The position numbers and the translations under genes were made by a program. The notes under the pieces were generated by a model that worked only from the letters and a program-made list of their open reading frames with translations, searched no databases and was not told where the DNA came from. A DNA stretch of 64,000 bases from positions 30,519 through 94,518 of the forward strand of contig CAYUUX010000002.1 of assembly GCA_964448085.1 (NCBI GenBank), in the 5' to 3' direction. Of the stretch, positions 1-64,000 are shown one piece after another; position 1 is the stretch's first letter, and each line of letters starts with the position of its first letter. The stretch comes from an uncultured Gammaproteobacteria bacterium. Lineage in GTDB: Bacteria; Patescibacteriota; Microgenomatia; UBA10105; UBA927.

Positions 1-1
1 T

Positions 2-1087
2 ATCGCAAGTCCTTACATATTTGATCCAACAAATTTTCGCTTATTACTGGTTGCAACAATTCAATATGTCGCCGTGCGTCTGATAGAGCTATCCACAGAA
101 GAAAAACACAGGCTTCTTCATTTTGTCGGAATAACTACCGTTTTTGTTGCACTTATTAGCCTTTTTCAACTGGTGTTTAGAGATCAAGCTATCGTTATTG
201 CAAAAAGATTTCTTTTTGGAGATGCTGCATATAGCATAGCTTGGGATTTGGGCAGAGGAAGAGGACCCCAGTGGGGCAACGCGGTTATTGCCTTTCCCCT
301 ATTTGTTGCCTCGGTTTTATTGCTGAGGAGTAAAAAAGACTTTATTATTCGCCTCTATACTTGGTCGGGAATATTTTTAATTCCTTTTTCATTTATTACA
401 ACGAATTTTCGTTGGCTTACCCTTTGTTTTTCTGGAGGGTTATTTTTTATGCTGTTTATGTTCGTTCGATACAAGATGACGAGTTGGAAATCTCTAAGAA
501 GACTTCTTGCGCCAGCACTCCTCTCGGTGATTGTCGGAATGACGATTGCTTCATCCGTTTTTCAATACAATCTCATCGACAGGTTTTTATTAAAGGAAAA
601 GAGCCGAGATGTTGTGTTTACCCTTGGGAGGCTTTTTTTATATAAACAAGCAATGTACGCCTTTACTGCTTCCCCCATTGTCGGAATAGGCACGGGAAAT
701 TACAAATATATAATAGACAGACCCGTCATTCTGCATTATTACAACTTTATCGTTGGTGGGGAAAGCGAGGTTGATACGACCACAAGGGAACCAGTTTCTT
801 CCCACAATGATCTATTAACGATTTTGGCTGAAACAGGCGCGCTGGGTGTCGTCCTGTACACACTCATAAATTACTTTGTTTTTTCTCGACTCGTTTTCCT
901 TTTGCGGAAAGCCGTTGTTGCGCGGTCCCAACACAAGACAGTTTTATGGCTTTCGATAATAACGGCAATTTCCCTTTTCCATCTGATTGGTTTGTTTGAA
1001 AACACGTCCCCAAACAATTTAACATACCTATTTTTTCTCTTTGCCGTTTCACTTACCTGGTTTCAAGACGCCGCACTAGAAAGTTAA
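2..1087 (+). CDS. O-antigen ligase / Wzy-like polytopic membrane protein, 5' end outside window
   Basis: Reading frame is open from the window edge (no stop in 2..73; the ORF-track start at 74 is a GTG). Multiple hydrophobic helices. The NDLLTILAETGALG segment resembles the O-antigen ligase (Wzy_C) signature. Confidence 0.55.
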   Translation: MASPYIFDPTNFRLLLVATIQYVAVRLIELSTEEKHRLLHFVGITTVFVALISLFQLVFRDQAIVIAKRFLFGDAAYSIAWDLGRGRGPQWGNAVIAFPLFVASVLLLRSKKDFIIRLYTWSGIFLIPFSFITTNFRWLTLCFSGGLFFMLFMFVRYKMTSWKSLRRLLAPALLSVIVGMTIASSVFQYNLIDRFLLKEKSRDVVFTLGRLFLYKQAMYAFTASPIVGIGTGNYKYIIDRPVILHYYNFIVGGESEVDTTTREPVSSHNDLLTILAETGALGVVLYTLINYFVFSRLVFLLRKAVVARSQHKTVLWLSIITAISLFHLIGLFENTSPNNLTYLFFLFAVSLTWFQDAALES

Positions 1088-2044
1088 GACGTCGTGGCGC
1101 ACTTCTAAAGAAGAGAACAGGGAAGAAAAAACGTGCGCATGCGTATATTTAGACAGAACGTTTTTCCTTCCAGCCCTCAGGAGCCGCCAGTTTTTTAGGC
1201 TTGAAATAATAATTTTTGGATACATCCATGGAGAATATTTTACTAAACAATAGATTGCGGTTATGAGCTGCCAAAGACACACCCTTGTTATGTTTTTTAT
1301 AATAGTTTGTTTTGGCCAGGTTAGTATAATAACCCACAGAAGGTTGCGAAAACTCTGGTACATGACGAAATAACTTTTTTCTCCCCAGGTAAACGTCCGT
1401 TTGTGAAAAGCAACCAGTTTGTCGCATTTATAAAAACAACCACCAATAGCAAGGGCGCGTATGGAAAACTCCACATCGTCTAAATACCAACGAAGAACAG
1501 GATTCAAAAAAAAGCCATACGTTCGCACCATCTTTTTAAGAAAAGGCGTTCGTATTAAAAGACACGACATAGACGCAAGCGAAGTGGTAATCGTGGGAAA
1601 AAAGGCGTTTTTTGAATAGCCAGTTCGAAAATATTCTACTCCAAAGGAATCAAGCTTTTTTGAATGTCCTCTATAGATATACGGGACATATATATCCCCA
1701 CAGTTCCTATCGGTTGTAAAAACGCGATACAGCTCGGCAAAGAAATTCTTTTTGATTTCTGCATCGTCGTTAATAATCAGATAAAAGTCACTTTGGAGAT
1801 GCATCGTTTTTTGTACGGCCAAATTATTTATCTGTACAAAGCCCGACTCCGGAGAGGAAACGAAAACGGAATCAATACAAGAAATTTTTGGGATACGATG
1901 TCGAGGGTTATTGGTTGTTACAACAATGGTTATATTTGCGTCTTGAGTTTTTGCCTGTCTGAGTGAACGGAGACACCTATTTAAAACAGAAATGTTTTTT
2001 GTATATCCGGCACACGAAACCACACAAATAATTGTCATATGCAT
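1076..2044 (-). CDS. glycosyltransferase family 2 (GT-A fold)
   Basis: N-terminal Rossmann-like segment with ITIVVTTNN and an INDDAEI acidic (DxD-type) motif. Sits in a glycan locus. Confidence 0.6.
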   Translation of the reverse strand: MHMTIICVVSCAGYTKNISVLNRCLRSLRQAKTQDANITIVVTTNNPRHRIPKISCIDSVFVSSPESGFVQINNLAVQKTMHLQSDFYLIINDDAEIKKNFFAELYRVFTTDRNCGDIYVPYIYRGHSKKLDSFGVEYFRTGYSKNAFFPTITTSLASMSCLLIRTPFLKKMVRTYGFFLNPVLRWYLDDVEFSIRALAIGGCFYKCDKLVAFHKRTFTWGEKSYFVMYQSFRNLLWVIILTWPKQTIIKNITRVCLWQLITAIYCLVKYSPWMYPKIIISSLKNWRLLRAGRKNVLSKYTHAHVFSSLFSSLEVRHDVLTF

Positions 2045-2089
2045 GAAGGATTACACGCGCAAGGTATTATATAATAAAGTAAGATTGCA

Positions 2090-2650
2090 ATGAAAACACA
2101 CGTTTCACCAACACGTTTTTCGGATCTCCTCATTATCACGATTGATTATTTTAAAGACGAGAGAGGTTTTTTTATAGAACCGTGGAATAAGAGAGATTTT
2201 AAAGAGGCTGGTTTTGATAAGGAATTTGTTCAAGAGGGTCATTCACGATCAAGGCGCGGCGTACTTCGCGGTCTTCACTACCAAGACATGACGGCTCCAA
2301 TGGGTAAACTTGTTCGGTGCACAGTGGGATCCGTCTTTGAGGTTGCGGTTGATCTACGGATATCATCAAAAACATTTGGGATGGGATATACTACAATTCT
2401 TTCATCAGCAAACAAAAAGATGTTATATGTCCCAGTCGGATTTGCCTTGGGATTTCTAACATTGAGTGCATACGCAGAGATGCAATATAAGCAAACCGGT
2501 TATTATACTCCCTCAGCGGAGGGGACGCTTTTCTGGAACGACAAGGATATTCAGGTTCCCTGGCCTTTAACAGCGCCACCCATTGTGTCTTCTCGGGATG
2601 CGCGCGGCATATCCCTAAAAACATACCTGCTTCATCCGGCCTTTCTATAA
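2090..2650 (+). CDS. rmlC: dTDP-4-dehydrorhamnose 3,5-epimerase
   Basis: 186 aa. RmlC/cupin signature GFFIEPWNKRDF...RGLHYQ. Confidence 0.85.
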   Translation: MKTHVSPTRFSDLLIITIDYFKDERGFFIEPWNKRDFKEAGFDKEFVQEGHSRSRRGVLRGLHYQDMTAPMGKLVRCTVGSVFEVAVDLRISSKTFGMGYTTILSSANKKMLYVPVGFALGFLTLSAYAEMQYKQTGYYTPSAEGTLFWNDKDIQVPWPLTAPPIVSSRDARGISLKTYLLHPAFL

Positions 2651-2675
2651 TGTATACTAGCCTGAATCATTATTT

Positions 2676-3701
2676 ATGAAAAATCTCAAAACGCAACACG
2701 TGTTGGTGACCGGAGGCGCAGGGTACATCGGGTCTGTTCTTGTACCATTTCTCGTTCAACAGGGGTTTTTTGTTAGTGTTTTTGACTCATTCTATTTTGG
2801 AAGAAAGCCCATTCAACATTTTCCCAAAGGCGTTCATGTTATTCGAGGAGATATTCGGCGTCCGCCAAGCGACCTTTTTCAGTCAATTGACAGTGTTATT
2901 CACTTGGCCGCCCTCTCAAACGACCCAACGGCAGAGTTTAATCCAATTGCAAATGAAGCTATTAATACAGAAGGAACAAAAACAATTGCCCTGATGGCAA
3001 AAGAAAAAGGGGTTCGGCGATTTGTTTTTGCCTCAAGCTGTTCAATTTATGATTGCGGGCTTTGTAGTAATATCGCTACCAAAACTGAAAACGCAGAGGT
3101 AAATCCCAAGAATCCTTACTCCAGGTCGAAATTTCTTGCTGAAAGGTTTTTATTACAACTTACCGATAATACATTTTCTCCAACGGTGTTGCGTAAGGGC
3201 ACGGTTTATGGACCGTCCCCACGCATGCGTTATGACCTGATAGTTAATACCATGGTTCGGGATGCCATGCGTTCCAAAAAACTCCACGTTTTTTGCCGGG
3301 GTAGACAATGGAGACCGTTGATTTCAATACACGACGTTGCAAATGCATACGCGTTAACGATTCGAGCGCCAGAAAAATTGGTGAAAGGAAAGATCATCAA
3401 TATTTCCGCGGGCAATTATCAGGTGGACGGCGTTGCTAAAGAGATACAGGGTGCATTCAAAGAAAGCCTGAATACGGATATTACCATTGTATATGAAAAG
3501 GACGATAAGCTAGATAGATCGTACAGGGTTTCGACAAAGAGGGCCAAAGAGCTACTTCACTTTTTTCCTAAAGAAACCATACGGGAATCCGTGCGCGCAC
3601 TCGTTTCGGCTATCAAAAAAAATAAAGCATTACAACAGTTTTCTAACCCACTGTTTTACAACATTGAGCGAATGAAGCCGATTCTTCAAAGTATGACGTA
3701 A
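2676..3701 (+). CDS. NAD-dependent nucleotide-sugar epimerase/dehydratase (SDR extended family)
   Basis: VLVTGGAGYIGS Rossmann motif at the N-terminus. 341 aa, typical GalE/WbpP-like length. Confidence 0.8.
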   Translation: MKNLKTQHVLVTGGAGYIGSVLVPFLVQQGFFVSVFDSFYFGRKPIQHFPKGVHVIRGDIRRPPSDLFQSIDSVIHLAALSNDPTAEFNPIANEAINTEGTKTIALMAKEKGVRRFVFASSCSIYDCGLCSNIATKTENAEVNPKNPYSRSKFLAERFLLQLTDNTFSPTVLRKGTVYGPSPRMRYDLIVNTMVRDAMRSKKLHVFCRGRQWRPLISIHDVANAYALTIRAPEKLVKGKIINISAGNYQVDGVAKEIQGAFKESLNTDITIVYEKDDKLDRSYRVSTKRAKELLHFFPKETIRESVRALVSAIKKNKALQQFSNPLFYNIERMKPILQSMT

Positions 3702-4496
3702 TTATCTGTATTGAAACAAGCCGTATTTTAGAACAAAACGAAGCATGCTTTGTGCATGATATACGGAATAGATACTCAATAATTTTTTATCGCTTTGCGC
3801 CCGGTGATGGTGTGTGACACGAGACCGTGGTAGATACCATACTTCCCATCCCGCACGCCAAGCCCGCAGGCAATAATCAATATCGTCAACATACAGATAA
3901 TACTTTTCATCTAATAGGCCAATGCTGTCCACCATTTTTTTTCTTATACACATGCACCCTCCCAACACCCAGTCAACTTGACGTTCTTGATCGTGATTTT
4001 CATTTTTCATTAGATGAAAATCATTTGAGTCGCTTTGGGCGAATAGATATCGCAAAGGGGTTCTGCGTACGAAAAAGGTTTTCCACGTTGGAAACCGTCG
4101 GCAAGAATATTGTAGGGACCCGTCTGGGTTCAGAAGCTTTGGTCCAACAATTCCAACCGTTTTATGACGTTTCATAAACTTCAAAATAGTTTGGAGTGCC
4201 TCCGGCAACAATTCGGTATCTGGATTGAGTAAGAGGATGTGGTCTGCCCGCGCCTTTTTGATTGCCAGATTGTTGTTATACGCAAAGCCACGGATGTTTG
4301 TGTTTCTTATAATATGAACGTGTTTCGTTGTTGCATATTTTTTTATATAAAATTCTGTTTGATCGGTTGAGGCGTTATTTACAACAAACAACTCTATATC
4401 AAGATTTTTTTGAGTCTTTTGAATTGAAAGTAAGCAGTTTTTAAGGAGTTCTGCCTCGTTCGTTGCAACTATAATGATGGTTACGTCAGGCCTCAT
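3702..4496 (-). CDS. glycosyltransferase family 2
   Basis: VTIIIVATNE...VVNNASTDQT and LLNPDTEL motifs typical of the GT2 (GT-A) N-terminal domain. Confidence 0.75.
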   Translation of the reverse strand: MRPDVTIIIVATNEAELLKNCLLSIQKTQKNLDIELFVVNNASTDQTEFYIKKYATTKHVHIIRNTNIRGFAYNNNLAIKKARADHILLLNPDTELLPEALQTILKFMKRHKTVGIVGPKLLNPDGSLQYSCRRFPTWKTFFVRRTPLRYLFAQSDSNDFHLMKNENHDQERQVDWVLGGCMCIRKKMVDSIGLLDEKYYLYVDDIDYCLRAWRAGWEVWYLPRSRVTHHHRAQSDKKLLSIYSVYHAQSMLRFVLKYGLFQYR

Positions 4497-5604
4497 GGCT
4501 TTTCGAACAGAGACTTCTAATCATTTTGCTGGTGACGAGGAGATCTCGAGCGGTGTTTCCTAATCCTGACGGTATATAGAGCCCTTCCTTTTCAACGCGT
4601 TCAGCCACCGGGAAGTTGCTATCTTGGAAGAGCCCCATACCTTTAAACGCTGTTTTTGGAGAGAAAAAAAACGAACGCGTTTGTATTCCTCTTTCCCCAA
4701 GGATTTTCATGAGTTCGGTTTTTGATTTTCCGTATTCTTTTCTTTTTATACGTATTGCATACATCCAGTACACGCTTTTTGCCCACGGTTTTTCAATGGG
4801 CAACACGATTCCCGGAACGCCCCAAAGTTGAACACCATAGGTTTGAGCCAAAAGCCGTTTTTTTTGTATTGATTCATTAATGTGTGACAAGCTAGCAAGA
4901 CCAATGGCCGCCTGAACATTGCTCATTTGATAATTATATCCAATACCATCGTGAACAAAGCGAATTTTTTTGGAATGATAGAGGTTTTTTAAACGAACAA
5001 TTCGTTCATAGATGCTGTGGCTGTTTGTTAGAATCATCCCCCCTTCCCCACAGGTGACAATTTTATTTGCATAGAAACTAAAAATGGATACATCACCGAA
5101 TGATCCAACCCTTCTCCCTTTGTATTCTGCTCCATGTGCTTCAGCAGCGTCCTCAATAATGAAGAGGTGGTGTTTTTTTGCAATACGCACGATTTCATCC
5201 ATGTCGCATGGGTGTCCATAGAGATGTACCGCCATAATTGCTTTTGTATTTTTTGTGATAGACTTCTCTATAAGATCGGGATTTAATGTGTAAGTTTCAG
5301 GATCAATGTCGACTGGTACAACAGTGGCGCCCACGTACCAAACGGCAAAATAACAAGAGGCTATGGTGAGCGCCGGGACAATAACTTCGTCGTTTTTTCC
5401 TATTCCAAGCGCAGCCATTGCCACATGAAGGGCTGCTGTTCCAGAATTGGTTGAAGCACCATACTTTGTTTTTATATAACGTGAAAAAGCCATTTCAAAT
5501 CGTTTTACAAATGGCCCTTCGGCGCTAAGCCAGCCCGAATCAAGCGCTTGATTTGTTAGTGTATACGTTTCTGGATAGATACACGGTTTATTTACTGGGA
5601 TCAT
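4486..5604 (-). CDS. DegT/DnrJ/EryC1/StrS family PLP-dependent sugar aminotransferase
   Basis: 372 aa. HLYGHPCDMDEI...FIIEDAAEAHGAEYKGRRVGSFGD...SFYANKIVTCGEGG is a typical DegT-family core. Confidence 0.85.
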   Translation of the reverse strand: MIPVNKPCIYPETYTLTNQALDSGWLSAEGPFVKRFEMAFSRYIKTKYGASTNSGTAALHVAMAALGIGKNDEVIVPALTIASCYFAVWYVGATVVPVDIDPETYTLNPDLIEKSITKNTKAIMAVHLYGHPCDMDEIVRIAKKHHLFIIEDAAEAHGAEYKGRRVGSFGDVSIFSFYANKIVTCGEGGMILTNSHSIYERIVRLKNLYHSKKIRFVHDGIGYNYQMSNVQAAIGLASLSHINESIQKKRLLAQTYGVQLWGVPGIVLPIEKPWAKSVYWMYAIRIKRKEYGKSKTELMKILGERGIQTRSFFFSPKTAFKGMGLFQDSNFPVAERVEKEGLYIPSGLGNTARDLLVTSKMIRSLCSKSHEA

Positions 5605-6608
5605 ACGACAGATGAAAGTTTAATTACCCTTTCTTGTTTGACTGATCGATAAACCCCCTCAATCATTCGGATTACTGCCGTACCGTCGGACGCACGTGGC
5701 TCTGGCTCCAACCCTTTTTGTATACATGAAGCAAAATATAACAATTCATTCATATAGGATACGGGTTGCCTCTTGGAAAAATCATATATTCTTTCCTTTT
5801 TTGATTCACGGTTGCCCACGATAATATTATCTCCCCGTTTAGAATCTATGAGCATGTATCCTTTCTCACCCCAAATCTCAAGCGACATATACCCTTTCCA
5901 TTGACTCCACGAAGATGTAATGAGAGCCATTCTTCCGTCCTTTGTTTTATATAATCCACCAGCCAAATCTTCAACGTGTGCTTTTTTCCAAAAGACGTTA
6001 CTGATCATCCCTGTGCAGGAATAAAAATCTCCCATAATCCATCGCGTGATGTCTAGCAGGTGGCACGCATTGTCCACATAGGTTCCTCCACCAGATGTGG
6101 CTTTGTCCCAAAACCAGGATTGTTTTGTGTGCGAACCGTCCGTTCCGATGTTTCCCTTTACAGAAAGTACTTTTCCTATTGTGCCCCGTCGAATAAGTTT
6201 AACAGCCTTTTGTATGCTTGGAAAAAAGCGATGATTCGAGCCTGTTTTGACAAATCTTTTAAATCTTTGAGAAGCTCTAACTATTTTGTTTGCTTCAGCA
6301 ACAGTTGGGGCAAGCGGTTTTTCACATAAAACATGCAGCCCGCTTTTTAAAGCCTCGCATGTCACTGGGGCGTGTTGTTTGTTGGGTACGCACACGATGG
6401 CGATATCCGCCGAATATATTTTCAGAAGACTTTTTAGTGATGTTGCATGCGGAACATGAAAGACCTGGCCAGTTTTTTTTGCTTTCTTTTCGTCGACATC
6501 GACAACACCAACAAGTTGTATGTGATGTTTTAATTGTCTGCAGGCCTCTATGCGTTTTTGTCCAAAATAGCCACAACCTACAACGACCGCTCGTAGCTTT
6601 TGATTCAT
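5601..6608 (-). CDS. Gfo/Idh/MocA family oxidoreductase (nucleotide-sugar dehydrogenase-like)
   Basis: N-terminal RAVVVGCGYFGQKR Rossmann motif and EKP motif. Overlaps the downstream aminotransferase by 4 nt, so they are likely a functional pair. Confidence 0.75.
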   Translation of the reverse strand: MNQKLRAVVVGCGYFGQKRIEACRQLKHHIQLVGVVDVDEKKAKKTGQVFHVPHATSLKSLLKIYSADIAIVCVPNKQHAPVTCEALKSGLHVLCEKPLAPTVAEANKIVRASQRFKRFVKTGSNHRFFPSIQKAVKLIRRGTIGKVLSVKGNIGTDGSHTKQSWFWDKATSGGGTYVDNACHLLDITRWIMGDFYSCTGMISNVFWKKAHVEDLAGGLYKTKDGRMALITSSWSQWKGYMSLEIWGEKGYMLIDSKRGDNIIVGNRESKKERIYDFSKRQPVSYMNELLYFASCIQKGLEPEPRASDGTAVIRMIEGVYRSVKQERVIKLSSVV

Positions 6609-6692
6609 AACAATAATCTGGCGGGTAGGCCATTATTGTAACAAGCTTTTATTTTTATAACAACAAAACGTATAATACCCTTACTTTTTTCT

Positions 6693-7820
6693 ATGTTACG
6701 AAACGCGATCATTCTTTTTATTTTAAATGATCCAATCACCCACTGGTGTGATTACGCATTTCAAACAGCAAAGCTTCTATCTAAAAAAAACACCATCGTA
6801 ATTTTTTGTTCGGAAGATACTATTTCATGGAAAAACGTATTGGGCTTGCGCAGGCGCGTGCCACTGTTTGAGAAACGATGGAACGCGCTTTTATTTCACC
6901 CCTTTTTTGTTATCCCCGGTCAACGTTTTCCAATTATTAAACACATGAATTATCGTATTAACGCATGGTGTTTGTATTGGTACTTGAAATTTAGCCAACC
7001 AGGAATAAAAAAATTCTTATGGTTCTTTGACCCATATTACGTTTCTTCTTTGATAAACATTTTTGTTCACTACCAGTCTATATACGATTGTGTTGATTAT
7101 TATGAAGGAGTATCAGAAGAGCTCAGGGTCCACAACAGATTTTTGTTCAGAAGAGCAACATACACGTTTGTTAATTCCCACGCTCTCCTGAATAAGTTTG
7201 GTGGATACAGAAAAAACGTTTCACTCGTTCCCCTCGGGTTTGCAAGCGATCTTTTTCAAACAAGACACGTCAATTCATCACGGGAAAACGGAATAGTTGC
7301 CGGTTTTGTTGGCGGCATTACTCGACGAATTGATTATCGCCTTTTAACATCCGTAGCAAAGCGTTTACCCGATATTCAATTTGTTTTTTACGGTGCCCGT
7401 CGAGATGACGCGTTCACCTCCGCCGGAAAGCTTTGTCCAGACATAGAGGAATTTTTCAGTCTCAAAAATGTTTTTTGGAAAGGGCCCGTCCCCAAAACGC
7501 TTATGCCATCCGTGATCTCCTCTTTTGATATTTGCCTCATTCCTTACACGAAGGACAAATTTAATTTATATTGTTACCCCATGAAAGTGATGGAATATTT
7601 CTATGTGGGGAAGCCCGTTCTTTCAACACCAATTGAGGAATTAAAACGCTTTCCTCAACTGATATCTATCGGTAAAACCGCAGAAGAATGGGAAGACAAT
7701 ATTTGGAAATTGTTGTCTGTTCCCTGGCCCGTTCGGTTTCAGAAAATACAAAGGGATACAGCAAAAAAGAACAGTTGGAAGAATAAGTTATTAGCCATGG
7801 AGCGCGTTATTCAACGATAG
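6693..7820 (+). CDS. glycosyltransferase, GT-B fold (GT1/GT4-like)
   Basis: The C-terminal half has a GT4-like nucleotide-binding pattern (GFVGGI...IQFVFYGA...KVMEYFYVGKPVLSTP). Confidence 0.5.
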   Translation: MLRNAIILFILNDPITHWCDYAFQTAKLLSKKNTIVIFCSEDTISWKNVLGLRRRVPLFEKRWNALLFHPFFVIPGQRFPIIKHMNYRINAWCLYWYLKFSQPGIKKFLWFFDPYYVSSLINIFVHYQSIYDCVDYYEGVSEELRVHNRFLFRRATYTFVNSHALLNKFGGYRKNVSLVPLGFASDLFQTRHVNSSRENGIVAGFVGGITRRIDYRLLTSVAKRLPDIQFVFYGARRDDAFTSAGKLCPDIEEFFSLKNVFWKGPVPKTLMPSVISSFDICLIPYTKDKFNLYCYPMKVMEYFYVGKPVLSTPIEELKRFPQLISIGKTAEEWEDNIWKLLSVPWPVRFQKIQRDTAKKNSWKNKLLAMERVIQR

Positions 7821-7824
7821 AACT

Positions 7825-8727
7825 TCATTGTTTTTTTGAAGAATAGGCTATTCCAACACACAACCCCTTCATTCTTATGAGTAGTTTAGCTATGGCATGT
7901 CGCCAAGAGTCCAGCCGAATTGTTTTTCTTTTAACAACATCACCCAAGTTCTTTTTTATCTCCCCAAACGAGTCCAAAAAATTATCAAGAATAATACGTT
8001 GAGCAAATTTCCACCCCAACAACGCGAAATGCGTATAACAAACCATTTCTCCGTGTATATATGTTAGATCTCGTTCTAGCTTGGTATTTTTGTCAACCCA
8101 ATTATTATGACGGACTATACATTTCGGGTCGCAGGCAATATGTTTACCAAACATAAGTTGTCGAAGCATGAAGTCTGCATCCTCTGCAGCCTTTCCAACA
8201 CTATGAGGCCCAAGATGCGTTGAAAAAAACACATTGTTGCATGCTTGTTTTTTCCACGCCATGTTGTTTCCAAAACCGATATAAACGGCGTGATTTTGCG
8301 GATGTGTAATAATTTTGTATTTGTTTTGTCGAAACGTACTCAGACAAATTTCGTCCGGGTGGCGCTTCGGTTGATATGGAACCGATGTCCCAACGATACC
8401 GTCAACAGACCTGTGTTTTGTAAAACCGTTTTGTATCCGTTGGAGCCAGCGGGTATCAATGATGCAATCATCATCAGTGAAACAGTAAATTGACCCGCGG
8501 GCTATCTTCATGGCGTGATTGAGGGCGGAAGACTTCCCTCTTTGCTTCATGTGCTTGTATATAAATCGTGCATCATGAAACGCTTCAACAATACTCCTCG
8601 TTTTGCCATTTGTGCTTTGATCCATAACGATGATTTCAAAATCTCTTTCGGTGCTTTTTTGGAACGCACATAAACAGGAGCAAACCGATTGGGGTCTATT
8701 GTGGGTTGCAATAAGCACAGAAAGCAT
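7825..8727 (-). CDS. glycosyltransferase family 2
   Basis: MLSVLIATHNRPQ...FEIIVMDQSTNGKT...FTDDDC is a GT2 signature. Confidence 0.75.
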   Translation of the reverse strand: MLSVLIATHNRPQSVCSCLCAFQKSTERDFEIIVMDQSTNGKTRSIVEAFHDARFIYKHMKQRGKSSALNHAMKIARGSIYCFTDDDCIIDTRWLQRIQNGFTKHRSVDGIVGTSVPYQPKRHPDEICLSTFRQNKYKIITHPQNHAVYIGFGNNMAWKKQACNNVFFSTHLGPHSVGKAAEDADFMLRQLMFGKHIACDPKCIVRHNNWVDKNTKLERDLTYIHGEMVCYTHFALLGWKFAQRIILDNFLDSFGEIKKNLGDVVKRKTIRLDSWRHAIAKLLIRMKGLCVGIAYSSKKQ

Positions 8728-8748
8728 AGTGTATGGTGTTGCGCTCTT

Positions 8749-9471
8749 TCAAATACGGTTTTGCGTATAAAGTCGAATCATGGATTTTGTATTTCCATCA
8801 TGAAGTATTCTTCCTTGCTGCATTATGAGGACACGATTGCAGTTTTTCTCGATGAAGTCTAACGCCTGAGAAGCAATAAGGATGGTTTTTCCTTGACGAA
8901 AAAAATCCTGCATTTTACGTAAAGCTTTTTTTTGAAAGGCTTTATCTCCAACCATAAGGTTTTCATCTAAAAGCAGAATATCAGGCCGTGTCGATGCGGC
9001 AACGGCAAAGCCCAAGCGCAACACCATTCCCGACGAATAGGTAAAAAGTGGAATATCAATAAACTTTCCTATATCTGCAAAATCAATAATTTCTTGTAAT
9101 TTATCGTTAATTTCCCGCCTTTTCATACCAAGAAGCATTCCGTTTAAATATATATTTTGAAGACCGGTTAGGTCGGGGTGAAATCCTGCCTCCAAATCAA
9201 TTAACGAAACGATTTTTCCGCGCGTTTGTAAAACACCGTCCGTTGGTGTCGTGAGGCGTGCAATAATTTTAAGAAGAGTGGTTTTCCCAGAACCGTTGGG
9301 ACCGATAATGCCAATTTTTTCTCCCTTCTGGATCGTAACATTAATATGTTTTAGTGCAATAAAGGTTTCATTTTTTGCATGAATGAGTTTTTCCACAAAC
9401 GTTGGTTTTTCATGGTGAATCGTGTATCGTTTTGAAACGTCGTCTAATTGAACAACAATGTTATTAATCAT
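8749..9471 (-). CDS. ABC transporter ATP-binding protein, polysaccharide/teichoic-acid export type (Wzt/TagH-like)
   Basis: Walker A GIIGPNGSGKTT, ABC signature YSSGM, Walker B ILLLDE. Start trimmed to MINNIVVQLDD so it does not overlap the permease. Confidence 0.85.
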   Translation of the reverse strand: MINNIVVQLDDVSKRYTIHHEKPTFVEKLIHAKNETFIALKHINVTIQKGEKIGIIGPNGSGKTTLLKIIARLTTPTDGVLQTRGKIVSLIDLEAGFHPDLTGLQNIYLNGMLLGMKRREINDKLQEIIDFADIGKFIDIPLFTYSSGMVLRLGFAVAASTRPDILLLDENLMVGDKAFQKKALRKMQDFFRQGKTILIASQALDFIEKNCNRVLIMQQGRILHDGNTKSMIRLYTQNRI

Positions 9472-9475
9472 GGTA

Positions 9476-10243
9476 TTAAAGCCAGTCGTCAAAAAAGTTG
9501 CTTTGTTTTTGAAAAGTCCATATGCCAACTCCGATCGTAAGCGCTGTGGAAAGTACGTTGGAAAGGATCATCCAGACGTCGGGAGGATTTATGTCAATAA
9601 AGGCGTGTTGGAACAATTGAATAATAGCGGTCATGGGGTTCAATCTCCAGAGCCAAACCAGATGATCAGGAATATTCTTAAAAGAATATACAATCGGTGT
9701 TGCATAGAACCATACGGTAAGTAAGGCTTGCACAAAAAAATTTACGTCTCGATAACGAACGTTTAGCGCTGAGGTCAACAGCGATAATCCGGAGGTAAAT
9801 ATGAGAATAAGCACACAAGCAAGTGCCAATGTTGGAACGCGCACTGCCTGAATAAATCCAAAAGGAAGAGAACAGAGAACAAACAGCGTTAACGCAACCA
9901 GAAGATGTATGCAATTTGACAGCACAATAGATAGGGGTATAACTGATCGAGGAAACGCTGATTTTTTAATGAGCGCGCGTTCAAAAACGACACTTGGGGT
10001 TGCTTTCGTCAGTGAAACAGAAAAAAAATTCCACGCCAACAAACCGATAAACAGATATGCGTAATAATGATCAATGGGATTTTTGACAAAAAAGTTAAAG
10101 ACGAAGCCAATAACAAGCATTTGTATAATGGGGTTGACCACAAGCCAGAAAAACCCGAAAATCGTGTACTTATATCTTGCGCGGAGCTCTTTTTCCGTCA
10201 TTGCAGCTAACAGTTCAACGAATCGACCTACATTCTGTCTCAT
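9476..10243 (-). CDS. ABC-2 type transporter permease (Wzm-like)
   Basis: Six predicted TM helices. N-terminal ELRARYK motif typical of ABC-2 permeases. Start trimmed to an internal Met to avoid overlap with the next gene. Confidence 0.7.
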   Translation of the reverse strand: MRQNVGRFVELLAAMTEKELRARYKYTIFGFFWLVVNPIIQMLVIGFVFNFFVKNPIDHYYAYLFIGLLAWNFFSVSLTKATPSVVFERALIKKSAFPRSVIPLSIVLSNCIHLLVALTLFVLCSLPFGFIQAVRVPTLALACVLILIFTSGLSLLTSALNVRYRDVNFFVQALLTVWFYATPIVYSFKNIPDHLVWLWRLNPMTAIIQLFQHAFIDINPPDVWMILSNVLSTALTIGVGIWTFQKQSNFFDDWL

Positions 10244-10340
10244 GTGGGTTATTATACACAAAAAGGCTTTTTCCTGGATTGGGTTGAATGGGAAATTGCC
10301 TCGTTTAACCAATATTGAATGCTTCCTTACGAAGAATGGG

Positions 10341-11042
10341 TTACTTAATGGTTGTACCAACAAAGGATAAATTATCCAATGCACGTTCGAGATTCTCTAG
10401 GTTTTTTCCGTCCAGAACCTTCACTGATATCGAAAGTTCTTCAGCAAGCCTTGCTGCAATTGGATCAAACGGGACATTCATTCGTGGCGTCCAAGTATTA
10501 CCCACCATTTTTCTGTAATCGCTCCAAGAAATATTTTTGATTGGTTTTGCATCAGCGCTTTGTTTTGGATCCTTGTCATAGACCTGTGTGATATTGCTTA
10601 AATTAATTACCTCTTTGATGTTATAGTCCTGACAGAGAATGACCGCATCGTAGTCAGTGCTCCACCCAGGTTTCCACCCGGCCGCTATTGCGATGGGGCG
10701 TTCGATTTTTAAAATGATTTCATAATGCTTGATTACTCTTGGATCTGCAATGTCATGGAAAATTGTCCTGACGAGTTGGGCATTTAAACGAGTGGCATGG
10801 ATACCAAGCCAATCCAGGTCGTCGTTGGTCAAGTCGTGGCCAACAACATCTTTTCCGGCATTAATGAATTTTCCCGCTGTCTCTCCTCCACCAACGACTA
10901 TAAAAAATCTCCGTTTTTTTTCGGAGACCTGATTTCGTATAAATGCGTTGAATGCTTTTAAAAATTGGGTATCAATTCCCCCATTGGGTACTATGAGCGA
11001 TCCACCGAGAGATAACACAAATGCCTGTTCGTTTGAGCTCAT
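10341..11042 (-). CDS. pyrH: UMP kinase, archaeal-type (amino acid kinase family)
   Basis: 233 aa. FVLSLGGSLIVP...FFIVVGGGETAGKFI...LGIHATRLNAQLV...VYDKDPK closely parallels archaeal PyrH (COG0528-like) and not the bacterial hexameric UMPK. Confidence 0.75.
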   Translation of the reverse strand: MSSNEQAFVLSLGGSLIVPNGGIDTQFLKAFNAFIRNQVSEKKRRFFIVVGGGETAGKFINAGKDVVGHDLTNDDLDWLGIHATRLNAQLVRTIFHDIADPRVIKHYEIILKIERPIAIAAGWKPGWSTDYDAVILCQDYNIKEVINLSNITQVYDKDPKQSADAKPIKNISWSDYRKMVGNTWTPRMNVPFDPIAARLAEELSISVKVLDGKNLENLERALDNLSFVGTTIK

Positions 11043-11096
11043 AAGTATATCAAGCGCAGAAAACCATCATGCGTGTTGCCTTGTATCATAAACGAG

Positions 11097-12218
11097 TCAT
11101 GGTAATTTTGTCAAACCACGGGCGTGCGAAGCAACAAACGCTTTTATTTGTTTTTGAAAAGCAGCTTTTGTAAATTTCTTTGCTTGTGTCTTACACGCTT
11201 TTTCCCAATTGTTTTTCTTTTGTATGAACTCAGCGATTGTTGTCATGAGCGCTTCTTTGGTTAATTCATAAAAAAACATCCCCGTTTCCCCCTCAATAAC
11301 GGTTTCGATAACGCCGCCAGAATGATACGCAAGGACAGGTGTTCCCGTGGCCATGGTTTCAACGGGAAGAATACCGAAATCCTCATCTTCAGATGGAAAA
11401 ATAAAAGCTCTGGCTTGTTTTAAATAACGCCATTTTTCTTGGTCAGTTATTTCTCCTAGAAATTCAACAGAAGGACCAGCGATTTTTTTAAGTTTTTCCC
11501 CATATCCCGCAAATCCCGCTCCAAACACCTTTAATGGAATCCGCATTGTTGTACAGGCGGCTATTGCCAAATCAATATGTTTTGCCTGCGCGAGTCTTCC
11601 ACCGGCGAGAAAGTAGTTTTGTTTTTTTAGCGGAAGCGTACCCGTTGGCTCGTTAACCGGTGGATAGAGCACAAGCGCTTCTTTCCTATAAAATTTTTTT
11701 ATGCGTTTGGCAACCTCATGAGAATTGGCAATAAAATAATCAACGTTTTGACTTGCCAAAACATCGGTGTTGCGCAAGAAATGATTCGCCACCTCTCCCA
11801 ATAACCGTACAATAAGATTCTGTTTCCAACTTCTTGCTGTTGCATAGCCATACAGATATCTTGGTGGTGTATGACAATAGCATATGTGGGTAGCCGATCC
11901 CTTGTGAATCATGTTCGATTGATATGCACCTGTGGCGGAAACAATAACGACATCGAAATTTGAAAAGTCCATAGAGCGAAAAACCGAAGGAGCCAATAAT
12001 CGCAAAGGGCTAATGAGTTTTTCCTTCCACGGAATATATTGGAGCCACGAAGGACGAATGTCCCATGATAGAAATCGGTTTTTGTGTGGACCGAGGAATT
12101 TTGGACAATATACAGTTGTAAATACTGGGGCATCAGGGAAAAGTTCATGGAGGGCCTCCAGCACTCGTTCTGCTCCCCCATACTCTTTAATATAGTCGTG
12201 AACCAGTGCTATTTTCAT
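11097..12218 (-). CDS. glycosyltransferase family 4 (GT-B)
   Basis: C-terminal FPSEDEDFGILPVETMATGTPVLAYHSGGVIETV, an E-x7-E type GT4 motif. Confidence 0.8.
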   Translation of the reverse strand: MKIALVHDYIKEYGGAERVLEALHELFPDAPVFTTVYCPKFLGPHKNRFLSWDIRPSWLQYIPWKEKLISPLRLLAPSVFRSMDFSNFDVVIVSATGAYQSNMIHKGSATHICYCHTPPRYLYGYATARSWKQNLIVRLLGEVANHFLRNTDVLASQNVDYFIANSHEVAKRIKKFYRKEALVLYPPVNEPTGTLPLKKQNYFLAGGRLAQAKHIDLAIAACTTMRIPLKVFGAGFAGYGEKLKKIAGPSVEFLGEITDQEKWRYLKQARAFIFPSEDEDFGILPVETMATGTPVLAYHSGGVIETVIEGETGMFFYELTKEALMTTIAEFIQKKNNWEKACKTQAKKFTKAAFQKQIKAFVASHARGLTKLP

Positions 12219-12225
12219 ATGTATA

Positions 12226-13173
12226 TTATATCAATGACATCTGTTCATCGATGGTTTTTTTCAATTCCCCCCTTTTGATGTTTGAGGATTGTTTGCCCGG
12301 CTCTATGGACGCTTGCAATCTCTTTATAAGGGAATGGAATCCCAGGTGTTGTAATATGTTGATGACGGCACCCGCTGAAAACTGTTGTATCAAAATCGGT
12401 TTGATCGATGTTTGGATTCTTATGTCTTGCTTTATGGTGGCGAGTGTTTTAGAAAGCATTGCCAGATTTTTATGTAAGATTAATTTGTCCTTTATTTTCT
12501 GCGAGAACGATGTATCTCTTTCGATATTTTCATAGATGTTTTCAATTGTAGAGTATCGCGTTAATAGATCCACAGCGGTTTTGGGTCCTATTCCTGGTAC
12601 TCCCGGATAATTATCCGATTGGTCTCCTGCAAGCGCCTTATAATCAGGTATTTGCGTTGGTTTTACTCCGAGACGCTCCTGAGTTTCTGAAACCCCATAT
12701 AATTTCGCTTCAGAAAGCCCTTTGGTTGGCATATATACTTTTGTGGTCTTGGTTGCGAGTTGTAAAATATCCTTATCCCCCGTAACAATAATTATTTGAT
12801 CAACCTTTTTGGAAAACTTTTTGCATAACGATCCGATTATATCGTCAGCCTCGAATCCGTCCCTTTCGCAGATAGGAACCTGCATTGCAGACACAATTTC
12901 GTGGATAAGGGGTATTTGATTTGCTAGTCCATCATCCATTTTGGGACGTTTTATTTGATAGTCTGCATAAAGTTTTTTTCTGAACGTCGGTTTTGGTCTG
13001 TCAAAAGTTACCACGAGATGGGTTGGGGTCAGATCGGTTACGAGTCGAAGAAGCATGGAGGTAAAACCATACGCTGCATTTACAAGGGTTCCGTCGGGTG
13101 CGGTAAGAGGAGGAAGCGCATGAAACGCACGATGTAATATTGCGTTTCCATCAATAATGATAAGTCGATTCAC
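12226..13173 (-). CDS. standalone 5'-3' exonuclease / flap endonuclease (Pol I N-terminal domain homolog)
   Basis: LIIIDGNAILHRAFHAL, GFEADDIIGSL and the H3TH segment YPGVPGIGPKTA. 315 aa with no polymerase domain. Confidence 0.8.
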   Translation of the reverse strand: MNRLIIIDGNAILHRAFHALPPLTAPDGTLVNAAYGFTSMLLRLVTDLTPTHLVVTFDRPKPTFRKKLYADYQIKRPKMDDGLANQIPLIHEIVSAMQVPICERDGFEADDIIGSLCKKFSKKVDQIIIVTGDKDILQLATKTTKVYMPTKGLSEAKLYGVSETQERLGVKPTQIPDYKALAGDQSDNYPGVPGIGPKTAVDLLTRYSTIENIYENIERDTSFSQKIKDKLILHKNLAMLSKTLATIKQDIRIQTSIKPILIQQFSAGAVINILQHLGFHSLIKRLQASIEPGKQSSNIKRGELKKTIDEQMSLI

Positions 13174-13187
13174 GGTGCTTAAAAAAA

Positions 13188-15071
13188 TTAAGAATTTTTT
13201 ATGAGTTCTTCAAACTCCTCCCCTTCCAGGGTTTCTCTTTTTACGAGTTCTTTCGTGATAAGATCCAGCTGCTTCTTGTGTTTTTTAAGAATAAAGATTG
13301 CTGTTTCATATCCCTCAAATACAAGTTTTTGAATTTCTCCATCGATTTTTCCGAGCATTTCAGGAGAAATTTGTTGTTGATCCATCAGTGATTTTCCCCA
13401 TTCGGTGACGTCAACATTTGGGCCGAAGTTTATTGGGCCAAGCGAGCTCATTCCGAATTCCATGACCATGTATCGCGCTATACGCGTTGCTTGATCGATG
13501 TCATTCGCAGCGCCACTTGTTATATCCTTATAGAGCAATTCTTCTGCGGCTCGTCCACCCATCATGGTCGCGATTTGATGTATGAGGTGAGATTTTGTTT
13601 CATGAAGCCTATCTTTTTCCGGAGGGGTCAGGGTATATCCAAGTGCCATACCTCGGGAAATAATAGAAATACGGTGTACCCGATCCATGTCGCCAAGATA
13701 ATAATTTACCACCGCATGTCCCGCTTCGTGTCCAGCAGTCATTCGTCTGTCTTGGTCACTTTGGAGCCTCTTTTTTTCCGGTCCCAATTTGACTTTGGTT
13801 GCAGACTCCTCAATATCCTCATGCGAAATTTCTTTTTTATTGTTTCTCGCAGCGTGAATTGCCGACTCATTCAGCATGTTTTCAAGGTCGGCTCCAGAAA
13901 ATCCAACAGTTCTTTTTGCAACCTTATCCCAATTCACTATTTTCGAAAAAGGTTTTCCTTTTGCATGAATAAGAAGAATTGATTTTCTTCCTTCCATATC
14001 GGGAAGGTCGAGCGTAACTCGTCGATCAAATCGGCCCGGCCTCGTCAAGGCGGGATCGAGTAAATCTCCCCTGTTGGTTGCCGCAACAACGAGTACGGCG
14101 GTGTTTGGTTCGAATCCGTCCATTTCTACAAGTATTTGGTTAAGCGTTTGTTCTCGTTCGTCGTGCCCGCCCATCGCGCCAACGGATCGCATGCGTCCTA
14201 TTGCATCGATTTCGTCAATGAAAATGATTGCTGGAGCAGTTTTTTTCGCGGTTGCGAAGAGATCACGTACCCGTGCAGCTCCGACACCAACAAGCATTTC
14301 CATAAACTCACTTCCCGCTATCGAATAAAAAGGGACTTTTGCCTCCCCCGCCATGGCTTTGGCCAGCAGGGTTTTTCCTGTTCCGCTTGGACCAACGAGT
14401 ATCACACCTTTTGGTGTGCGAGCACCGAGGGCTTTATATTTAGCGGGATTTTTTAAAAAATCGACGATTTCTACAACTTCGTTTTTTGCCTCATCAACAC
14501 CAGCAACATCCGCAAAAGTAATTTTAGGAAGATCTTTATTCCACAATTTGGCTTTACTTTGGCCAAATGAAAAAACGCTATCCTGCGCACCACGAGCCTG
14601 TCGAAACAGAAAAAGAAAAAAGACAACGGTCAGTACCAGTGGGAGCACGTTGGATAGGATGCCCATCCATATTTGGCTTGCATTCAGATCTTTTACTTTA
14701 ATTTCAATGGTTTTTGGATCAACGCCCGTGTCTTCAAGGAGTTTATATAGTGAATCTTGAGGCTCTTTATGCGTAATGACTTTTTTTCCGTCTTTATACA
14801 CAGCAGTGAGTTTCGTATCCTCCACCTCAATTGTTTGGATTTTATTATCTTTAATGTCCGATATCACTAGGGTAAACGGCTGTTCTGGTGTGGTTGCCGC
14901 TCCACCAGTTATATTTCCGAGAACTGAAAAGACAACGAAAATAATGAGCAACCCCGTGATGATATTCTTCAGATTTATATTCAATCGAAGTTCAAACATC
15001 TTCTTTGATTTTTTTGTTCCGTTTGTGGACACCCTTTTCTCTTGTTGCGAGGAATATTTTTTTGTTGTCAT
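13188..15071 (-). CDS. ftsH: ATP-dependent zinc metalloprotease FtsH
   Basis: N-terminal TM helices. AAA+ Walker [14 protein letters not shown], second region of homology, HEAGHAVV zinc motif. 627 aa. Confidence 0.9.
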
Positions 15072-15134
15072 ATCGAGAATAGCTTGATGATACTTACAAT
15101 TTCAATAGTGTAGTATACCACGGAATTTAAATAC

Positions 15135-16052
15135 TTGACAGAGCGCCATGGGAACGGTATTGTCTTTGCTATGCGCATTCCACACCATGTATTTGCCCCT
15201 TCTACTTCTGGTTATCCCATCATTGGTTTTCAATCGAAAGAAACACGTGCGCTTACCGTGGGGTATATTCATAAACGGGGGAAAAAGGAAACGTTTATTC
15301 CCTGTCGGGAGCATTTTGGAGCCCTTCGTGAGGAGGACGCGTTTTCGGCAACCGTACAATCGTTATCCCTTTCTCCCATTCAAAAAATGTTACACGCTCA
15401 CGATCCCTATACCATCTCGACCATAACTATTTTACGGGAAACGGTTGCGTGTCGGCTTTCAAGTGCGCTTTTTTATGCAGGTATACCCGCGCACTACGGG
15501 GACTGTTTTATTGGAGCAAATCATGTTAAGTCTGCAACAAGCATCACAACATCATATGCGTATGAAAATACTGAAGGATTGTGCACAGATGGGTGTTGGG
15601 TTATTGCTGATAGCATTGCCTCGGGCAAAAATTTAATAGCCACCCTTCGTTCTTTATTAGGAAAATATCATCCCAAAGAACTTATTTTTATTGTTCCCAT
15701 CGGTAATCGGTGGGGCATTAATGAAGTCAGTAGGGTTGTTGCAGACTATTCCGTACCCACTACGTTTGTTGTTTGGGGAGCGTTGTTTGGTTTAAATCCG
15801 GAAAATCACTACGACGAACCATGGGGGCTTCCAGACTGTGAACCTATTGATAAACGAGACCAACAAACGTTTGTTTCTATGTATTCTCCAACCCTATGTG
15901 TTGGTGGAGATTTTGGTAACGATTACTATTGTGTGGCGTTGGCAAAGAACTTATATAAAAAACAACTTGCAGATCTGCATATAACACCCAACATTCCCAC
16001 CGCAAAATTTATCCGATCGGTATACGCTTCAGAAGAAATCCTCACACGATAA
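15135..16052 (+). CDS. hypothetical protein with a possible phosphoribosyltransferase-like (PRTase) fold
   Basis: 305 aa with no clear family. The segment CWVIADSIASGKNLIATL resembles the PRPP-binding loop pattern (hydrophobic-D-x-hydrophobic-x-S/T-G) of type I PRTases. This is inference only. Confidence 0.3.
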   Translation: MTERHGNGIVFAMRIPHHVFAPSTSGYPIIGFQSKETRALTVGYIHKRGKKETFIPCREHFGALREEDAFSATVQSLSLSPIQKMLHAHDPYTISTITILRETVACRLSSALFYAGIPAHYGDCFIGANHVKSATSITTSYAYENTEGLCTDGCWVIADSIASGKNLIATLRSLLGKYHPKELIFIVPIGNRWGINEVSRVVADYSVPTTFVVWGALFGLNPENHYDEPWGLPDCEPIDKRDQQTFVSMYSPTLCVGGDFGNDYYCVALAKNLYKKQLADLHITPNIPTAKFIRSVYASEEILTR

Positions 16053-16056
16053 GCCG

Positions 16057-17454
16057 TTATCGGCTTTGGGATCCTAGAGGAAAGGTGTTTGTTTCAATAA
16101 ACAGTGGCCTTCCTTCTGTGTCGTCTACTGCCACTATCATTCCCTGAGATTCTTCTCCCATTATTTTTCTATATTGCAAATTGAAAACAAAGAGAAATTT
16201 TTTGCCGGTGAAATACTCTGCGGCATACCCAAACTGTCTGACTCCAGTGAATATGATCCGTTTTCCTAATTCCCCAAAATTAACATGGAGCCGGATCAAT
16301 TTTTCACTTTTCTCAACGTGTTCTGCTGATTCAACTTGCCCAACCCGCATTTCCACGTTGTACCAATCGTCAATTGTGATGGTTGTTTTTTTACTTGTAG
16401 GAACGGAGTAGGCATTAGTTATACCTGTCAAATTTTTAACCTCTTGTAACGTTGATTCTGCATATCTCATGGCTTGTTCTTTCCCACGAGAAAGAATCTC
16501 CTTTATATATTCGGGATGCTTCTGCATTTCCTTATATTGTTTTCGTGCCGGTGCAAAATGCTGTAGGAGCGATTGATATAAATATTCCTTTACTTCTATA
16601 TCCGCTATTTCTCCCCTCTTATATGCTTGTTTCATTTGCTGTACCTTTTCCTTATCACCAAAAAATTCCAGATATACAAAAACCATGTTTCCATCAATGT
16701 GACCGGGATCCGTTTTATGAATACGGGTTGGATCTGTATATGTTCCCATCACCTGTTTTTTGATGGTTTCTTCTGTTTCAAAAATGCTAATAATATTGCC
16801 TAAAGACTTACTCATTTTTCGTTTTCCATCGGTACCAAGTATTGTTGCAACGTTTTTTGAAATGAGTGGATCGGATAATTTAAAGCATGATGTGTTGTAG
16901 GTTCGGTTAAACAGTTGTGCAATATCTCTGGCAATTTCGACATGTTGTTTTTGATCTTTTCCTACCGGAACGAGGTCGGGTTTATATAAAAGAATGTCAG
17001 CCGCCATGAGAATTGGATAACTAAATAGACCGACGTTAATAGTATCCTCAGCGGTGTCTTTTTGGAGTTTATCCTTATATGCATGCGCCCGTTTTAACAA
17101 CCCAAGTGGAGTAAAATTATTGAGAATTGTTTGTAGTTCTGAATGGAGCCCCCCGATGTCGGATTGTCTAAAAAAGATAAGTCGATCGAATTCTTCTGGT
17201 TCCAAAAAACCTTTCAAGAGAGCGAGTTCGCTAAGTATCAATGTTTCTGTGTTCCTTTGTAATTTATCTTTATTCTGAACAGTTGTCAGTGCGTGATAGT
17301 CAGCCACAAAAAGAAAGCACTCATGTGTGTGTGCCATGTCAATAAATTGTTTGACTGCTCCTAGGTAGTTGCCGATATGGAGAGTGCCATCACCACTTGG
17401 TGTTATACCAGATAAAACTCGTTTCATAGTTATTCCTTTCATATATTGTATCAT
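16057..17454 (-). CDS. trpS: tryptophanyl-tRNA synthetase with C-terminal Trbp111/EMAPII-like tRNA-binding domain
   Basis: Class I core with TPSGDGTLHIGNYLGA (HIGH-type) and KMSKSLGN. About 110 extra C-terminal residues (VGQVESAEHV...LIRLHVNFGE...ESQGMIVAV) match the Myf/Trbp111 OB-fold tRNA-binding domain. Confidence 0.8.
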   Translation of the reverse strand: MIQYMKGITMKRVLSGITPSGDGTLHIGNYLGAVKQFIDMAHTHECFLFVADYHALTTVQNKDKLQRNTETLILSELALLKGFLEPEEFDRLIFFRQSDIGGLHSELQTILNNFTPLGLLKRAHAYKDKLQKDTAEDTINVGLFSYPILMAADILLYKPDLVPVGKDQKQHVEIARDIAQLFNRTYNTSCFKLSDPLISKNVATILGTDGKRKMSKSLGNIISIFETEETIKKQVMGTYTDPTRIHKTDPGHIDGNMVFVYLEFFGDKEKVQQMKQAYKRGEIADIEVKEYLYQSLLQHFAPARKQYKEMQKHPEYIKEILSRGKEQAMRYAESTLQEVKNLTGITNAYSVPTSKKTTITIDDWYNVEMRVGQVESAEHVEKSEKLIRLHVNFGELGKRIIFTGVRQFGYAAEYFTGKKFLFVFNLQYRKIMGEESQGMIVAVDDTEGRPLFIETNTFPLGSQSR

Positions 17455-17492
17455 TTGTATTTTTTCTATAGATATGTTTGTTTTATCTTCTG

Positions 17493-18839
17493 CTATTGCA
17501 ATGAACCGTTCAAAAATTTTTCATACCCTCCGAGATCTAGCAAACCGTGTCCGGACAGATTAAAACAAATTACCTTTTTGTTCCCTTGCTTTCGAGCGCG
17601 AATAGCTTCATCAATTACTGCCTTGATCGCGTGTGCACTTTCTGGAGCCGGAATTATTCCCTCTGCTTTCATAAAACAATGCGCGGCTTCAAAAATTTCT
17701 TTTTGAGAATACGCACGAGCACGCGTAATTCCACGCGTGTTTAAGAATGACAAAATTGGTGCATTTCCATGGTATCGCAGCCCCCCAGCGTGAATTACGG
17801 CAGGAATGAACGATGCGCCCAGCGTCTGCATTTTAAGCAGCGGCGTTTGTTTTGCCGCGTCACCAAAATCATATTTGTATTCCCCTTTGGTCATTTTTGG
17901 ACAGGCACTGGATTCAACGAGTATGCAATCAAGACTTGTGCGTTCTCCTGAGATTTTTTTAATAATAAATGGTGCCATAAACCCAAACGCATTGCTTCCT
18001 CCACCAACACACCCAATCAACACATCTGGATATTCTCCAAGGTGTTTAAATTGTTCTTCTACCTCCTGTCCAATAATGGTTTGATGCATGAGTACGTGAT
18101 TTAATACGCTTCCCAAAGCATAACGTGCTGTTTTGTCGTCCCGAATTGTTTCCAGGGCCTCAGCTATGGCGATCCCAAGGCTTCCGGGATGCTGCGGACG
18201 TTCGTTTAACAGATGTTTTCCGAATGCCGTTTGATTTGAAGGACTTGCAAATACGTTTGCACCAAACAACTGCATGATCGTTTTTCTATACGGTTTTTGT
18301 TCATAGGAAGAACGGACCATAAATATGGAGCACCGTACATCAAAAAATTTACATGCTAGTGCTAACGCTGACCCCCATTGACCAGCGCCAGTTTCCGTAA
18401 TGAGTCGTTTAACACCTTCTTGTTTGTTGTAATACGCTTGAGGAATTGCCGTATTGATCTTATGGCTTCCAGAGATGGTTGCGCCTTCATTTTTAAAATA
18501 GATATGCGCAGGGGTTTGGAGCACCTGTTCCAGACGGGTTGCACGGACAAGTGGCGTTGGTCGAAATGTCATATAGATGTTTCTGACTGCATTGGGAATT
18601 TCAACTTTTTCCTCAAGCGTTAATTCTTGTTTAGCGATTTCCTTTGGGAAAAGCCCACACAGATCCTTCATGGTTATGGGTTTGTTTGTTGCCGGATTGA
18701 GATGCGGATCTGGCAAACTCCCCACATATTTTTTGAGGTAATAGTTTATATTGAGATAGTGTGTTGGTGTTTGCACCGAACATTGATTTCCTTTTGTCAT
18801 AGTAGATCCTTTATAAAAATTTTTTGTACACATTGACAT
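17493..18839 (-). CDS. trpB: tryptophan synthase beta chain-like protein, TrpB2 (long) type
   Basis: 448 aa. PLP lysine motif ISGSHKINTAI and GCVGGGSNAFGFMAPF. The length fits the archaeal-like TrpB2 subfamily. No trpA is adjacent. Confidence 0.75.
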   Translation of the reverse strand: MSMCTKNFYKGSTMTKGNQCSVQTPTHYLNINYYLKKYVGSLPDPHLNPATNKPITMKDLCGLFPKEIAKQELTLEEKVEIPNAVRNIYMTFRPTPLVRATRLEQVLQTPAHIYFKNEGATISGSHKINTAIPQAYYNKQEGVKRLITETGAGQWGSALALACKFFDVRCSIFMVRSSYEQKPYRKTIMQLFGANVFASPSNQTAFGKHLLNERPQHPGSLGIAIAEALETIRDDKTARYALGSVLNHVLMHQTIIGQEVEEQFKHLGEYPDVLIGCVGGGSNAFGFMAPFIIKKISGERTSLDCILVESSACPKMTKGEYKYDFGDAAKQTPLLKMQTLGASFIPAVIHAGGLRYHGNAPILSFLNTRGITRARAYSQKEIFEAAHCFMKAEGIIPAPESAHAIKAVIDEAIRARKQGNKKVICFNLSGHGLLDLGGYEKFLNGSLQ

Positions 18840-18892
18840 ATGACTGTTTTTGCCAGTATTTCCCCCTTGTCATACTTTGTTGATAGTTCATA

Positions 18893-18965
18893 GGCAGGAG
18901 CATCAGGATTTGAACCTGAAATGAGGATTTTGGAGATCCCCGTGATACCGTTTCACTATGCTCCT
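18893..18965 (-). tRNA. tRNA-Trp (anticodon CCA)
   Basis: Hand-folded cloverleaf on the minus strand: 7-bp acceptor AGGAGCA/TGCTCCT, D-loop with GG, anticodon loop CTCCAAA, T-arm TCAGG-TTCAAAT-CCTGA, discriminator G. CC is encoded, the terminal A is not. Confidence 0.8.
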
Positions 18966-18977
18966 AAACGACAAAAA

Positions 18978-19015
18978 CCCGTACAGAACACCAAGATATT
19001 GTTGTTCTGTACGGG
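18978..19015. terminator. perfect 13-bp stem / 12-nt loop hairpin flanked by A-run and T-run (bidirectional intrinsic-terminator-like)
   Basis: cccgtacagaaca-[ccaagatattgt]-tgttctgtacggg, then cctttattt on plus and tttttgt on minus. Lies 12 nt upstream of the tRNA-Trp 5' end. Confidence 0.5.
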
Positions 19016-19236
19016 CCTTTATTTGAGATTCGGCTGTGCCACCGTACGCTTCCCTTTCGGGACTTTTCTTGACGCACTCCGTTTTTACGACATGCGTTCC
19101 TGACTTTTACGGTTTCGGCTCCGTACCTGATTGGGGTCAGCTTCCCGGTTCCATCCTTCCGGATCAGCGCTTTCTAAACATACATAGTATACCATACGCT
19201 GTCCAGCGGTAGAGCTATAGTAGGAAACTATTGTTA

Positions 19237-20865
19237 TTATTTTGAATGGATGCGACTGCATCCCGTATTCAGCATAATAACCATAGACACGAGAAGCAAT
19301 GGTGGTATCGGTCCGAAATAGCCAGAAAAAACCGCTATCGGCAGCGATGTGGCAGCTAAGAAAACGATGATTCCTGACAGCCCTGTTATTGCAGAATAGA
19401 GAGCCAATAGTATTGGTAGCTCATTGCTGTGACCCAACTCTTTTCTTCTTCGAATAATCACAACACCATAGAGAATCACTCCCAACAGAAATAATGGAAA
19501 AAATAGCGTTTTGTACATGACAATAATAGCGTTTATGCTTTTTATTCGTATATCTTCCACATCAACTCTTCGAGGATATTCTAACGTTATTTTTTGGATC
19601 AATTCGTAATTTTGTTGAGGCTCCCGGATCTCATCATAAAATACGTGAAGATTTTTGAAAAAGAATATCTGTTCAAATAAATCTATCGTAAACATATGTA
19701 TCTTTGCTATGTGTTCATACCGAAAGGGTGGTAGAAACGTGTTTCTTTTTTTCATGCAATCAAGTGTCCGTAGGTTGCACGCAGTATTAATTTCTTTCGC
19801 AATTTGTCGGTATGTTGTTAGTGCATCTTTTGGTGTTTTGTAGCGGCCGGCATCGGCAACTGCATCGCGTAAGGCCCACAGAAACCACCCTCCACCAATA
19901 TCTAATTCATTTCCGTCTAAAGGTGCATTTTTTTTCGTCTCAGTTGACCAGTTTTCATAAATGTATCCCTCTAATTGTTCATCGATTATCTTCCATGTTG
20001 GGCTTGCAGACGTTATTTTTTCTCTAACGCTTTTAGGAACGGGAACATATATCCTATCAGTATCGTGCTTTACTCGTGTAAGTGCGCCATACGCAGCTAT
20101 GAAATCAGCGTTTTGACTTTCTGTAAGCATATATGTTCCGTAATAGACCTTGTTTAAAATGAGTATTGGCGTAATCCCAATAACAACCATGCTAAGACAA
20201 GCAAGTGTTGTGGAGAGACCTCGTATTCCCACACGATGCAGATATGAGTAAATCGTTATATCGACACCGAGTATGCACAGCGGAATTGCCAACCATATAC
20301 TTTCCTCTCTTGTTGTCCAGGCACACGCAAAGAATACCCCGCTCATCATAGCCCAGACATATTGTGCGTACCCTTTTTGTTTGGTACGTGTTAAGAATGT
20401 TGCTATTGCAAAAGAACTAATAGCAAGCAAAGAAAGGGAATAATAAATAGCTGGACGATTTACACGGAGATTGAGATTGCCATCAAAAGAGAAGGGATTA
20501 AACAATAGAACTGTAAACATTACGATAAACATGAAGATTTTAGCCTTTTTTGCTAAAAGCCACACTAGCAGCGACGCACAGAAACACGCAATGGTATAGA
20601 GAACTTGTTGAGCAAGCAGTAGTGGAATGTTAAGAGTATGCGATAAGGCTATAAAGATAGGATAAAATGCACCTTTGGCCAGTGTACGGTTAGAATATTC
20701 CCCCAACCATTTTCCATGCAATATTGCATCTGCTTGATTAATAAATAACAGATCGTCGTGTGGAGAATTTGCGTCAATTCCAAGAGATAGTCCAGAAAAT
20801 AACCAAAGCTTCACTCCTGTCAGCACAACAACTGTAACAATTATGCAAACAATGGATCGTTTCAT
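19237..20865 (-). CDS. large polytopic membrane protein of unknown function (possible GT-C-like glycosyltransferase or polysaccharide-modifying integral membrane protein)
   Basis: 542 aa. N-terminal cluster of about 8 TM helices, a central soluble region, and 2-3 C-terminal TM helices. No diagnostic motif seen. Confidence 0.35.
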   Translation of the reverse strand: MKRSIVCIIVTVVVLTGVKLWLFSGLSLGIDANSPHDDLLFINQADAILHGKWLGEYSNRTLAKGAFYPIFIALSHTLNIPLLLAQQVLYTIACFCASLLVWLLAKKAKIFMFIVMFTVLLFNPFSFDGNLNLRVNRPAIYYSLSLLAISSFAIATFLTRTKQKGYAQYVWAMMSGVFFACAWTTREESIWLAIPLCILGVDITIYSYLHRVGIRGLSTTLACLSMVVIGITPILILNKVYYGTYMLTESQNADFIAAYGALTRVKHDTDRIYVPVPKSVREKITSASPTWKIIDEQLEGYIYENWSTETKKNAPLDGNELDIGGGWFLWALRDAVADAGRYKTPKDALTTYRQIAKEINTACNLRTLDCMKKRNTFLPPFRYEHIAKIHMFTIDLFEQIFFFKNLHVFYDEIREPQQNYELIQKITLEYPRRVDVEDIRIKSINAIIVMYKTLFFPLFLLGVILYGVVIIRRRKELGHSNELPILLALYSAITGLSGIIVFLAATSLPIAVFSGYFGPIPPLLLVSMVIMLNTGCSRIHSK

Positions 20866-20955
20866 AACGGCTATGAGTATCTGTATTGTATGATACCTGA
20901 TATTTTAGTGAATAATCTTGTTATGCAAAGATTCCTCGTGCGTTGTCTTGGTATG

Positions 20956-21954
20956 TTATCGGTCGTTTTCAAATACCTCTTGCAGAAGAGGGGCAATGCT
21001 TTTAAAAAGTGCATCCGCTGCAAGCGTATGCCCCTTTTCATTGGGGTGTCCTGGATATTGTTGATCTTCCAAGCTTTGTAATGTGTGTGTTTGATATATA
21101 GGAAGAAGATCAACGGTGTTACCAACGCTGTTGGTTTCTTTGATGATTTGCATCATTGCGTCGTGTGTCATCGTCGCCTCTTTAGAATCATTAAATATCG
21201 GAAAAACAACAATCCGATATTCCACACCGTTTGTATTTAACATATGAATCATGGTCTGTAGGGGTTCTAGTATGACCGATTTTTGTTTTTCTGTTCCCTC
21301 AAATGCATCAAAATTTTCCATACCAGAAAGCGTAGATAAATGTATTAATGTAAAGAGACGGTATGTTTTGAAATGATTAAAGAGAAAAGCATTAATAAAC
21401 CTATTTTGATACTTGCCATCAATTGCAGTCCACGTTGCTCCTTTCATAAAGATTACAGGAGTGCTAAAGAAATCATTCATACACGTTTGAATAATAACGA
21501 GATCTGGTTTCATTAACGACATGTATTTTTTTAGAAGCAGAGCCTCGCGTGTGGTCTCATATCCCACAATACCCCCATTAATAATACGTATGTTTTTATT
21601 TGGAAACGCTTCTGATAACTTTTCTTGAAGTAAGGACGGATAGGAACCATAGTCTGATATGGAATCCCCAAGAATTACTATGCGATAGTCTATTGTGTCA
21701 TCGTGTACTGTGCGTTCAATATTATTTTCAAAATCCGACTTTATATATCCGAAAGTCGAATCAAATACGTACTCCGTGTTTGTACGGAACGTCTCTGTTT
21801 GTGGGGACGCTGTCCGTATGTGCCCCCAAAGGTTTTTCTGTATATATTTGTCTTCTAACGATATGGAAAAGAAGCTTAGAAATCGAAGAGCTAGTTCAAC
21901 AAAAACCATCGCAACACATAAGGCTAAACTGAAATATGCCAGGCGTTTTATCAT
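20956..21954 (-). CDS. SGNH/GDSL-family hydrolase (esterase/acyltransferase-like), membrane-anchored
   Basis: N-terminal signal-anchor. Block I motif IVILGDSISDYG. Conserved distal GHPN-like region (YPGHPNEKGH). Confidence 0.65.
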   Translation of the reverse strand: MIKRLAYFSLALCVAMVFVELALRFLSFFSISLEDKYIQKNLWGHIRTASPQTETFRTNTEYVFDSTFGYIKSDFENNIERTVHDDTIDYRIVILGDSISDYGSYPSLLQEKLSEAFPNKNIRIINGGIVGYETTREALLLKKYMSLMKPDLVIIQTCMNDFFSTPVIFMKGATWTAIDGKYQNRFINAFLFNHFKTYRLFTLIHLSTLSGMENFDAFEGTEKQKSVILEPLQTMIHMLNTNGVEYRIVVFPIFNDSKEATMTHDAMMQIIKETNSVGNTVDLLPIYQTHTLQSLEDQQYPGHPNEKGHTLAADALFKSIAPLLQEVFENDR

Positions 21955-22997
21955 GGTGTCCCAGTGTATTCTTTTTCATACGGCATAATTTTTTCCGTAA
22001 GTATTTTTGCTATATACGCATGACCAGCTTTCGTATTATGTAAATCTTCCGGTTGGATAAAATATGATGCGTAAGTATCCCTATCTGTTTGAAACATGCT
22101 GGTGCCGATATCAATAAATACAAAATTGTATTTAGAAGCAATTTCCTCTAATTGTTGAGCTGTTTTTTTATATGCTGTTTTGTAGGTTTGTTCGTTTTCT
22201 GGTTTAAAATAGGTAGGAAGCAATACGAGAACATATACCCCTCCCCCTGCCTTTGTTTGATTATTCATTTCATTCAAAATAGCATCGATGATGGGGAGAT
22301 TTTTCTCATCATTTGTTTGTTTCGGAAGATACCGCTGTATAAATTTATATATATGTAATTCTGTGAGGCCTGCGCGAATTTGTGTTAGTAACGTTTTCCA
22401 CCCCATTGTTGTTTTGATGGGATAATTGAGGTTTACAAGTGACGTACCCTGAAGTGTCAGATATGGTTTATCGAAATATTCAAACAATGAGGGAGATGTG
22501 GCACGGTCTAAATCATCGGCGATAATTGCGTTGATGTGTATTTGATGGTTTATGGTTTTGGCATCTCGTTCGTATCGCAGATACATTTGATCAAGTCCAT
22601 ATGCGTCCTGACCAAGGTTGTACGTTTTCCAATTATTGTTAGTTAATAGCGAACACCATGTTTCATAATCACCGACACCAAGCCCCAGGGTAAATGAGTC
22701 CCCAGAACAGATAATACTTATCTTTTTTTCTTCCTGAATAGGTGTTATGCGCAATCTATTTGCATCGGTTGTAAAATGGCTACCCAGTCCAAATATATTT
22801 TCTATATGAAGATTGGGTTTGTTCACCCATCCAAGTAAGGGATCAAAATCAAGATGCTGTGCTATCCACGGTCGAGATGTCACTATTCGTTTTTGGATCG
22901 TACGGACGGTATGGATCCACCCAAGTGCCCCCTCAAGGAGCATAAGAAGCAGACAGCAGAGCACCAAACCCGCGACTATTTCAAGAGATCGCTTCAT
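21951..22997 (-). CDS. SGNH/GDSL-family hydrolase, paralog of the adjacent gene
   Basis: Signal-anchor. IICSGDSFTLGLG GDS(L) block. C-terminal HNTKAGH resembles block V (DxxH). Overlaps the upstream paralog by 4 nt. Confidence 0.65.
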   Translation of the reverse strand: MKRSLEIVAGLVLCCLLLMLLEGALGWIHTVRTIQKRIVTSRPWIAQHLDFDPLLGWVNKPNLHIENIFGLGSHFTTDANRLRITPIQEEKKISIICSGDSFTLGLGVGDYETWCSLLTNNNWKTYNLGQDAYGLDQMYLRYERDAKTINHQIHINAIIADDLDRATSPSLFEYFDKPYLTLQGTSLVNLNYPIKTTMGWKTLLTQIRAGLTELHIYKFIQRYLPKQTNDEKNLPIIDAILNEMNNQTKAGGGVYVLVLLPTYFKPENEQTYKTAYKKTAQQLEEIASKYNFVFIDIGTSMFQTDRDTYASYFIQPEDLHNTKAGHAYIAKILTEKIMPYEKEYTGTP

Positions 22998-23166
22998 ATA
23001 CGGTACGTGGTGCTCATTATATCATCTGTTTTTTTTGTATATCGTACGGTATGTAATTATGAAGGAAGCCTGCCACAATTGTTTATAGGCTATACACCGC
23101 GATTGGAAATGTGATACAAATTGAACTGCTTAAGCGTCACATGTGTTGCGCGTTATGTAACTTGGT

Positions 23167-24084
23167 ATGAATGCTAAACAACTATTAAAACACTGGGTGT
23201 TTCAATATCTCGTATATTTTTTCCCCAGATATTCTTCTGTTGATCCATCCGTTACCATATGCACTCTTCTTTGTCATAAAGATGTGTATATGTATTTGTA
23301 TATGATGCAATCGTTTCACTATTTTAGCGGGTTGAGCCACCCCTTGTTAATTGTAAACGACGGGACGTTAACGAAGCAGGATGTCCATTTGCTTCAGCGA
23401 TTTTTTGTTGTAACCGTTATCACCAAACAGACACTTTTGCGCAAGATAGCTTTGCTGTTACGAGGGTATCCGTATTTACGGAGATTCATACTTGATGAGT
23501 ATACGCCGATTATTAAGTGGAAAATTGCCCTTATGCTATCCAATCCATCAAAGAAATATATGTTTATTGATAGTGATATTTTATTTTTTCAGAGACCACA
23601 GGAGATTATCAAGTGGTTTACTAGTGATGTTTCGTATTGTTTAAATCTTGAATATGCAGAACGAGAACGAACGTTTAAATATTCCGACGATGAAAATTAT
23701 TTGGACGTCTATCATGCATATCGAACTTCCTTAAAAATGTTGCAGTTTCCGCACGCAAATACGTTATTCAACAACGGAATTTTTTGCGTTCCTGACTCCA
23801 GCCTTATTCAACCGAAACAATTAAATACAATACTTAGGGTTGTTCATAATTCCTATTTTGATAATCAATTTGGAACCGATGAGCTCATTTTAAGTTGTCT
23901 TCTTGATCGTCAACAAACACGTTCACTTCCAAAACTTCTCTATAGGATTCAACTTGATAGCGTGCGAAAAAAACACGAACGATTAATATGTAAACACTAT
24001 TGCTGGCGGGCCAAAGTATTATTCCCACGTGATGCAATTGTTTTAGCGTTGCGAACACGGTTTTTTAAACCGGTGAATATATGA
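23167..24084 (+). CDS. hypothetical protein, possible nucleotide-diphospho-sugar transferase (DxD motif)
   Basis: 305 aa. KYMFIDSDILFF is a GT-A/GT8-like DxD context. No other family signature recognised. Confidence 0.35.
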   Translation: MNAKQLLKHWVFQYLVYFFPRYSSVDPSVTICTLLCHKDVYMYLYMMQSFHYFSGLSHPLLIVNDGTLTKQDVHLLQRFFVVTVITKQTLLRKIALLLRGYPYLRRFILDEYTPIIKWKIALMLSNPSKKYMFIDSDILFFQRPQEIIKWFTSDVSYCLNLEYAERERTFKYSDDENYLDVYHAYRTSLKMLQFPHANTLFNNGIFCVPDSSLIQPKQLNTILRVVHNSYFDNQFGTDELILSCLLDRQQTRSLPKLLYRIQLDSVRKKHERLICKHYCWRAKVLFPRDAIVLALRTRFFKPVNI

Positions 24085-24701
24085 AAAAAACCCCGATGAT
24101 AGTTTGCATCGACTCTCTAAAAGCATTTGATGATGCAACCAGTTCATATTTTGTGTCCCTTTCAGGCTCTTACCGATTATTTTTTATCTTAGGCTCTCAT
24201 CTATTTTCCTTACGAGAACTCATACATTGCGACATTCGCCGTCACGTTCATAATATATATCGCAGCTTTTCTTCGAATTCCCGTTTTTTTCTGCCGATTG
24301 GATTTGTTCCTTTTGGAAGGTGTCCTTTCATTGCAACGATTAATCAAAGTGTTGCGCTCGTTGCCCTTTGGTTTTCATTGAAACGATTTTTTCGTATCCA
24401 AACCTTTCGGTCGTTTCACCCAATTGTATATTTCGTGCATACCAAGCGCATGGCGTGTCCTCATTGGATGTATGTACCTGGTATTTTTAAAGAACGGTGT
24501 TGTGTGCTTGACATCACAAGAAGACACACGCCCGATTCTTCCCCACCATTCTTACCGCATGAAGAAAAAATGCAACAGTACGCAGACGTTATTCTCACTA
24601 ACTCTATTGTTGCGAAACGAGATACACGGTTTCATGTAGTTTCAAAAGATCCAAATAAGAAATCAACAGCTTTATTTTCTGTTTTGAAACCATACCTATG
24701 A
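24081..24701 (+). CDS. hypothetical protein
   Basis: 206 aa, His/Cys/Phe-rich, no recognisable domain. Start overlaps the upstream stop (ATGA) and its stop overlaps the radical SAM start, so it is translationally coupled. Confidence 0.3.
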   Translation: MKKTPMIVCIDSLKAFDDATSSYFVSLSGSYRLFFILGSHLFSLRELIHCDIRRHVHNIYRSFSSNSRFFLPIGFVPFGRCPFIATINQSVALVALWFSLKRFFRIQTFRSFHPIVYFVHTKRMACPHWMYVPGIFKERCCVLDITRRHTPDSSPPFLPHEEKMQQYADVILTNSIVAKRDTRFHVVSKDPNKKSTALFSVLKPYL

Positions 24702-25639
24702 TGTCACGGATGAACATTTATACGTATTTTCGAACACATATCCCCTTAGTGTTTGATGCAATAGAAATTGAAACGACCGCTGTGTGCAATAGGGCGTGTA
24801 GTTTTTGCCCCAATTCTCTTGTTGGGAGGAAAAAAGGGGTAATGAAAACACACGACGTTTTGCACATTTTAGATCAATTGGGCATGATGCGATACCATGG
24901 AAGAATTTCCTTACATATGTATGGGGAACCTTTGTTGGATAAACGGTTGCCCTCACTGGTTGCCTATGCACGGCGGAAGTGCCCTGAAGCTTTTATCAAA
25001 ATAAATTCTAACGGAGATTTTGTCACACGAACGAATGTTACTCAACTCACACAGGCAGGAATGGATCTTCTCTATATAAGCCAATATGATAATAGCGTAC
25101 AGCAAAACGTTAAAGACGTTCTAAATTGGATGACCAGCACTAGACCTCAATGGGTACACCACCTTCAGGTCCGTGTTACGAGTAGCTTTTCTGACAATCG
25201 TGCGGGTTTGTTGCCTCACATTGGTGCCCAACATAAAGTGATGCACACCCCCTGTTATCGACCGTTGACCACAATGGTAATCAATTGGGAAGGGAATCAC
25301 GTTTTATGTTGTAATGACTATTTTGGAACGTGCGTTATTGGGTCAATTCATGCCACTCCACTTTTATCATTATGGTTTGCGTCTCGACTGGTGCGTATAC
25401 GAAAAATGCTTCGTGCGGGTAAGAGAAAGGCTCTACCCCTTTGTTCTCGGTGTAGTTATGAGCAAGTATCATTTGATGGCGACAATACAAACGAAGAACA
25501 TTTTCATCTGTATGGAATTTTTACCAGTCTTTTTGTTCCACTTTCTGTTTTGTGGAAAAATAGTTCTACTGTCGATTTTGGAACTCTTGTGCGTACACGA
25601 TATACTAGTGCCAATCCTGTCCAAAATAACACTACATAA
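24698..25639 (+). CDS. radical SAM protein with C-terminal Cys-rich SPASM/twitch-like auxiliary-cluster region
   Basis: CX3CX2C at residues about 29-36 (CNRACSFC). Further Cys cluster LCCNDYFGTC...PLCSRCSY in the C-terminal third. 313 aa. Confidence 0.75.
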   Translation: MMSRMNIYTYFRTHIPLVFDAIEIETTAVCNRACSFCPNSLVGRKKGVMKTHDVLHILDQLGMMRYHGRISLHMYGEPLLDKRLPSLVAYARRKCPEAFIKINSNGDFVTRTNVTQLTQAGMDLLYISQYDNSVQQNVKDVLNWMTSTRPQWVHHLQVRVTSSFSDNRAGLLPHIGAQHKVMHTPCYRPLTTMVINWEGNHVLCCNDYFGTCVIGSIHATPLLSLWFASRLVRIRKMLRAGKRKALPLCSRCSYEQVSFDGDNTNEEHFHLYGIFTSLFVPLSVLWKNSSTVDFGTLVRTRYTSANPVQNNTT

Positions 25640-26880
25640 TGAAACCCTCGATTGTCGTTGTGTTTGATGACCTTTTTCCCGGCGGTTTGAGAACGTTGAA
25701 TGAAAAAATTTGGAATGAGTATAACCACAAAGGTCAATATTCGATGGTTGTTGTGTCGGGAATAAATTTTGACCAACAGCTTCAGAAGGATACCTTTCCC
25801 TATGCTGATGAACTCCATGTGTATTCCATACCCCCAATGAATCAATTTTTTTTCTTTTTCTATTGTTGTTGGCATACAATTCGTCTTATTCATCACATAA
25901 AGAACAATCATACGATTCAATGTGTTATCGGAAACAATTCTTTTTCTGGTGCAGCCGCCCGCGTCGTGAGTTTGGTTTTTGGAATACGGTATATATATTT
26001 TTACCACGGTTCTTTGTTTCAGGAGGTTCGCTCTTTGGGACACATCTCCACAACCTTTTTTAAAAAAGCAAAGATGTGGTTCATGCACCATTTTTATTGG
26101 TTTGTACAATATTGTTGTGTATATGCAGCCCCAGTGGTGTGCTTTAGTACCCATTCTCGGTTTCTTTTACACCACGATTTTCATAAGACAAAACACGTGC
26201 ACACACTATCTGTTCCTTTCCGGTATACCCCTCTCTCTCAACGGACAAAAAGGAGTATGAAAGAGACGTTGGGATTTCATCAGCGTGTCCACGTGCTGTT
26301 ATTCCCCTCCCGGCTCGAGCCAAGAAAAGGGTTGCACATGTTAACACAAGCCCTTTCCCTGTTGCCAAACACCCTATCCGTTGTTGTGTTGGTTGCTGGG
26401 CCACTCCATGGTGAATCTATTGATTACCTTGTTGGTCTTATAAAACAGACTGTGTCAAATACAGAACGCCAACGGATATATTTTATGGGAGAAGTTCCTG
26501 TATCAAACATGAAAGTGCTTTACGGGGCAGCAGATGTTACCATTGTGCCCTCCATAGGTCTTGAAACTCTTGGTATGGTGACTTTGGAATCCTTATCCTA
26601 CGGCACGCCCGTCATAGGCTTTCCTACGGGTGCCACACCAGACATTCTGACCGGCATAGACAAGAACCTCATTGCAAAGCGTATTTCGCCTCAATCGCTT
26701 GCGCGCACCATTACACTCTTTTTTCACAGGCCGCATGTTCATTCTATGTTGATGCAAAAACAGATTCAAGCCTATATACAGACACATCATTCCCCGAGTC
26801 TTTTTACCCATCAATTGACAGAAGTGTTGTCCAATAGAGTCAGATCGCCAAAGGTCTCCTCTGCATACGAGCGTATATGA
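25639..26880 (+). CDS. glycosyltransferase family 4 (GT-B)
   Basis: C-terminal LFPSRLEPRKG...GLETLGMVTLESLSYGTPVIGFPTGATPDIL is a GT4 signature. The start overlaps the radical SAM stop (TAATG). Confidence 0.75.
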   Translation: MKPSIVVVFDDLFPGGLRTLNEKIWNEYNHKGQYSMVVVSGINFDQQLQKDTFPYADELHVYSIPPMNQFFFFFYCCWHTIRLIHHIKNNHTIQCVIGNNSFSGAAARVVSLVFGIRYIYFYHGSLFQEVRSLGHISTTFFKKAKMWFMHHFYWFVQYCCVYAAPVVCFSTHSRFLLHHDFHKTKHVHTLSVPFRYTPLSQRTKRSMKETLGFHQRVHVLLFPSRLEPRKGLHMLTQALSLLPNTLSVVVLVAGPLHGESIDYLVGLIKQTVSNTERQRIYFMGEVPVSNMKVLYGAADVTIVPSIGLETLGMVTLESLSYGTPVIGFPTGATPDILTGIDKNLIAKRISPQSLARTITLFFHRPHVHSMLMQKQIQAYIQTHHSPSLFTHQLTEVLSNRVRSPKVSSAYERI

Positions 26881-27545
26881 TAAAAGCAGTTATTTTTGAT
26901 CTCGGTAATGTTTTAGTGTTGGGGAATAATTCCAAAACACTTTCCCAGTTTGCTCCATTTTTGCAAAGACCATATTCCGATGAGGTATTGGAGGTTACAT
27001 TATATGGGTACTCTTCCAAAGCAAAACACTGGGAGACGCAGGGAGAACGAACCAAAACGCTGGAAGCATATCAACTCGGATTACTTTCTACCAGGCAATT
27101 CTATGAGTATATGCGTGACCAATTGAGATTTTCCGACGAATTGACGTTTGATCAATTCAAACATATCTGGCCTGCTCGTTTTTCTCGCTACACAGAAACT
27201 CTCACGCTTCTTAAGCGCTTGAATCATCTGCAACGATACATGCTTTCCGATACTAATGCATTAGACACATTCTGGATTCAACACGCGTTTCCAGATATTT
27301 TTGTACACTTTAATAAACTTTTTCTCTCGTATAAAACACACGTCAATAAGTATAGTTTTGAAGCGTGGCACAATATACTCAACTATAGTCATTTGCTCCC
27401 CGAGGAGCATCTGTTTATTGATGATCGCGAGGAGCATGTGGTGAGGGCCCAGAGATTAGGATTGAAAGGAATAGTTTTTTGTGGATCAAAACAACTTGAG
27501 AAAGAACTCATAGCGTTCGGATGTTTTAAGAAGCGCTCATTTTAA
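26877..27545 (+). CDS. HAD-superfamily hydrolase, YihX-like sugar-phosphate phosphatase
   Basis: MIKAVIFDLGNVLV N-terminal motif I as in E. coli YihX (alpha-D-glucose-1-phosphatase). Distal LFIDDREEHV motif IV-like. Confidence 0.8.
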   Translation: MIKAVIFDLGNVLVLGNNSKTLSQFAPFLQRPYSDEVLEVTLYGYSSKAKHWETQGERTKTLEAYQLGLLSTRQFYEYMRDQLRFSDELTFDQFKHIWPARFSRYTETLTLLKRLNHLQRYMLSDTNALDTFWIQHAFPDIFVHFNKLFLSYKTHVNKYSFEAWHNILNYSHLLPEEHLFIDDREEHVVRAQRLGLKGIVFCGSKQLEKELIAFGCFKKRSF

Positions 27546-27563
27546 GCAGTATCGTTGTATATG

Positions 27564-27633
27564 TTGCGGGGCCAGGAATCGCACCTGGTCTAGAAGATTA
27601 TGAGCCTTCTGTGCAACTTTACACTACCCCGCG
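27564..27633 (-). tRNA. tRNA with CAT anticodon (Met/fMet/Ile2), atypical architecture
   Basis: Minus-strand cloverleaf: acceptor CGCGGGG/CCCCGC with a C1-A72 mismatch, anticodon arm GAAGG-CTCATAA-TCTTC (U33, A37), T-arm CCAGG-TGCGATT-CCTGG. Only 70 nt. The D-loop AAAGTT lacks G18G19. CCA is not encoded. Confidence 0.55.
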
Positions 27634-27701
27634 GTTGTTGAAAGAACGTTGTTAGTATACTGTATTTTGACGATTCTGTATACCGTGCGTATACTCAAAG
27701 T

Positions 27702-28208
27702 ATGGGGAAGAACAACAAAGTGCCACACCAATCGAGGGTATTTGTGGTTGTCTGCATTTTTCTGCTTTTGTTGGCAACAGCCATTTTTTTTACAACACGA
27801 TGGAACGTCAATGTTTTAGGCACGACAGACACAGTTTCTGGTGTGGGGAAGGAGTACTATATTCCCTTTGGAACAGGTACGAATACAACAACAGAGTGGA
27901 CTGATGTTAAGGGGGTGGGAGCATATATTGATAGCAGATTATATGGTGCAGTGAAAAAAGTTGTTTTTGAAGCGACTGTTGGAGTCCCATCGGGGAATCA
28001 AATTGCTTTCATACGGTTGTATAACACAACGGACAAGCACCCCGTATGGTATACGGAAATGCAGATGTCTGGAACGGGTCCGGAGCTTCTTATATCATCG
28101 GGAATTACGCTTGATAGCGGGAATAAATTTTATCAGGTTCAAATGAAGTCTCAGATGGGAGCGCCAACCAATCTTCTACAGGCACGCATGCACATTCTGA
28201 CTTACTAA
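27702..28208 (+). CDS. hypothetical membrane-anchored secreted protein
   Basis: 168 aa. N-terminal TM/signal anchor VVVCIFLLLLATAIFF followed by a Thr/Gly-rich, likely beta-rich domain. Confidence 0.4.
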   Translation: MGKNNKVPHQSRVFVVVCIFLLLLATAIFFTTRWNVNVLGTTDTVSGVGKEYYIPFGTGTNTTTEWTDVKGVGAYIDSRLYGAVKKVVFEATVGVPSGNQIAFIRLYNTTDKHPVWYTEMQMSGTGPELLISSGITLDSGNKFYQVQMKSQMGAPTNLLQARMHILTY

Positions 28209-28209
28209 T

Positions 28210-28284
28210 TGGTGCCAGCGGCGGGATTCGGACCTGCGACCCACGCCTTATGAAGACGCTGCTCTACCACTGAGCTACGCTGGC
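28210..28284 (-). tRNA. tRNA-Met (anticodon CAT), canonical elongator-type
   Basis: Acceptor GCCAGCG/CGCTGGC, D-arm GCTC-AGTGGTA-GAGC, anticodon loop TTCATAA, T-arm GCAGG-TTCGAAT-CCTGC, discriminator A, CCA encoded. Confidence 0.85.
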
Positions 28285-28335
28285 GCAGAGGCTATTGTAC
28301 GGGATTTTTGAGGAAATTGGAAGCTTGTTGAGAAT

Positions 28336-28686
28336 TTAAAAAAATACGTTCCACCACCGCTTCCAATTGACCTGTTCCGGAATTTTGTTGTTTGTTTCAT
28401 CGTATATCGGCACTATCGGATCCATGACAACAATGGTTTCTCCCGGTTTCGACATATTCAGTTTTTCGCGCGCCTCTTTTTCGATAAACTCCGGGGTTTG
28501 CACACGGATAAGCTGGTTTGCTGTCGCATCTCTTTTTTCCATGAGTGTTTGTAGTTCATCATTTTTGGTTTGCACCAAAGATCTTTTTTTGAGGGTTTGC
28601 AGAAGAGATGAAGAGAGCACGAAGATAGCAACCAGTAGCCCCAGGAAGATGTATATCATAATGTTTATGTGTTTGTTTTGTCTCAT
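28336..28686 (-). CDS. septum formation initiator (FtsB/DivIC-like) small bitopic protein
   Basis: 116 aa. One N-terminal TM helix followed by a heptad/coiled-coil region (LKKRSLVQTKNDELQTLMEKRDATANQL). Confidence 0.45.
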   Translation of the reverse strand: MRQNKHINIMIYIFLGLLVAIFVLSSSLLQTLKKRSLVQTKNDELQTLMEKRDATANQLIRVQTPEFIEKEAREKLNMSKPGETIVVMDPIVPIYDETNNKIPEQVNWKRWWNVFF

Positions 28687-28819
28687 GTTGAGTTAAACCA
28701 CCCCGTTGCAACATACGGGGCAGTTATGATATTATAGGCTTTACTCTTGCCTCTGGAAAACAGTATCTTTGCAATTTTGATACGTTTTTCAGGAATTTTC
28801 CTGCTCCTTATACCATTAT

Positions 28820-29680
28820 ATGAGCACAGATCTCAAAGCCACAAATGAGCAGTTTGTTGAATATCTTACATCCAGACGGCGCGCTCGGGCAACTGTTGTT
28901 GCGTACAAAAAAGATATCGACCAACTGCTATCATTTTTTACCACGATGGGTAAAAAAGCAATTGCCGAAGTGACATACGATGAAATAACTGCATTTTTAA
29001 AAAAACTTGCAAACGATAGCTATACTCCCAAGTCAATATCAAGAAAAATTAATTCCATCAAAACCTTTTTCCGATTCCTCAAAGCGTCTGGAGTCATACA
29101 AACAGATCCGGCACTTGAAGTCGCACACCCAAAATACGAGGTAAAACCCCCAAGGATCCTTTCAAAGCTTGAGTACCGAGCGTTGCGGGATACCTGTCGC
29201 AGCGACGTTCGGATGTATGCAATTGTCGAACTATTCTTGCAGACGGGTATCCGCATTGGCGAGCTTGCTGCACTTACCATGGATGACGTGAAACAAAACG
29301 AGCTGCACATAGCTGCGCAGGAGGGTCACGAAGAACGGATGGTTCCTTTAAATAAGGCTGCCCTTGAGGCTCTGGAAAAATATCGCGTGGGGCGAGCTGA
29401 TATGACAAAAAGCACAGCGCTTTTTATCACAAAGACTGGGCGGCCACTGTTGATACGCAATATTAGAACGGCAATTGATCGGTATTTCCGGATTGCGGGT
29501 ATTGAAGGGGCAAAAGTCAATGATCTTCGCCATACATTTATCGCACATCATCTTCTTGCTGGAACGCCAATAACGACCCTTTCCAAGCTGGTAGGTCACA
29601 AACGCCTATCCACAACGGAGAAATATTTAGAGCTTGTGAAGGGAAATCAATCTGAGCGCGTCAAATTGGAAGAATTGTAA
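28820..29680 (+). CDS. tyrosine site-specific recombinase, XerC/XerD family
   Basis: 286 aa. Catalytic R...HxxR...Y pattern (DLRHTFIAHHLL...LVGHKRLSTTEKYL). N-terminal SAM-like domain. Confidence 0.8.
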   Translation: MSTDLKATNEQFVEYLTSRRRARATVVAYKKDIDQLLSFFTTMGKKAIAEVTYDEITAFLKKLANDSYTPKSISRKINSIKTFFRFLKASGVIQTDPALEVAHPKYEVKPPRILSKLEYRALRDTCRSDVRMYAIVELFLQTGIRIGELAALTMDDVKQNELHIAAQEGHEERMVPLNKAALEALEKYRVGRADMTKSTALFITKTGRPLLIRNIRTAIDRYFRIAGIEGAKVNDLRHTFIAHHLLAGTPITTLSKLVGHKRLSTTEKYLELVKGNQSERVKLEEL

Positions 29681-29932
29681 ACAATTCTTCTTGTCTCTTC
29701 CGATCATTTTAGACTACAATACACTGTATGAGTTGCGAAAAATCAGGCAACCCTGAAGATTCTCAACGTTTCTACCAAGAGTTGCGAAAAGAAGAAAGAC
29801 TTTATCCGTGGGGTGAGCCGCAAACTCATATTTCTGGACGCCCGCATCACCTCGCGTTTCCGCAATGGGCTGGTGAATTGCAGCGTTCGTACGGTGCACA
29901 CAGAAGGGGTCCAACGCGAAGATGAGGAATAT

Positions 29933-32182
29933 ATGGAAAAAACATATTCAGCAAAACACGTAGAGCAGGATATCTACCGCATGTGGGAGGAAGGCGGTTA
30001 TTTTACCCCAACAATTGATCCATCAAAAAAACCTTTTACGATCCTTCTCCCCCTTCCGAACGCAAATGATCCCATGCATATGGGCCACGCAATGTTCACG
30101 GTTCAGGACATTCTTGTCCGATACCATAGAATGAAGGGAGACCCGACCTTGTGGCTTCCCGGCGGGGATCATGCGGGTATAGAAACCCAATTCGTTTTTG
30201 AAAAAAAACTGGCAAAAGAAGGAAAAAGCAGATTCGATTTTGATCGTGACACCCTGTACAAAATGATTGCAGAGTTTGTCGACGAAAATAAAACCATCAA
30301 TCGTGATCAAATGAAACGATTGGGATTTTCACTCGACTGGACTAGGTACCATTATAGTTTGGAGCCAAATATCATTGCGTTTGTTCTGGATACTTTTCGA
30401 AAACTCCACGACGACCATCTTTTGTATCGGGATGAAAAGCTCGTCAATTACTGTACTAAATGTGGTACCAGTTTTTCCGATCTTGAAGTTAAACACGTTG
30501 AAAAAATTGATAAGCTGTACTACATGAAGTACGGTCCTTTTGTTTTGGCAACGACTCGGCCGGAAACAAAATTCGGTGATACGGGAGTTGCTGTGCATCC
30601 AAAAGATAAACGGTACGTACGCTATATTGGGAAAGAAATAGAATTTGAGGGATTGAACGGCACCGTGAAAATGCGCGTCGTCGGCGACGAGGCGGTTGAT
30701 CCGACATTTGGTACGGGAGTTGTTAAAGTCACACCTGCTCATGACATGACGGATTGGGAAATCGGTCAGCGCCACAAACTCCCCATGAAACAAGTGATTG
30801 GTTTTGACGGCAAATTAACCGCAGATACCGGCCCATATGTAGGACTACGAGTAAAAGCGGCAAGAGAAAAAGTGGTGCAAGATCTGCAGGAACGCGGTTT
30901 GATTGACCATATTGACGATGCGTATGTGCATACCGTCGGAACCTGTTACAAATGTGGTTCTGTGTTGGAGCCCCTTCCACTTCCCCAGTGGTTTGTGAAG
31001 ACAAAACCACTGGCAGAGCAAGCAATTGCGGCCGTGAAAGAGGGAAAGACGAAGGTTGTTCCTCTGGCGCGATTTGAAAAATTATATTTTGATTGGCTTG
31101 AGGGTATCCATGACTGGAATATCAGTCGACAAATTGTATGGGGTCCTCGCATACCCGTGTGGTATTGTGCTGATTGTACACCCACGCTTTCGATTACGTT
31201 CATTGATGCGTCGGGTAAGAAGATAAGTGGGATGATTTCCGATCTTCTTGGCACATATACCCTTGATGATATACGAAAAGGGTTGCAATCGGTGGTTGCG
31301 CCCATCAGTGCAACATATACACTGGATAACACGCAGTGTTCAACATGTCATGGCTCGCATTTGATTCAAGAAACTGACACATTTGATACGTGGTTTTTGT
31401 CCGGACAATGGCCTCTGACAACACTTGGATGTCCCGATAGTAAAGATTTTACCTACTTTTATCCAACAACGGTTTTGGATACTATGTGGGACATTCTTTT
31501 CTTTTGGGTTGCACGCATGATGATGTTTGGATTGTACAGAACAGGGAACGTTCCGTTTGAAGTCATACACCTGCACAGTCGTGTCGTTGACAATAAAGGT
31601 CAAAAAATGAGCAAAAGTAAAGGGAACGTTGTGAATCCTTTGGACATGGTCGATACGTACGGTGCAGACGCGCTCCGGATGGCATTAATTTTTGGTTCTG
31701 CACCAGGCAGTGACATTGTTATGTCCGAAGACAAAGTTCGCGGTATGCGAAATTTTGCGAATAAACTTTGGAACATTACACGTTTGTTTACCATGAGCAC
31801 AGAAGGTATGAGCGAGCAGCTTCCCGTTATTGCTTCCCCTGACGATGCGAACCTGACAGATGCCGACAAAAAAATACTCCAAACGCTCAACAGTGTTATA
31901 ACTGACACAACGAGTTCTATTGAGCGGTATCGCCTTTCTGATGCAGCACAACTTCTGTACGACTTTCTGTGGCATACATTTGCAGATGTGTATCTTGAAG
32001 AAAATAAAAACAGGTATAAAGAAAAAGATACATATGCGCTTGCAGTATATCGCCATGTTTTGCTTGCAAGCCTTGCGCTTTTGCATCCGTTCATGCCGTT
32101 TGTAACGGAGCACTGTTATCAACAGTTGCAACACGCCACAAAAACACCTCTTATTACCGCCCCGTGGCCACAAGCACTCTAA
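29933..32182 (+). CDS. valS: valyl-tRNA synthetase
   Basis: PLPNANDPMHMGHA (HIGH), LPGGDHAGIETQ and KMSKSKGN. The ORF-track start at 29813 is trimmed to MEKTYSAKHVEQDIY (29933), which has a GAGGA ribosome-binding site 8 nt upstream. Confidence 0.9.
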   Translation: MEKTYSAKHVEQDIYRMWEEGGYFTPTIDPSKKPFTILLPLPNANDPMHMGHAMFTVQDILVRYHRMKGDPTLWLPGGDHAGIETQFVFEKKLAKEGKSRFDFDRDTLYKMIAEFVDENKTINRDQMKRLGFSLDWTRYHYSLEPNIIAFVLDTFRKLHDDHLLYRDEKLVNYCTKCGTSFSDLEVKHVEKIDKLYYMKYGPFVLATTRPETKFGDTGVAVHPKDKRYVRYIGKEIEFEGLNGTVKMRVVGDEAVDPTFGTGVVKVTPAHDMTDWEIGQRHKLPMKQVIGFDGKLTADTGPYVGLRVKAAREKVVQDLQERGLIDHIDDAYVHTVGTCYKCGSVLEPLPLPQWFVKTKPLAEQAIAAVKEGKTKVVPLARFEKLYFDWLEGIHDWNISRQIVWGPRIPVWYCADCTPTLSITFIDASGKKISGMISDLLGTYTLDDIRKGLQSVVAPISATYTLDNTQCSTCHGSHLIQETDTFDTWFLSGQWPLTTLGCPDSKDFTYFYPTTVLDTMWDILFFWVARMMMFGLYRTGNVPFEVIHLHSRVVDNKGQKMSKSKGNVVNPLDMVDTYGADALRMALIFGSAPGSDIVMSEDKVRGMRNFANKLWNITRLFTMSTEGMSEQLPVIASPDDANLTDADKKILQTLNSVITDTTSSIERYRLSDAAQLLYDFLWHTFADVYLEENKNRYKEKDTYALAVYRHVLLASLALLHPFMPFVTEHCYQQLQHATKTPLITAPWPQAL

Positions 32183-32191
32183 AGACTGTCT

Positions 32192-33112
32192 TTACAATGT
32201 TGGGGGTGTTGTTGGAAGAAGCGATGGAATCGGAATGACAGAGCCTTTCGTATTTCCAGTGAACACCAAAGTATTGACGATTGCGTTGAAGACCGTTTCA
32301 TCGGACGCGAAATCTGCTGCAATGCCGCTTGGAGAAAAATGATTGATTTCCAACGATAGTGTATCGGAAACCTCAATCATGTATCCGCGCATTTGGGAAA
32401 ACGCATATCCTCCGATTGTCGATCCGTTCGTTATATTGGTAAATTCCATAGCGGGTTTTCCTGCAACAGTTGTTGCCTTTGTCGTAAAAGCTTTTCCTCC
32501 AGCATCACTGATAATTTTTCCTCGAAAATCTGCGAGAACCTGTCCTGCGCCGCGAAGCGCTACGGTAAACCGCGTTCCGCCGGGAAGATAGGTTCCTTGA
32601 GATCCGCACGCTGATCCGTCGCAGACAAGCGGAAGCACCGTGTTGGGAAGTTGGAGTTGAATTTCTTCGTACGGTTTTCTGGTTGTTCCGTTAAGGATAT
32701 ATTGCGCATTTGAGATAGTTGCAGATGGTGTGGTTGCCTTTGTTTCAGATGGATATGGCTCCGGTTGGAGTCCTATTTCCGTTGCTTGAGGCGCATCAGG
32801 TGGCGTAATTGAAGGTTTTGCCGTAATAGGTAACTGGATTTTCGGAGGTGAATTCAACAGATTTCGTATTAGGCCGCTTAAGGCAAATCCTATGACAAAC
32901 AACACGATAAAAAAGATGGCACCTTTGACAAAACCAAGAAATCCGGATCGTTTTTTTGGTGGTTCTTGTTGGGGTGTCGCGTCTGAAGGAGGACTTTGTT
33001 CGACAACAGGAGTGAGAATCGGTGTTTCCTCGTAGGTCATATCTGGGTGTTGCGATGAAGGAAATTCCACGGGTGATTGTGTTCCTGAAGGATTTGCGTT
33101 GGTATCATCCAT
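32192..33112 (-). CDS. hypothetical bitopic membrane protein with Pro/Thr-rich N-terminal region and a C-terminal globular domain
   Basis: 306 aa. Low-complexity N-terminus, one TM helix (AIFFIVLFVIGFAL), a Pro-rich linker, and a roughly 180-aa C-terminal domain of unknown family. Confidence 0.4.
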   Translation of the reverse strand: MDDTNANPSGTQSPVEFPSSQHPDMTYEETPILTPVVEQSPPSDATPQQEPPKKRSGFLGFVKGAIFFIVLFVIGFALSGLIRNLLNSPPKIQLPITAKPSITPPDAPQATEIGLQPEPYPSETKATTPSATISNAQYILNGTTRKPYEEIQLQLPNTVLPLVCDGSACGSQGTYLPGGTRFTVALRGAGQVLADFRGKIISDAGGKAFTTKATTVAGKPAMEFTNITNGSTIGGYAFSQMRGYMIEVSDTLSLEINHFSPSGIAADFASDETVFNAIVNTLVFTGNTKGSVIPIPSLLPTTPPTL

Positions 33113-33150
33113 ATGAAGATTATTGTTTCACGGGTGCTCGATGCTGTCAA

Positions 33151-33714
33151 TCACGCGCGCTCAACATAACTTCCGGTTTCCGGATCTATTGCAATACGTT
33201 CCCCTTGTTTGATAAACAAAGGGACGGTGACAACGGCACCCGTTTCTACAACAACAGTCTTTGTTGCTCCTGATACGGTATTGCCCCGTGCGCCGTCGGT
33301 TGCCTCAGTAACCAACAGGCGTACTTTTTTGGGAAGCCGGATACCAATAGCTTCTTCTTCATGAATCAGCACCTGGTATGTGTCGTTGGGTTTGAGATAT
33401 TTAACAAAATCCCCCAACAATACTCCTGGTACAGTCACCTGATCGAATGATACATTATCCATGAAAACGAACCCCTCACCTTCCGGATATAAATACTGCA
33501 TTTCGTGCGTTTCAACCGGAAGCTCCTCGACAGATTCCCCGGATTTATAGGTAAATTCCTGAACTTTGCCCGTTTTGAGTGATTTGAGTCTGGTTCGTAC
33601 AAACGCAGAACCCTTTCCCGGATTTACGTGTTGGAACTCCACGATTTGATGGGGTTCATCCTTAAATGTGACAAATAACCCCTTTTTGAATTCTGATGTA
33701 GAGATGATAGACAT
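33151..33714 (-). CDS. efp: elongation factor P
   Basis: MSIISTSEFKKG...NPGKGSAFVRTRLKSLKTGK with the conserved Lys in the PGKG loop. ORF-track start trimmed to the internal Met. Confidence 0.9.
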   Translation of the reverse strand: MSIISTSEFKKGLFVTFKDEPHQIVEFQHVNPGKGSAFVRTRLKSLKTGKVQEFTYKSGESVEELPVETHEMQYLYPEGEGFVFMDNVSFDQVTVPGVLLGDFVKYLKPNDTYQVLIHEEEAIGIRLPKKVRLLVTEATDGARGNTVSGATKTVVVETGAVVTVPLFIKQGERIAIDPETGSYVERA

Positions 33715-33739
33715 GGAAGGTATTATCGCACGAAGCGGA

Positions 33740-34777
33740 TCACTTTTCAAACAGATCTTTTGGTGGAAAAAATGTCGTATCGTTAATATCCCTCGTATTT
33801 GCAAAGAGCATGCACAACCGGTCGATTCCCAATGCAATGCCGCTTGTCTCCGGCATCCCTACTCGAAGCGCTTCAATAAAATCATGATCATATTCATACA
33901 TGGTGTGACCTTTTTTTTGAATTTCTCGCATTTCTTTTTCAAACCGGCTTTTCTGTTCTTGCCAGTCAGTCAATTCTTCGTAGCAATCCGCAAGTTCAAG
34001 ACCCTCAATATAAAGCTCAAAGCGCCTTGCAAAACGTGGATCGTTTACGTCTTTTTTCGCAAGTGCTGCGATAGACGATGGGAATCCATAGAGGATCGTG
34101 GGATGGTTTTTCCCAATGTGTGGTTCAATCTCATTGAGAAAGATCTGATTATACAGTTCTTCCCATGTGGTGTTTGGCATGATTGTATATCCTTTTGCTT
34201 TTGCAAGCTTTTTTGCTTGCCGTATTGAAAAAAACGTATGGAGGTCGATATGTGCATAGCGTTGAAACGCTTCAGCTACAGAAATTCGTTCCCATTTTTT
34301 ATTCAGGTCGCAGACATGGTGTTGGTATTGAAACTTTCCGCTTATCCCCAGGGAGGATGCGATTGACAGAAGGAGGTCTTGGCAATCCTTCATGATACGC
34401 TCGTATGCGTCTCCTACTCTATACCATTCCAGAATCGTAAATTCCGGAAGATGAGATTCGCTTTGATTTTCCGTATTGCGGAAGCTTTTGGTTATCGAAT
34501 AACAATTGCCGATGCCCGCAACAATGAGTTTTTTTAGCGCCAATTCCGGGGATGTTGAAAGGTATGCACGCGTTTTGTTCCTTTGCCTATCCAAAAGATC
34601 CGTTTCAAACACTTCAAGGTATGATTCCGCAGCGGGATAGCGGATAAGCATGGGGGTTTCAACCTCGTGAAATCGTCTGGTTTCAAAAAAAGAACGTATG
34701 GCTGTAATTACTTTTTCGCGAAGAAAATACTTGTCCCAGAGAGCGGGCGTGTTTTTCAGTTTTTGCCAGGTTTTCAT
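33740..34777 (-). CDS. epmA: EF-P lysine-lysyltransferase EpmA (GenX/PoxA; truncated class II LysRS paralog)
   Basis: 345 aa. Class II motifs: motif 1 FFETRRFHEVETPML, motif 2 FRNTENQSESHLPEFTILEWY, motif 3 GIALGIDRL. No anticodon-binding domain. Adjacent to efp. Confidence 0.7.
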   Translation of the reverse strand: MKTWQKLKNTPALWDKYFLREKVITAIRSFFETRRFHEVETPMLIRYPAAESYLEVFETDLLDRQRNKTRAYLSTSPELALKKLIVAGIGNCYSITKSFRNTENQSESHLPEFTILEWYRVGDAYERIMKDCQDLLLSIASSLGISGKFQYQHHVCDLNKKWERISVAEAFQRYAHIDLHTFFSIRQAKKLAKAKGYTIMPNTTWEELYNQIFLNEIEPHIGKNHPTILYGFPSSIAALAKKDVNDPRFARRFELYIEGLELADCYEELTDWQEQKSRFEKEMREIQKKGHTMYEYDHDFIEALRVGMPETSGIALGIDRLCMLFANTRDINDTTFFPPKDLFEK

Positions 34778-35061
34778 CGCGCCCGCTTCTTCTTTACTGA
34801 CATTTGTTTTGTTTTTTCAGAGGTAAACAGTTTTACGACAAATACCAAATAACAGATTTCTAGAATGCCCGCAGTGTTAATAAACAGGAGCGCTATAAAC
34901 CACCATTTTTCCTCGCGACGGGCAGCGTGCCAAAGCGCTATGCCCTTCCATACCGAGCTCCAGAGAATTGTCGGAATAAATCCCCAATGCAGCCACGGCG
35001 TGATCATCGCATTGGTTCCATACATCCAAGACCACCCCATATATCCTCCTTTCCAACCCAT
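34774..35061 (-). CDS. small Trp-rich membrane protein
   Basis: 95 aa, two predicted TM helices, unusually Trp/Gly-rich N-terminus. No family assigned. Confidence 0.35.
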   Translation of the reverse strand: MGWKGGYMGWSWMYGTNAMITPWLHWGFIPTILWSSVWKGIALWHAARREEKWWFIALLFINTAGILEICYLVFVVKLFTSEKTKQMSVKKKRAR

Positions 35062-35064
35062 GTA

Positions 35065-35748
35065 TTATTTCATGAGCCGATAGATTTTTGCGTTATTTTT
35101 TAAATCAGTGAACCACGGCTGGAGCTTTTCGCCAATTTTTTGCGTAAGAATAGCCTCTTTTGCTTCACTGTTCATACCTGCTGCATCTGTTGCAGAGAGC
35201 ATTGCCGCGTTGTCTTGCACATATGTAGCAATTTCCTCTTCACTAATGACGATGTCTTTTCCAAGCAGTGCCGTAAGCATCATTTGGAGTTTTATTTGAT
35301 CGTCAAAATCGTTTTTGGTGATTCCCTGAAGCTTAAGTGCTTCGTCAAGGGATATACCACCAAAACTTTGAAGAATTTCTGCTTCTTTTGCCTCTATGTC
35401 CTTCTGGCCGATGGCAATTCCCTTTTTGGCAGCTTCATCAGCGATGAGGCGTTCCGCAATCATATTTTCAAGCGTTGTTGTTCCATAGCGGGCAACAAGA
35501 ATCTTGTTTATATTCCATCGGAATATCGGTTTTCCGTTCACCATTGCAGCGACAATCAGTCCGCGGTTTATGGCAAGTAATCCAAGGATAATAATACCAA
35601 GAACTATGGCGACCTTCGCGGTTTTCGGAAACCTGTGTTCACAACAACAAGATTTGTCTGTGCACTCAGGTTGTTTCGTTGGAAATTCCGTTGGAAGTTC
35701 AACTATACTTTTCAGTATTTTTTTACCCTTTTTGGGAGCTTTTGGCAT
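35065..35748 (-). CDS. hypothetical membrane-anchored protein (SurA/PpiD N-terminal chaperone-like?)
   Basis: 227 aa. Cys-rich cytoplasmic N-terminus (CTDKSCCCEH), one TM helix, then an alpha-helical periplasmic-type domain. Confidence 0.35.
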   Translation of the reverse strand: MPKAPKKGKKILKSIVELPTEFPTKQPECTDKSCCCEHRFPKTAKVAIVLGIIILGLLAINRGLIVAAMVNGKPIFRWNINKILVARYGTTTLENMIAERLIADEAAKKGIAIGQKDIEAKEAEILQSFGGISLDEALKLQGITKNDFDDQIKLQMMLTALLGKDIVISEEEIATYVQDNAAMLSATDAAGMNSEAKEAILTQKIGEKLQPWFTDLKNNAKIYRLMK

Positions 35749-35829
35749 ACGATCTCCTTTGCAATATGGCAGCCAATAATATGCTCAAATCCTATCATGT
35801 TTTTGCATGCGAAACAAGAAAGAGTTGCG

Positions 35830-36669
35830 TTATCTTTTTGAAGGGCAATACTTCCCTACTACACAGTGTAAACATTGTGGCTTGATTGCCTTACACACAG
35901 CGCGTCCATGATCAATGAGTTGGTATGTGAAGGATCCCCATAGTGTTTTTGGAATGATCAGTTGAAGTTCTTGTTCGATTTTTGACGGGTCGGCGTCTTT
36001 TTTGTAGTCCACACGGCGGATTGTTTCGTCGATATATACAGTACGCTTCCCCCCGATTCTATTTAGATTGATAAGTCGCAGGCGTTGGGAAAGACGAATG
36101 ACGTGCGTATCTACTGCAATTCCTTCAATAATCCCATATGCGTTTGTCAAAACGACATTAGCCGTTTTTCGTGCAACACCCGGAAGCGTGAGCATCTCCT
36201 TCATCGTTTTTGGAACAGAACTGTTATAGTCGGAAATCAGAAGCCGTGCTGTGGCCTGGATATTTTTGGCCTTGGCACGGAAAAAACCTGTTGCATGTAT
36301 GGAAGATTCCAGTTCGTAACTGTTGGCGTTTGCCATGTCCTGCATGGATGGAAATCGCGCAAAGAGATTTGGCGTGATTTTATTGACCATGACATCGGTG
36401 CACTGAGCAGACAATATGACTGCAACCAGTAACTCCCATGGGGTGGTATATGTCAGGGCGATGTGTGCGTTTTGGTATTCCTTTGCAAGAGCAGTCAGAA
36501 TCCGTGCAATTCTCGGGTCGTTTTTCTCTTGCGTATCCTTGCGTTTGGTCATACAAATTCCTACAATAGTATCTATAGAAGGTGTATCATTATCCTGTTC
36601 AGAATGCAAAAAATACATTTCCCGCATATTTCCCGAATATTCTCCGCACACGTGTTTGTCCAGATTCAA
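35830..36669 (-). CDS. nth: endonuclease III (HhH-GPD DNA glycosylase with [4Fe-4S] cluster)
   Basis: HhH motif LPGVARKTANVVL, catalytic region, and C-terminal CX6CX2CX5C (CKAIKPQCLHCVVGKYC). Confidence 0.85.
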   Translation of the reverse strand: MNLDKHVCGEYSGNMREMYFLHSEQDNDTPSIDTIVGICMTKRKDTQEKNDPRIARILTALAKEYQNAHIALTYTTPWELLVAVILSAQCTDVMVNKITPNLFARFPSMQDMANANSYELESSIHATGFFRAKAKNIQATARLLISDYNSSVPKTMKEMLTLPGVARKTANVVLTNAYGIIEGIAVDTHVIRLSQRLRLINLNRIGGKRTVYIDETIRRVDYKKDADPSKIEQELQLIIPKTLWGSFTYQLIDHGRAVCKAIKPQCLHCVVGKYCPSKR

Positions 36670-37158
36670 CGGGCAGCTTTATGGATCGGTGTACTTGGAT
36701 TGGTTGGATATAACATTTTTGCTTCCATGTCTGGATTTATGCCTTATGAAGCAGAACGGAAAAACATACTCATGTTTCCTTTTATGGAAGAGTCATACAC
36801 CAGACTTGGCGCTTCGCTTTATGATGTCGGAGAGATATATATGGCAAAACATGAGTTGGATATAGCGCAGGATGTTGCCTCAAAGACGACTTCTTCGTCC
36901 GTTTTGGGTGCCTCTACCCCATCCGAAGCACTTTTTACTTCCTGGGAAACACAGAGAAACTCCTTGGCAACGACGTATGTGTTTTGGCAACACGTGGTTG
37001 ATGAAAAGCCGGACTATCGGGACGCGTATGTATATCTCGCAACACTTGCCTATGCACTCCATATGCGTGAAGATGCCGTTTCTTATCTTGATGCAGCCTA
37101 CGAACTGGATGCAAACAATGCTGTTATAAAACATCTTACAGAGGAAATAAAACGGTAA
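36604..37158 (+). CDS. hypothetical membrane protein with TPR-like C-terminal region
   Basis: Start is uncertain (36604 or 36727). One TM helix, then helical repeats (YVYLATLAYALHMREDAVSYLDAAYELD). Confidence 0.3.
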   Translation: MQKIHFPHISRIFSAHVFVQIQRAALWIGVLGLVGYNIFASMSGFMPYEAERKNILMFPFMEESYTRLGASLYDVGEIYMAKHELDIAQDVASKTTSSSVLGASTPSEALFTSWETQRNSLATTYVFWQHVVDEKPDYRDAYVYLATLAYALHMREDAVSYLDAAYELDANNAVIKHLTEEIKR

Positions 37159-37161
37159 AGG

Positions 37162-37824
37162 TTATTCGGCGGGTTGTTCAGTTTTTTCTTCCGGAGCCTT
37201 CTCTTCTTCTGGTGTTGCAACTGTTCCTTCTGGAGTTGTTTCAACAGGTGGGGCCTCCGGTTCTTTTTCAACAACAAACGCACCAATTTTGGCAACTATC
37301 ACTTCCCCATCAGTGAGCATTGTGACGTGCGATGGAACCGGGAGATTTGCCACAACGATTTGATCATTGACTGCGGCAAGGTGCGTACAATCTACCTCAA
37401 TTTTTTCTGGAAGTTCGGTTGGCAATGCTTCAACCTCCACATGATCAATAAGGCTTAAGAATATTCCTAGCTTTTCTTTTACAGCCAGAGGTTCCCCAAT
37501 AAATTCCAACGGGATTTCTGCGTGCACCTTTTCCTTCAAGTCAACTTGGTGGAATTCAATATGAAGCACAGTGTTGTATACAGGATCTTTCTGAACGGTA
37601 TGGACAAGAACGGGGTGGATTTTCCCTTCGATTGTCAGTTCGATAAGCCCCGTTTCCCCCGTTATTGCATACACCTTGGCAAACTGTGGTTCCCCAACTG
37701 TTATGCTGAGCGGTTGTGTAGTTTTTCCATATACCGTTGCCGGTATAAAACCAGTTGTCCGGAGTTTTTGAACCTTTTTTCCAGTGACAGTTCTTGGTTC
37801 CGCAGGAAGTTTTTGTGTGCTCAT
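37162..37824 (-). CDS. rplY: 50S ribosomal protein L25 / general stress protein Ctc, with acidic Pro/Glu-rich C-terminal tail
   Basis: MSTQKLPAEPRTVTGKKVQKLRTTGFIPATVYGK is the L25 N-terminal domain. ORF-track start trimmed to the internal Met. Confidence 0.8.
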   Translation of the reverse strand: MSTQKLPAEPRTVTGKKVQKLRTTGFIPATVYGKTTQPLSITVGEPQFAKVYAITGETGLIELTIEGKIHPVLVHTVQKDPVYNTVLHIEFHQVDLKEKVHAEIPLEFIGEPLAVKEKLGIFLSLIDHVEVEALPTELPEKIEVDCTHLAAVNDQIVVANLPVPSHVTMLTDGEVIVAKIGAFVVEKEPEAPPVETTPEGTVATPEEEKAPEEKTEQPAE

Positions 37825-37828
37825 GGTG

Positions 37829-40345
37829 TTAGTCCTTAATAAATGTGACCGCGAAAGCGTCACTTTCAAACATCGTGCTATTGTACTCGAGAAACCCATT
37901 GTTTGCAAGTGTAGGAGAACCACCATTAGCTGGTATTGCTTGCCACGAGGTGGGATAGGTTATTCTTGTTGTTGTCGGTATCGTATCTATTCCCGGTTGT
38001 TTTTGTGTATAGACCGATACGTTGAATTGATTTTTTTTGATCAATGCGGTTATATCTCGTTCATACCGAATTTCGATAACAGACTCTCCGCCTTGTTTTG
38101 TGTCTGCCGCAAGCCCGATGACGGTATAGGAGGGATGAGAAATTGTGTCCAGTTCACCATATGGCAACAAGAGAGATGTATTTTTTCCTGTTCCTTTTTT
38201 GGGAACCGATACGTCATTGATCCGAAACAAGGTGATGTGCGCATCACGGGGAACGAATGCGCGCATATACATTCGATACAATCCGCTCCCCTGTTCATCC
38301 TTGCTTGTGTTCCGTATCGTTCTGGTGATGGTTTCAGTCAAACGGCCGTTTTCCTCAATTTCAATATGGCGCAAATCTTTTCTCGAGACAAAATAATTTG
38401 CCTTGTTTACTCCTAAGTTTGCTTCATTAAATATGTGTGGAAGTTGTATACAGGAATCTGCATCTTCGTATGCACAACGTGTGTTCTCGGGTATTGTGGC
38501 AAGCCAACTAAACTGAGTTACGAGCTGTTGCGGCTCACGCTCTTGAAGATATAGTTGAATATCGTGAGAATCCAGCGCCGCTTTCAACAGCCGGAAGAGT
38601 GCCATTGGTGCATTCTGTTTAACCAATTGTGTCAATATCCCAGATAATAACGTTCCCAGGAAATCCTTTTTTTGTGTGGATCCCGGAAAGAAATCTTCTT
38701 GTGTGTATTGCAACGATTTGGAAAAAAAGTTTGTTGCGTCAATGACGTCTCCAGAATCCGATAACTGGATAGGACCGGTCACTTCTAATATTTTGGCGAT
38801 GAGCGAAGCATTGAGAGCAATGACAGCATTTGCGGTTTCCCCCGTTTCCTTTTCATAAAACCACAAAGCGCGTTTTGCAGATTCAATGAAATCCGGATTC
38901 CAGTTGCTATCCCGAAGATACCAATGTTCTTGTTTTAATATATCGCGGATCGGTTCCGGAGGGTCGACGTGTCCTTTGAGTTGCCCGTCAATCGTATAAA
39001 TGTCCTGGATTTCCATATTGGTCATTTTCCCCTCTGTAATTGTGAGTTTCATGAATGAGCCAATGAATCCACCAGTTGGTCGTAATTCCATATTGTTTTG
39101 TAACAATATCAAGAATGTATATGGGGATTTATATCCTGATATGTAGGGATACAACAGCAGTACGCGTTCTGCCGTTACTATTGCACTTTGCAGGTCGTCA
39201 ATTATTTGTATCCCCTTCTCCAAAAATGGTTCTGCAGGAAGCGTGCGAAGGAATATGGGAGGGTGTTTTTGTATTTTCTCCATCAGCGCATGTGTGACGT
39301 CGACGTGCGTGTGAAGCGTGAGCAGTTCTATTTTTATCTGTTCTAACGCAAGAACGTTAGAAGTGTTCTCTTCCAAAAGACTCCCAATATTTTTCCATGA
39401 CATGATTAGTGGTGTCACTTGGGTGCTTATTCGGTTAAGCGAGGTTTCGATGGTGATAATTTTTTCATACACAGCCAGAAGCGTGTGTTCTGGTTCTGTT
39501 GAAAAAGATGGTGCAATGATTCGTATCGGGAATTCAAGTATTTGAAGACCGGTGTTTGCCAGGATAAGTGATTTATCTGCGTAGCGAGTCCACGAACTGG
39601 TACAGGAATTCTGTTTAGCAATGCAAGAGGCCCCCAGTTTTAAAAAATATGGCGTTGTGATGTTGCCTATTCCGTAAAAAAGTATTGGAAGAGCGAAGAG
39701 GACGAGTATGCACACGCCTATGATTTTTTTTCTACCGGTTTTTTTAGTCAACCGCTTGGATACCATGGGTTTTTGTTGGTTTGTTGGTTTATATACAGAC
39801 TGTACAGTTTTTTGTATGCGTTGCTCATTTTCTATTTTTTCCACTTCTGATTTTTGTATAAATTGGTCACGTAAGTTTGGGTTATTCTTTGCGTACGTTT
39901 CCAAAGGAATTGATTGTTTTTGATAGGGTGTTGTTTGTAGGTCCTCAATTTTTGTTGAGCCGACAAAAAAAATATTCATTATTGTGTTAAGAAGCTGAGG
40001 TGAAATATTTGTCGGATCAACGAGAAGTATTTTTCGATCACTTCGTATAAACTCCTGTGCGCGCTCGTATTCTGTTTGCCAAAGAAGAAGCAACACTTTT
40101 TCTCCATGAATATGGTAGGTTCCGAGAATTTTTTTCACGAATTCATAATCACCCGCTATGATGTGATAGGTGCAAGAAAGTGTCGGCGACGCGTTGACGA
40201 ACGTTTGACAACCGTTTATAGAAAAAAATTCCCGTATCGGTATTACATACCCCTCATCCATCGCATCAATACGCACTATCGGAAGTGATATGGAATTTAT
40301 TGTTGACGTCCTTTTTCCCGGGTTTTGCATAGGAGAATGCTTCAA
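37829..40345 (-). CDS. large (838 aa) membrane-anchored protein of unknown function
   Basis: About 220-aa cytoplasmic N-terminus, a single TM helix (IIGVCILVLFALPILFYGI), and a roughly 590-aa extracytoplasmic region. No catalytic motif recognised. Confidence 0.45.
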   Translation of the reverse strand: MKHSPMQNPGKRTSTINSISLPIVRIDAMDEGYVIPIREFFSINGCQTFVNASPTLSCTYHIIAGDYEFVKKILGTYHIHGEKVLLLLWQTEYERAQEFIRSDRKILLVDPTNISPQLLNTIMNIFFVGSTKIEDLQTTPYQKQSIPLETYAKNNPNLRDQFIQKSEVEKIENEQRIQKTVQSVYKPTNQQKPMVSKRLTKKTGRKKIIGVCILVLFALPILFYGIGNITTPYFLKLGASCIAKQNSCTSSWTRYADKSLILANTGLQILEFPIRIIAPSFSTEPEHTLLAVYEKIITIETSLNRISTQVTPLIMSWKNIGSLLEENTSNVLALEQIKIELLTLHTHVDVTHALMEKIQKHPPIFLRTLPAEPFLEKGIQIIDDLQSAIVTAERVLLLYPYISGYKSPYTFLILLQNNMELRPTGGFIGSFMKLTITEGKMTNMEIQDIYTIDGQLKGHVDPPEPIRDILKQEHWYLRDSNWNPDFIESAKRALWFYEKETGETANAVIALNASLIAKILEVTGPIQLSDSGDVIDATNFFSKSLQYTQEDFFPGSTQKKDFLGTLLSGILTQLVKQNAPMALFRLLKAALDSHDIQLYLQEREPQQLVTQFSWLATIPENTRCAYEDADSCIQLPHIFNEANLGVNKANYFVSRKDLRHIEIEENGRLTETITRTIRNTSKDEQGSGLYRMYMRAFVPRDAHITLFRINDVSVPKKGTGKNTSLLLPYGELDTISHPSYTVIGLAADTKQGGESVIEIRYERDITALIKKNQFNVSVYTQKQPGIDTIPTTTRITYPTSWQAIPANGGSPTLANNGFLEYNSTMFESDAFAVTFIKD

Positions 40346-40442
40346 GCGGCATCAGTATTATGACAAAAAGAAAAGACGAAAACAACATTAATTTTTATCA
40401 GGTGAATTATACTTTCTTGTATAATCGCACATGAGAAGTGTT

Positions 40443-40862
40443 TTAGCGCATGTATTCGTCGAGGGATTTATTAACAAAGAAATCTGCACGAGCGTTTTGT
40501 TCACGAGGGATATTCTTGTAAAGTATTTTTGCACCGATATTTTGTTCGAGTGTGTGAACTCGAAATGAAAGCTCTCGTAATTTTGCATCCTTAATTTTAA
40601 ACAACCCATTTAACTGATTGACGACCAACAACGAATCAAGAAAACAGGTGACCAATGCATCTTTTTCTATATCCATTTCTCGGAGTGATTCAAATGCGTA
40701 AATGACTGCGGTGTATTCAGCAACATTATTTGTTGTTTCCCCTATATATGCACCAAATTCCTTAATCATCACCCCATTCTTTTTTATTGTTATTCCGACC
40801 GCGGCGGGACCAGGATTTCCTCTGGCTCCCCCATCCGTATTGATTGTGTATTGTGGATTCAT
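40443..40862 (-). CDS. rnhA: ribonuclease HI (type 1 RNase H)
   Basis: 139 aa. TDGGARGNPGPAAVGI...AEYTAVIYA...D...N RNase H1 catalytic pattern. Confidence 0.75.
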   Translation of the reverse strand: MNPQYTINTDGGARGNPGPAAVGITIKKNGVMIKEFGAYIGETTNNVAEYTAVIYAFESLREMDIEKDALVTCFLDSLLVVNQLNGLFKIKDAKLRELSFRVHTLEQNIGAKILYKNIPREQNARADFFVNKSLDEYMR

Positions 40863-40865
40863 GCG

Positions 40866-42122
40866 TCAAGTATCGCGAGATGTTCTCGTCTTGTCAAGAT
40901 TGTTTACTGCGATTGTAGAGCACACAAGTACGAAAAGTTCAGAAATCACCGTGATCCACGCCGCTGCGATATACCCATAGAGGGGGACGAACAGTAGGTT
41001 GGCAATAATGTTTCCAACCATCGATATTCCGTAGATGCGAAGTAAACTCCCCTGTTTATTGCCAACAACTAGAAGCCACATCGTGAAAGATGTTAGGAAA
41101 AACACCGGAACGCCACCAAAAAGTATTTGCATGGGAATGCGACTTGCTGCAAATTCAGGACGAATATGATACAGAAGTGGTGCGGTCATCCAACCGATGT
41201 ACACAATGGCAATGGACGCGGCGAAAAGAAACAACAATGATTGTTGTTTTCTGCGGTGGAATAGATCCGCATCGTGTGATTTTTTCGCCTGTACTAACAA
41301 CGGGAAAACCGCGTTCATAAAAAAAGTAGGTATCACCAAAACTAATTCAAAAAATTTATAGGCGAGTCCATAGATACCGACTTCTTCAGTTGGTCTCGTA
41401 AGTGTAAGGATGAAACTGTCCGCATGGAAATATACAACGTTGCATATGAGAGTAAATCCTAGAGGGAGGGCGACGGTCAAAAGCTGTTTTGCTAACGTGC
41501 TATCCAATATAATATGAAACGTTGCGTCGAGCTTGTGTGCAAATATAAATGCAAGCGTGACGGTAAGAAGTGATCCAAAAAGCAGTATTCCCAATATATG
41601 ATTGAGTGATAGAGGAGTGATTTGTGATACAAGAAACACCGTTAAGAAGGAGAAAACCGCTCCTGCACCCACGGAAAAAGTAGAAAAAAGGTACCGAAGA
41701 TTTTTCTGGAAAATAGCGTTTGTTGTCGTAAGCAGTGCCTGTAAAAGAATGGAAGGAGTAAAAAGGATTATTCCGATTTTTACCGCCATTGCATACCCCT
41801 GACTTCCAGAGCTTGGGAGAATGAGCAGCAGGAGAAGCGCAAAGCACGCGGATACCACGCCGATGCACAAACGGAGAGTGAAGAGGGTATTGGTAAGCTG
41901 TTTTTTATTGTCGGCATTTACCAGTTGAACATATGCAGCATTGAGTCCAAAATCAGAAAAAAGGTAAAAGATTGCAACATAGGTAGTAATTTTTATGAAG
42001 TCGCCATAGCCCGCGACGCCCAGTTGTCTTGCCAACACCAAGCTGATCAGAAAGGTGAGACCGCCTGAAATTACTTTTCCAAGAATCTGCACGGCGGTAT
42101 TCCACAGGACTGTTTTTTTCAT
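40866..42122 (-). CDS. polysaccharide/oligosaccharide flippase, MOP superfamily (Wzx-like)
   Basis: 418 aa, about 12 TM helices, and an N-terminal pattern typical of PST-family flippases. Confidence 0.7.
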   Translation of the reverse strand: MKKTVLWNTAVQILGKVISGGLTFLISLVLARQLGVAGYGDFIKITTYVAIFYLFSDFGLNAAYVQLVNADNKKQLTNTLFTLRLCIGVVSACFALLLLLILPSSGSQGYAMAVKIGIILFTPSILLQALLTTTNAIFQKNLRYLFSTFSVGAGAVFSFLTVFLVSQITPLSLNHILGILLFGSLLTVTLAFIFAHKLDATFHIILDSTLAKQLLTVALPLGFTLICNVVYFHADSFILTLTRPTEEVGIYGLAYKFFELVLVIPTFFMNAVFPLLVQAKKSHDADLFHRRKQQSLLFLFAASIAIVYIGWMTAPLLYHIRPEFAASRIPMQILFGGVPVFFLTSFTMWLLVVGNKQGSLLRIYGISMVGNIIANLLFVPLYGYIAAAWITVISELFVLVCSTIAVNNLDKTRTSRDT

Positions 42123-42127
42123 TACGC

Positions 42128-43408
42128 CTATTGTATCAATTTTTTGGAGGAGGGAGCGAGAGTTGTGGCAAGAAGCACGGTGAGAAAAAGTTGCCCCTGT
42201 TGAAGTGTCCAGCTATAGTGGTCAACGAGCCCCAGAATGAGAAATGAAATAAGAGGAAGAGTATGAATGAGTGGGATGTGTTTCTTTTTTATCCTACTAA
42301 CATAGAATTTGCCAAGAATGAGGAGCAGTGTGAAGCCGACAAGTCCAGTTTCCACAATAATCAATGCCGGGACGGAATGAACCGGTTGAATGAAATAGAG
42401 ATGCTTAGCGTCAAGGACACTCGGAAGAAGAACAATAAATTGTCCCAAGCCGGTACCAAAGAGTGGATATGTTTTCCACAATTTACCAGTTATTCTTAAT
42501 AGCTCAATTCTTTCAATTACACTCTCGTTTGCTGCAAGCAACAAAGAAAAATACCTCAACGATATGAGTGTTACTCCTATCAGGAGTACACCGATAAGTG
42601 CTTTCCAAATCGGTGGTATTTTGTATTGCTTGCGCAGCATCAGGCTGATTCCGACTAGAGCAACGATCCAGGATGACCTACTGAATGTGCACGCAAGCGC
42701 GCACGACGCTATGCCAATGGTGATTGCGCTGAACATCTTGAAATACCGATTCCGCTCATTGGTTGCCGAATACATAAGTAGGGGAATGGTTATGGCAAGA
42801 AACCCCGCGAGCACATTTGGGTGTGGGAATGTTGCATACGGCCGCAACAATTCTGTACACGCTGACGACGTGAGCCAGCACCAATCCACTTTTGCAATTC
42901 CAGGAGTTGTACTCTGAAACGTTCGTTCTCCGACGAACCAGAAAATAGAACCAACACTATGTTGCAACGCAAACTGCACAATCGCAAGTATGGAGGAATA
43001 GAGCATCGGAATGATAAGGCATGCCGCTGTGAAGCGTAACGATATTTTTGTACGGTATATATACAATCCAAAGATGGCAAACTCAGCTATTTTTCCCCAT
43101 CTATATACGGCAACAAACGGACTTCGCGAAATCAAAATATTGATAATGATGCATGCCCCTATTGTACCGTACCATTTCCAGTTTGACCGGACCGACTTTG
43201 TTATCAATTGCCATATGTTTGTACGTTGATATAGCATCCACGAACATACCGTTGCACACATACAGATGTCAGTTACAAAGAGTGTGGGAGAGAGATAATC
43301 AATCCGTCTTCCAAGAACAAATGCCCAATCAGGCCAAAGATGCAATCCTAACTGAGAAGGGAGAAGTATGATTGTCAGAATGTATAACAGTCTATGAAGC
43401 GGCATCAA
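42128..43408 (-). CDS. O-antigen ligase/polymerase (Wzy-like) polytopic membrane protein
   Basis: 426 aa, at least 10 TM helices with a large external loop. Adjacent to the flippase. Confidence 0.55.
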   Translation of the reverse strand: MMPLHRLLYILTIILLPSQLGLHLWPDWAFVLGRRIDYLSPTLFVTDICMCATVCSWMLYQRTNIWQLITKSVRSNWKWYGTIGACIIINILISRSPFVAVYRWGKIAEFAIFGLYIYRTKISLRFTAACLIIPMLYSSILAIVQFALQHSVGSIFWFVGERTFQSTTPGIAKVDWCWLTSSACTELLRPYATFPHPNVLAGFLAITIPLLMYSATNERNRYFKMFSAITIGIASCALACTFSRSSWIVALVGISLMLRKQYKIPPIWKALIGVLLIGVTLISLRYFSLLLAANESVIERIELLRITGKLWKTYPLFGTGLGQFIVLLPSVLDAKHLYFIQPVHSVPALIIVETGLVGFTLLLILGKFYVSRIKKKHIPLIHTLPLISFLILGLVDHYSWTLQQGQLFLTVLLATTLAPSSKKLIQ

Positions 43409-43434
43409 GGACAGTATAAGAGGATATGCTTGCG

Positions 43435-43890
43435 TTATGCAACTTTCGGGGATATCACGAGTTTTCTCTCTTGCCCCAGTCCGGTTGATTCGGTCGATAC
43501 GCGATCATCTCCCTGGAGTGTGAGATGTATGACTCTTCGTTCAGCGGATGAAAGGTGTGCCAATTCCACTGGTCTGCCAGAAGAAATTGCTCTTTCTGCT
43601 GCGCGTTGCGCCATATACATAAGCGCTTCTTCACGTTTTTCTCGATAATCGCCGACGTTAACATACACTCGTTGCCACGCGCCAAGTTGTTTGGAAACGA
43701 TCATTCCTAAAAGCATCTGAAAGCTTTCCAATGTTTTACCATGAAATCCTATGAGAAGTCCTGTTTCTTCTGTATTGATGTTCACTCTATATGCTCCCGA
43801 TTCATCGATGTCTACAGAAACCGTACTGATGATGCCGATGCGCTCCAGAAGGTTTTCAGCTATTTCTTTAATTGTTGTTATTGGATCCAT
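43435..43890 (-). CDS. jag: RNA-binding protein Jag/KhpB (KH + R3H domains)
   Basis: MDPITTIKEIAENLLERIGI...GLLIGFHGKTLESFQ (KH) and RVIHLTL (R3H). In the conserved position after yidC. Start trimmed to the internal Met. Confidence 0.75.
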   Translation of the reverse strand: MDPITTIKEIAENLLERIGIISTVSVDIDESGAYRVNINTEETGLLIGFHGKTLESFQMLLGMIVSKQLGAWQRVYVNVGDYREKREEALMYMAQRAAERAISSGRPVELAHLSSAERRVIHLTLQGDDRVSTESTGLGQERKLVISPKVA

Positions 43891-43891
43891 A

Positions 43892-44683
43892 TTATTTTCC
43901 TTTGTTAATTTGTAACTGCTGCATGATACCAAAAAGACCAAAGATATTCCAATATAGTGCGAGGCCAACAGGAAGCTGTAGTGCAAAGAACCCAAACATG
44001 ATTGGCGTAATAAACATCATTTGTTTCTGCATATCTGCCATTGTGTCCTGTTTCTTGTCCTTGTCGGTTTCTTGAGTTTTGACGGCAACAGCTGTGGTTT
44101 TTGGTGACATGAGTTTTGTTTGCCACAATTGAAGTCCTCCTGTAATGATCGGTATCATGAGAAGCCACCAGCCGTATTGTTGCCATTCTGCGGGTTTTAT
44201 CGCCAGGTTCGTTCCCAAAAAATGAATATCGAAATTTTGCACTTTCAAAAACGGAGCGTAGACAATCGCATTGATATCTTCGAGAAGTTTTGTGCCGTTT
44301 CCATTTCCCAGTACCTGATAAAATACATTGTACAAAGCGATCAGTATTGGAAATTGAATAAGTGTTGGCAAACAACCAGCTGCGGGATTCACTCCGTGTT
44401 CTTTATAGAGGGCAAGTTGTGCCTGTTGGAGTGCTTGTTTGTCGTCTTTGTGTTTTGCACTTAAGGCATCCAAATGCGGTTTCATATCCGCCATTTTTTT
44501 TGCGCTTTTTAATTGAGCATTCATCAAAGGATAGAGGAGAATTCGAACCGTGATCGTGAGAAGAATAATTGCGAAACCAAGAGGTCCTGGAAGTTGCAGC
44601 CATTCGCAGAATTTATAAAATACCACAAGCAAATTTGTGATTGGCCATATCAATAATTGATTCCAGATCGTCGGATTTGTCAT
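43892..44683 (-). CDS. yidC: membrane protein insertase YidC (short form)
   Basis: 263 aa, 5 TM helices. Conserved YidC core (LLIWPITNLL...YPLMNAQLKS...GCLPTLIQFPILIALYNV). Confidence 0.8.
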   Translation of the reverse strand: MTNPTIWNQLLIWPITNLLVVFYKFCEWLQLPGPLGFAIILLTITVRILLYPLMNAQLKSAKKMADMKPHLDALSAKHKDDKQALQQAQLALYKEHGVNPAAGCLPTLIQFPILIALYNVFYQVLGNGNGTKLLEDINAIVYAPFLKVQNFDIHFLGTNLAIKPAEWQQYGWWLLMIPIITGGLQLWQTKLMSPKTTAVAVKTQETDKDKKQDTMADMQKQMMFITPIMFGFFALQLPVGLALYWNIFGLFGIMQQLQINKGK

Positions 44684-44925
44684 AGGTGTTTCGGTATCGG
44701 ATCAAAGCCTCCAGGGTTCCAAGGATGACACCGGATAAGACGCTTCAATCCCAACCGCAGTCCGGTCATTATACCATAGCGATCGATCGCTTGATACGTG
44801 TATTCGCTGCACGTTGGTGTAAAACGGCACACTTTATCCGTTATCCACAGTGTCCGTGCAAGTCCTGTGTCAAGCGAAAGATATTTTTGATAGAAGCGGA
44901 TTGCCTTTAACAACGCCTTTTTCAT
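44680..44925 (-). CDS. yidD: membrane protein insertion efficiency factor YidD
   Basis: 81 aa. CRFTPTCSEYTYQAI...RLIRCHPW matches the YidD/haemolytic-domain signature. Confidence 0.85.
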   Translation of the reverse strand: MKKALLKAIRFYQKYLSLDTGLARTLWITDKVCRFTPTCSEYTYQAIDRYGIMTGLRLGLKRLIRCHPWNPGGFDPIPKHL

Positions 44926-45266
44926 ATATTATCACCGCTTCTTCTCTTAAGCATTAGCGTAAGCTCTCTGAGAATATCAGACGTTTGTGTTTCTTGTATG
45001 TCTTTTTGAACAAACAAGATCAGATCCATGCTGCCAGAAGGATGTGATTGCAGCATCTGCATAAAGGCGGCATGGATTTTGCGTTTTATCCGGTTTCTTC
45101 CAACTGCTGTTTTTGCAACTTTCTTTCCTACGATTACCGCCATTTTGGTTTCTTTATTGTGCGTTGGAAGGAACTTGCAACTGAACTGATGTGTGAGCAT
45201 ACGGCTACCAGTTTTTTTTATGCGTGCAATATCTTGAGAAGACAACCTGTATCTTTGTGGAAGCAT
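44922..45266 (-). CDS. rnpA: ribonuclease P protein component
   Basis: 114 aa, basic. VIVGKKVAKTAVGRNRIKRKIH is the RnpA RNR motif. Conserved position between rpmH and yidD. Confidence 0.75.
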   Translation of the reverse strand: MLPQRYRLSSQDIARIKKTGSRMLTHQFSCKFLPTHNKETKMAVIVGKKVAKTAVGRNRIKRKIHAAFMQMLQSHPSGSMDLILFVQKDIQETQTSDILRELTLMLKRRSGDNI

Positions 45267-45309
45267 GATCGTATTATACCAACACCGTTTCGAAGATTGT
45301 ATAAAGCGC

Positions 45310-45450
45310 TTATACCGTCAGAATTTTTCTTCCGATAGCGCGACGGCGCTTGAGTACTCGACGTCCACCTTTGGTGCTCATCCGCTTTCGAAATCCATGC
45401 GTACGTGCACGTTTTATTTTGCTTGGTTGATAGACACGCTTTGTTGCCAT
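45310..45450 (-). CDS. rpmH: 50S ribosomal protein L34
   Basis: [46 protein letters not shown] (46 aa) is near-identical to the bacterial L34 consensus. Confidence 0.9.
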
Positions 45451-45515
45451 AGTCGGATTATTATACTGAACATTTCTTTGTTTTTCAATACGACGTATAT
45501 GGAAAATGATACAAT

Positions 45516-46598
45516 ATGGCCATGCGACTCGGCGCATTACACCTGACATTTTTCAGGAATTACAAAAAACGCACATTCTCATTTGACGCACCAATTGTCC
45601 TTTTTGTTGGGGAAAACACCATAGGCAAAACGAATATTTTAGAAGCGATTTCGGTGCTTTCCGTCGGAAAGAGCTTTCGTGCACAGAAGGACAGTGATAT
45701 GGTTTTTTGGGGAAGCGAAGTGGGGCGCGTGCGGGGAGAGATTGTACGGGTCGTCGACAATACACAGGATGTTCTTTTATTGGAAATTGTCCTGACGACA
45801 GGATCGGTTGGAGGTCGCAAGACACACGTTAAAAAATATCTGGTAAATGGCGTAGCGCGCAGACAGGTCGATTTTATTGGGAATTTTCGTTCAGTCCTTT
45901 TTTCTCCTACGGACTTAGAATTGGTCACAGACAGTCCGAGCGTACGACGGGAATTTCTTAACGGTGTTTTGGTGCAGACGGATCGGGAGTATCGGAGAAG
46001 TATGTATTCCTATGAACGGGGATTGCGGCAGCGCAACTCTTTATTGGATCGTATCCATGAGGGAAGCGCGTCACCATCACAGCTTCTTTTTTGGGATCAT
46101 CTACTGATTAAAACCGGTGCGTATATTACGCAAACTCGCGAGTCTTTTATCGACTACATTAACAAGACAGCAAAAGACGATCTTTCATATAAACTTGTGT
46201 ATGATCCGAGCATCATATCGGAGACGCGTTTGGCACAATACGCTCAAGAGGAAATTGCCGCGAAGACCACTTTAATTGGTCCACAACGAGATGACTTCCG
46301 TTTTGAAAAATTGGGACGGGGGAGCACATCCATTGATATATCCCGTTTTGGATCACGCGGCGAGCAACGGCTTGCGATTCTTTGGATTAAGCGGGCGGAG
46401 CTTGCATACATAGAAAAACAAACGGGAGAACGCCCCGTGTTGCTCCTTGATGATATTTTTTCGGAACTGGACGATAAAGGAAAACATATTGTTCTTGACA
46501 CCATTACAAAACAGCAAACCATTATTACTTCGGCGGAAGACGACACGCAACGTCTTTTGGAAAAGACACACGAAGCACAGACCATTCACTTACCATAA
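45516..46598 (+). CDS. recF: DNA replication and repair protein RecF
   Basis: 360 aa. N-terminal Walker [17 protein letters not shown]-terminal SMC-like signature and Walker [12 protein letters not shown]. Confidence 0.85.
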
Positions 46599-46624
46599 GA
46601 GAATGCGTACAATATACACATACC

Positions 46625-47413
46625 ATGTTTCATATTCGCGACACCATTCAGCTCCCCAACCCCACATCCCATAAAGGGCAGAACGGAAGGTTGCTTATCA
46701 TCGGAGGATCCGCGTTGTTCCATTCGGCAAGCATGTGGTCGTTGACTGTTGCGTCGCGAATCGTTGACCTTGTGCATTATTCGTCTATACCGGAAAACAA
46801 CAAGTTGATACAAAAAGCAAAAGAAGAATTTAGGAACTGTATTGTTGTTGGAAGGGAAGACATTGATGCATATATACAGGAGGATGACTGTATCCTCATC
46901 GGTCCCGGGATGACCAGAAGTGAAGAAACCGCCAGTCTTACCAACATTCTTGTGTCTTCGTATCCAAAAAAACGATGGGTCATTGATGCGGGGGCGTTGC
47001 AAATGATTGATCCACATCGTATCCCCCACGGATCAATTTTAACTCCACACCACAAGGAATTTGCATACCTGCAGGAGAAGACAACTGATGGTATCACGCC
47101 GGAATTGTTTGCCAAACAGTATCAGTGCATCATTGTCCAAAAGGGGACGGTGGATATTGTAACAAATGGAGAAGTTACGGAGCATATTTCTGGTGGGAAC
47201 GCCGGCATGACAAAGGGAGGGACCGGTGACGTATTATCAGGACTCATTGCCGCACTGGCAACAACCAATGCACCGTTTGCTGCAGCATGTGCCGGTTCGT
47301 ATATTAACAAACAAGCGGGGGATGATTTATATGTTCGTGTCGGGCCCTTTTATAATGCTACGGATCTTGCAAACCAAATACCACTTACCATGAAGCGATT
47401 GTTCGTCCCTTAG
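46625..47413 (+). CDS. nnrD: ADP/ATP-dependent NAD(P)H-hydrate dehydratase (YjeF C-terminal domain only)
   Basis: GQNGRLLIIGGSALFHSASMW and GGNAGMTKGGTGDVLSGLIAAL carbohydrate-kinase-fold motifs. 262 aa with no epimerase half. Confidence 0.75.
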   Translation: MFHIRDTIQLPNPTSHKGQNGRLLIIGGSALFHSASMWSLTVASRIVDLVHYSSIPENNKLIQKAKEEFRNCIVVGREDIDAYIQEDDCILIGPGMTRSEETASLTNILVSSYPKKRWVIDAGALQMIDPHRIPHGSILTPHHKEFAYLQEKTTDGITPELFAKQYQCIIVQKGTVDIVTNGEVTEHISGGNAGMTKGGTGDVLSGLIAALATTNAPFAAACAGSYINKQAGDDLYVRVGPFYNATDLANQIPLTMKRLFVP

Positions 47414-48177
47414 AGCGCAGCACCCTGAAACCCGGGGCAATTACTTTTTGCCCATTCAAGAAATTCTTGTGTACATTCAAATTTTATCCCGGCGGTATCC
47501 ACAGTTGGCATACAATCAACCCATTCAGTCTCAGGGCACGTAAACGCAGCATCCTGTTTTACGGTACAGTCTACCGCTATGTTATGCCAACAATCACTTT
47601 TGCTCCCTGATCCCGAAAAAATCCATTCTGGAGGCGTCCCCGGTTTTTTTTGGTCTATAGCTCCCCAATACCATCCTTGTTCTTTTTCAGACTCCAATAT
47701 CTGTGGAATGTCAGCGTTTTCCGTTGTTTTCTGTGCCGCAGTAATTGCGTTATAGAACTCCCACTCATCCACGTCTTTGCCAAGCAATGTGCAGATTCCC
47801 TGTTGGCCGTCGGGATTTTCTTTTATGGATGCGGTTCCGCCCATACATGTACAAAATGTTGTAGCAGGATTTGTAAGACACGATGTTTCCGCATTTTCTT
47901 CGCATGTAGTTTCTTGGATACATGCCGTTACATCGGGTGTTGGTGTTGGCACGGGTGTCTCATCAACGGTTTTTTGAAAACCAAACTTATCCTTGAGTAC
48001 AGTAAAAATACCGCGGCCAACCGACGGGGTCATATCCCACTTCGTTTCACCATTTTCCGTTATGCGTTGTTCCGGGATGGGAAGAAGCAAGAGTAATAGG
48101 ATATAGGCGACAAAACCAAACACGAGAATAAGTATTCTGGGACTTTTCTTTTCCGAGGGGGGATTGGCAGGATCCAT
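47410..48177 (-). CDS. hypothetical Cys-rich secreted/membrane-anchored protein
   Basis: 255 aa. N-terminal TM anchor, then a domain with about 16 Cys in paired patterns (CIQETTCEENAETSC...CTC). No family assigned. Confidence 0.4.
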   Translation of the reverse strand: MDPANPPSEKKSPRILILVFGFVAYILLLLLLPIPEQRITENGETKWDMTPSVGRGIFTVLKDKFGFQKTVDETPVPTPTPDVTACIQETTCEENAETSCLTNPATTFCTCMGGTASIKENPDGQQGICTLLGKDVDEWEFYNAITAAQKTTENADIPQILESEKEQGWYWGAIDQKKPGTPPEWIFSGSGSKSDCWHNIAVDCTVKQDAAFTCPETEWVDCMPTVDTAGIKFECTQEFLEWAKSNCPGFQGAAL

Positions 48178-48193
48178 ATACTGTTAGTATACA

Positions 48194-48478
48194 CTACTTT
48201 TGAAATTTTTTGTCTACCTTCATCAGAAGATAGGTTACAAGTACCGCAAGCACAGTTACGACAATTGCGTAGATCGCAAGGGAGACGATGACACTTCCTT
48301 TTGGGACAAACGGTTTTATATACGTATTTACTATTTCTTCGATGAAGGAATTCCACGCAAGCGCTGCGACCAAACCGAAGGCAGCCGTGGACAGTGCTAT
48401 CATCTGTTTGAGCATCGCTCGAGCCATCCCTTTGGATTGTTTTTTGGCTTCCATACCGCTATTATATACTATAGACAT
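48194..48478 (-). CDS. small two-TM membrane protein
   Basis: 94 aa with two hydrophobic helices. Ends 1 nt before the fic start on the opposite strand. Confidence 0.35.
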   Translation of the reverse strand: MSIVYNSGMEAKKQSKGMARAMLKQMIALSTAAFGLVAALAWNSFIEEIVNTYIKPFVPKGSVIVSLAIYAIVVTVLAVLVTYLLMKVDKKFQK

Positions 48479-49522
48479 ATGTACACTCCAACTTTCTCAA
48501 TCACCAATAAAATCCTGAAATATATTGGTATCATAGAGGCGGCAAAGGAAGTGATTGAGAATGCTCCGTTAGTACCAGCGTGGGAGGCAAAATTTCGTGA
48601 AGAAGCGATCGTTCGAACAGTGCACCATGGTACGCACATTGAAGGAAATGAGCTCAATTTTACGGAAGCGGAAAAAGTATTGGCAGGAGCGAAAATTGTG
48701 GGTCGGGACAGAGATATTCAGGAGGTCTTGAATTATCGGAACGTGTTGAAGTTTATTGAGACTTTTTCAGGAGAAACAATATCGGACGAAACCATCAAAC
48801 ATGTCCATTCACTTGTTGCCGACAGAATTCTTCCCGATGCTGTGGTTGGTGAGTTTCGGAAATCGCAAGTGGTCGTGAAAAACAGTCAAACGGGAGAAAT
48901 TACCTTCCGTCCTCCACCAGCAGTTGAAGTACCATTTTTGATTTCCAATTTCCTGTTGTGGATGAATAACGCCAAGCCGGATGAAGTGCATCCCGCGATA
49001 AAAGCGGGGATAACACATTATGAATTGGTCCGTATCCATCCATTCTTAGATGGGAACGGGAGGGTTGCGCGCGCGATTGCAACGTTAGCGCTTTTCAGAG
49101 ATGGGTACGACATTAAGCGTTTTTTTTCGCTTGAAGAATACTATGACCGTGAACCGGTAAATTACTATGCGGCGTTGCAAAGTGTTGTAAACGAGAATGG
49201 TAACTTGACACACTGGTTGGAATATTTTTCAGAAGGTCTTGCAATAGAACTTACGCGTATTAAAGAAAAGGTGAAATCGCTTTCTACTGATTTAAAAATA
49301 AAAAAGCATTTGGGCGGTCATCAAATGGCCCTTTCCGAAAGGCAAATTAAGATTGTCGAATTTATTCAGGAAAACGGGTTTTTACAAAACAAAGCATTTT
49401 TTGAGTTGTTCCCCATGATTTCCGAAGATACCGTGCTTCGTGAAATAAAGGATTTGATGAAAAAAGGGATTATTCAAAAACAAGGATCGACGAAGGGTGT
49501 GCGATACGTATTGAAAAGTTAA
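48479..49522 (+). CDS. fic: Fic family protein (AMPylase-type, Fido fold) with C-terminal winged-helix domain
   Basis: Canonical Fic motif HPFLDGNGRVARA. Upstream THIEGNELN segment. C-terminal wHTH-like region (RQIKIVEFIQENGFLQNKAFFELF). ORF-track start trimmed to MYTPTF at 48479. Confidence 0.85.
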   Translation: MYTPTFSITNKILKYIGIIEAAKEVIENAPLVPAWEAKFREEAIVRTVHHGTHIEGNELNFTEAEKVLAGAKIVGRDRDIQEVLNYRNVLKFIETFSGETISDETIKHVHSLVADRILPDAVVGEFRKSQVVVKNSQTGEITFRPPPAVEVPFLISNFLLWMNNAKPDEVHPAIKAGITHYELVRIHPFLDGNGRVARAIATLALFRDGYDIKRFFSLEEYYDREPVNYYAALQSVVNENGNLTHWLEYFSEGLAIELTRIKEKVKSLSTDLKIKKHLGGHQMALSERQIKIVEFIQENGFLQNKAFFELFPMISEDTVLREIKDLMKKGIIQKQGSTKGVRYVLKS

Positions 49523-49530
49523 TTGGATCA

Positions 49531-51258
49531 ATGGTATTTTCCACGCTTGCTACCTATTTTCAAAAACTCGAGAACACGCCGTCACGCATCACGATGACGG
49601 AGATACTTGCTGATCTTTTTTCATCCGCTTCCACAACGGAAATCGGTGAAATTTGTTTTCTTCTTCAAGGGCGGGTTGCGCCGCTTTTCGAACCCGTGGA
49701 GTTTGGTGTCGCTGACAAGCTTATGATTCGTGCCATTACCAGTGCATATTCTTTAAAAGAGGCGCAGGTTATTGCTCTTTTTAAAAAATATGGCGATCTC
49801 GGCATTACTGCGGAAACAATTGCTAAAGAGAAACACCCTTCCGACAAACATACGAGCACAAGCGTACATTCGGTGTTTATAAAACTCCAACAATTGGCCG
49901 GTGAAAAAGGAGCAGGATCTCAAGAACGAAAGAATGCCATTCTTTCCGAACTTTTGTCCGCTTGCGACCCATTATCCGCACGATATCTGGTTCGAATTCC
50001 TTTGGATAAATTACGGCTCGGATTTTCAGACATGACGATGCTTGACGCGTTGTCATGGATGATCACGAAAGACAAATCCAACCGCAGTGCTTTTGAAGCA
50101 GCATATAACGTACGGCCGGATTTGTCCTTTATTGCTACGCTCATCAAAACGCGTGGGCTAGCAGGGGTTTCAGGTATATCGACAAAGGTCGGAGCGCCGA
50201 TTCTTGCAGCATTGTGTCAACGACTGCCCAATGCAAAGGAAATGATTGAAAAGATGGGAGAAGTAGACGTGGAGCCGAAATACGACGGTGTTCGGACACA
50301 GATTCATTTTATAAAACACCCCTCATGGGTGCAAAGCTACTCCCGAAACCTTGAAAACACAACTGCTATGTATCCCGAATTAACCCACATTGCATCCCAA
50401 ATTGATGCCGACGAAGTGATTTTGGATAGCGAAGCGGTGGGGTACGATGAAATCCATAAGAGAGTTATTCCCTTCCAAGAAACCGTTACGAGAAAACGCA
50501 AATACGGTATCCGCGAAGCAAGTGCTACGGTACCGCTTCGCTTTTTTGTCTTTGATATTCTTTCAAAAAACGGGAAAGATCTCATGGGCACGCCGTTGTC
50601 CAAACGAAGAGTAATTTTGGAAAAAACGATACGAACGGGTCGCATTCTTTCTCTTTCACCACACATCGTAACTTCGGATATCGCGACGCTTCGGGAATAT
50701 CAAAAAGAACAAATAGCATTAGGGCTTGAGGGTGTCGTTGTAAAAAAATGGGACAGTCATTATGAGCCTGGTCGTAGAGGCTATACGTGGGTGAAGTTTA
50801 AAGAGGAGGGGAAGGTTGGGAAGCTTGCCGATACCATTGACTGCGTGGTGATGGGGTATTACAAAGGAGAGGGGAAACGGGCAGACTTTGGCATCGGAGC
50901 GTTTCTTGTTGGGGTTTTGGATAAGGAAAATTTTGTGACGGTAACAAAAATCGGAACAGGTGTTTCGGACGAATTATGGAAAATGCTTGCTAAACGGTTT
51001 GCCAAGGAACGTATGGCGCAAAAACCATCCATGTATGGCGATGTTGAAAAGAGTTTGACCCCTGACGTTTGGGTTCAGCCAACCACCGTTGTTGAAATAG
51101 CGGCAGATGACATCACGAAGTCGCCGATTCATAAGGCTGGATACGCGTTGCGATTTCCTAGGTTGGTGCGTATTCGAGAAGATAAATCCATACACGCCAT
51201 TACGTCGACCAAAGAACTACAAACAATGTATAGTAATCAACAGTCCATACGATTATGA
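49531..51258 (+). CDS. lig: ATP-dependent DNA ligase (archaeal/eukaryotic type, N-terminal DNA-binding domain + adenylation + OB)
   Basis: 575 aa. Motif I EPKYDGVR (KxDG), motif III/IV (EGVVVKK) and motif V regions. Begins 8 nt after fic. Confidence 0.85.
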   Translation: MVFSTLATYFQKLENTPSRITMTEILADLFSSASTTEIGEICFLLQGRVAPLFEPVEFGVADKLMIRAITSAYSLKEAQVIALFKKYGDLGITAETIAKEKHPSDKHTSTSVHSVFIKLQQLAGEKGAGSQERKNAILSELLSACDPLSARYLVRIPLDKLRLGFSDMTMLDALSWMITKDKSNRSAFEAAYNVRPDLSFIATLIKTRGLAGVSGISTKVGAPILAALCQRLPNAKEMIEKMGEVDVEPKYDGVRTQIHFIKHPSWVQSYSRNLENTTAMYPELTHIASQIDADEVILDSEAVGYDEIHKRVIPFQETVTRKRKYGIREASATVPLRFFVFDILSKNGKDLMGTPLSKRRVILEKTIRTGRILSLSPHIVTSDIATLREYQKEQIALGLEGVVVKKWDSHYEPGRRGYTWVKFKEEGKVGKLADTIDCVVMGYYKGEGKRADFGIGAFLVGVLDKENFVTVTKIGTGVSDELWKMLAKRFAKERMAQKPSMYGDVEKSLTPDVWVQPTTVVEIAADDITKSPIHKAGYALRFPRLVRIREDKSIHAITSTKELQTMYSNQQSIRL

Positions 51259-52193
51259 TTGCGTTGTACATTCTCGCATTTATCCTTTCCGGCGTTGTAC
51301 TTGCTGTGTGTGCTAATTGGGTTGTTCGTTCTGTTTCCTATTTTTCTCAGGCGCTTCACGTTAAAAGTTTTCTCTTGGGATTTTTGCTTCTGGGTGTTGC
51401 GACGACGATTCCCGAGATGTTTGTTGCATATCAGTCGGTGCACGATGGTGTTCCCCAATTGGCCGTCGGGAACTTGCTTGGTGGATCCATTCTCCTTTTA
51501 TCCTTTGTGATGGGAACGAGCGCAATTTTTCTCAAACGGATTGTGTTGGATCACGGGATGAGAACCATGGATATCGGCATTTCGTCTTTGGTGGTTTTTG
51601 CCCCCGCTATTATGTTGTGGGATGGCACTCTATCACGTGCGGAGGGTGCACTTCTTGTTATCGTCTACCTTATTCATATTTTTCTTATCAACAAGGAACA
51701 ACAATTGGTCGGCCATATCGAAGAGCACGCACACCACGTCAAACATGGAGGCCACGCAATTTTTTTGAGCATCGTTGGGCTTGCAGGTATGGCGATTGCT
51801 TCGCGATCAATAGTAACGATTGGGGAGCACGTAGTCCAATTGGTTCACATGCCGACATTTGTTGTCGGATTGTTTTTGATAACATTTGGAACAAACCTTC
51901 CAGAAATCTCTCTTGTGGTTGAGGCGGTAATCAAAAAAAAGCGTGATATTGCATTCGGGGATATTCTTGGATCCAGCGTTATCAATACGCCGATATTGGG
52001 TATTATTGGTTTGTTAGCTCCGTTTACCATTGCCGATCATGAACGTATACGCGTTACCCTTCTGTTACTGGCGCTCGTTGCACTCTTTTTTTATTGGGCG
52101 GCGTCCAGCAAACGCGATGTCACGCGCAAAGAAGGATTTGTGTTACTGGTGGTGTACGGGTCATTTGTGTTGTTTGAAATGATGCATATATAG
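51255..52193 (+). CDS. Ca2+/cation antiporter, CaCA family (YrbG-like sodium/calcium exchanger)
   Basis: 312 aa, about 10 TM helices. Duplicated alpha-repeat motifs (GNLLGGSILLL ... GDILGSSVINT). Confidence 0.7.
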   Translation: MIALYILAFILSGVVLAVCANWVVRSVSYFSQALHVKSFLLGFLLLGVATTIPEMFVAYQSVHDGVPQLAVGNLLGGSILLLSFVMGTSAIFLKRIVLDHGMRTMDIGISSLVVFAPAIMLWDGTLSRAEGALLVIVYLIHIFLINKEQQLVGHIEEHAHHVKHGGHAIFLSIVGLAGMAIASRSIVTIGEHVVQLVHMPTFVVGLFLITFGTNLPEISLVVEAVIKKKRDIAFGDILGSSVINTPILGIIGLLAPFTIADHERIRVTLLLLALVALFFYWAASSKRDVTRKEGFVLLVVYGSFVLFEMMHI

Positions 52194-52200
52194 CCGTATA

Positions 52201-53037
52201 ATGCGTCAAGCTATGGGAAAACCATTTATTTCCGTTATCATCCCGGCATTAAATGAAGAAAAATTCATCGCAGGACTTCTTTCGAGTTTAAGTACGCAAC
52301 ATAGTCGAGATTTCGAAGTAATCGTGGTGGACGGTCGCTCCAAGGATAAAACCGTTGAGGTAGCGCGCAGATTTGCATCCAAGCTTCCCTCTCTTTCCGT
52401 CATTGTGGCGGATCATGCAAGTTTACCGTTTCAGCGAAATATTGGGGCAGATGCTGCACGGGGGCAATGGCTGGTTTTTATTGATGCGGATGTTGTCTTG
52501 TATAGCTATTCTCTCGAGCGTCTGCACGCATACTTACGTGCTTCGGACAGTTCCTTTGTTACTTCATGGTTTAGTCCAGATAGCGAGGATATCAATGATG
52601 TCCGTCTAACGCTGTTTGCCATCTTTTTCTATGAGTTATCAAAAAATTTGAAGCGCGCAATTTCTCCCGGTCCTTTTACCGTTGTCCAACGAGACGCATT
52701 TGATATTGTTGGAGGATATGATGTGGAACATCCATTTTTGGAGGATCAGGACTTTTCCCAACGGATGGCAAAAGCTGGGTATACACTTTCGATTGTTCGC
52801 GAATCCCTCTATATTTGGTCGCTTCGAAGATACAGAAAAGAAGGGACGAGGAAGGTATTTCAGGCCTATACAAAAGCGTTATTACCTATTCTTTTTACAA
52901 AGACGGTACCAAAGAATATGAAGGGATACCAAATGGGTGGTCATGTATTTTCTAAAAAGAAAAAGAATGTGCACACGCCCTTCATTAAACAGACAGAGCG
53001 TAAAATGAAGCAGTTGATGCAGGATATATTTGAATAG
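52201..53037 (+). CDS. glycosyltransferase family 2
   Basis: ISVIIPALNEEKFI...FEVIVVDGRSKDKT...FIDADV is a GT2 signature. Confidence 0.75.
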   Translation: MRQAMGKPFISVIIPALNEEKFIAGLLSSLSTQHSRDFEVIVVDGRSKDKTVEVARRFASKLPSLSVIVADHASLPFQRNIGADAARGQWLVFIDADVVLYSYSLERLHAYLRASDSSFVTSWFSPDSEDINDVRLTLFAIFFYELSKNLKRAISPGPFTVVQRDAFDIVGGYDVEHPFLEDQDFSQRMAKAGYTLSIVRESLYIWSLRRYRKEGTRKVFQAYTKALLPILFTKTVPKNMKGYQMGGHVFSKKKKNVHTPFIKQTERKMKQLMQDIFE

Positions 53038-54370
53038 TATGCAGATGCTTGCCGATCTTCATATCCACTCGCGATTTTCCCGTGCGGTTTCCCGGGAGAT
53101 GACCATTCCCACCATAGCAACATGGGCAAAGAAAAAAGGTATTGGCTTAGTTGCAACAGGTGATTGGACACATCCGTTGTGGCTTAATGAAATCGAAAGT
53201 CAGTTAGAGGAAACAGGAGAAGGTTTTTTGCACCTGCGGAAGCATAATGAAACTGACCATATTAGTCAGCCGTTGTTTCTTCTTTCAACCGAACTGTCTT
53301 GCATTTTTTCCCAGGGAGGCAAAACACGTCGGGTACATACTATGGTGTGGGTGCCAACCATTGCAAGCGCGCGTAAAATCAGTCAGGAAATAACGAAGCG
53401 AGGCGGTAATGTGCTTTCAGATGGCCGTCCAATCTTGGGTTTTTCATTGATACAACTTGCGGATCTTATCCTATCGACAGAACCGAATGCACTTATTGTG
53501 CCTGCACACATCTGGACTCCGTGGTTTTCGGTGTATGGCGCCATGGGAGGATTTTCCACTCTTGCGGAAGCCTTCGGTCCTTTTGCCAAGCATATTTATG
53601 CTGTTGAGACGGGATTGTCCAGTAGTCCTGATATGAATTGGCGGATACAAGAGCTGAAAACGCGATCTATTGTGTCGTTTTCAGATGCGCACAGTGCACC
53701 CAAATTAGGTCGTGAGGCAACGCTTTTTTCTTTGCCGAAAGCCACCTTTCCCATGCTTCGCGAGGCGTTGATGAACTACGCAAACGACCAGACAGAAGCC
53801 CATATTGTTTCCACGATGGAATTTTATCCCGAGGAAGGAAAATATCATTATACGGGACACCGGGACTGTCATGTGCGATTGACACCGAAGGACGCTGTTG
53901 CAAAAGGCGCCGTCTGTTCTGTGTGTGGAAAACCATTAACGCAAGGTGTGATGCAGCGCGTTGAAGAGCTTGCATCCATTGGGGAAACGGGAGCGTGGGA
54001 TATGAAAAATGGCGTACGGTGGAGAAAAAGCGCAGATGGAACCAGGCCGCCGTTTGTCATGCTGGTCCCGCTACAAGAGATAATCAGTGAAGCAATTGGA
54101 AGTCCTGTGACAAGTCCGAAGGTTGCAGTGCATTTTGAACGACTTACTAAGGAGCTTGGCGGAGAATTTTCTGTATTGCTTGACAAAACGATAGAGGATA
54201 TCGCGCGATATTCTACACCACAGATAGCAGACGGCATATGGAAAGTTCGATCTGGCGATATCGTCATTGACCCTGGATACGATGGAGTATTCGGGGTGGT
54301 GAAAATTTGGAAAAGCGATGCGGATAAGGCCCTGGTTTCTGCAACTGGGGAACAAATGGGAATTTTTTGA
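53030..54370 (+). CDS. PHP-domain phosphoesterase with C-terminal Zn-ribbon, endonuclease Q-like (COG1379 type)
   Basis: N-terminal ADLHIHSRFS PHP metal-binding motif, further His/Asp positions (VPAHIWTPW, SFSDAHS) and a CSVCGKP Zn-ribbon near the C-terminus. 446 aa matches EndoQ-family length. Confidence 0.55.
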   Translation: MNSMQMLADLHIHSRFSRAVSREMTIPTIATWAKKKGIGLVATGDWTHPLWLNEIESQLEETGEGFLHLRKHNETDHISQPLFLLSTELSCIFSQGGKTRRVHTMVWVPTIASARKISQEITKRGGNVLSDGRPILGFSLIQLADLILSTEPNALIVPAHIWTPWFSVYGAMGGFSTLAEAFGPFAKHIYAVETGLSSSPDMNWRIQELKTRSIVSFSDAHSAPKLGREATLFSLPKATFPMLREALMNYANDQTEAHIVSTMEFYPEEGKYHYTGHRDCHVRLTPKDAVAKGAVCSVCGKPLTQGVMQRVEELASIGETGAWDMKNGVRWRKSADGTRPPFVMLVPLQEIISEAIGSPVTSPKVAVHFERLTKELGGEFSVLLDKTIEDIARYSTPQIADGIWKVRSGDIVIDPGYDGVFGVVKIWKSDADKALVSATGEQMGIF

Positions 54371-54437
54371 TCGGTTCTTATTGACCTTGAAAAAGTAATC
54401 GTGATACGCTGGTAATAAGAAAGCGAGGTGAAACATT

Positions 54438-54770
54438 ATGGCACAGTCAAAACAAAGCAATGAAAATCTGATGGGAGCAGCTGCATATTTGTTGGCATTC
54501 GTGACAGGAATCATTTTCCTCATCGTGGAAAAGGAAAGCAAATTTGTCCGGTTTCATGCAATGCAATCAACGATTTTGTTCGGCGGTATTTTTATCGCGA
54601 ACATCATATTAGGATTCATTCCGATACTTGGTTGGCTTGTTGGGCTTTTACTGTCTTTCGCATCATTTATCCTGTGGATTATTTGTATGTGGAAAGCATT
54701 CCAAGGAGAGATGTATAAAGTACCATATATCGGTAAGCTTGCTGAACAGCAATTGCAGAAAATGAAATAA
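54438..54770 (+). CDS. small membrane protein, DUF4870-like
   Basis: 110 aa, 3 TM helices. AAAYLLAFVTGIIFLIVEKESKFVRFHAMQS matches the conserved N-terminal pattern of the DUF4870 family. Confidence 0.5.
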   Translation: MAQSKQSNENLMGAAAYLLAFVTGIIFLIVEKESKFVRFHAMQSTILFGGIFIANIILGFIPILGWLVGLLLSFASFILWIICMWKAFQGEMYKVPYIGKLAEQQLQKMK

Positions 54771-54772
54771 TG

Positions 54773-54788
54773 GATATCGCGCGATATC
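54773..54788. promoter_or_regulatory. perfect 16-bp palindrome GATATCGCGCGATATC (candidate operator), followed by a TTGACA -35-like hexamer and a 6-bp-stem hairpin
   Basis: Read directly from the sequence. Lies 2 nt after the DUF4870-like gene stop and about 100 nt upstream of pth. TTGACA at 54797..54802. caccac/gtggtg hairpin at 54801..54827. Confidence 0.4.
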
Positions 54789-54888
54789 TATATCTATTGA
54801 CACCACTTGTCATGTGTACAGGTGGTGTTTATAGTATGAGCTGCATAGTGATTGGTACAGACGTGTTTTGTAAGGAAAGGAGCGCTGC

Positions 54889-55515
54889 ATGAAACTCATC
54901 GTTGGACTTGGAAATCCGGGAGCTGAATATCAGGATACCCGACACAACCTCGGTTTTATGGTTATTGAGAAGCTTGCAAAAGAACTTGCATCGGAGGAAA
55001 TTTCATGGAAGGAAGAAGACAAATTTAAAGCGTTGGTTGCAAAAATTGGCGATGTGGTTTTAGTTAAGCCCATCACGTTCATGAACAGCTCTGGCGTAGC
55101 TGTGGCTTCTATAATGCGGTATTTTAAGCTGGATCCGTCCGACGTTTGGGTGATACATGACGACATTGACTTGCCGCTTGGAAAAATACGAATACGCGAA
55201 AAGGGAAGCAGCGCAGGTCACCGGGGTATTGAATCCATCATTGCAGAATTGAAGACTGACGTATTTGTTCGGTTTCGCCTTGGTATAGGGCGCGGAAAGC
55301 TGTTTTCTAAAGGAGACAGCGATACGACAACGATAGAAAAAGGCATTGCGGGGCGATCACATCATGGGCGACACCATTGGGATATTTCCTTCGTGCTTTC
55401 CCGATTTACCCAAAGTGAAGCAGGTGCATTAAAGCACCTGATAAAAAACGGAACCGAGGCAGTGCGAATAGCTATCACTGCAGGTACGGATAAGGCGATG
55501 GCGAGATTTAATTGA
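54889..55515 (+). CDS. pth: peptidyl-tRNA hydrolase
   Basis: MKLIVGLGNPGAEYQDTRHNLGF is the canonical Pth N-terminus, with catalytic His in HNLGF. 208 aa, C-terminal extension. Confidence 0.9.
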   Translation: MKLIVGLGNPGAEYQDTRHNLGFMVIEKLAKELASEEISWKEEDKFKALVAKIGDVVLVKPITFMNSSGVAVASIMRYFKLDPSDVWVIHDDIDLPLGKIRIREKGSSAGHRGIESIIAELKTDVFVRFRLGIGRGKLFSKGDSDTTTIEKGIAGRSHHGRHHWDISFVLSRFTQSEAGALKHLIKNGTEAVRIAITAGTDKAMARFN

Positions 55516-55522
55516 TGCGTAT

Positions 55523-55786
55523 ATGCAAAAAATCAGTGACATTTTGCAGACGTTCAATCCCATTGAGGATAAATATATATCCCGTGAATTTCAAAAATAC
55601 GGTATCTATCTTGCTGAGACGCTTGATGACTATGCACACAAGTCCTTGTATATCCGGCTTGCCAAAACGGTTCCGAGAGCAATTCTGGAAAAAGCCCTGA
55701 CATTTGTAAAAGATGCGAATGCAACAAGTAAAGCCCGATTGTTCATGTGGAAAATGAAAGAGCTGCGAAAAGGTGTCGGTTTATGA
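55523..55786 (+). CDS. hypothetical small protein
   Basis: 87 aa, helical and basic, no family recognised. Its 3' end overlaps the acyP start. Confidence 0.3.
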   Translation: MQKISDILQTFNPIEDKYISREFQKYGIYLAETLDDYAHKSLYIRLAKTVPRAILEKALTFVKDANATSKARLFMWKMKELRKGVGL

Positions 55787-56067
55787 AATCGGAGGAAAGA
55801 CAAACCATTCGTCTCGTTATTTCCGGTCGCGTTCAGGGGGTTGGATACCGCGCATGGATCGCGAAAGAAGCGCGCCGTCTTGGTATTACGGGTTGGGTAA
55901 AAAATCGGGAGGATGGAAGTGTAGAGATCGTCGCAACAGGAACACATGCAATGCTATCGTCCCTTGTACGACTTGCATGGAAAGGGCCAATGCTTACGGT
56001 TGTTGACAGCGTTGAAACGCGTCCAATTGAGCTCCAGGATTTTCCACAATTTCGCGTGATACAATAA
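55783..56067 (+). CDS. acyP: acylphosphatase
   Basis: ISGRVQGVGYRAWIAKEARRLGITGWVKNREDGSVEIVATG matches the acylphosphatase signatures (VxGxVQGVxFR ... GxVxN). ORF-track start trimmed to MKSEERQ. Confidence 0.8.
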   Translation: MKSEERQTIRLVISGRVQGVGYRAWIAKEARRLGITGWVKNREDGSVEIVATGTHAMLSSLVRLAWKGPMLTVVDSVETRPIELQDFPQFRVIQ

Positions 56068-56071
56068 TGGT

Positions 56072-56539
56072 ATGCAGGGTATTCTCCGTATCTTTCAGAA
56101 GAAGCCACGTTTTTTTGTCGCGTTAACGATTGGATATGTTGTCTGTGTTATCGTGGCGCGTTGGAATATGTACATACAATGGGAAACTGTGTGGTTTATT
56201 GCAGGAAGTATGATCGGCACATTTCTTTTGGAAGCAGCGGAGGAATTTTTTCATCTCCAACCCTCGCCCGTGCGAACCATTGTTTTTGTTGTACTCCTTG
56301 CCGCCTTAAGTTTTTTTATCATCACATCATCCGGAAGCGTGTTTGCATCCGGCATCGTGCTTTGTATATTTTTGACGTTATTGTGTTGGCAGATCGGAGA
56401 ATGGAGGATCGCGGGTAACTTGGACAGATGGTACCAAATGCTTGCGGATCCAGTGTCCGTGCGCACCCAAAAACTTCTTACTGCATGTTTTATTGCGATA
56501 TTTCTTGTTGAAACACTACTTTTTATTCAGGGAGCATAG
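56072..56539 (+). CDS. hypothetical membrane protein (4 TM)
   Basis: 155 aa. Hydrophobicity pattern only. Confidence 0.35.
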   Translation: MQGILRIFQKKPRFFVALTIGYVVCVIVARWNMYIQWETVWFIAGSMIGTFLLEAAEEFFHLQPSPVRTIVFVVLLAALSFFIITSSGSVFASGIVLCIFLTLLCWQIGEWRIAGNLDRWYQMLADPVSVRTQKLLTACFIAIFLVETLLFIQGA

Positions 56540-56541
56540 GT

Positions 56542-57033
56542 ATGATTCGTCATGAAAGTCCTGTGTGGAACTATCTCTCGACTGAGCAGCGGATTTTAGC
56601 GGACGACGGTGCGTTTCTTATAGAAGACAGTGCACTTCACCGTGATGCAGAGCCGACTGATTATTCCTACCTTGTTTTTCCGTTTGCCAAACTCTATGAG
56701 GGATTTCTCAAAGATGTTTTTTTGGATCTTACGATCATTTCCAAGCAAGATTACGCAAGCGGAAGATTCCGTATAGGGAAAGTATTAAATCCTAATATTG
56801 TCAAACAACTCCATGGGAAAAGCGCGTATGGACAACTTTGCAATCGATATGGACAAGAGCTTGCAGATTTGGTGTGGCACGCGTGGAAAGAGGGAAGAAA
56901 TCTTGTCTTCCATTATTTTCCCGGTAATTTTCGCATGCTCTCTCGGGATAGGGCTCTTGAGACCGTTGCGCTTCTCATACAGGCGATGGAATCGTTGCTT
57001 CGGCAAACAGGCGTTTCTCGATTGGGGGGTTAG
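56542..57033 (+). CDS. hypothetical protein
   Basis: 163 aa, soluble, no recognisable motif. Tightly packed after the preceding membrane protein. Confidence 0.35.
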   Translation: MIRHESPVWNYLSTEQRILADDGAFLIEDSALHRDAEPTDYSYLVFPFAKLYEGFLKDVFLDLTIISKQDYASGRFRIGKVLNPNIVKQLHGKSAYGQLCNRYGQELADLVWHAWKEGRNLVFHYFPGNFRMLSRDRALETVALLIQAMESLLRQTGVSRLGG

Positions 57034-57072
57034 GATAACAATTGACATGGATATCTGTGTTACCATATTCGT

Positions 57073-57753
57073 ATGAGGAAAAAAAATTCATCAAAAATGC
57101 AAGAGAAACCACGAACTGCGGAATGGATATTTCAATTTTGGGCATGGCAACTTTTATTATGGACGTTGTATCGGTACTACCTGCATTACCCCGAGTGGGT
57201 AGATGAGTTTCTTTTTAAACCTGCAGTTTTTGTTGTACCGGTTCTCTGGTATGTTCTGGTAAAAGAAAAGCGGTCGCTTACAACAGTTGGCATAACGGGA
57301 AAAAGGATCGGTTCAAGCGCGTTGTTGGGTGTTGGGATTGGGATCGCGTTTTTGCTTGAGGGATTGTTTGTCCACTTGGTATCACGCGGATCGCTGACAT
57401 TGCAGCAGTTACCAAGTGTTTCCTCATATTCATTCGGTGCGTTGATTGCCTTGTCATTTGCGACAGCTTTTTCCGAAGAACTTCTGAGTCGTGGATTTCT
57501 ATTTTCTAGACTCTATGAACAAACGAAACGCATATGGTACTCGATTGTGCTGTCCACACTGATGTTTGTTGCTTTTCACATACCCATCCTTATTACTTCA
57601 TTGAAGTTTCAGGGGGCAACACTAGTGATATTTTTGGTAACCAGCATGACCATCGGTATAATCAACAGCGTTTTATTTTTGGAAAAAAAGAGCATCATTA
57701 CACCACTTCTCGTGCACTTTTTTTGGAATATAACCGTGGCACTTTTCTTATAG
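57073..57753 (+). CDS. CPBP family intramembrane glutamic endopeptidase (CAAX protease/Abi domain)
   Basis: FSEELLSRGF (EExxxR motif 1), FHIP (FxxxH motif 2), HFFWN motif 3. 226 aa, multi-TM. Confidence 0.7.
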   Translation: MRKKNSSKMQEKPRTAEWIFQFWAWQLLLWTLYRYYLHYPEWVDEFLFKPAVFVVPVLWYVLVKEKRSLTTVGITGKRIGSSALLGVGIGIAFLLEGLFVHLVSRGSLTLQQLPSVSSYSFGALIALSFATAFSEELLSRGFLFSRLYEQTKRIWYSIVLSTLMFVAFHIPILITSLKFQGATLVIFLVTSMTIGIINSVLFLEKKSIITPLLVHFFWNITVALFL

Positions 57754-57760
57754 CAAAGCG

Positions 57761-58522
57761 TTAGCTTGCCGTCCACCCACCATCGATATAGAACGTTGCT
57801 CCCGTTGTATAGCTTGCTTCATCGGACGCAAGGTACACGACGGTTGCCGCAATTTCCTCTGCTTTTCCAAAACGCTTCATCGGAATACGGGCAATGAGTG
57901 CGTTGTAAAAGTCGGGCATTTCCTGTATGGACGCCGTCATTTCTGTTTCAATGAACCCCGGCCCAATGGCGTTTGCTGTTATGCCCAGTGGTGCAAATTC
58001 GTCGGCAAGCGCTTCAGTCATCGCAACCACACCACCTTTGGAAGCGCAGTAATTGACTGCACCAGCCATGCCGCTCCCCACACCTCCGGAAAGGATGGAT
58101 GCAATGCTGATAATGCGTCCAAATTTGTTTTTTGCCATTTCCTTTGCCGCTAGCTGCGACATAAAGAAATAGGATTTGAGGTTCGTATCAACAACCTTGT
58201 CCCACATGTCCTCAGGCATTTCCAGTGTCGTTGACAATGCACCAACGCCCGCGTTGTTGAGAAGAATATCCAATTTTCCAAACGCCTTTACAGTTTGGGC
58301 AACTGCGTTTGTTATATCCTGCAGTTTCAAAACGTCGGTTGGAATAACGAGTGATTTTCCTCCAGCGGCTTCAATTTCTTTGGCAAGCGTTTCTAATTTC
58401 TCCACGCGTCTTGCGCACAGTGCAACCGATGCCCCTTGTTTAGCAAGGGCTAGTGCGGACGCACGGCCAATACCGCTGGAAGCACCAGTTACGAGCGCAA
58501 CTTTTCTTGATAAATTAAACAT
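57761..58522 (-). CDS. SDR family oxidoreductase (FabG-like 3-oxoacyl-ACP reductase fold)
   Basis: VALVTGASSGIGRA (TGxxxGIG), NNAG, and YCASKGG catalytic YxxxK. Confidence 0.85.
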   Translation of the reverse strand: MFNLSRKVALVTGASSGIGRASALALAKQGASVALCARRVEKLETLAKEIEAAGGKSLVIPTDVLKLQDITNAVAQTVKAFGKLDILLNNAGVGALSTTLEMPEDMWDKVVDTNLKSYFFMSQLAAKEMAKNKFGRIISIASILSGGVGSGMAGAVNYCASKGGVVAMTEALADEFAPLGITANAIGPGFIETEMTASIQEMPDFYNALIARIPMKRFGKAEEIAATVVYLASDEASYTTGATFYIDGGWTAS

Positions 58523-58530
58523 ACGCCTCC

Positions 58531-59157
58531 TTATTGGATATTTTGAATGGCTTTTTCTACTTCTATTGCCAAGTCTGCAACCGTGTTGAGGTTCAATTTT
58601 TTCCCATTTAAATAGAATGTCGGTGTTGCGTTGACCCCAATCGTGTTTCCAAGATCAATTTCCTTTGCAACGAGCGTTTTCACTGCATCACTTTTTATAT
58701 CTTGGTTAAACGCTTCTTCACGAAGTCCAAGACGTGCCGCTTCCGATGCGATGCGTGTGGTGCTCAGGTCTTTTTGGTTGGTAAATAACGCATCATGCAT
58801 TTCCCAGTATTTTCCTTGCATGGCTGCAGCCTCAGCCGCGTAGGCGGCGGGGATGGCCATCAGGTGGGAGGGGAGTGGGTAATTCCGATAGACAAAAAAA
58901 AGCGAATCCTTATATGTTTCCGTGAGCTTCTTGACCTCCGGATAAAAGAGCGCGCATGCGGGACATTGGAAGTCGGAAAATTCAACAAGCCAGACGGATG
59001 CGTCTTTTGAACCTAACGTATGCGTTGCTCCCAAGAGAAGCACGTCTTTTTCAATCGGTTTTGCCGGTTTGGTCATGACAAACATAGCAATCGCGACAAT
59101 ACAGGCTGTAACAGCAAATACCCCAATAAAAAGTTTGGATTCACTCGAGAATTTCAT
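58531..59157 (-). CDS. DsbA-like thiol:disulfide oxidoreductase (thioredoxin fold), membrane-anchored
   Basis: N-terminal TM anchor. EFSDFQCPACALF CxxC active site in a thioredoxin-like context. Confidence 0.7.
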   Translation of the reverse strand: MKFSSESKLFIGVFAVTACIVAIAMFVMTKPAKPIEKDVLLLGATHTLGSKDASVWLVEFSDFQCPACALFYPEVKKLTETYKDSLFFVYRNYPLPSHLMAIPAAYAAEAAAMQGKYWEMHDALFTNQKDLSTTRIASEAARLGLREEAFNQDIKSDAVKTLVAKEIDLGNTIGVNATPTFYLNGKKLNLNTVADLAIEVEKAIQNIQ

Positions 59158-59621
59158 ATTTTTTCTCTTTTTGATAACGACAGGCTTTTTAGAGTAAGCG
59201 CAAAAATGATGTACATGTTAACTGCAGATATTCCACACCACATGCAGACCCCGTGTATCAAAAATAATTCCGTATACGTAAACCATGTAACAAATACTAT
59301 GCCAAATAGGGACATACCAAATATTCCCCAGAGAAGCCCCTTATTGTTTTTTACCGTTCTCAGAAACGAAAGCACAAGCAAAAATATGTATCCGGCAACG
59401 CCGACTGCTGGGACTGGAATGCCAAAAGGATACGAAAGAGCACTTTTTCTCACTGCCTCGCACCCACCGCCGGTTAAGCATACAACGCCTGTTTGCCGAA
59501 GAAAACTTTGCAGAACATAGCTTCCCATCAAAAGTCCCGCAAGTGACAAAATAAAAATCACTCTATTTATGGATTTGATTTGAGTATTCATAGTATGTCT
59601 ATTATGCCATAGGACGTGCAA
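59154..59621 (-). CDS. vitamin K epoxide reductase (VKOR) family protein, DsbB-analog
   Basis: 155 aa, 4-5 TM helices. Loop Cys pair (VCLTGGGCEAV) plus CMWC CxxC in the last helix. Overlaps the DsbA-like gene by 4 nt. Confidence 0.6.
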   Translation of the reverse strand: MHVLWHNRHTMNTQIKSINRVIFILSLAGLLMGSYVLQSFLRQTGVVCLTGGGCEAVRKSALSYPFGIPVPAVGVAGYIFLLVLSFLRTVKNNKGLLWGIFGMSLFGIVFVTWFTYTELFLIHGVCMWCGISAVNMYIIFALTLKSLSLSKREKI

Positions 59622-61566
59622 TATTTATACGTGATAATCGAAGGGAATTCAAAACGACGGATAATGAGCTCGCTGCCATAGCAAATGCTGCCATTTGTGG
59701 GGTTAACGTTATACCAAAAGCAGAGAGCGCACCTGTGGCAATGGGTATTAGCACAATGTTGTAGCCAAATGCCCATGCAAGATTCTGTTTCATCGTCTTT
59801 ACCACAGCCCTACTCAAGATGATCATGAACGGAATACGCGTTAAATTATTTGCAAGAACGGTCATATCAGCAGTGGCTTTGGCGATTGCAGAACCGGTTC
59901 CGATTGCCGCACTCACATCTGCGGCGGCAAGTGCTGGAGCATCATTGATACCGTCTCCAATCATCATGATTGGTAGGCTATTTTGCTTGCGAATCGTTGC
60001 TAAAGCGTCCGATTTCCCCTCCGGTTTCACCTCTGCGATGACGTTGGATATGCCAACGTTTGTTGCTTTTGCTTTGGCAACGGCGTACCTGTCGCCCGTC
60101 AATAGCGTTACATCCATCTTCATCTTTTTTAACAATGTTATAGCTGTTGCTGCTTCTGTTCGGACAGGATCATCAACGGCAAAAACCGCAACAAGCGTTT
60201 TGTTATATGCGGCACAGACAATCGTTTTCTCTTCTTTTTCCCACAACGCTATTGTTGTTGCTGCAGCTTGATGAATCGGTATCTTGTGGGAGGAAAGGAA
60301 TTGTGCGGTCCCAATAAACATATCATTGCCACGATAGGATCCTCTTATGCCTTTCCCAGGCTCTGCATGACCATTCGTAGAAATCCTTTGAAACACTATG
60401 TTCTGATTGGAACCCCACGCAAGAAGCGCATTTGCCAAGGGGTGTTCTGATGCGGACTCCAACGCAAGAATTGCCGGTAGGAACCGTTTGTGCAGTATCA
60501 ACGCATCAACAACCTGCGGTTTTCCTTGTGTTATCGTTCCTGTTTTGTCAAAAACGATATGCCGAATTGCGCCTGTTTGTTCAAGCGTACGTGCTGTGCG
60601 AATGAGGACGCCTGCTTTTGCCGCCCTTCCGATACCCACAACGATAGCCATAGGGGTCGCAAGACCAAGGGCACATGGACAAGCAACCACAAGGACTGCA
60701 ATAGTTGCTCTGATTGCTTCTGTGGAATGTCCTGTTGCAAACCAAAAGAGCGCTGTTACAGCAGCGATTCCCAAGATGACAGGTACAAAAACTGCCGATA
60801 TTTGATCTGCTAACTTTGCCATATTCGGTTTTGCATTTTGCGCGTCACGAACGAGTGTTTGGATGTGAGACAAAACGGTATCTTTTCCGATTGCAGTAAC
60901 CGACATCCGTAACACACCTGTTCCATTCATTGTTCCGGCAACTAGGAGGTCGCGCGTTTTTTTAGTCACCGGTATCGGTTCGCCGGTTAACATAGACTCA
61001 TTTACCGAAGACACACCATCAACTACATATCCGTCAACTGGAATACGTTCGCCCGGACGAATTTCCAGGATGTCATTTTTTTCTATCTGTTCTATGGGAA
61101 CGGTTCGTATCTCGTGTCGGAGCACTTTATGACCGGTTGGAGATTCCAGTTTACTTATCTCTCTGAGCGCTGTGTTTGCAGCGCTTTTTGCGCGCGTTTC
61201 CATGAGTTTTCCAAGAAGGACGAGTGTTATGATAACCGTGCTTGAATCAAAAAACATAGCCTTGGGAAGTCCAGAAGCTTTATTGAGAAGTGTTGCGATA
61301 AAATGAAATACGGAATAGCCGTACGCGACGCTTGTCCCCAGCACGATAAGCGTATCCATGCTCGTCGTGCCTGTTTTTATTCCACTTATCGCAGCTTTAT
61401 AAAAATGTCCTCCTCCATAAAATTGTACAATTGAAGCGAAGATCGCTGTTGTAAAAACAACATAGGGTTCCAGATGGATGGGGAGGGGAATTTTAAGTAG
61501 TTCCGGAATCGTTGCGAGAAACACAAAAAACGTACCTATTGCAGACCACCAAAACCGTTTTGTCAT
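59602..61566 (-). CDS. copA: copper-translocating P1B-type ATPase lacking N-terminal metal-binding domain
   Basis: CPC in TM6 (VVACPCALGLATP), DKTGTIT phosphorylation motif, GDGINDAP hinge. 654 aa and it starts directly in the TM region. Confidence 0.9.
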   Translation of the reverse strand: MTKRFWWSAIGTFFVFLATIPELLKIPLPIHLEPYVVFTTAIFASIVQFYGGGHFYKAAISGIKTGTTSMDTLIVLGTSVAYGYSVFHFIATLLNKASGLPKAMFFDSSTVIITLVLLGKLMETRAKSAANTALREISKLESPTGHKVLRHEIRTVPIEQIEKNDILEIRPGERIPVDGYVVDGVSSVNESMLTGEPIPVTKKTRDLLVAGTMNGTGVLRMSVTAIGKDTVLSHIQTLVRDAQNAKPNMAKLADQISAVFVPVILGIAAVTALFWFATGHSTEAIRATIAVLVVACPCALGLATPMAIVVGIGRAAKAGVLIRTARTLEQTGAIRHIVFDKTGTITQGKPQVVDALILHKRFLPAILALESASEHPLANALLAWGSNQNIVFQRISTNGHAEPGKGIRGSYRGNDMFIGTAQFLSSHKIPIHQAAATTIALWEKEEKTIVCAAYNKTLVAVFAVDDPVRTEAATAITLLKKMKMDVTLLTGDRYAVAKAKATNVGISNVIAEVKPEGKSDALATIRKQNSLPIMMIGDGINDAPALAAADVSAAIGTGSAIAKATADMTVLANNLTRIPFMIILSRAVVKTMKQNLAWAFGYNIVLIPIATGALSAFGITLTPQMAAFAMAASSLSVVLNSLRLSRINIARPMA

Positions 61567-61626
61567 GGTATGGAGATACTCTTTCTGTTGTCTTTACATT
61601 TACTCTTCCTGCATGGCCATGTCAGT

Positions 61627-61830
61627 TTATACGACCGGCGTATAACAAAGACGTTGTATTGTTTTATGTACCCCACCAAGGCTTTCAGGAGCGTCTATAT
61701 CAACGGTTGCTTCTTCACTGCCAAAATTCACTTGCGCACTGTTGACCCCTGGTATTTTTTTGAGGGAACGTTCAATAAGTTGCGCGCATGAGGCACAATG
61801 CATGCCAAGAATGGGGATTGTTTGTTTCAT
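61627..61830 (-). CDS. copZ: heavy-metal-associated (HMA) domain copper chaperone
   Basis: MKQTIPILGMHCASCAQ has the GMxCxxC motif. 67 aa after trimming the ORF-track N-terminal extension. Confidence 0.8.
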   Translation of the reverse strand: MKQTIPILGMHCASCAQLIERSLKKIPGVNSAQVNFGSEEATVDIDAPESLGGVHKTIQRLCYTPVV

Positions 61831-62111
61831 GCTTGTTTTTTTGCCATCACTTTCATTACTTCGTCGATGACTTCCTGTTGTTTTCCCTGTTTGATCGCAT
61901 CGGCAACGCACGTTTCCAGATGATTTTTTAAAATTACCTGGTCAATCTCACGAAGCGCGGCTTGAACCGCAAGAGACTGATGGATTATATGAATGCAATA
62001 CCGACCTTCCTCAACCATGGAGACTATCCTTGATAGTTGGCCGTTGGCTATTTTAAGACGGTGCAATATTTTGTGTTGTACTGATTGGTCTCGCGGTATA
62101 CCTTTTCCCAT
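61827..62111 (-). CDS. csoR: CsoR/RcnR family metal-sensing transcriptional repressor
   Basis: 94 aa. YCIHIIHQ and ETCV supply the Cys/His/Cys metal ligands typical of CsoR. Confidence 0.8.
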   Translation of the reverse strand: MGKGIPRDQSVQHKILHRLKIANGQLSRIVSMVEEGRYCIHIIHQSLAVQAALREIDQVILKNHLETCVADAIKQGKQQEVIDEVMKVMAKKQA

Positions 62112-62166
62112 ATTTTTCCTCCTTGACTTTTATACCCCCCTAGGGGATAGAATAGAATGGTTATTG

Positions 62167-63207
62167 ATGTTTGTCAAGGGTATGCCAAATCTTTGGGTTA
62201 TTTTTCTTACAGGACTTGTTACGGGCGGAATAAGCTGCATGGCGGTGCAAGGGGGACTGCTTGCAAGTGTTTTGGCTGTTGGGGAAACATCCAGGAAGAC
62301 CTGGGCACACACCCTGCGCTCCGTCGTTTTTTTCCTTATCGGAAAGGTGAGCGTATATACTTTATTGGGTGCCTTTCTCGGATTCCTCGGTTCGTCGCTG
62401 CAGCTTTCCATCACCATGAATGCGGTTTTTATGATACTTGCTTCGCTGTTCATGATCTTTTCCGCACTCAATCTTCTCAATGTCCACCCTATATTCCGTT
62501 TCTTTGTGCTACAGCCTCCACGTTTTTTGTATCGGATTGCACGCAGCGAATCGCGTAAAGTCGATTGGTTCGCGCCTTTGGCAATCGGCGTATTAACAGT
62601 ATTTCTTCCTTGTGGCACAACACAGGCAATGATGTTGGAAGCAATGCAGTTTGGCAACCCTTTGTTATCAGCAAGCATTCTTTTTGCGTTTACCATTGGT
62701 ACCATACCGCTTTTTCTTTTGTTCGGGGTGTTTTTTCATGCCGCGTCATCATTTTTTACAAAATATTTTGCTCCTGTTGCAGCGACTCTGGTTATCGGTC
62801 TTGCATTATGGAACCTGTCTAACGTATTTGCTATTGTGGGCTGGGCGACACCAGTTACTCGGTTTGTGCGTTTTGCATATTGCCAGGTCGTTTATTGTGA
62901 CGACATGGTAGCTGTTGGAAACAGTAAATCATTGGAGAATACTCAGGAGCCCGTCATTGTGATCAACGCCACGTCATACGCAATTGAAAATCCATACATT
63001 CCTGCGGGAGCATCGATACGGCTTTCTGTGCGCAACGTTCGCGGAAACGGCTGTATTCAATTTTTTACGATCCCCAAGTTAAACATCCAAAAAGTAATCC
63101 CGGTGGGCACAACGGAAATTATTGAGTTTACCGCACCAGCGGAGAAAGGAGAATTACCGTTCATGTGCAGTATGGGTATGTATAGAGGTATGTTTATTGT
63201 ACGGTAG
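62167..63207 (+). CDS. polytopic membrane protein (DsbD/CcdA-like TM domain) with C-terminal cupredoxin-like domain, probable copper-handling protein
   Basis: About 6 TM helices with a GISCMAVQGG Cys. C-terminal 110 aa is beta-rich with a Met/Cys cluster (FMCSMGMYRGMF) resembling cupredoxin/copper-binding domains. Start trimmed so it does not overlap csoR. Confidence 0.45.
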   Translation: MFVKGMPNLWVIFLTGLVTGGISCMAVQGGLLASVLAVGETSRKTWAHTLRSVVFFLIGKVSVYTLLGAFLGFLGSSLQLSITMNAVFMILASLFMIFSALNLLNVHPIFRFFVLQPPRFLYRIARSESRKVDWFAPLAIGVLTVFLPCGTTQAMMLEAMQFGNPLLSASILFAFTIGTIPLFLLFGVFFHAASSFFTKYFAPVAATLVIGLALWNLSNVFAIVGWATPVTRFVRFAYCQVVYCDDMVAVGNSKSLENTQEPVIVINATSYAIENPYIPAGASIRLSVRNVRGNGCIQFFTIPKLNIQKVIPVGTTEIIEFTAPAEKGELPFMCSMGMYRGMFIVR

Positions 63208-63212
63208 AGACT

Positions 63213-63416
63213 ATGAAAACACTCCAGTTGAAACTTTCCGGCATGCATTGTGCAAGCTGTTCGCTTCTCATTGAAGGCGCTCTGGAAGATATGGGAGTAA
63301 CGGCACACGCAAGTTATGCAAAACAGGTTGTTGATGTTACGTTTGATGAAGGGAAAACAACACTTGCCAAAATAACATCGGCGATTCGATCGCTCGGGTA
63401 TGATGTGACTGTGTGA
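63213..63416 (+). CDS. copZ: HMA-domain copper chaperone (second CopZ-like)
   Basis: 67 aa. LSGMHCASCS GMxCxxC motif, ferredoxin-like fold length. Confidence 0.8.
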   Translation: MKTLQLKLSGMHCASCSLLIEGALEDMGVTAHASYAKQVVDVTFDEGKTTLAKITSAIRSLGYDVTV

Positions 63417-63417
63417 T

Positions 63418-63840
63418 TTACGCAATAGTGGATAAATATGTTTTGAGCTGTGCCAACGCATCTTCCTCGGAGGAAAAAACGATTTCCTTTTTTACAGAAG
63501 GGCATCCCCGAAGCATTCTGCTGACATTCTTTCCTTGTTCATACAAAATAACCACGGGTTTACCCGTATGGTGTGCATGCTCAATCTCTATACCCGTACC
63601 CGTCGTCGGTTCTCCTATATAGGCAATCATCACGTCACTCGTATCCAGTTGGGCAATATCTCGTTGGTAAACTTCCCGGGCTGGAACGTCGGGATTGAGA
63701 ACTGGATCTGTTCCATTCATGAATGCCCAGAAATAGTCAAAGCCTAATTCTTGTGCAACTCCAGCCATCTTTTTATAAAATGACTTTGTTTTTTCAGGAT
63801 TTTTTAGGTCTGTAAGCGGGCCTGCAAAAAAGACTTTCAT
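63418..63840 (-). CDS. nucleoside 2-deoxyribosyltransferase-like protein (Rcl/DNPH1-type N-glycosidase family)
   Basis: MKVFFAGPL N-terminus, IAYIGEPTTGTGIEIEHAHHTGKPVV with a conserved Glu, about 140 aa. The fold family is inferred from these motifs. Confidence 0.55.
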   Translation of the reverse strand: MKVFFAGPLTDLKNPEKTKSFYKKMAGVAQELGFDYFWAFMNGTDPVLNPDVPAREVYQRDIAQLDTSDVMIAYIGEPTTGTGIEIEHAHHTGKPVVILYEQGKNVSRMLRGCPSVKKEIVFSSEEDALAQLKTYLSTIA

Positions 63841-64000
63841 AGATTGTCATTGTATCGTACGTGTTTTTGTATAGCAAGCGTATCTCCCCCGGCGTTTGGA
63901 CAACAAAGACGCCCTTTTTCTGGGGGACTTACACAAAATTCTATTGCATGCTATAGTTCTGATTGTTATTTATTTTTATCGTAAAGGAGTATTGTATGGC

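Follow-up and report, generated by a model that had tools for sequence, protein, structure and literature searches.

The window, that is the whole 64-kb stretch of DNA that was analysed, contains a tRNA-CAU gene that ARAGORN called on the minus strand at 27563..27633. Searching the whole 64-kb window with Rfam matched this gene to RF00005 at 27564..27633 with 48.5 bits (gathering score 29, E = 2.6e-07), and the match covers model positions 1-71 of 71, placing the gene in the tRNA family. The original prediction had given no strand for it. The features of the locus are:

27564..27633, minus strand: probable initiator tRNA(fMet)-type gene, 70 nt, anticodon CAU (ARAGORN and RF00005); CCA is not encoded and the trailer reads CAU
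27627..27633, minus strand: acceptor 5' strand CGCGGGG (from the sequence); C1 (27633) is unpaired and faces A72 (27565)
27615..27620, minus strand: D-loop AAAGUU (from the sequence); A18 is 27618 and G19 is 27617
27593..27609, minus strand: anticodon arm GAAGG CUCAUAA UCUUC (from the sequence); the anticodon CAU is 27602..27600
27577..27583, minus strand: T-loop UGCGAUU (Rfam alignment); U54 is 27583, G55 is 27582, C56 is 27581 and A58 is 27579
27654..27682, minus strand: promoter-like site TATACA-17-TATACT (consensus scan only), ending 20 nt upstream of the tRNA 5' end
27667..27695, plus strand: divergent site TTGACG-17-TATACT (consensus scan), overlapping the minus-strand promoter-like site
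27702..28208, plus strand: 168-aa ORF between both CAU tRNA genes, with an N-terminal hydrophobic segment; context, not part of the tRNA
28210..28284, minus strand: elongator-type tRNA-CAU, probably Met (ARAGORN and Rfam, 62.5 bits); G1:C72, D-loop AGUGGUA, T-loop UCCGAAU (C55)

The 70-nt tRNA reads, 5' to 3' on the minus strand, CGCGGGG UA GUGU AAAGUU GCAC A GAAGG CUCAUAA UCUUC UAGA CCAGG UGCGAUU CCUGG CCCCGCA A, and the cloverleaf is its minimum-free-energy fold (-27.7 kcal/mol, z = -3.1). The anticodon stem includes A29-U41, G30-C40 and G31.U39, the discriminator is A73, and the variable region has 4 nt, effectively 3 nt. All the unusual features that had been predicted for this tRNA are confirmed: C1 lies opposite A72, the anticodon stem lacks the three G-C pairs, the 6-nt D-loop contains no GG, and the T-loop carries G at position 55 in the Rfam alignment. 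A possible misalignment of the D-loop was checked; the covariance-model fold gave no normal G18G19 and the alignment made by hand was right.

We compared the 70-nt tRNA to the determinants of bacterial initiators. The features described for these tRNAs (PMC5389676) are C1xA72, G2:C71, C3:G70, A73 and a CUCAUAA loop. All are present here, including the CAU anticodon (27602..27600, minus strand) and the formylase determinants, a mismatched or weak 1:72 pair together with G2:C71 and C3:G70. The strict rule of three G-C pairs (29:41, 30:40, 31:39) does not describe the anticodon stem, which instead conforms to the degenerate rule of PMC5389676, with G30:C40 inside three consecutive purine:pyrimidine pairs. 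Initiators need not have the strict form: au/GC/gu stems are documented as a natural initiator variant in which G30 is the key residue (PMC5389676). The known au/GC/gu initiators, from mycoplasmas and alpha-proteobacteria, match the 70-nt tRNA in A29-U41, G30-C40 and G31.U39, whereas the host here belongs to Microgenomates, and the accessible part of PMC5389676 mentions no change in the elbow. The same three pairs were found in all GUGU-type initiators of our genome scan, in which this stem was left free. At 11:24, the 70-nt tRNA and 81/81 relatives have the elongator-type pair U11:A24 in place of the A11:U24 of E. coli tRNAfMet.

The 70-nt tRNA and E. coli tRNAfMet (metZWV/metY type) have in common the CUCAUAA loop with CAU, C1xA72, G2:C71, C3:G70, A73 and G30:C40, and the acceptor-stem sequence is the same in both. 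The 70-nt tRNA differs in its 6-nt D-loop, which lacks GG, in G55, in a variable region of 4 nt (effectively 3 nt), in U11:A24, in having a single G-C pair at 29-31 of the anticodon stem and in encoding no CCA. E. coli tRNAfMet has A11:U24, which is a minor determinant. No other initiator-like tRNA was found in the 64-kb window, nor beside any of 300 related initiators, and no fmt gene was found within the window. A peptidyl-tRNA hydrolase gene lies inside the window at 54889..55515.

A tRNA-Ile2, whose C34 would be converted to lysidine by TilS for reading AUA, would explain the CAU anticodon and an anticodon stem that is not of the three-G-C type, but is hardly credible given that C1xA72 with the CGCGGGG/CCCCGCAA acceptor is an initiator signature (PMC5389676), that position 1:72 is mismatched and not paired as in elongator-type tRNAs, that AUA is served by tRNA-Ile(UAU) in related loci, and, with slight weight for a 64-kb piece, that the window holds no TilS gene. 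The expectation of three CAU tRNAs may not apply, as tRNA-Ile(UAU) is present in 13 related loci.

Next to be considered is conservation. The 70-nt tRNA is identical at 70/70 positions to a tRNA from a Gottesmanbacteria MAG (L028), whereas the flanking DNA is ~70% identical. We aligned 81 distinct 70-nt relatives of the window tRNA; these sequences share ancestry, and counts from them are therefore not independent events. Cloverleaf positions are paired in 95.4% of cells overall, in 99.5% for the T stem and in 99.8% for the anticodon stem, and nine pairs change on both sides. The observed pairing values were reached by 0/500 shuffles of this alignment, and slid controls were 31-54% paired. In the acceptor stem, pairs 2:71 through 5:68 and 7:66 never vary, and 6:67 forms G-C in 76/81 and G.U in 5/81. 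Position 1 can be C, U or A, giving CxA, AxA or U-A at 1:72. U8 and A9 are also invariant. CCA is encoded in just 18/137 relatives, thus its absence is the norm. Together, these data show the 70-nt tRNA to be a real tRNA gene under strong purifying selection.

The surroundings of the gene are partly shared with these relatives. The second tRNA-CAU has its body at 28284..28213 on the minus strand, and its encoded CCA extends to 28210. This tRNA had been described as a canonical tRNA-Met 570 bp away; it keeps G18G19 but is not fully canonical, as its T-loop carries C55 and its T stem is mismatched at A51xC63, and the gap is ~580 nt. BLAST against E. coli genomes matched it to tRNA-Arg, reflecting generic tRNA similarity only, and 15 related loci likewise have a GCCAGCG-type tRNA close to the initiator. 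The single secreted-protein ORF that the two CAT tRNAs were said to flank is indeed there (27702..28208), with its N-terminal hydrophobic segment. It gave no Pfam or NCBIfam match, and has homologues in nine related loci that carry the initiator tRNA, with 71.5% amino-acid identity in L028. A tyrosine recombinase gene (Phage_integrase family) lies at 28820..29680, 1.2 kb from the 70-nt tRNA; its best matches are XerC, XerD and XerA, and its synteny extends to many related loci. A DivIC-like protein is also encoded in the neighbourhood.

This recombinase, the lack of an encoded CCA and the lowest RF00005 score among the three tRNAs of the window (48.5 bits vs 60-62 bits for the neighbouring tRNAs) are the observations that might suggest a pseudogene, a tRNA-like remnant or the attachment site of a mobile element. 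We consider this very improbable, since the tRNA is 100% identical in L028 against ~70% in the flanks, the stems of its relatives carry compensatory changes, few of those relatives (18/137) encode CCA, and the recombinase is Xer-like and syntenic. No att-like duplicates of the 3' half of either CAU tRNA were found in the 64 kb, which also argues against an attachment site. The original prediction had left the choice between a structurally unusual initiator, an Ile2 tRNA and a tRNA-like element. The first of these stands, based on C1xA72, G2:C71, C3:G70, A73, the CUCAUAA loop, the documented au/GC/gu anticodon stem, and conservation with compensatory stem changes in >100 related genomes, while the other two do not.

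Comparison of the D- and T-loops suggests how the elbow of this tRNA may have been adapted. Reviews (PMC4810234, PMC7912444) treat G18.pseudouridine-55 as a contact universal to tRNA and pseudouridine 55 as a modification conserved throughout. The 70-nt tRNA departs from this contact, having A18 and G55. Loss of the usual elbow tertiary contacts had been predicted, and is not borne out: in 81/81 distinct relatives neither G19, the sole D-loop G, nor C56 varies, and position 18 co-varies with 55, thus the contact has probably been exchanged and not lost. The tertiary Watson-Crick pair G19:C56 is probably kept in the 70-nt tRNA, judging by its bases. The one G that remains in the D-loop can serve as G19.

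The covariation was seen in a neutral metagenome sample, from a scan constrained only at the acceptor 5' strand and in the anticodon arm. Its 102 initiators comprise 69 with G18/U55, 2 with G18/C55 and 31 (about 31%) with A18/G55, and 0 are discordant. The 18:55 states seen are G.U, G.C, A.G and, rarely, C.G; G.G and A.U are absent from both alignments (102 neutral-sample initiators and 81 relatives). Mutual information for 18:55 is 0.99 bit vs 1.06-1.22 for Watson-Crick stem pairs, while unpaired columns reach <=0.61, except 26:44 at 0.82. By parsimony, on a poorly resolved tree from the other 58 columns, there were ~15-17 joint 18/55 switches, and opposite 18/55 states occur in sequences differing by 0-1 nt elsewhere. 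Among the 45 G55 sequences of the 81-relative alignment, position 18 is A in 43 and C in 2, and C54 is confined to G55 sequences (13/45 vs 0/36 without G55). The G55-selected genome scan gave AG and no GG in 105/108 initiators. One of the 108, L105, retains G18G19 with G55, and the 18:55 rule is therefore not absolute. By-catch tRNAs, which were unselected on the T-loop, obey the same rule. No covariation was seen for the Levitt pair (15:48). Since assigning position 18 by the last G of the loop goes wrong in some loops, e.g. CAUCAGGAG, we used GG vs AG content and manual reading.

These data bear on whether the elbow is simply relaxed, with D- and T-loop contacts lost and a floppy corner as in many metazoan mitochondrial tRNAs. 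Such a loss would suit the absence of both G18 and U55, the short D-loop and the reduced genomes of Candidate Phyla Radiation (CPR) lineages. However, position 18 is tied to 55 as closely as a stem pair, G19 and C56 never vary, U54/C54 and A58 persist, and random loss would not leave only A.G, G.U, G.C and C.G with 0 discordant among 102 neutral initiators. An elbow-less tRNA is thus improbable. We propose, with a probability of roughly 85%, that the locus is a functional initiator tRNA gene (tRNAfMet type) of a Microgenomates/Gottesmanbacteria-like CPR bacterium, in which the elbow is compensated by the co-varying A18/G55. The anticodon-stem variant was already known; neither the compensated A18/G55 elbow nor an account of 18:55 covariation was found in the literature searched, which covered few subscription journals.

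The T-loop suggests a structural model for this compensation. UGCGA of the 70-nt tRNA fits the consensus Y-G-N-R-A, as do UGCGA, UGCAA, CGCGA and CGCAA of the relatives. The T-loops of FMN and cobalamin riboswitches are UGNRA in 88.7% and CGNRA in 10.9%, and the intercalating nucleotide is almost always A, which hydrogen-bonds twice with the sugar edge of the G in the second loop position (10.1101/2022.12.26.521914). As in these riboswitches, the partner nucleotide in the initiators is A, and C occurs at loop position 1 only with G at position 2. Unlike the riboswitch T-loops, C56 (position 3) of the tRNA elbow would also pair with G19, and the tRNA case is known from sequence alone. By analogy, and in line with the 18:55 covariation, A18 would intercalate and bond G55 as the adenosine does in the riboswitches. 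Eukaryotic initiator tRNA, with an A54, A60 T-loop (cited in PMC7912444), likewise departs from the universal T-loop sequence in an initiator-specific manner. This tRNA, from another domain, differs in changing 54 and 60 and not 55/18, keeping G18 and pseudouridine 55.

A functional initiator with a compensated elbow would be transcribed from its own promoter-like site and the transcript then trimmed, and CCA would be appended enzymatically, because it is not encoded. MetRS would charge the tRNA via CAU and A73, Fmt would formylate it via C1xA72, G2:C71 and C3:G70, and G30:C40 amid three purine:pyrimidine pairs would permit entry to the P-site. The elbow would fold as a YGNRA-type T-loop closed by U54.A58, with A18 placed between 57 and 58 and hydrogen-bonded to the sugar edge of G55, while G19:C56 would still offer the flat outer face. 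Such a fold would therefore preserve the L-shape, RNase P, the CCA enzyme and the ribosome would still recognise the tRNA, and no pseudouridine would be possible at 55.

We also explored the distribution of the A18/G55 combination. The genome scan contains about 110 species with A18.G55 tRNAs, and G55 initiator-like tRNAs are carried by 86 viral contigs and the cultured Brevundimonas phage vB_BpoS-Kikimora (ON529857, tRNA KIKIMORA_03010); no cultured phage record matched the 70-nt tRNA by BLAST. G55 is found nearly exclusively in CAU tRNAs, for the most part initiators. It occurs in 31/102 initiators vs 0/181 by-catch tRNAs of the same metagenome loci (Fisher p = 6e-16) and in 0/82 non-CAU by-catch tRNAs of the genome loci. 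In viral-locus by-catch, the only G55 cases are a doubtful tRNA-Pro call and four copies of the selected initiator-like tRNA, which had slipped through the filter. A18/G55 is likewise present in some elongator Met tRNAs and throughout tRNA arrays of L035 and L076.

This bias, together with the viral and phage copies, makes it possible, albeit doubtful, that A18/G55 was selected as an initiator-specific mark, for example through escape from U55-dependent enzymes or tRNA-targeting nucleases or through discrimination from elongators, and is not a neutral swap. Against selection, the frequent flips between near-identical sequences fit near-neutral exchange, and the combination extends to the elongator Met tRNAs and arrays noted above. 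Just as tentatively, A18.G55 with optional C54 could represent a second, riboswitch-type elbow preferred for CPR and phage initiators and blind to U55-dependent enzymes (TruB). Such an elbow may mark initiators against elongators, or shield phage or host initiators from tRNA-directed attack, and if this were true it would be a bacterial counterpart of the eukaryotic A54/A60 initiator signature.

The tRNAs with this elbow are a large natural collection, biased toward initiators, where co-varying A18.G55, often with C54, stands in for a contact held to be universal. They offer a natural experiment on the purpose of the 18:55 contact, TruB and pseudouridine 55, and tie the tRNA elbow to the riboswitch class of YGNRA T-loop and receptor. 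Such initiators score lower (48.5 here vs 60-62 bits for the neighbouring tRNAs) with tRNA finders and annotation filters that mark down the absence of GG or T-Psi-C, and the swapped 18/55 pair may help orthogonal tRNA design.

Finally, the relatives show a large family of initiators with a compact core, in which the D-loop has 5-6 nt, 26:44 is a Watson-Crick pair and the variable region has 3 nt. Positions 26:44 co-vary, being A-U in 25 and G-C in 55 sequences of the 81-relative alignment, and this pair lengthens the anticodon stem to 6 bp. The compact core of PMC1851642 has a 6-bp anticodon stem, a 3-nt variable loop and a 5-nt D-loop, all found in this family, although the D-loop has 6 nt here and 5 in some relatives; one nucleotide between the acceptor and D stems is also typical, where the 70-nt tRNA has U8 and A9. 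tRNAPyl and bovine mitochondrial tRNASer(UGA) (PMC1851642) resemble the 70-nt tRNA in the short D-loop, 6-bp anticodon stem and 3-nt variable region, and in being without G18G19 and T-Psi-C. The role of the 70-nt tRNA would be initiation, in contrast to suppression for tRNAPyl. G55 is also present in D. hafniense tRNAPyl (PMC1851642).

In the window, ARAGORN called three tRNA genes, each on the minus strand (Rfam RF00005 scores in brackets; gathering score 29 bits):

18893..18965, minus strand: tRNA-Trp (60.1 bits)
27563..27633, minus strand: tRNA-CAU, the initiator (48.5 bits)
28210..28284, minus strand: tRNA-CAU, the neighbour (62.5 bits)

The tRNA-Trp is fully canonical. The initiator reads, on the minus strand, CGCGGGG UA GUGU AAAGUU GCAC A GAAGG CUCAUAA UCUUC UAGA CCAGG UGCGAUU CCUGG CCCCGCA A, and CCA is not encoded. 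The original prediction described C1 opposite A72, an anticodon stem without the three G-C pairs of an initiator, a 6-nt D-loop lacking GG and G at position 55 of the T-loop. The sequence bears out each of these features, the anticodon stem containing A29-U41, G30-C40 and G31.U39. The cloverleaf is the minimum-free-energy fold (-27.7 kcal/mol, z = -3.1). We consider it likely, at roughly 85%, that this gene encodes a functional initiator whose elbow, the contact between the D-loop and T-loop (18:55 and 19:56), is compensated. By consensus match only, a promoter-like TATACA-17-TATACT on the minus strand ends 20 nt upstream of the gene and overlaps a divergent promoter-like TTGACG-17-TATACT on the plus strand, the strand of a 168-aa ORF; the two sites together span 27654..27695, between the tRNA and this ORF.

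Genomes of 185,579 species, one for each, were scanned with a pattern that includes G55 (CTCATAA, 14-15 nt gap, TGCGA, 7-nt gap, CCCCGCAA). This returned 115 loci, in which ARAGORN recognised 108 initiator-type tRNAs. The lineage-named records listed are mostly labelled Patescibacteria (Gottesman-, Levyi-, Woese-, Ames-, Taylor-, Uhr- and Saccharibacteria; Paceibacterota), and around two dozen records carry a placeholder 'Gammaproteobacteria' label, most of them sharing the GUGU-type sequence (D stem GUGU/GCAC) with Microgenomates tRNAs. Of the 108 G55 initiators, 105 have a D-loop with AG but without GG, two have CG and one has GG. This sole discordant case, at locus L105, combines a canonical AGCCUGGUA D-loop (G18G19) with the T-loop UGCGAAU. 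At L105 the elongator Met tRNA carries A18/G55. The discordant initiator may represent an intermediate in evolution or an error of assembly.

Metagenome contigs were scanned with a pattern that constrains the acceptor 5' strand and anticodon arm alone (GCGGGGT, 17-23 nt gap, AGGCTCATAATCT), neither the D-loop nor the T-loop being used for selection. Among the 102 initiators parsed from at least 120 loci, a GG D-loop occurred with U55 in 69 and with C55 in two, and an AG D-loop occurred with G55 in 31; GG with G55 and AG with U55 were each found in 0 of 102. One clade, with the D stem GUGU/GCAC, uses three loop pairings: ACGGCU with UUCAACU, AAAGUU with UGCGAUU, and AGAGUU with CGCGACU. We then aligned 81 distinct 70-nt initiators without gaps, the window sequence first. 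Cloverleaf cells are paired in 95.4% of cases overall (T stem 99.5%, anticodon stem 99.8%), with changes on both sides at nine pairs; the observed values were reached by 0 of 500 shuffles, and slid controls were 31-54% paired. G19 and C56 are invariant across the alignment, and 18:55 is A.G in 43 sequences, G.U in 34, G.C in 2 and C.G in 2. The mutual information of 18:55 is 0.99 bit, compared with 1.06-1.22 for the stem pairs and at most 0.61 for unpaired columns other than 26:44. A weak tree from the other 58 columns requires positions 18 and 55 to switch together some 15-17 times, and opposite 18/55 states occur in sequences only 0-1 nt apart elsewhere. The 18:55 pattern is not accounted for by one inherited event.

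Reviews place G18 between 57 and 58 as an intercalated base in contact with a 'universally conserved' pseudouridine 55 (PMC4810234, PMC7912444). The T-loops of FMN and cobalamin riboswitches have the consensus YGNRA (UGNRA 88.7%, CGNRA 10.9%); their intercalating nucleotide is nearly always an adenosine, which is held by two hydrogen bonds to the sugar edge of the G in the second loop position, and a C-A closing pair is almost as good as U-A (10.1101/2022.12.26.521914). The initiators resemble these riboswitches in their loops (UGCGA, UGCAA, CGCGA and CGCAA), in having A as the partner nucleotide, and in restricting C54 to the G55 class (13/45 aligned sequences with G55 versus 0/36 without). 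Because all three match the YGNRA data, we infer that the elbow may have been rebuilt as a riboswitch-type T-loop/receptor contact in which G19:C56 is kept. By this analogy the specific geometry with an intercalating A is somewhat favoured. Elsewhere in the core, 26:44 (alignment columns 24:42) alternates between A-U (25) and G-C (55), giving a 6-bp anticodon stem and a 3-nt variable region, and position 25 co-varies with 45 (columns 23:43). This compact core, with its 5-6 nt D-loop and 6-bp anticodon stem, resembles tRNAPyl and mitochondrial tRNASer(UGA) (PMC1851642) but, unlike them, has both U8 and A9.

The determinants for the formylase are C1xA72 with 2:71 and 3:70, G30 is the crucial residue, and natural au/GC/gu initiators are known in mycoplasmas and alpha-proteobacteria (PMC5389676). 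Position 1 in the alignment is C in 39 sequences, U in 40 and A in 2, opposite A72 (G72 in one sequence), so that in roughly half of the relatives a U1-A72 Watson-Crick pair takes the place of the mismatch in the window initiator. The window initiator has U11:A24, unlike the E. coli initiator with A11:U24. Two initiator-type tRNAs were found together in 0 of 300 loci. Among the 137 GUGU-type initiators of the genome and metagenome loci, the first base past the discriminator is always C (usual trailer CA, then A, C or T) and the full CCA is encoded in 18.

The neighbouring tRNA-CAU had been called canonical; it does keep G18G19, but its T-loop, UCCGAAU, carries C55 and its T stem an A51xC63 mismatch. 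In related loci, C55 with GG is common among elongator tRNAs for Met, Thr and Ile(UAU). Among by-catch tRNAs, those not chosen by the scan pattern, it occurs in 28/162 from genome loci and 21/181 from metagenome loci, so U55 is not fixed in these lineages. The neighbour shares its GCCAGCG type with tRNAs in 15 related loci, and a tRNA-Ile(UAU) lies near the initiator in 13 (L029, L040, L044, L048, L052, L054, L057, L078, L080, L085, L091, L094 and L112). These observations suggest that the neighbour is probably the elongator tRNA-Met and that a third, lysidine-type CAU tRNA may not be needed. Since tRNA-Ile(UAU) is present, those lineages may read AUA with no lysidine tRNA-Ile2.

The window DNA is cellular, with approximately 42% G+C, and its nearest public relatives are Gottesmanbacteria MAGs (Microgenomates group, Patescibacteria). 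Identified genes include FtsH, a DivIC-like protein, a Xer-like recombinase, ValRS, peptidyl-tRNA hydrolase, YidC, ribosomal protein L25, a DUF4012 protein and many glycosyltransferases, as well as:

16057..17454, minus strand: TrpRS with a C-terminal tRNA_bind OB domain (Trbp111/MetRS C-terminal type)
33151..34777, minus strand: EF-P adjoining EpmA, the EF-P lysine aminoacylase (TIGR00462, 341 bits, cut-off 286.9)

TrpRS and tRNA-Trp are encoded about 1.4 kb apart, and binding to the tRNA elbow has been reported for the tRNA_bind OB domain family. A Fic-domain protein, an ATP-dependent DNA ligase (575 aa) and a small RNase H/RVT_3 protein, at 48200..51258 (plus) and 40443..40862 (minus), bear no relation to the tRNA. 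Genes for Fmt, TilS and TruB were not found within the 64-kb window, a weak absence for a piece of this size. Related loci repeat the grouping of the initiator with an elongator-type CAU tRNA 0.1-5.6 kb away, often with the small ORF as well and in varying orientation. In one (L028, JAZDOQ010000034) the tRNA is identical to the window initiator at all 70 positions, while identity is only 71.5% for the protein of the adjacent 168-aa ORF and about 70% for the flanking DNA, which shows strong purifying selection on the tRNA. Neither CAU tRNA has a duplicate of its 3' half within the window, thus giving no sign of an integrated element.

The altered elbow is biased toward initiators. In the metagenome loci G55 is present in 31/102 initiators and 0/181 other tRNAs (Fisher p = 6e-16), and in the genome loci in 0/82 non-CAU by-catch tRNAs and 7/78 elongator-type CAU tRNAs, all seven with A18 (for example AGGUAGUUA with UGCAAGU). 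An initiator tRNA is itself an ordinary component and its anticodon-stem variant is documented. The literature searched, which left most subscription journals outside its scope, yielded no account of A18/G55 at a tRNA elbow and none of atypical initiators from the Candidate Phyla Radiation; neither the compensation within the elbow nor its connection to the YGNRA motif nor its initiator bias is described there.

Scanning IMG/VR with the same G55 pattern identified 86 viral contigs with initiator-like tRNAs, and AG replaces GG in all D-loops listed (AGUAGUA, AGUCUAGUCG and others). The other tRNAs of these viral loci include a single case of G55, a dubious tRNA-Pro call. The cultured Brevundimonas phage vB_BpoS-Kikimora has a tRNA-Met (KIKIMORA_03010, ON529857 154048..154124) in which the D-loop reads AGUCCAGUA and the T-loop UGCGAAU. 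Canonical tRNA-Met genes occur in Rhizobium phage Y65, Stenotrophomonas phage Philippe and Ruegeria phage V12. Two MAG contigs, labelled Proteobacteria (L035, JAEYYY010000345, 1..8000) and Deltaproteobacteria (L076, JANNBP010000171, 1..8000), hold 28 and 17 tRNAs, respectively, in 8 kb. About one third of these have A18/G55, including Pro, Val, Ile, Tyr, Leu, Cys and His tRNAs, and many begin with C1; they may be phage or island tRNA arrays.

Follow-up and report, generated by a model that had tools for sequence, protein, structure and literature searches.

A conserved gene pair encoding a Fic enzyme with a winged helix and an archaeal-type DNA ligase in Microgenomates bacteria

Fic enzymes are widespread, and the cellular targets of most bacterial Fic enzymes are unknown. 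The locus described here raises the question of what it means when a Fic enzyme with a winged helix-turn-helix (wHTH) is encoded immediately upstream of a DNA ligase, an enzyme that, like Fic, works through an AMP intermediate. In this case the Fic-wHTH protein is encoded by a core gene that is under strong constraint in a lineage with reduced genomes, and the ligase is the obvious candidate partner. The first-pass annotation of the window (the whole 64,000-nucleotide stretch of DNA that was analysed) offered two readings of the pair, a regulatory or toxin-like module acting on DNA metabolism, or genes that are simply juxtaposed. The analysis reported here describes a conserved pair of known enzyme kinds that is probably co-transcribed, and the conservation of the pairing suggests, without proving it, that protein AMPylation and the sealing of DNA nicks may be linked.

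Both fic and lig are intact genes (Table 1). The Fic gene was initially placed at 48194, and an intact Fic ORF was indeed found, but its start is the ATG at 48479, which is the start in public gene calls and in all homologues; a protein identical to this Fic is called on public contigs. The long TTG-initiated ORF from 48200 that had been read as fic is an artefact, and the stretch 48194-48478 codes on the minus strand for a DUF5654 protein. The start codon of the longest DUF5654 ORF abuts that of fic (CATATG), while the public call begins 8 codons further in and leaves a 24-nt gap to fic. The same-strand gap of 8 nt between fic and lig is as first described. It is too short to hold a terminator or promoter, and a promoter and terminator scan, whose counts did not exceed those in shuffled sequence, returned no terminator-like site between the two genes. 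Co-transcription of fic and lig is probable. The lig stop codon shares nucleotides with the start codon of the following gene (ATGA, 51255-51258), and therefore the array extends past 51258. An Rfam scan of 44-56 kb matched zero RNA families.

Table 1. Features of the fic-lig locus and its surroundings; positions are those of the window.
Feature	Position	Strand	Basis or remarks
recF	45516-46598	+	Pfam; synteny in relatives; upstream member of conserved block
NAD(P)HX dehydratase gene carbK	46625-47413	+	Pfam; synteny in relatives; upstream block member
DUF5654 small membrane-protein gene, divergent from fic	48194-48478	-	Pfam E=3.7e-18
fic, predicted class II-type Fic (de)AMPylase with C-terminal winged helix	48479-49522	+	347 aa; TAA 49520-49522
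Inhibitory-helix motif variant G51-T-H-I-E55-G-N57 in Fic	48629-48649	+	FICD alignment
Fic catalytic motif HPFLDGNGRVAR, H187 as catalytic His	49037-49072	+	Residues 187-198; read from sequence
wHTH of Fic, residues about 283-345, behind flexible linker	49325-49513	+	Pfam and model
Spacer between fic stop and lig start, TTGGATCA	49523-49530	+	8 nt; sequence
lig, DBD-NTase-OB ATP-dependent DNA ligase, LigB/archaeal type	49531-51258	+	575 aa; ATG at 49531
Ligase motif I EPKYDGVR, K250 as adenylylation site	50272-50295	+	Read from sequence
Na+/Ca2+ exchanger gene	51255-52193	+	Pfam; variable filler 3' of lig, some relatives only
GT2 glycosyltransferase gene	52201-53037	+	Pfam; variable filler 3' of lig, some relatives only
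Endonuclease Q homologue (TIGR00375 family)	53030-54370	+	TIGR00375 E=5e-51; PDB

The product of lig is, as judged from its sequence, a three-domain LigB/archaeal-type ATP-dependent DNA ligase, which bears out the original description of a 575-aa archaeal-type KxDG enzyme. Its Pfam domains are DNA_ligase_A_N (E=2e-37), DNA_ligase_A_M (1e-47) and DNA_ligase_A_C (4e-22), its TIGR00574 score is 375.8 bits (cutoff 217.8), and its closest solved relative in the PDB is the Sulfolobus ligase 2HIV (5e-98). The three domains, the KxDGxR motif and the nucleotidyltransferase motifs of the Lig1/LigB class are all present, and K250, D252, G253, R255 and motifs III-VI are invariant in the ligase alignment. 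The DBD-NTase-OB organization and the nucleotidyltransferase motifs are common to bacterial LigB and archaeal replicative ligases such as that of S. solfataricus, and the enzyme would be expected to seal nicks autonomously. A LigD/NHEJ assignment does not fit, with only sub-threshold partial LigD matches and no extra domains. The idea that an ATP-dependent ligase in a bacterial genome is notable in itself was not sustained, because archaeal-like ligases of the LigB class are already known from many bacteria as accessory enzymes (PMC7470946). However, characterised bacterial LigB genes lie in Lhr-MPE-Exo clusters (PMC7470946), whereas the partners here are Fic upstream and EndoQ downstream, and no Lhr-MPE-exonuclease cluster genes were found in the window region or in related loci. 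No LigA-like ORF was present among the long ORFs of the window, and tblastn with an E. coli LigA query found no LigA in the window or in 168 related loci. The genomes raise the possibility that an archaeal-type ATP-dependent ligase may be the main ligase of a bacterial lineage; no paper discussing the ligases of Microgenomates was found in the literature searched. The ligase C-termini carry no conserved beta-clamp-binding motif, and the tails end in a [LM][YF]xxQ helix. A Fic-ligase fusion was considered and rejected, as the sole over-long ligase (P0144, 913 aa) has an intein after KFDGVR and no Fic domain.

The Fic protein matched PF02661 with E=1.5e-20 (74.3 bits, cutoff 24), and HPFLDGNGRVAR satisfies the full HxFx[D/E]GN[G/K]RxxR motif, so the description of the catalytic motif as canonical was correct. 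The motif is kept with few variants in the alignment of ligase-linked relatives. The wHTH proposed for this protein was recovered as a weak Pfam HTH_DeoR match at residues 288-334 and, in an AF2 model (pLDDT 88.9), as three helices and a beta-hairpin at residues 287-345, behind a linker of low pLDDT at residues 274-282. This model was made from a more diverse alignment and replaced a first, poor model (pLDDT 70) made from near-identical sequences. The wHTH is nearly invariant among homologues. Foldseek gave full-length matches to 4RGL, CbFic2 (8CIL), CccR (7XUX) and SoFic (3ZCN), and the Fic core superimposed on FICD with an rmsd of 2.3-3.0 A. The protein is predicted to be a class II-type AMP-transferase/deAMPylase with a DNA-binding winged helix.

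The N-terminal region has THIEGN where the class II inhibitory motif [S/T]xxxE[G/N] is expected, and this had been described as the inhibitory Glu with a shifted spacing. The Glu is present, but the apparent shift is a substitution. In the alignment with FICD, whose reference inhibitory segment is T230-VAI-E234-GN, E55 is the inhibitory E234, G56-N57 is the G-N that follows and Gly51 occupies the position of T230; the Thr of THIEGN is the neighbouring residue. The strict motif is therefore absent (G51-THI-E55-G56), but the defining class II feature, an N-terminal inhibitory helix with an inhibitory Glu in the same chain, is present, and helix 33-53 of the model precedes E55. The variant is invariant in 29 close homologues. 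Across 71 ligase-linked relatives the S/T position is Gly, except for Ala in four, and the inhibitory Glu is present in 70 of the 71; motif calls on distant representatives were taken from the alignment, since calling by regular expression was unreliable there. Sister Fic clades have S or T at this position, so that Gly or Ala coincides exactly with ligase linkage. None of 67 Fic loci of other phyla (S/T-type sister clades) had a ligase nearby, and no conserved neighbours of the S/T-type sister clade were found.

CbFic2 of Coxiella burnetii (8CIL; PMC10628234) was taken as the working model for this Fic. The two proteins share a class II core, an N-terminal inhibitory helix and a C-terminal DeoR-type wHTH, with a full-length structural match (TM about 0.6) at about 21% identity. 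CbFic2 is a bifunctional AMPylase/deAMPylase in which DNA binding by the C-terminal HTH controls (de)AMPylation (PMC10628234). However, CbFic2 differs in its canonical TSAIEG motif and DUF4172 N-terminal domain. It is secreted as an effector and acts on histone H3 of the host; its gene lacks a neighbouring ligase gene and is not part of the core housekeeping set. The best sequence matches (E about 1e-20) were human FICD/HYPE and Dde_2494 (4RGL), the latter an uncharacterised structural-genomics protein. E234 of FICD, the residue aligned with E55, is needed for deAMPylation, but FICD carries TPR repeats together with a membrane anchor, lacks a wHTH and targets BiP, and the flap of the Fic described here is 2-7 residues longer than in FICD and 4RGL. 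SoFic/Sofic (Shewanella, 3EQX/3ZCN; E. coli, 9VJC) and CccR (7XUX) have the same Fic-wHTH architecture and match structurally, and CccR uses its wHTH for DNA binding. They carry S or T where this Fic has Gly, and they are sporadic defence or toxin genes whereas this fic is fixed, lineage-wide and beside lig. Class I FicT/FicA systems (VbhT/VbhA) have a similar catalytic motif and regulation by an inhibitory Glu, but their antitoxin is separate whereas here the inhibitory helix is within the Fic chain; no motif-bearing small antitoxin gene lies beside fic, whose neighbours are the divergent DUF5654 gene and lig.

The first-pass annotation regarded a lack of conserved adjacency in relatives as decisive against a fic-lig module. 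The adjacency is conserved: Fic was directly 5' of the ligase in 12/12 testable genome loci, in 64/68 ligase-anchored loci and, overall, in 73 of 78 (94%) non-redundant related loci, which span Gottesman-, Levy-, Chisholm- and Daviesbacteria, all of the Microgenomates group; the source of the window is itself a Gottesmanbacteria-like CPR bacterium. The block runs in one direction as recF-carbK-Fic-[small 2-TM ORF]-Lig...EndoQ, and the high synteny continues to DUF4870 and Pth. The small ORF encodes a two-TM protein of 55-70 aa without an inhibitory motif and with no matching Pfam family; it directly follows fic in about 50 of 75 loci, whereas the window and some 19 further loci lack it and still have an intact Fic. 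Both fic and lig belong to the core gene set of Microgenomates (CPR) and have been passed on vertically. No other gene of the block is as well conserved as fic (80% identity vs 61% for Lig in the near bin), and the Fic homologues keep the catalytic motif, the inhibitory Glu, the extended flap and the wHTH.

One explanation for this conservation is frozen synteny alone, in which the two genes are neighbours through the highly conserved gene order of this streamlined lineage, co-transcription carries no functional meaning and Fic serves as a housekeeping (de)AMPylase whose target, for instance EF-Tu, GyrB/ParE or FtsZ, is unrelated to ligation. This is a serious possibility that falls a little short of an even chance, and the locus would then be an ordinary case of conserved synteny. 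Other gene pairs of the block that lack an obvious functional connection are neighbours almost as often, carbK-Fic in 85% and EndoQ-DUF4870 in 81% of loci. Additionally, the Fic-Lig association has a single origin, in Microgenomates, so the many loci amount to one event. In Daviesbacteria the pair is split by 1-6 antisense genes (GGDEF and others) over 1.2-3.8 kb with Fic mostly intact, and in four to five ligase loci Fic is missing from the surrounding 5-6 kb. A highly conserved housekeeping target would also be in keeping with how very strongly Fic itself is conserved. GyrB/ParE is a known endogenous target of bacterial Fic enzymes. Other such targets are EF-Tu (SoFic preprint) and FtsZ (CccR; PMC9755527). 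Ligases are not among these endogenous targets, which counts against coupling, as does the lack of any Fic-ligase fusion among the homologues. However, Fic-Lig is nonetheless the most stable adjacency of all block pairs, and Fic and Lig share a locus in 78 of 78 cases. The two genes overlap in two loci (L012 and L013), stop and start codons overlap in several loci that include distant members, and the clade-specific change in the inhibitory motif tracks ligase linkage; these observations are harder to reconcile with frozen synteny. Given the high synteny of the block, the single origin and the Daviesbacteria split, the adjacency fits both alternatives that were raised at the outset, a regulatory module and genes that are simply juxtaposed.

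A functional coupling of Fic and ligase is plausible though unproven, and a somewhat less than even probability seems appropriate for it. In its favour are the operon-like layout, the stable adjacency, the strong constraint on Fic, the Gly/Ala marker of the ligase-linked clade, the precedent of CbFic2 and the repair genes on either side of the pair. By analogy with CbFic2 and FICD, Fic would bind DNA through its wHTH, and the retained inhibitory Glu would leave the enzyme auto-inhibited or deAMPylating by default. DNA binding or a change of oligomeric state could then toggle reversible AMPylation of a protein of DNA metabolism. The foremost candidate would be the ligase expressed along with Fic, or a partner protein at work on nicks, and its modification would tune nick sealing during repair. 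The enzyme identities and the conservation are demonstrated, whereas the protein acted on and the sense of the regulation are inferred. If this coupling is true, it would represent AMPylation control, or the editing of ligation intermediates, in DNA repair.

It is also conceivable, at a low probability, that the Fic-wHTH protein is mainly a transcription factor that recognises an operator and controls the fic-lig array, including its own gene, with the Fic domain as a nucleotide sensor or auto-modification switch. The nearly invariant wHTH would suit this role, as would the structural match to CccR, which autoregulates through palindromes and represses its own promoter, and a Daviesbacteria subclade has lost the catalytic residues (HPFLNANSKTAQ) while retaining the wHTH and flap. 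However, a comparison of four loci found zero shared palindromic operators 5' of fic, and the DNA 5' of fic in the window is the coding sequence of the divergent gene. Nearly all members show strong constraint on the catalytic motif, the flap and the inhibitory Glu, which argues against a pure repressor, as such a protein could do without them.

A narrower form of the coupling proposal, for which the odds are clearly long, is that Fic, bound to DNA by its wHTH and kept in a 'deAMPylase' mode by the Glu, intervenes directly in the adenylate chemistry of the ligase itself. In one variant Fic would remove AMP either from the ligase or, in an aprataxin-like manner, from nicks that carry an abortive 5'-adenylate; in another it would AMPylate the ligase and so block futile resealing of nicks made by EndoQ. 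No paper linking Fic to a DNA ligase was found in the literature searched, and an activity of this kind, if true, would connect Fic-type AMP transfer with DNA ligation for the first time.

The toxin-like reading is unlikely, and its most specific form, in which a SoFic-type module acts as a toxin or in anti-phage abortive infection, the relatives' small ORF is an AS1-like antitoxin and the ligase is a bystander, is very improbable: the PADLOC SoFic model matches (E=1.1e-52, a model without a curated cutoff), an antitoxin gene of 47 aa lies downstream of E. coli Sofic (PMC12249575) and the small ORF occupies a comparable position in related loci, but the NCBIfam SoFic equivalog NF046030 scores only 63.3 bits against a cutoff of 550, the candidate antitoxin is a two-TM protein that many loci with an intact Fic lack, no defence island or mobile-element context was found around fic, and a single-copy, fixed, lineage-wide gene that is the most conserved of its block contrasts with the sporadic, fast-evolving nature of defence genes.

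The surroundings of the pair have a repair context, with recF upstream and an Endonuclease Q homologue downstream. In the PDB comparison the latter matched PfuEndoQ (5ZB8/7K30) with E about 1e-52, and EndoQ recurs 0-6 kb 3' of lig in 27 of the 40 loci with enough flanking sequence.

Two intact genes on the plus strand, fic and lig, encode an AMP-transferase-type protein of 347 aa (Fic) and, downstream of it, an ATP-dependent DNA ligase (Lig). The first-pass annotation had fic begin at 48194; however, the true start is ATG 48479, which is common to all homologues and is used in public calls of an identical Fic protein, and 48194-48478 is a clear DUF5654 ORF on the minus strand. A 440-codon ORF with a TTG start at 48200, which overlaps this minus-strand ORF, was rejected as fic. 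The further statement that fic ends 8 nt before the 575-aa ligase gene on the same strand was confirmed. No Rfam family or terminator-like site was found between fic and lig in the window, and the G+C content is even over the whole region. The divergent DUF5654 and fic start codons lie back to back (CATATG at 48476-48481), or 24 nt apart if the public DUF5654 start is used instead, so in both cases the fic promoter must be sought within a coding sequence or at a more distant upstream site. In some related loci (L008, L010) fic directly follows carbK, the NAD(P)HX dehydratase gene, on the same strand.

Features of the fic-lig region and its surroundings (window positions, except for the two related loci named)
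Feature	Position	Strand	Basis or remark
rpmH-rnpA-yidD-yidC-jag (KH/R3H) cluster	43435-45549	-	just upstream of recF, divergent from it
DUF5654 membrane-protein gene	48194-48478, 94 codons	-	DUF5654 E=3.7e-18
fic	start ATG 48479; stop TAA 49520-49522	+	sequence, public gene calls, homologues
fic-lig spacer	8 nt, TTGGATCA, between 49522 and 49531	+	sequence
lig	start ATG 49531; end 51258	+	sequence
Na+/Ca2+ exchanger gene	start overlaps lig stop, ATGA at 51255-51258	+	sequence
Endonuclease Q homologue	53030-54370, 446 aa	+	TIGR00375 family; archaeal PfuEndoQ 5ZB8/7K30, E ~1e-52
two-TM ORF, examples	L004 11093-11278; L006 11062-11247		sequence e.g. MSPSDPQFLYMILVLPSLFGLTLVGEGLNK...

Fic matches the Pfam Fic family (E=1.5e-20) and, weakly, a DeoR-type HTH at residues 288-334, and the complete Fic catalytic motif is present as HPFLDGNGRVAR (residues 187-198). 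Among proteins of solved structure, Dde_2494 (4RGL) and human FICD come nearest to it in sequence, each with E ~1e-20. The inhibitory motif had been described as having its Glu but a shifted spacing. The Glu is there, but the spacing is intact: E55-G56-N57 align in register with the inhibitory E234-G-N of FICD and Gly51 occupies the S/T position (T230 in FICD), which makes this an S/T-to-Gly substitution. AF2 gave a poor model when run on near-identical sequences (pLDDT 70), and one with pLDDT 88.9 when the alignment was made more diverse. The latter model consists of a helical N-terminal part and the Fic core, followed by a flexible linker (274-282) and then a winged helix of three helices and a beta-hairpin (287-345). 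Foldseek matched this model over its full length to 4RGL, CbFic2 (8CIL), CccR (7XUX) and SoFic, with the Fic core superposed on FICD at 2.3-3.0 A. The NCBIfam SoFic equivalog gave 63 bits, far under its 550-bit cutoff, and the broad PADLOC SoFic model matched at 1e-52.

The fic-lig adjacency, put forward earlier as something to check in relatives, is conserved there. Scanning species-representative genomes with the Fic alignment yielded 13 loci from candidate phyla (CPR) at 52-80% identity and 67 from other phyla at no more than 39%; the ligase adjoined Fic on the same strand in 12/12 CPR loci with enough downstream DNA and lay within 10 kb in 0/67 of the others. A metagenome scan with a ligase alignment added 80 loci (44-68% ligase identity). 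Once duplicates were removed, 1.3 kb or more of upstream sequence was available for 68 ligase genes, and Fic came directly before 64 of these. Counted from Fic, the ligase was within 700 nt in 73 of 78 loci and somewhere in the locus in all 78. Where a source taxon is named, it is one of the Microgenomates group (Gottesman-, Levy- or Chisholmbacteria), and an identical Fic protein is encoded on a 106-kb JGI metagenome contig whose source names likewise lead to Gottesmanbacteria/Microgenomates. The spacing varies, from a stop/start overlap (L012, L013) through 5-20 nt, as in the window, to a commonest gap of about 190-250 nt. In about 50 of 75 loci the gap holds a conserved two-TM ORF of 55-70 aa; it belongs to no Pfam family, and the window lacks it (49523-49530). 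One is reminded of the small gene that follows Sofic in E. coli, although this ORF encodes a membrane protein. In one relative (L016) a frameshift or stop cuts fic into two ORFs.

Fic proteins of class II that carry an HTH at the C-terminus have been described before. In CbFic2, a bifunctional AMPylase/deAMPylase, DNA binding promotes dimerisation and a switch to deAMPylation, an activity that requires the inhibitory Glu (PMC10628234). CccR represses its own promoter through its HTH and AMPylates FtsZ (PMC9755527), and EF-Tu is the reported target of SoFic (bioRxiv 10.64898/2026.07.09.737422). By analogy, in the likeliest model the Fic described here would be a DNA-bound, Glu-gated, reversible AMP transferase whose substrate would be a DNA-metabolism protein, the co-expressed ligase being the best candidate. 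Such a coupling is quite possible, at somewhat below an even chance, and we rate it equal to pure inherited juxtaposition of the two genes with an unrelated Fic target. From comparative data, function and frozen synteny cannot be told apart.

The pair belongs to a well-conserved co-directional block (recF, NAD(P)HX dehydratase, Fic, Lig, variable genes, Endonuclease Q homologue, DUF4870, Pth). Fic to Lig is its most stable adjacency, which favours a link, but pairs without an evident functional link are almost equally stable (carbK to Fic in 85% of loci, EndoQ to DUF4870 in 81%), as juxtaposition would have it; recF to carbK (56%) and DUF4870 to Pth (58%) are lower. Also in favour of a link, Fic is the most conserved gene of the block, with a mean near-bin identity of 80% compared to 61% for Lig, 57% for recF, 59% for EndoQ and 61% for Pth. 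In the far bin the means are 53% for Fic and 48% for Lig, and Fic has the higher identity of the two in 55 of 64 loci. Conservation within the Fic family is exceptional: identity is 76-100% throughout the best 120 clusters (at 90% identity), and there is next to no variation in RTVHHGTHIEGN, the flap QVVVKNSQTGEITFRPPP, the catalytic loop or the winged helix-turn-helix. The inhibitory-motif variant points the same way: none of the 71 ligase-linked Fic proteins has S/T, the position being Gly except for Ala in four, and 70 of the 71 keep the inhibitory Glu; the catalytic motif is retained too, with a few conservative variants. In contrast, the nearest Fic clades outside the group, from unrelated phyla, have S or T, and neither a ligase nor any other conserved neighbour was found for them. 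One Daviesbacteria subclade (P0249, P0391-P0398; L166 8001-9077), in which six genes lie between fic and lig, has a degenerate catalytic loop, HPFLNANSKTAQ, in which the catalytic residues are lost while flap and winged helix are retained; it may be a pseudo-enzyme.

On the side of juxtaposition, the association appears to be of single origin and no true Fic-ligase fusion was found. Also, Fic was not found within 5-6 kb of a few ligases (L128/129, L138, L149/150 and probably L116), and in all four Daviesbacteria loci examined the genes share a strand but are parted by 1-6 antisense genes (1.2-3.8 kb). These inserts (L164 9080-10208, L168 8074-9267, L166 9074-12881) carry an antisense GGDEF (diguanylate cyclase) gene alongside small ORFs, and one of them also has a Crp-type regulator. 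That Fic acts as a regulator only is unlikely, given the strong constraint on its catalytic machinery. Sofic of E. coli acts as a toxin in defence and has a small antitoxin downstream (PMC12249575), but a toxin or defence role here, as in the toxin-like module proposed earlier, is very improbable because fic behaves as a fixed core gene and not a sporadic defence gene.

The ligase has DBD, nucleotidyltransferase and OB domains, passes the TIGR00574 cutoff and is nearest to archaeal ligases (Sulfolobus 2HIV, 5e-98); its nucleotidyltransferase motifs are all invariant among relatives. An Endonuclease Q homologue lies 0-6 kb downstream of it in 27 of 40 related loci and, together with recF, lends the block the character of a DNA-repair cluster with an archaeal flavour. 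Clusters of the rpmH-rnpA-yidD-yidC-jag type are usually near the replication origin; neither dnaA nor dnaN was seen at 43435-45549. No LigA-like ORF was found among the window's long ORFs, and tblastn with an E. coli LigA query gave no match in the window or the 168 fetched loci. By the naming scheme of a review from 2020 the ligase is LigB-class; according to that review, replication ligases are NAD-dependent in all bacteria studied and many bacteria carry ATP-dependent ones as accessories (PMC7470946). Its presence, previously considered notable in itself, is therefore unremarkable. The searchable literature yielded no work on the accessory or principal status of such a ligase and no report linking Fic to DNA ligase. 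Each enzyme belongs to a known kind. No description was found there of the pairing throughout the lineage, of the clade-specific variant of the inhibitory motif or of the core-gene behaviour of Fic, and these supply a hypothesis that can be put to a direct test.

The sole apparent fusion candidate, P0144 (913 aa, CPR), is a ligase with an intein directly after the adenylylation motif KFDGVR (EPKFDGVR/CIGG...HNC/QIHY). Several MAG records titled 'uncultured Gammaproteobacteria bacterium' (L006, L007, L012, L015, L016) bear the Microgenomates-type block with Fic 52-77% identical, so these labels look wrong.
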